Source: Deltaproteobacteria bacterium
GTDB taxonomy: Bacteria > Myxococcota > Kuafuiibacteriia > Kuafuiibacteriales > Kuafuiibacteriaceae
DNA: 11,295 nt
Assembly: GCA_040218735.1 (NCBI GenBank)
Contig: JAVJQW010000014.1
Span: forward strand, 1-11,295
Direction: 5' to 3'
The position numbers and the translations under genes are program-made. Positions 1 through 11,295 of the stretch are shown here, piece after piece. A model generated the notes under the pieces. That model was not told where the DNA came from and ran no database searches. It saw only the letters and a list, made by a program, of their open reading frames with translations. Every line of letters starts with the position of its first letter. The stretch's first letter is position 1.

Positions 1-1
1 C

Positions 2-91
2 GAAGAGCGGACCGAGGACGGCGCGCAGATCGTCGCGCGTTTGGATGTGGCGCGTGACGGGCTCGGCCACATGGAAGCGCACCGTGCGTAG
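2..91 (+). CDS. Possible 3' end of a CDS entering from the left edge (EERTEDGAQIVARLDVARDGLGHMEAHRA*)
   Basis: Frame open from position 2 to TAG at 89-91, with mostly G/C-ending codons. Too short to assign a family. Confidence 0.4.
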   Translation, partial: EERTEDGAQIVARLDVARDGLGHMEAHRA

Positions 92-133
92 GCTGTACGT
101 GTGTCGCTTGGCGTCGGTTGGCTTCCGGGGCGC

Positions 134-427
134 GGGTGAAGGGTTCATCGTCGGCTTCCTTTCGAGCTCGGCCTCGCGGCCGGTGCTTTGGGTCGGGGTT
201 CGCCAAATGGGCGCGACCGTCCGAACTCCTCGAGGCGGTGCGGCGCTTTCTGCGAGGCGAAGCCAAGCCAAGCGAAGCGAGGGGACCGAAAGCAGAGCCG
301 CACCGACCCCAAATGGGGCGGCAGCTCGAGGCGTGAGGCCTCGAAGAGGAGGCGCGCCGGCGTACCTTCGAGCCGAAGCACAACCGTGGTCGACGACAAC
401 GGCAACGAGGAACAGGAACCTTCCCCC
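134..427 (+). other. Extensively self-complementary non-coding element (candidate structured ncRNA, ssDNA structure or REP/MITE-like element)
   Basis: Nested pairings read by eye: 134-146/416-427, 148-154/390-396, 155-166/340-352, 171-178/332-339, 228-234/325-331, 236-244/297-305 (perfect 9 bp), 245-250/288-293 (perfect 6 bp). Side hairpins at 191-218, 307-318 and 366-378. Confidence 0.55.
252..281 (+). repeat. Six tandem pentamers GC[GC]A[AG]
   Basis: gcgag-gcgaa-gccaa-gccaa-gcgaa-gcgag, read directly from the sequence. Confidence 0.8.
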
Positions 428-452
428 CCTGTAGCGTCGAGCGGTGGTGCCG

Positions 453-1355
453 CTACTCCCAATTGCCCGGGGGAATGAGGTCCGACATTGGAGTGCGACC
501 GTGTCGAGGCGGTGCGTCGTCAGCGTATAGCGTCCACTCGATAGCCAAGTCGTCGAGAGGCGTTGGGGACGATGAGACGACGAGATTGCAGACTACGAGT
601 CCCGTGTTGTTTCGGTCGTGCGCTGCGCGCCGCTCCTGGGGAAACAGCTTGACGCCACGCCCCGTGACCTCCTTGCCGCGCACGGGGCCACCGGTGAAGC
701 CAAACGACGCGGGCAAGGACGCAACAAAGGCCCAATCGCCAGCGAACGTTTGACCGCGATTCACAGCAACGAAATCCACCACGAAGACGCAGCTCCGCGG
801 GTTCCCTCGCGGATCACAACGAACCTCGACCCCGCTTGTAGAGATTTCGAGATCGACGTGGGGGACGCCGCGGCGGCTGACGAGTTCGCGGACCTCCCAG
901 TCGCTAAGCGCATAGGTGGTGCGCCCGGCGCGACGATAGTACCGACCATCGCTCGCCTGACAACCACGGAGCTGCCGTTCGACCTCGACGACAAGGGCAT
1001 AGCGACCGCTCGACAGGTCGACACGGTGGACGTTGATGACCGGCGTGGGCTGGACAACCGCGGCAATCTTGTTCGCGAGATCCTCAGCCGTAAGGTCTCC
1101 CTTCCGCGCCGTATCAAAGGCGTATTCGTCGTCGATGGAGACCGCGTGGCCGCCCTTGCCCTCGCGGATGCCGTAGACGATGACGCCGCCAGCGCTGTTG
1201 GCGAGCGCAGAGACGTCCTTGCTCAACTCGGTGCGAATCTTATCGCGCGTCTTGTTGTGAAGTCGGAGTGCGTCGCATGTCTTGAAGTCGAGGTTGTCTG
1301 CTTCGACCTCCTGGTCATCGACGAATCGTTGAAGTCGAGCCTCGTCCCACGTCAT
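453..1355 (-). CDS. Schlafen/AlbA_2-domain protein with C-terminal beta-rich (Ig-like) domain; putative defence ribonuclease
   Basis: N-terminal EADNLDFK, KDVSALANSAGGVIVYGIRE and GRYYRRAG match AlbA_2/Schlafen motifs (ExxxxE/DxK; SAFANxxGGxxxxG). The last ~135 aa show alternating hydrophobic beta-strand patterns. Confidence 0.88.
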   Translation of the reverse strand: MTWDEARLQRFVDDQEVEADNLDFKTCDALRLHNKTRDKIRTELSKDVSALANSAGGVIVYGIREGKGGHAVSIDDEYAFDTARKGDLTAEDLANKIAAVVQPTPVINVHRVDLSSGRYALVVEVERQLRGCQASDGRYYRRAGRTTYALSDWEVRELVSRRGVPHVDLEISTSGVEVRCDPRGNPRSCVFVVDFVAVNRGQTFAGDWAFVASLPASFGFTGGPVRGKEVTGRGVKLFPQERRAAHDRNNTGLVVCNLVVSSSPTPLDDLAIEWTLYADDAPPRHGRTPMSDLIPPGNWE

Positions 1356-1443
1356 GTCGGCGGGTCTATAGCGAAGATCGGACGCTCAAAGGAGGGGCCT
1401 CGCCGTCATGCGCGCTCGCGCCCGTGGTAGCGTCCGCCGCGCG

Positions 1444-2313
1444 ATGCCGTCTGTGATGCACGAGGCGTTGATCGATCTGTTCCGGCAGCGAACGCGCCTC
1501 GCGCCGGAGCTACTCGAAGAAGCGTTGGGCGTCGCCCTCCCCGCCTACGACGACGTCCGAACCGAGGACGCCACGCTCACGCAGATCGTTCCGACCGAGT
1601 ATCACGCGGACCTCGTCGTCCTGCTGATGGACGGCACCCCGGTGCACGGCATCGTCGTCGAGGTGCAGCTGCGCCGGGACGGCAACAAGAAGTACTCGTG
1701 GCCGCTCTATCTGACGGCGCTGCGCGCGAAGATTCGCTGCGAGGTGTCGGTCCTCGTCGTGACGCCCCACGAGCGTGTCGCCGCGTGGGCGGCCGAGCCG
1801 ATAGCGCTGGGCCCGCAGGGGACGTTCACGCCATGGGTGCTCGGCCCGGGCGTCGTGCCGCGCATCGAGGACCCGGTGCGTGCCGAACGCGCCCCCGAGC
1901 TCGCGGTCCTCTCGGCGATCGCCCACGGTCAGGCCCCAGGAAGCATCGACGTCGTCACCACGGCGCTCACGGCCGTTTCCACGCTCGACGATGCCCGAGC
2001 CGCGCTGTACGCTGATTTGGTGATGGCCTCGCTCGGCGAGGCCGTTGCGAAGGAGCTTCAAGCGATGGTCGCTACCGGCAAGTACGAGTATCAGTCCGAG
2101 TTCGCGAAGAAGTACTTCGCCGAGGGCGCCGCCGAGGGCGAAGCCCAGGGACGCGCCGCGATGCTCCTGCGCGTGCTCGAGCGTCGTGGTCTCGCGGTCT
2201 CGGACGAGCAGCGGACCGCCATCGAGTCTTGCCACGACGCGGTCCGCCTCGAGCTGTGGCTCGACCGGGCGCTCGAAGCAACCTCCACCGACGACGTGCT
2301 CTCCGACGTCTGA
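1444..2313 (+). CDS. Rpn/YhgA-like PD-(D/E)XK nuclease-domain protein with C-terminal helical tail
   Basis: MPSVMHEALIDLF start, ADLVVLL...IVVEVQL catalytic-type motif, ELAVLSAIAHG, then YQSEFAKKYFAEGAAEGEAQGR...LLRVLERRG...LELWLDRALEA, a tail typical of Rpn/DUF4351-like proteins. Alternative start is ATG 1408, which has AAGGAGG at 1389-1395. Confidence 0.8.
   Translation: MPSVMHEALIDLFRQRTRLAPELLEEALGVALPAYDDVRTEDATLTQIVPTEYHADLVVLLMDGTPVHGIVVEVQLRRDGNKKYSWPLYLTALRAKIRCEVSVLVVTPHERVAAWAAEPIALGPQGTFTPWVLGPGVVPRIEDPVRAERAPELAVLSAIAHGQAPGSIDVVTTALTAVSTLDDARAALYADLVMASLGEAVAKELQAMVATGKYEYQSEFAKKYFAEGAAEGEAQGRAAMLLRVLERRGLAVSDEQRTAIESCHDAVRLELWLDRALEATSTDDVLSDV
2065..2313 (+). CDS. Putative nested in-frame small protein (RpnS-like, 82 aa)
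   Basis: AAGGAG at 2050-2055 lies 9 nt before an in-frame ATG at 2065, at the junction between the nuclease body and the C-terminal tail. Confidence 0.5.
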   Translation: MVATGKYEYQSEFAKKYFAEGAAEGEAQGRAAMLLRVLERRGLAVSDEQRTAIESCHDAVRLELWLDRALEATSTDDVLSDV

Positions 2314-2322
2314 GGCGAGCGC

Positions 2323-2949
2323 GTGGGCGCCGACGACAACATCGAACGCTTCGACCCCGACACGCAGCTGCAGGTCGAGTTCCGGCTCCAGCGGTACTTC
2401 GACTCCCACCGGATCATCGAGTTCGTGGGCCACGTTTGCGTAGCCGACGACGAGGATGGTGGCGAAGAAGACCTCGTCGAGATCGGGCGGCTCCGCGGCG
2501 TGTTCATTCCGGAGGTCTGGAGTCCCGCGGAGCTCCTCGACCTGGCGGACTCGGTGCGCGAGGACGTCTATCAGCTCGCGAACATCGAGTGGCGCAATGA
2601 TGACGCCGGCGACGGCCTACGGCTTCCACCGATCACGGACAGCCACGCATCGAGCTGGGTCGGCGTCGAGTCGCTCGAACTCGACCCGAAGTGGCGTGGC
2701 CAGCAAATCGGCTACCACGTGCTTCGCGAGCTCACGCGCTGGTGCGCCAGCCACCCGCACACCCTCCTGGTCGCGAGGCCCCACCCGCTCGTACACGATA
2801 CGCCGTCGCCGACGGAGGCGTCCGCCGGACGGCTCCGCCGCTACTGGTCCGCGTTCGGGCTGCGACCGATCGGCGATAGCGGCGTCTTCGGCCACGGGTT
2901 CGAGTTGAATTGGCCCGAAGGCTCGTGGATGCGGACCCACGGAGAATGA
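2323..2949 (+). CDS. GNAT-fold (acetyltransferase-like) protein
   Basis: VESLELDPKWRGQQIGYHVL resembles GNAT motif A (acetyl-CoA binding) and LRRYWSAFGL resembles the C-terminal FY..GF motif. GAGG lies 7 nt before the GTG; the gene starts 9 nt after the upstream stop. Confidence 0.7.
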   Translation: MGADDNIERFDPDTQLQVEFRLQRYFDSHRIIEFVGHVCVADDEDGGEEDLVEIGRLRGVFIPEVWSPAELLDLADSVREDVYQLANIEWRNDDAGDGLRLPPITDSHASSWVGVESLELDPKWRGQQIGYHVLRELTRWCASHPHTLLVARPHPLVHDTPSPTEASAGRLRRYWSAFGLRPIGDSGVFGHGFELNWPEGSWMRTHGE

Positions 2950-3323
2950 GGCCGCGTGACGAGACGTGGCCTACGATCGCGATCCTCTGCATCGCCCTTC
3001 TCGTCGTGCTGATGTCGGTGGTGATCGACGGACCGGCGGACAAGGTGTGCCTGAGAATTGCGGAGTGTGGCGCCCTCGACGCCGGCGGCTTTCGCTGGGA
3101 CACGCGCACAAAACCGCGCGGAGGCGAGCCGAGCGTTGCGTCGTGTGTCCAGCGCCTGGAGGAGCCCAACATCGAGGACTTCGTGCTCGACGAATGCGAC
3201 GCGGATCTTCGAGCCTGCCTGGCGAAGAAGAAGTGCGCGGACTTCTTGGCGTGTGCGTACCAGCCAGGGCTCGCCAAGGACGGGTGCGGGGTGCATCGCC
3301 CATGGTGGAAGCTCAGATTCTGA
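2946..3323 (+). CDS. Small Cys-rich membrane-anchored or secreted protein
   Basis: ATG overlaps the GNAT stop (ATGA, 2946-2949). N-terminal hydrophobic segment IAILCIALLVVLMSVVI is followed by 8 Cys. C-terminus is RPWWKLRF. Confidence 0.7.
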   Translation: MRPRDETWPTIAILCIALLVVLMSVVIDGPADKVCLRIAECGALDAGGFRWDTRTKPRGGEPSVASCVQRLEEPNIEDFVLDECDADLRACLAKKKCADFLACAYQPGLAKDGCGVHRPWWKLRF

Positions 3324-3327
3324 GTCG

Positions 3328-3630
3328 GTGACCTACACCTTCGGACAGGAGGAAAGACTGAACGCCCGTGTAGACAAAGAGGAGGCGCACCAGGCAGGGT
3401 CTTCGGTCGTGAAGAAGACGCTCGACAACAACAGTGTCAACAAGGGCCACGGAGGCTCCGTGACGTCGCGCCGCGACGGACAAGGCGGATCGATCACGAG
3501 CGGAACCGGCGGCGCTGCGATGTTTGGCGAAGAGATGATCGTTGTTCAAACGATTCCGGTGACGCGACCGAGCGCCAGCGCTACCTCGAGTTCATCGACC
3601 CAGGCGTCTGGCCGCACCGGAAAGAAATAG
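3328..3630 (+). CDS. Possible 100-aa Gly/Ser/Thr-rich hypothetical protein or gene fragment
   Basis: GTG lies 4 nt after the previous stop, the first two-thirds has G/C-ending codon bias, and there is an internal repeat GGSVTS/GGSITS. No clear SD; overlaps the convergent gene by 39 nt. Confidence 0.3.
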   Translation: MTYTFGQEERLNARVDKEEAHQAGSSVVKKTLDNNSVNKGHGGSVTSRRDGQGGSITSGTGGAAMFGEEMIVVQTIPVTRPSASATSSSSTQASGRTGKK

Positions 3631-4785
3631 GCGGCGGCGAGAATCGAGGCGCGCCACCGCAGCCTCGCAAGCGAGAGGAAGATGATGCGGCGGCAGGGCC
3701 GCCAACGATCCCGCGATCTCGTTTACGAGCGCAGAAGCGAAGACTTCGTCGTCGGCTGGAGCGTCTTCATCAGCCAACCGCCAGGCTGCTGCGAGATCTC
3801 TCTGCCCGCGGAATGCGTTGAACCGCCACGAGACCGAACGTGAAGTCACCAGCTCAGCATCGGACGCTTCGATCGATGCGGCACGAGGCAACACGAGATG
3901 AACGGTGGTCGGCTGTTCGGCCAGCGCGCAGTGGTACGGGTCGCTAAACACGAAGTGCGAACCGGTACGGCGTACAAGACCAGGTCGCGCGACGACGAAA
4001 CCTATTGTGCGACTCTCACCGGGGGGAATCGTTCCATCGGGGCGAAGAACCAGCTCGTAGCGACTACTGTTGGGGACACGTGTGTGGATGGCCGCTTCTG
4101 AAGAGCCGTGGGGGCCGTCCAGGCCATCGAAGACACTTCGTACAACAGACGGGCCGTCGGTGAAGGACCAACGAAGTTCCAGATCGATGGCGCGAGCGCG
4201 AAGAGGCGAAGTGCCATCGTTGGCGATGGAGAGCCGGAGATACTGAAGGACGTCCTGCGAGTTCGGTTCGACAGAAAGCACGGTGTGACTTTCACACCGA
4301 TGCTGGTCTCGCGGTGAAGACGAGGGCGAGGGCCTCCAGTGAGTCCCGTAATGCTTGTCGATGATCTCCGGATTCTTGGCCCACTCGGATTTGAGGTCCT
4401 CCCAGAAGAGGACGACGATCCGAAAGGGAGCCGGGTTGGACTTGAAGTGCTCCCGGACCCTCTGCTGGAAGCCGGCATCGCGATCAGCCGCAACGACGAA
4501 GTAGTACTCCTCGATCCTGGGAGTGAACGCCTTGGCGCGCTCGACCTCCTTGATAAGCTTGGAGAGCGAGAGCTTGTCCGTGTTCTTGCACTGCGCCCCG
4601 ACGTAGCCGCCGTTCAAGCGAGGGGGCTGACCAATGAGGTCGACGCCGTGTTGATGCTGGCCCCGTCGTCCATTTCTTTGTGCCGCTGGGTCGGACCAGT
4701 AGACACGCATCGCCTCAAGCGCCATGTCCTCAAACTCGTTCTCATCCGTAGGTTTCGGGAGCTTGGATGTATGCGGCGATGGCAT
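3592..4785 (-). CDS. Mrr-like restriction-endonuclease domain fused to an uncharacterised Ig-like/helical C-terminal region
   Basis: N-terminal FEDMALEAM...NGRRGQHQHGVDLIG...GAQCK...FWEDL is the Mrr-type D...QxK nuclease module often seen as a defence effector. No Walker A seen in the rest of the protein. Confidence 0.82.
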   Translation of the reverse strand: MPSPHTSKLPKPTDENEFEDMALEAMRVYWSDPAAQRNGRRGQHQHGVDLIGQPPRLNGGYVGAQCKNTDKLSLSKLIKEVERAKAFTPRIEEYYFVVAADRDAGFQQRVREHFKSNPAPFRIVVLFWEDLKSEWAKNPEIIDKHYGTHWRPSPSSSPRDQHRCESHTVLSVEPNSQDVLQYLRLSIANDGTSPLRARAIDLELRWSFTDGPSVVRSVFDGLDGPHGSSEAAIHTRVPNSSRYELVLRPDGTIPPGESRTIGFVVARPGLVRRTGSHFVFSDPYHCALAEQPTTVHLVLPRAASIEASDAELVTSRSVSWRFNAFRGQRDLAAAWRLADEDAPADDEVFASALVNEIAGSLAALPPHHLPLACEAAVARLDSRRRLFLSGAARRLGR

Positions 4786-4836
4786 TTGCTCAGCAAGCAG
4801 CAGCGCAACTGCAATAAGACAAGGGATTGCGCCGGC

Positions 4837-5286
4837 TCAAGCCGGCACACGGTGAATGACACGCGGATCGATCTTGGTTTCGCGCTCTGCTCCCGGGAAC
4901 ATGTCGAGCTGACGGCACCAGTCGCTGTCTCCGTGTTCGCGGTGATGGTCGTCGACGCACAACCAGACGACATGGAGGTGCGCGTCGGGAGCAACGTAGT
5001 CGGGGTGATGCGCCTGCACTTCGTGTGAACCGCAATCGCGACACGGCTGCGGCACGAGTTCGCCGCGGAGGATCGCCCGACTGGTTCGTTGGCGAACGAT
5101 CTTCTTGAGCTTCTCCTCCGCAGAGAGCGTCCGCCCCTTGCGGCGATCCTTCGTGTCTTTTGCGGTGCAGCCCTTACACGCCGCGCGAACGCCGGCCTTC
5201 ACGTGGTGTCGACGACGATGGAAGTCGGTGAGCGGCAGATCCTTGCCGCACTTCGAGCAACACTTCGTAGGGACCGCTACGGACAT
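4837..5286 (-). CDS. Zn-finger plus HNH-like protein (149 aa, phage/MGE type)
   Basis: CSKC...CKGC N-terminal Zn finger, then PCRDCG..VQAHHPDY...VVWLCVDDHHREH. Start placed at ATG 5286, because the longer 492-aa ORF is antisense to the lipoprotein gene. Confidence 0.78.
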   Translation of the reverse strand: MSVAVPTKCCSKCGKDLPLTDFHRRRHHVKAGVRAACKGCTAKDTKDRRKGRTLSAEEKLKKIVRQRTSRAILRGELVPQPCRDCGSHEVQAHHPDYVAPDAHLHVVWLCVDDHHREHGDSDWCRQLDMFPGAERETKIDPRVIHRVPA

Positions 5287-5406
5287 CGCCTTCGAACCGA
5301 GTGCCCCTAGCGTACAACGAAACGGACTAGGACGACGACGTGCATCGAGCCGCTTGGCGCGCCGAGGTTCCGGCGAGTAGCGTCCCCCACCGTGCGACGC
5401 CCCGCG

Positions 5407-6192
5407 ATGAATTCGATCTCGTGCGCCCTCTCGCTCGCGATACTCGCTGCAGGCTGTAGTGGCAACGGCGGCGATGACGACGACTCGACCTTCGTACCGC
5501 TTGACGCGCGCCCGGCGTATGACGCTGGACCTCGGTCGAGAGACGGAGGCGCTGGAGACGCCGGAGAGGTCGTCGACGGCGGCTTCCGAGACGGAGGTCT
5601 CACCGCGGACGGCGGAGCCAGAGATAGCGGAGTTCAGGACGCGGGGCAGGACCAAGATGGAGGAGTACCGAGAGACGCTGGCCCCCCTCGTGATGCGGGC
5701 CCCGCACGGGACGCGGGTCCACCGCGCGACGCCGGACCCGCGCGTGATGGCGGCGCGCTGCCGGGCGTGGCCAACGAGACGGACGCCCAGGAGGAGTGCG
5801 ACTTCTGCAACCTGCAGTTCCCGGCCTCGATCACGATGAACGCCGGCGAGACCACGCCAGACATCTACGGGCGGATCTACGAGGCGGGCGTGACAGAGGC
5901 CTCGGGACCGGGACCGGGGATCATCGCCGAGGTCGGCTACGGCCCGGCGGGGACCGATCCGAGGACCTCGACCGCGTGGGCGTGGCAGACCGCGGGCTTC
6001 AACATGATCCCCGGCAACGACGACGAGTACATGGGCGCGTTCGCGATCTCGAGCGCCGGCAGCTACCTGTACACGTTCCGGTTCTCGCTCGACGGCGGTG
6101 CGTCGTTCTCGTACGGTGATCTCGACGGGGCAGGGTCCAACGCGGGGCTGGTGTTCTCGGTGACGCAGCTCGGAACGCTGTCCGTGAACTAA
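5407..6192 (+). CDS. Lipoprotein with DAG-rich linker and C-terminal beta-sandwich domain
   Basis: Lipobox LAAG-C and a DAG/DGG low-complexity linker. The domain NLQFP..IYGRIYEAGVT..AEVGYGP..WAWQTA..GNDDEY..YTFRFSLDGG resembles modules I recall from amylopullulanases and myxobacterial surface proteins. Alternative start is GTG 5392. Confidence 0.82.
   Translation: MNSISCALSLAILAAGCSGNGGDDDDSTFVPLDARPAYDAGPRSRDGGAGDAGEVVDGGFRDGGLTADGGARDSGVQDAGQDQDGGVPRDAGPPRDAGPARDAGPPRDAGPARDGGALPGVANETDAQEECDFCNLQFPASITMNAGETTPDIYGRIYEAGVTEASGPGPGIIAEVGYGPAGTDPRTSTAWAWQTAGFNMIPGNDDEYMGAFAISSAGSYLYTFRFSLDGGASFSYGDLDGAGSNAGLVFSVTQLGTLSVN
5671..5742 (+). repeat. Four 18-bp coding tandem repeats, RDAGP[P/A]
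   Basis: RDAGPP-RDAGPA-RDAGPP-RDAGPA, with diverged synonymous codons. Confidence 0.85.
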
Positions 6193-6213
6193 ACGAAGAG
6201 GAGACGCGACGTA

Positions 6214-7338
6214 GTGGGCATTCTCGCGACGCTTTATCGGCTCGCTCGGAGCGGAAAGAGCCACGAGGAAGACGCGCTGACGGAGATCCTGCGTCACCTC
6301 CTCGAAGAAGACCATGAGGTCCTGCGCGAGTTCGTGAAGGCACTTCGATTTCCGCGCAGAACGGGCATACCGTCATCGCGTCGGGGCGGACCGACCGTCC
6401 AGACTCAGGTGAGTGAGCCCGACCCCTTCGGAGGCCACTGTCGCTACGACCTCTTGTTCACGTGGCCCACAGGCGTTCGCCTCATCGTCGAAGTGAAAGT
6501 CGGCGCCGGCCTAACGATGAAGGCGGTCTTGGATGCCGACGGTGAGGCGGAAGCCGTCGACCAACTGCACCGCTACCTCGCACTCGCTCGTGGCGAGCCC
6601 ATGACGTTCGTGGCCTCGCTCGGTATCAGAACGGTCGATCTTCCAGGTTCAGTGACCGACGACGAGCGGTTCATCGGCGCTTTGTCGTGGCAACAACTGC
6701 ATGACTTCGTCTGGCGGGTCCTCGATAGGGACCCGACGGACCCTTCGTCGACGCTGCGCCGGGAGTGGGTCGACCTGTTGGAGGAAACGAAATTGGCAAC
6801 GGCACCACTCACCTTCGAGGGCCTGACCTCGGTCTACAAGTATAACGTCTTCCACGAGGCCTTCGGCGAAGCGCTCAATGCAGCTGTCGATCGAATCGCG
6901 GAGGAAGGCCTCCTCGAGCCCTTCGAACGACCGACTGACAGCAAGTGGCAGGAGGCGTACGAACGAATTGGCTATCGGCTCTTCGTCGACAGAGATCGAA
7001 GCCGGATGGCCTTTGTCGGCCTGTGGCACGGGGACGGTACGGTGCACCACGAGATCCCGGACCTCTACTTCTTCTATGAGGTAGCGAAGGACTCTTCGGC
7101 TGCGAAGTTCATCGATGGACGAGCGGCCGAGATCGTCACGATGCTCGACGCCCTCGAAACGCCCTCAGGAGGCAAGTGGAGCTTCGAGCCTGGCGGCTAC
7201 CAGACCATTCAGTGCGCGACGAGCATGGTCGAGGTCGTTCGCCAACCAGACCCCGCTGAAGCGATTGCAGACTTCTTCGTCGGCTGCCTCCGTGCTTCGG
7301 GCCCACGACAGGTCTTCTTCCAAGCTCTCGAACAGTGA
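6214..7338 (+). CDS. PD-(D/E)XK nuclease superfamily protein (PDDEXK_4-like N-terminus, unknown C-terminus)
   Basis: EDALTEILRHLL, VQTQ, RYDLLF, LIVEVKV, DQLHRY and LSWQQL motifs. SD GAGGAG at 6198-6203 precedes the GTG. Confidence 0.82.
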   Translation: MGILATLYRLARSGKSHEEDALTEILRHLLEEDHEVLREFVKALRFPRRTGIPSSRRGGPTVQTQVSEPDPFGGHCRYDLLFTWPTGVRLIVEVKVGAGLTMKAVLDADGEAEAVDQLHRYLALARGEPMTFVASLGIRTVDLPGSVTDDERFIGALSWQQLHDFVWRVLDRDPTDPSSTLRREWVDLLEETKLATAPLTFEGLTSVYKYNVFHEAFGEALNAAVDRIAEEGLLEPFERPTDSKWQEAYERIGYRLFVDRDRSRMAFVGLWHGDGTVHHEIPDLYFFYEVAKDSSAAKFIDGRAAEIVTMLDALETPSGGKWSFEPGGYQTIQCATSMVEVVRQPDPAEAIADFFVGCLRASGPRQVFFQALEQ

Positions 7339-7434
7339 GCACTCGGTCACAGCCCGTTCATGGCCGCGCTGGGGGCCGAACTGCGGACACGACCGCCTTC
7401 AACCATTCGACAAGCTGCCGACTCAACGTCCGCC

Positions 7435-9117
7435 TCAGAACGACAGGGCGGGACCGGCGCTCGCAACCGAGAGCCCAGCACCATCACCGACGTTCGTCGT
7501 GTTCCCATAACCCAGGCGCCCAGAGCCTCCGTTGCCCCAGCAGTACACCTCGTCCGCCGCCGTGACCGCGCACGTGTGGCGCCCCGGTAGCGTCGACAGT
7601 GCCACGTGCGTCGCCGCGGCGCCAAGGGCGACGACTCCGGCCATCGCGACGTCCAGCCCGACGCCATCCCCCACGTTGTCCGTGTTGCCGTAGCCCAGGC
7701 GACCGTCGCCTCCGTCGCCCCAGCACCGAAGACCGCCGGTGGCAAGGATGGCGCAGGTGTGGCTGTGTCCGGTCGCGATCCGCGAGACCGACTCGCCGAC
7801 TGGGACGTCTCCAGCAACAGGGATACTCGGGCCGATGCCATCGTTCACGTTGGTCGTGTTGTTGTAGCCGAGCTGCCCGGATGCGTTGCGTCCCCAACAG
7901 CGAACTCGCCCCCCCGACAGAAGCGCACAGTCGTGGGTGTCGCCGGAGACGAGGTCGACGGCGGGCTCACCGACGTTGATGCTGCGGAAGATCGTCTGGT
8001 CAGTGCCATCGATGCCGCCGTCCCAACACTCGATCGCACCGGTCGCGAGCAGCGCGCAGCGATGCGTGATGACCATCGCTGGGCCGGACAGTGCCAAGTC
8101 GCCAGCAGTGATGATCGATGGGCCCGTGCCGTTGCCTATCGCGGGGGTGGAGCCGTGACCGTGTTCGCCGGTGACACTCGTTCCCCAGCAGCGGACGGAT
8201 CCGGTTGTGAGGAGCGAGCAGGTCACATCGTTGTGCGTTTGGACCTGCGCGACGAGGCCACCGACTGGGACGTCACCCGCGAGGGTGATGCGACGACTCG
8301 GATCGTCGCCGACGTTCTCCGTGTCGTTGTAACCAAGCGCCCCGCGGAAGCCAGCTCCCCAGCACCTCAAGCGGCCATCGTTGTAGACCGCGCAGGTGTG
8401 GAAGCGACCGAGCGCAGCATCGACGACGACCTCGCCGAAGCCGGTGTCGACTTCACCGACGTCTTGGACGGAGGGCCCAACGCCGTCCCCAACGTCGGTC
8501 GTATTGTCGTAGCCAAGCTGCCCGGAACCGTTCTCGCCCCAGCAGCGGAGCCGTCCGAGCTCGTTCAGCGCACACGAATGAGAGTCGCCCACGAAGACGC
8601 GCGGTTTGACCTGGAAGAAGACGTCTACCGAAGCATCCGAGCCGAGCGTCGTCGCGCACACCTCAGCGCGGTTACAAGGCAGAGACCAACCGCCGACGCG
8701 AGACGTCCTGGTCGGATTCGCCTGCAGCTGGATCTCCACACCTTCGGGGAACTCGGCATCGCATGTCCCGGGGCAGTCGATGCCCGGCGGCAAAGAGACA
8801 ACGCGACCCGCGCCGCCTCCGGCGATGGTCAGTGAGAGCGTGTGCATGACGGCGGGGCCAGCGTCTCGCGCTCCCGCGTCGGACGCCTCGCCTCCATCGC
8901 GCAGCTCTCCAGCGTCGCGTTGTTGTTCGCCCGCGTCGCGAGTGCCCGCATCGGTCTGGCCGGCGTCCGACGCACGCGCGTCGCCGGCACCAGCATCACG
9001 AATCGAAGCATCACGCCCACCGCCGTCGGGCTCGCCGAGCGGGTAACGAAGTGGCTCGCACGCCATCGTGACGACGAGCGCGAAGAAGAGGCTCTGCCAA
9101 CGCATCGCGTGCCTCAT
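7435..9117 (-). CDS. RCC1/BLIP-II-repeat beta-propeller lipoprotein with DAG linker and one small beta-repeat (InlB-B/Flg_new-like) domain
   Basis: Lipobox VTMA-C, DAG repeats, domain GAGRVVSLPPGIDCPGTCDAEF...GWSLPC, and seven HxC...CWG.N..GQLG-type repeats (the fourth is degenerate). Alternative start is ATG 9105. Confidence 0.9.
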   Translation of the reverse strand: MRHAMRWQSLFFALVVTMACEPLRYPLGEPDGGGRDASIRDAGAGDARASDAGQTDAGTRDAGEQQRDAGELRDGGEASDAGARDAGPAVMHTLSLTIAGGGAGRVVSLPPGIDCPGTCDAEFPEGVEIQLQANPTRTSRVGGWSLPCNRAEVCATTLGSDASVDVFFQVKPRVFVGDSHSCALNELGRLRCWGENGSGQLGYDNTTDVGDGVGPSVQDVGEVDTGFGEVVVDAALGRFHTCAVYNDGRLRCWGAGFRGALGYNDTENVGDDPSRRITLAGDVPVGGLVAQVQTHNDVTCSLLTTGSVRCWGTSVTGEHGHGSTPAIGNGTGPSIITAGDLALSGPAMVITHRCALLATGAIECWDGGIDGTDQTIFRSINVGEPAVDLVSGDTHDCALLSGGRVRCWGRNASGQLGYNNTTNVNDGIGPSIPVAGDVPVGESVSRIATGHSHTCAILATGGLRCWGDGGDGRLGYGNTDNVGDGVGLDVAMAGVVALGAAATHVALSTLPGRHTCAVTAADEVYCWGNGGSGRLGYGNTTNVGDGAGLSVASAGPALSF

Positions 9118-11294
9118 GGTGCCTCCGGGAGGCGCATACGTTCACGCCCGGCGAAGTGGCGAGCGCGCCCTTCGAGCGCGCTCTCTTGTTCCATCGGTCG
9201 TTGAATGACGTTGGGGAGGCGGTCCACGTCGTCCGTGAACACCTCCAGCTCCCGCTTCGCCCGGGAGATGGCGACGTACCAGTTTTCGTAGCCGACGAGG
9301 TTCTTCTCGGCGGTGTCGATGTGCACGAGCGCGCGACCGCGCGTCTGCCCTTGCGCGCCGTGGGCGGTGACCGCCCAAGCGTGGTCCCAGTGACGTTGGG
9401 TTTCGAGGTTCAGCATCTGACGTTCGGGTGGGCCGTTCTTCGACGCGACGTCGACCGCCGCAACGCGGCCATCCTCCGAGAGTGCGACGACGGTCGCAAG
9501 CGCGCCGTTGCGTCGACAGAACGTCTTGTCGTTGCGCGTCCACCGGATGCGATCGCCGACGGCGAGGCGGCGCTCCTCGGCGCGGTACACCTCAACGTTC
9601 GCGTGACGGTGCGGTTGCCATGTGACACGTCGGCCGGTGGTGTCCTCGAGGACGACTTTGTTCTTCGGGAGGTCCGTCGAGACCACCCGCAGCGTGTCAC
9701 CCGATCGAACGGACAGGCGCTTGTAGTTCCGGCCGAAGCGCACGACGTCACCGACGTCGTAGTACGCGGACTCGCGGGTCTGCGCGTCCGTGAAGCCGCG
9801 CGAGACGAAGACCTCGGCACGCTGCTCGTCGCCGACGAGGACGCCGTCGCGGCGCAGGCCCTGGCGGATGCGCTCGTTGAGCTCGATGCGATCCTTGTTC
9901 GAAGGGGTGAGGACGATGGTGTCGTCGCGCGCCTCGGGTCGGTTCAGGAAGGCATCGGCGACGGCCTGCAGGCGGTCGGTGCGGGTGCCGATCGAGACGA
10001 CGCGGCCGGCGAGCTTGTCGAGGGCCTCGGCCTCGTTGCGTCGGATCGTGGCGTAGACGGCTTCGCGGAGGACGCCCTCCTCCTGGCGAAGCACCTCCTG
10101 CATGGTGGCGTGGGTCAGACCCCGCCGCTTCAGGAGCCGGAAGGCCTGGCCCGCGGCGATGGACGGTAGCTGCGCCTCGTCGCCGACGAGGACGACCCGC
10201 GCCCCGTGGCGCTCGGCGGCGCGGAGCAGGCGACGGGCATCGTCGTTACCCATCATCGACACCTCGTCGACGACCCAGACCTGCTTGCGGTCCGGGGTCG
10301 GGTCCTCGCGATTCACGTCGATGAGGAGCTGCGCAAGCGTGCGGCTCGCGATGCCGGCGTCCTCCTCGAGGAGGTGCGCCGCGTTCGCGGAGGGGGCCGC
10401 GCCGAGGACCTCGAAGCCCTGCCCCTCCGCGAGCTCGCGGAAGGTCTTCAAAGCGAAGGTCTTGCCGGTGCCCGCATAGCCCTGCACGCCGGTCACGCGA
10501 TCTTGCGTGGTGAGGGCGAGCTTCACCGCATCGCCCTGCCCTTCCGTCAGGCCGCGCGCGGCGGTCTGCGCTTCGACGATCTCGGGCGACACGATCGGCT
10601 CGACGGTCTGGCGCCCGCGCTCGACCAGGTCGACGAGGTCGCGCTCCGTGGCGAGCGCCTTCGGCGTGGTGAAGTAGCGATCGAGGTCGCCATCCTTCTT
10701 GATCGCCGGCGTGGCACCGAGGAGGCGGCCGTCCTGCTTCATCGCTTCGATCGCGGCAAAGACACTCGCCGAGTCCTCGAGGCGACCGACGCCCAGCTGC
10801 AGCGCGTGCTTCTTCAGGTCGCGTTCGGCGATGACGGTCGAGCGTTCGGTGAGGTGCTGCAGCGCATGCTCGACGGCGCGCTCCGCGTTCGCGAGCTCGT
10901 CGGCGCCGGCGTCCCGTTGGGTGACTTCGCGAATCGGTGGCGACGTCAGTTCGAGCGCGCGCGCCTCGCGCGCCCACAGCGCGTGCAGATCGTCGGGGTG
11001 CATCTTCCTCTTCGAGGCGCGTGTCATCAGGTTCGCGCGCTCGGCCGCACGCGCGCCGGCCTCACCACGTTGCTGCATCGCCTCTTCGATCTGCGCGCGG
11101 CGCTTCGAGAAGTGCTCGAGGTGCTCGGGCGTGTAGCCCGCGATCTCGAAGTGACCGAGGCTGTTCGTGCGCGTGACGTCGTAGCCGAGCGCGCGCAGGC
11201 GCGACGACAGCTCAACGCGATAGATCGCGTCCGCCGCCGCGCGGCCGTCGTACAGACCGCGGTTGTCGAGGGCACGCCACGCGCCGTCGGAGCG
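9114..11294 (-). CDS. MOBF (TrwC/TraI-like) conjugative relaxase-helicase, 5'-partial
   Basis: Frame stays open to the window edge: DGAWRALDN..YRVELSSRLRALGY..FEIAG..HFSKRRAQIEE is the end of a TrwC relaxase domain. SF1B helicase motifs follow: GYAGTGKT, VVDEVSM, VGDEAQL, TAHGAQGQT, YVAISRAK. Confidence 0.93.
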   Translation of the reverse strand, partial: RSDGAWRALDNRGLYDGRAAADAIYRVELSSRLRALGYDVTRTNSLGHFEIAGYTPEHLEHFSKRRAQIEEAMQQRGEAGARAAERANLMTRASKRKMHPDDLHALWAREARALELTSPPIREVTQRDAGADELANAERAVEHALQHLTERSTVIAERDLKKHALQLGVGRLEDSASVFAAIEAMKQDGRLLGATPAIKKDGDLDRYFTTPKALATERDLVDLVERGRQTVEPIVSPEIVEAQTAARGLTEGQGDAVKLALTTQDRVTGVQGYAGTGKTFALKTFRELAEGQGFEVLGAAPSANAAHLLEEDAGIASRTLAQLLIDVNREDPTPDRKQVWVVDEVSMMGNDDARRLLRAAERHGARVVLVGDEAQLPSIAAGQAFRLLKRRGLTHATMQEVLRQEEGVLREAVYATIRRNEAEALDKLAGRVVSIGTRTDRLQAVADAFLNRPEARDDTIVLTPSNKDRIELNERIRQGLRRDGVLVGDEQRAEVFVSRGFTDAQTRESAYYDVGDVVRFGRNYKRLSVRSGDTLRVVSTDLPKNKVVLEDTTGRRVTWQPHRHANVEVYRAEERRLAVGDRIRWTRNDKTFCRRNGALATVVALSEDGRVAAVDVASKNGPPERQMLNLETQRHWDHAWAVTAHGAQGQTRGRALVHIDTAEKNLVGYENWYVAISRAKRELEVFTDDVDRLPNVIQRPMEQESALEGRARHFAGRERMRLPEAP

Positions 11295-11295
11295 T

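Follow-up and report, generated by a model that had tools for sequence, protein, structure and literature searches.

In PMC13056530 (Perez Taboada et al., Nat Microbiol 2026), pSlfn5 is described as a Schlafen tRNase with an Ex4(E/D)xK motif joined to an Ig-like phage sensor. According to the same paper, pSlfn5 is an architecture class drawn up by structural homology and not a clade, and a domain-swap experiment has already been carried out on it. Nucleases of the REase type also act as effectors in NTP-dependent conflict systems (Kaur et al. 2020, PMC7159879; PMC13601566).

Here, we analysed a window of 11,295 nucleotides (the whole stretch of DNA under study), in which two genes, A and B, both encode a nuclease domain and a C-terminal beta-rich region (Table 1). 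The initial annotation had described both products as nucleases of about 150-160 aa followed by a C-terminal domain and lacking signal peptides. The predicted AF2 models agree with this domain layout and with its guess of an Ig-like sandwich fold: an alpha/beta domain at residues 1-160 precedes an all-beta domain at 167-289 in A, the corresponding domains of B span residues 1-150 and 162-337, and both C-terminal regions are predicted beta-sandwiches placed directly after the nuclease domain. Both N-termini are polar as judged by eye.

Table 1. Features of the window discussed in the text.
Feature	Position	Strand	Evidence and remarks
Single-gene cassette with gene A	439..1424	.	blastn of window against sibling contigs; missing in sibling copy C31
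Gene A, 300 aa, Schlafen nuclease + Ig-like domain	453..1355	-	ORF; Pfam SLFN_AlbA_2
A residues 163-300, Ig-like beta-sandwich, ~9 strands, CARDB/DUF11/integrin-like	456..869	-	NRG 753-761 and LFPQERR 627-647 inside
A residues 1-160, Schlafen/AlbA_2 nuclease domain	876..1355	-	Family alignment, PDB profile matches, Foldseek, VIA
GNAT-like ORF	2323-2949	+	Mostly inside cargo segment 2394..4836
Copy-specific cargo segment	2394..4836	.	Most of GNAT-like ORF + gene B; between backbone blocks
Gene B, 397 aa, Mrr-like nuclease, then beta-sandwich, then helical tail	3592..4785	-	ORF; AF2 pLDDT 84.7
B residues 343-397, two predicted helices (344-360, 374-388) around conserved PPxH motif	3595..3759	-	AF2 model
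B residues 158-342, 13-strand beta-sandwich, Ribophorin-I / M1-aminopeptidase domain-I-like	3760..4314	-	NDG 4213-4221 and IPPGES 4012-4029 inside
B residues 1-150, PD-(D/E)XK Mrr-like nuclease module	4336..4785	-	D49, Q65-x-K67
TrwC relaxase with AAA_30 helicase	9114..11294	-	Pfam TrwC E 8.6e-26, AAA_30 E 2e-49; runs off contig

Gene A and the pSlfn5 class

The Pfam model SLFN_AlbA_2 matches residues 18-150 of A (E 5.9e-14), and 31 relatives cover 92-97% of its length. Its motif E18-ADNL-D23-F-K25 corresponds to Ex4(E/D)xK; E18 and K25 are invariant in the family, as is E65, and position 23 is occupied by E in relatives. Profile matches of the nuclease domain in the PDB comprise SLFN13 (E 5.5e-7), SLFN5, SLFN12 and CbCash, and Foldseek and VIA returned SLFN11, 12, 13 and 14. 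Gene A had no match in PADLOC. The C-terminal domain of about 125 aa yielded Ig-like matches, integrins included, when its predicted model was searched, and by analogy it is presumed to be a sensor.

We aligned the family profile of A by hhalign with the Bacillus protein WP_001057679.1 (locus L003), listed as pSlfn5 in the supplement of PMC13056530. The alignment (probability 98.8%, E 7.8e-17, 196 columns, A residues 8-215) reaches the first Ig strands and the RNxG motif and ends there, leaving the later Ig strands unaligned; the identity of about 26% refers to the nuclease domain only. As far as sequence and predicted model can tell, gene A fits the pSlfn5 class, with homology seen for the nuclease domain and the first Ig strands only. 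RorSlfn5, by its published description, shares with A the domain order, the length of about 300 aa and the Ex4(E/D)xK motif at an equal N-terminal position, and it likewise has a predicted Ig-like C-domain with integrin-type structural neighbours. The E-x4-D-x-K of A corresponds to the two sites altered in the nuclease-dead RorSlfn5 mutant (E15A,D20A; PMC13056530). A differs from the Bacillus member in its origin, a large high-GC genome, and in the greater part of its Ig domain, which finds no aligned counterpart there.

By analogy with RorSlfn5, the Ig-like domain of A would bind a phage protein and this binding would activate the N-terminal nuclease (E18, D23, K25), which would then cleave tRNA anticodon arms and choke phage translation. 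We give gene A little weight: with it, a class known in mechanism and sensor logic from work of 2025-26 gains one more divergent member.

Gene B and its portable sandwich

The full-length start of B is backed by relatives beginning alike, of which P0063, P0066, P0067 and P0078 are full length. Gene B matched no model in PADLOC or NCBIfam and none in Pfam at E up to 0.1, and its profile found nothing among PDB sequences. Weak matches to Pfam Mrr_cat/Mrr_cat_2 (E 5e-6 to 1e-3) were obtained for 16 of the 120 scanned relatives and not for B itself. Residues 1-150 are predicted to adopt a restriction-endonuclease fold with active-site residues D...(Q/E)xK, and the D and QxK residues are conserved in the B family alignment. 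This module heads thousands of proteins: it was found at the N-terminus of STAND/NACHT/NB-ARC-TPR proteins, of an EAD7 protein, of a SAVED fusion and of Avs4-like 1600-aa proteins.

We compared B with Avs (Avs4, PDB 8dgf), Cap4-type nuclease-SAVED effectors and the REases of NTP-dependent conflict systems. Unlike these, B lacks any NTPase, SAVED or EAD domain and carries a beta-sandwich of about 180 aa plus the helical tail as the partner of its nuclease; it is therefore not a component of Avs, CBASS or Lamassu. Specifically, Pfam, PADLOC and the model gave no P-loop/STAND NTPase domain in B, and NACHT, NB-ARC and nSTAND occur only in distant relatives of its N-terminal module. As described in PMC13601566 and PMC13056530, respectively, Upx and Shedu resemble B in uniting a PD-(D/E)XK nuclease and an unannotated sensor domain in one protein without an NTPase. 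However, Upx far exceeds B in length and has a C-terminal nuclease with an ExK motif at residue 1176 (PMC13601566), and the Shedu nuclease family (DUF4263) gave no match to B in PADLOC. B is a modest variant on the plan of nuclease plus sandwich, and we found no description of this rarer combination in the literature.

The sandwich of B is, judging by its predicted model, presumably a sensor or regulatory module. In the tail that follows it, L361, P365, P366 and H368 are invariant in all four full-length relatives. Homologues of the sandwich were detected in four of the 301 genomes searched, all of the same phylum, where they make up the N-terminal part of proteins whose ORFs measure 469-544 aa. 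The C-termini of these proteins, which we call G296-type, contain GRID...ELK and match PADLOC LmuA (E 4.5e-14 for the G296 protein with model PDLC03853), the domain order being reversed relative to B. Because the sandwich recurs in reversed order with a different, LmuA-like nuclease in four genomes, it is a rare but portable module that has been paired with two different nucleases. Searches starting from the B sandwich found no protein combining it with a Schlafen domain.

Most likely, B follows a plan like that of A with a different output. Its Mrr-like PD-(D/E)XK DNase (D49, Q65-x-K67) would be kept inactive until a trigger is bound by the larger, Ribophorin-I-like sandwich together with the helical tail, or until these parts bring about oligomerisation; DNA would then be cleaved and the infection aborted. 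A more far-reaching reading, which we put forward tentatively and hold to be rather doubtful, is that the sandwich and the following helix constitute an unrecognised cytoplasmic sensor of phage or invader proteins, portable between Mrr-like nucleases (N-terminal) and LmuA-like PD-(D/E)XK nucleases (C-terminal). Such a sensor would define a new small single-gene defence family of large-genome soil bacteria.

B might instead act as a restriction-type endonuclease, type IV or IIS-like, in which recognition of DNA or of a DNA modification falls to the C-terminal region; it would then not be a protein-sensing abortive-infection nuclease. In classical Mrr-family enzymes a catalytic domain is paired with a DNA-binding domain, and the nuclease domain of B has restriction enzymes as its best structural matches (MspJI, AspBHI, LlaBIII, FokI and PaqCI); the folds nearest to its sandwich (Ribophorin I, ITIH1 and M1 aminopeptidase domain I), however, are protein- or peptide-binding scaffolds and not known DNA readers. 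Moreover, family scans of the main ORFs of the window detected no methyltransferase or specificity gene, and the N-terminal module resides mainly on STAND, SAVED and EAD proteins, i.e. on triggered effectors, which makes a restriction-type role unlikely.

Relaxase-bearing element and its cargo

The TrwC/AAA_30 gene is a marker of a conjugative-element backbone. Copies 93-95% identical to it are present on sibling contigs C47 and C65, a TrwB coupling protein is encoded on C47 too, and the genome contains at least three or four diverged copies of the element. Gene A, gene B and ORF 6214-7338 are absent from sibling copies in which their flanks are 87-95% identical. As for A, the junction sequences reveal an imperfect direct repeat bordering its cassette (TGTAGCGTC at 430-438, TGGTAGCGTC at 1425-1434). 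As for B, the backbone blocks flanking its cargo segment are conserved in C31, C47 and C65, and the blocks of C65 that match window positions 146-362 and 4837-5271 lie about 120 bp apart. The GC3 of both genes is below that of the backbone genes (0.68 for B versus 0.86-0.88). A and B are independent of one another, each being cargo in a variable slot of this multi-copy, relaxase-bearing element. Overall, we consider it probable that the region encodes two unconnected single-gene proteins, each uniting a nuclease effector and a beta-sandwich and carried by a conjugative or integrative element, and that they work as proposed above.

Given their position beside a relaxase, in a genome with so many diverged element copies, A and/or B might serve the mobile element instead of phage defence, be it by excluding sibling elements or plasmids, by competing with them or by addiction; or they might be decaying passengers. 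The relatives of B outside recognisable defence islands would agree with this. In G296, housekeeping genes flank a low-GC islet of 2.3 kb that contains the homologue; the other 11 of the 12 ORFs in this 20-kb locus had no PADLOC match, SMC-like LmuB/LmuC included, which sets the locus apart from Lamassu. Among the genomic relatives of B, L005 alone is both full length and set in a readable context; it had no defence neighbours and is surrounded by genes for a polysaccharide deacetylase, Kunitz/Kazal proteins, a sigma-54 regulator and HDAC. Similarly, the survey reported in PMC13056530 gives 30.4% as the share of pSlfn genes without a defence neighbour. On the other hand, both ORFs are intact with their catalytic motifs in place, pVip (viperin), a known antiviral gene, occupies the same element region in siblings C47 and C65 (E 2.4e-85 and 1.2e-84), and a defence score of 0.69 is given for the pSlfn5 group, one member of which defends against phage T5 (PMC13056530). 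A role confined to the element therefore seems quite improbable to us, and a presumed defensive role of A and B is the reading we retain. One genome with several diverged relaxase-bearing copies, whose slots contain viperin, a Schlafen nuclease and an Mrr-like nuclease, is a place to seek further cargo with defence roles.

Comparison of the two sandwiches

The initial annotation had rested its proposal of one shared sensor family on two motif pairs, and all four motifs are found at the positions it gave. In A, VNRGQTFA comprises residues 198-205 (window 741-764) and LFPQERR residues 237-243; in B, NDG comprises residues 189-191 and IPPGES residues 253-258. Among the 6461 long high-GC3 ORFs of this genome, 35 (0.5%) contained the corresponding pattern, N.G.{17,77}[LI].P[GQ]E, as did 0.1% of the 3439 that measure 250-450 aa; it also arose in 19 and 9 of 20000 shuffles of the A and B C-domains, respectively. 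The motif pairs are hence rarer than chance, although these figures overstate the significance because the pattern was defined after the fact. Within the A family, N199 and G201 are invariant (32/32) and an LFPxE-type motif is present in 7/32; in the B family, N189 is kept in 6/7, G191 in 3/7 and P-G-E in 2/7.

That the two C-domains are one sensor family exchanged between RNase and DNase effectors is very unlikely: the best BLASTP segment between A and B spans 14 aa (E 0.1), hhalign of the C-domain profiles gives a probability of 0.46% and a score (15.2) barely above deliberately mismatched control pairs (11.5-12.6), about 9 strands in about 125 aa stand against 13 strands in about 180 aa plus helices, one PDB entry (9fiw_M) is common to the best 50 listed per model, the nearest Atlas structure clusters have no family in common, G191 and P-G-E are unconserved in the B family, and the union of B sandwich and Schlafen domain was missing from the searches mentioned above. 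A remote common origin is nevertheless conceivable: the best hhalign segment does pair the NxG strands of A and B, and AP2 mu2 occurs in the VIA lists of both models. From these comparisons, the two sandwiches are not detectably related: they do not appear to form one domain family, and no common descent could be detected. What they have in common is only the fold class and generic features of sandwiches: strand two is followed by a turn with NxG, and an [LI]xPxE stretch leads into one of the later strands. Neither C-domain matches any Pfam model, and whereas their known likenesses (CARDB/DUF11 for A, the N-terminal sandwich of Ribophorin I/M1 aminopeptidase for B) are surface, secreted or ER-lumen domains, those of A and B would be cytoplasmic and are fused to nucleases.

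The proposed logic of effector plus sensor thus holds for each gene taken separately and fails for A and B as a joint family. As to the expectation of an undescribed system, A belongs with the published pSlfn5 class, and for the combination in B we found no description; swapping of effectors was seen between the B sandwich and another PD-(D/E)XK-type (LmuA-like) nuclease, and not with Schlafen. B and the reversed-order G296-type proteins offer a testable case of a second, unrelated beta-sandwich used with two different defence-type nucleases. If the B sandwich is a sensor, co-expression screens of the kind that succeeded with RorSlfn5, Avs and Upx could reveal its trigger. Should this hold true for B, then together with pSlfn5 it would suggest that cells generally sense phage proteins in their cytoplasm by means of beta-sandwich domains, which would have arisen independently several times.

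The sandwich domains of genes A and B

Gene A codes for a Schlafen nuclease (residues 1-160) followed by an Ig-like beta-sandwich, and gene B for an N-terminal nuclease module (N-module, residues 1-150), a Ribophorin-I-like beta-sandwich (residues 158-342) and a helical tail. The four motifs that the initial annotation had read in the two products were found at exactly the positions claimed, and its domain boundaries fit as well: A is alpha/beta up to about residue 160 and all-beta at 167-289, while B is alpha/beta up to about residue 150 and all-beta at 162-337, with two helices thereafter. The composite pattern N.G.{17,77}[LI].P[GQ]E is rare. Of 6461 long high-GC3 ORFs in the genome, 35 contain it, as do 0.1% of the ORFs among these that measure 250-450 aa. 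When each C-domain was shuffled 20000 times, it arose 19 times for A and 9 times for B. These figures are generous because the pattern was picked post hoc. Even so, it can be considered a fair marker of a sandwich domain. Within the A family, N199 and G201 are invariant (32/32 sequences) and the LFPxE-type motif is present in only 7/32; within the B family, N189 is retained in 6/7 sequences, G191 in 3/7 and P-G-E in 2/7.

It had also been proposed that both proteins share one sensor family. BLASTP of the two C-domains revealed no similarity past a 14-residue segment (E 0.1), and hhalign, run on family profiles cropped to the domain (A, 32 rows; B, 7 rows), returned a probability of 0.46% (E 0.13) and a score of 15.2, three purposely mismatched control pairs of domains scoring 11.5-12.6. 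The best segment pairs the NxG strands of both domains, which is the expected product of generic sandwich features. The C-domains of A and B belong to the same fold class and, to judge from their sequences, a shared family was found by neither BLASTP nor hhalign; a very remote link between the sandwiches is a possibility. What stands of the original reading is that both domains are sandwiches and that each gene follows an effector-plus-sensor logic, while the single shared sensor family is not supported by these comparisons.

Gene A as a member of the pSlfn5 class

The product of gene A matches Pfam SLFN_AlbA_2 (E 5.9e-14), and its family profile matches SLFN13, SLFN5, SLFN12 and CbCash in the PDB. 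Alignments to 31 relatives (about 300 aa) span 92-97% of A, indicating that the two-domain design is conserved. Weak matches to DUF7942 and SCO4225 on residues 191-227 (E 0.066-0.095) were taken as noise. Prokaryotic Schlafens are defined by the Ex4(E/D)xK motif, and 55 architectures have been catalogued (Perez Taboada et al., PMC13056530); gene A carries E18-x4-D23-x-K25. One of these architectures, pSlfn5, joins Slfn to an Ig-like domain; its 232 members make up 3.9% of the 5,930 proteins, and its defence score is 0.69. Its tested member, RorSlfn5, restricts phage T5: the trigger sensed by its Ig-like domain, which is similar to integrin ectodomains, is the tail assembly chaperone, and the activated protein cleaves tRNA anticodon arms. 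Activity is abolished by E15A/D20A, and specificity is transferred by Ig-domain swaps (all PMC13056530).

A direct connection to this class is provided by WP_001057679.1 from a Bacillus thuringiensis plasmid, listed as pSlfn5 in the supplement of the same paper. Its alignment to the A family profile (probability 98.8%, E 7.8e-17) covers A residues 8-215, a stretch that includes the RNxG motif and the initial strands of the Ig domain; by BLASTP it also aligns to A itself across the nuclease domain (E 1e-9). Two MAG accessions of A relatives were absent from the 10 supplement files searched (PMC13056530). Gene A is an additional member of the known pSlfn5 class. The idea of an effector coupled to a sensor was right for the Schlafen gene; its designation as undescribed was not, as the design is already published as pSlfn5, and the domain swap put forward as a new experiment is likewise already in print for this class (PMC13056530). 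The analysis shows the architecture, motifs, folds and homologies of A and B; the action of A can be envisaged by analogy with RorSlfn5: the Ig-like domain would bind a phage protein, the Schlafen nuclease would be switched on, and tRNA anticodon arms would be cleaved, leading to a drop in phage yield.

Nuclease module and sandwich of gene B

No match to the sequence of gene B was found in Pfam, NCBIfam, PADLOC or PDB sequences, and its profile gave only noise against the PDB; it does match phrog_8991 (function unknown; E 2.5e-21). An exhaustive HMMER search yielded 2871 representatives at E <=0.001, 1422 of these at E <=1e-10. Nearly all of the best 150 of the 2871 matches align only to B residues 1 to about 150, and among these 150 the B-like module lies at the N-terminus of proteins of 110-2168 aa. 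Pfam was scanned with 120 of the 149 listed matches besides the window's own protein, the other 29 being left out. Weak Mrr_cat or Mrr_cat_2 matches were present in 16 of the 120, and STAND or P-loop domains (NACHT, NB-ARC, nSTAND3, nSTAND5, AAA_16, NPHP3_N) in 11, one of which had a weak ABC_tran match only. TPR repeats occurred in seven proteins, EAD7 in one and FGE-sulfatase plus NifU in one; 95 were devoid of any Pfam family. Further fusions are included in the table below, and several alphaproteobacterial loci (L017-L022) encode the 1600-aa form with its size unchanged. Mrr-like REases have been named among such plug-in effectors (Kaur et al. 2020, PMC7159879), and most Avs2 proteins use Mrr-like dsDNA nucleases (Evans et al. 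2026). From the varied fusions and the weak Mrr matches, the N-module of B is predicted to be a Mrr-like PD-(D/E)XK nuclease of the type used as a plug-in effector. The publicly annotated form of B (P0064, 341 aa) begins at residue 57 and thereby loses the conserved nuclease residue D49; the 397-aa ORF is the version backed by relatives.

Full-length relatives of B are few, namely P0063 (88% identical), P0066, P0067, P0078 and the genomic locus L005. A word-based search with B residues 158-397 found only the protein itself and P0063, and Atlas feature scores for the C-domain were at noise level (<=0.81). Two proteins that matched through the C-domain alone, P0120 and P0155, were considered as stand-alone sensors and not counted, since both look like truncated gene calls; P0155 starts within the end of the nuclease domain. 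When the C-domain was searched against 401 genomes of the phylum, its own genome and one weak match in another genome, G296 (E 7.9e-5), were recovered. Profile comparison with the B sandwich (probability 97.5%, E 5e-12, 172 columns) indicates that the latter match is real. In the G296 protein (506 aa) the sandwich is N-terminal, and residues 220-468, which include a GRID...ELK motif, match the PADLOC LmuA model PDLC03853 (E 4.5e-14). The Pfam family PDDEXK_9 reached a sub-threshold E of 0.027 on this protein and was used only beside the LmuA match. Among 301 genomes of the order of G296, the domain has four carriers including G296, all with large genomes (L033, L035, L036, L037). Their ORFs of 469-544 aa all show the reversed design, starting with a B-type sandwich, continuing through a helical stretch and ending in a GRID...ELK region that matches LmuA.

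The B and G296-type family profiles align over the sandwich only (probability 98.7%, E 3.4e-16), which makes the B sandwich a portable module, joined at either end to two different nuclease families. The effector swapping originally postulated is thus borne out for the B sandwich with its two nuclease families; it takes place within PD-(D/E)XK-type effectors and does not include Schlafen. A description of B and its reversed-order relatives was found neither in PADLOC nor in the literature, where a search for a Mrr-like-plus-sandwich defence protein fitting B found none (subscription journals and bioRxiv supplements lay outside its scope).

The main alternative for B, a restriction-type enzyme with a DNA-reading C-terminal region, is favoured by the restriction enzymes among the neighbours of its nuclease domain. 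However, the nearest folds of the sandwich are protein-binding in character, and the proteins in which the N-module occurs likewise argue against such an enzyme. For B as an effector-plus-sensor protein, we infer that the Mrr-like DNase would be held off in the resting protein, that the sandwich and the helical tail may bind a trigger or drive oligomerisation, and that DNA would then be cleaved.

A multi-copy mobile element and its cargo

The window is an entire contig of a genome of 11.6 Mb in 70 contigs, with GC of about 0.60-0.72. At its left end it probably codes for the N-terminal portion of a RadC-like protein continuing off the contig, since positions 1-438 (minus strand) share 90% identity with the 5' portion of a gene on contig C31, and a RadC-like JAB domain is present in the product of that gene (Pfam E 1.3e-31). 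Positions 213-358 (about 145 bp) are repeated at 81-88% identity on contigs C11, C12, C31 and C65. In the block at 4837-6196, the plus strand has an ORF (5392-6192) whose product begins like a lipoprotein and has RDAGP-type repeats, and a Cys/His-rich peptide is encoded at the 3' end of the block on the minus strand (about 4837-5300); a Pfam match was found for neither. The repeat DNA (about 5668-5766) has matches on numerous contigs, both in this genome and in a genus relative. For the ORF 6214-7338, a clear match was found in none of Pfam, NCBIfam, PADLOC and PDB, the sole match being a weak PHROG (E 0.018); a D...EVK stretch seen by eye could be a PD-(D/E)XK motif.

Features of the window and of loci with relatives of gene B
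Feature	Location	Strand	Remarks
Gene A	453-1355	-	300-aa ORF
ORF between A and B	1408-2313	+	
ORF between A and B	2323-2949	+	weak GNAT match
Gene B	3592-4785	-	397-aa ORF
ORF right of B	6214-7338	+	374 aa
RCC1-repeat protein	7435-9117		right of B
TrwC relaxase/helicase	9114-11294		gene continues past contig end
G296 reversed-order gene	L033:9900-11420	+	
N-module + SAVED fusion (Cap4-like design)	L015:7989-9671	+	PADLOC SAVED_PDDEXK and CBASS effector models
N-module + TPR + PIN-TPR-GreABC	L011:7794-11918	+	
1600-1650-aa N-module protein	L017:7971-12773	+	weak Avs4 match, E 4.7e-11
1600-1650-aa N-module protein	L013		weak Avs4 match, E 2.6e-10

Contigs C31, C47 and C65 from the same genome carry further copies (87-95% identity) of parts of the window, namely the relaxase, the RCC1 protein, the block 4837-6196 (conserved in C47, partly in C65), the ORF 1408-2313 and positions 1-438. 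The sibling copies lack the A cassette (439-1424), the segment 2394-4836 with gene B, and the segment 6197-7441 with the ORF right of B. An imperfect direct repeat, TGTAGCGTC (430-438) and TGGTAGCGTC (1425-1434), borders the A cassette on its two sides, and C31 has a single repeat copy and no gene A, which might reflect either insertion or deletion of the cassette. The segment 6197-7441 represents a third copy-specific cargo, its flanks being 9 bp apart in C47, and in C65 the blocks bounding the entire A-to-B segment are about 120 bp apart. Both genes have a lower GC3 (A, 0.73; B, 0.68) than the backbone genes (0.86-0.88). The genome thus harbours several diverged copies of a relaxase element on short contigs, with backbone blocks in common and differing cargo. 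Taken together, the copy-specific segments, the low GC3 and the shared backbone indicate that A and B are independent cargo in the variable region of a multi-copy conjugative-type element.

Genomic surroundings of the relatives were surveyed in 19 fetched loci, seven of them scanned in full with neighbouring ORFs called by our own greedy ORF picker, a sample below the size needed for statistics. Two observations count against a defence reading: i) L005, the one full-length B relative with context, had no defence neighbours, and ii) the G296 gene lies alone in a 2.3-kb low-GC islet (GC3 0.56) with housekeeping genes on either side. LmuB and LmuC were not found near the latter. Among the N-module relatives scanned, one (L009) is situated among GmrSD/HEC-05, type I HsdR and HTH genes, and others had no defence neighbours. 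As for the element itself, its copies on C47 and C65 both carry a viperin of the prokaryotic type (PADLOC pVip, E 2.4e-85 and 1.2e-84, respectively), and on C47 a TrwB coupling protein and the relaxase are present too. That the element carries a known antiviral gene elsewhere in the genome favours the reading of A and B as defence genes.
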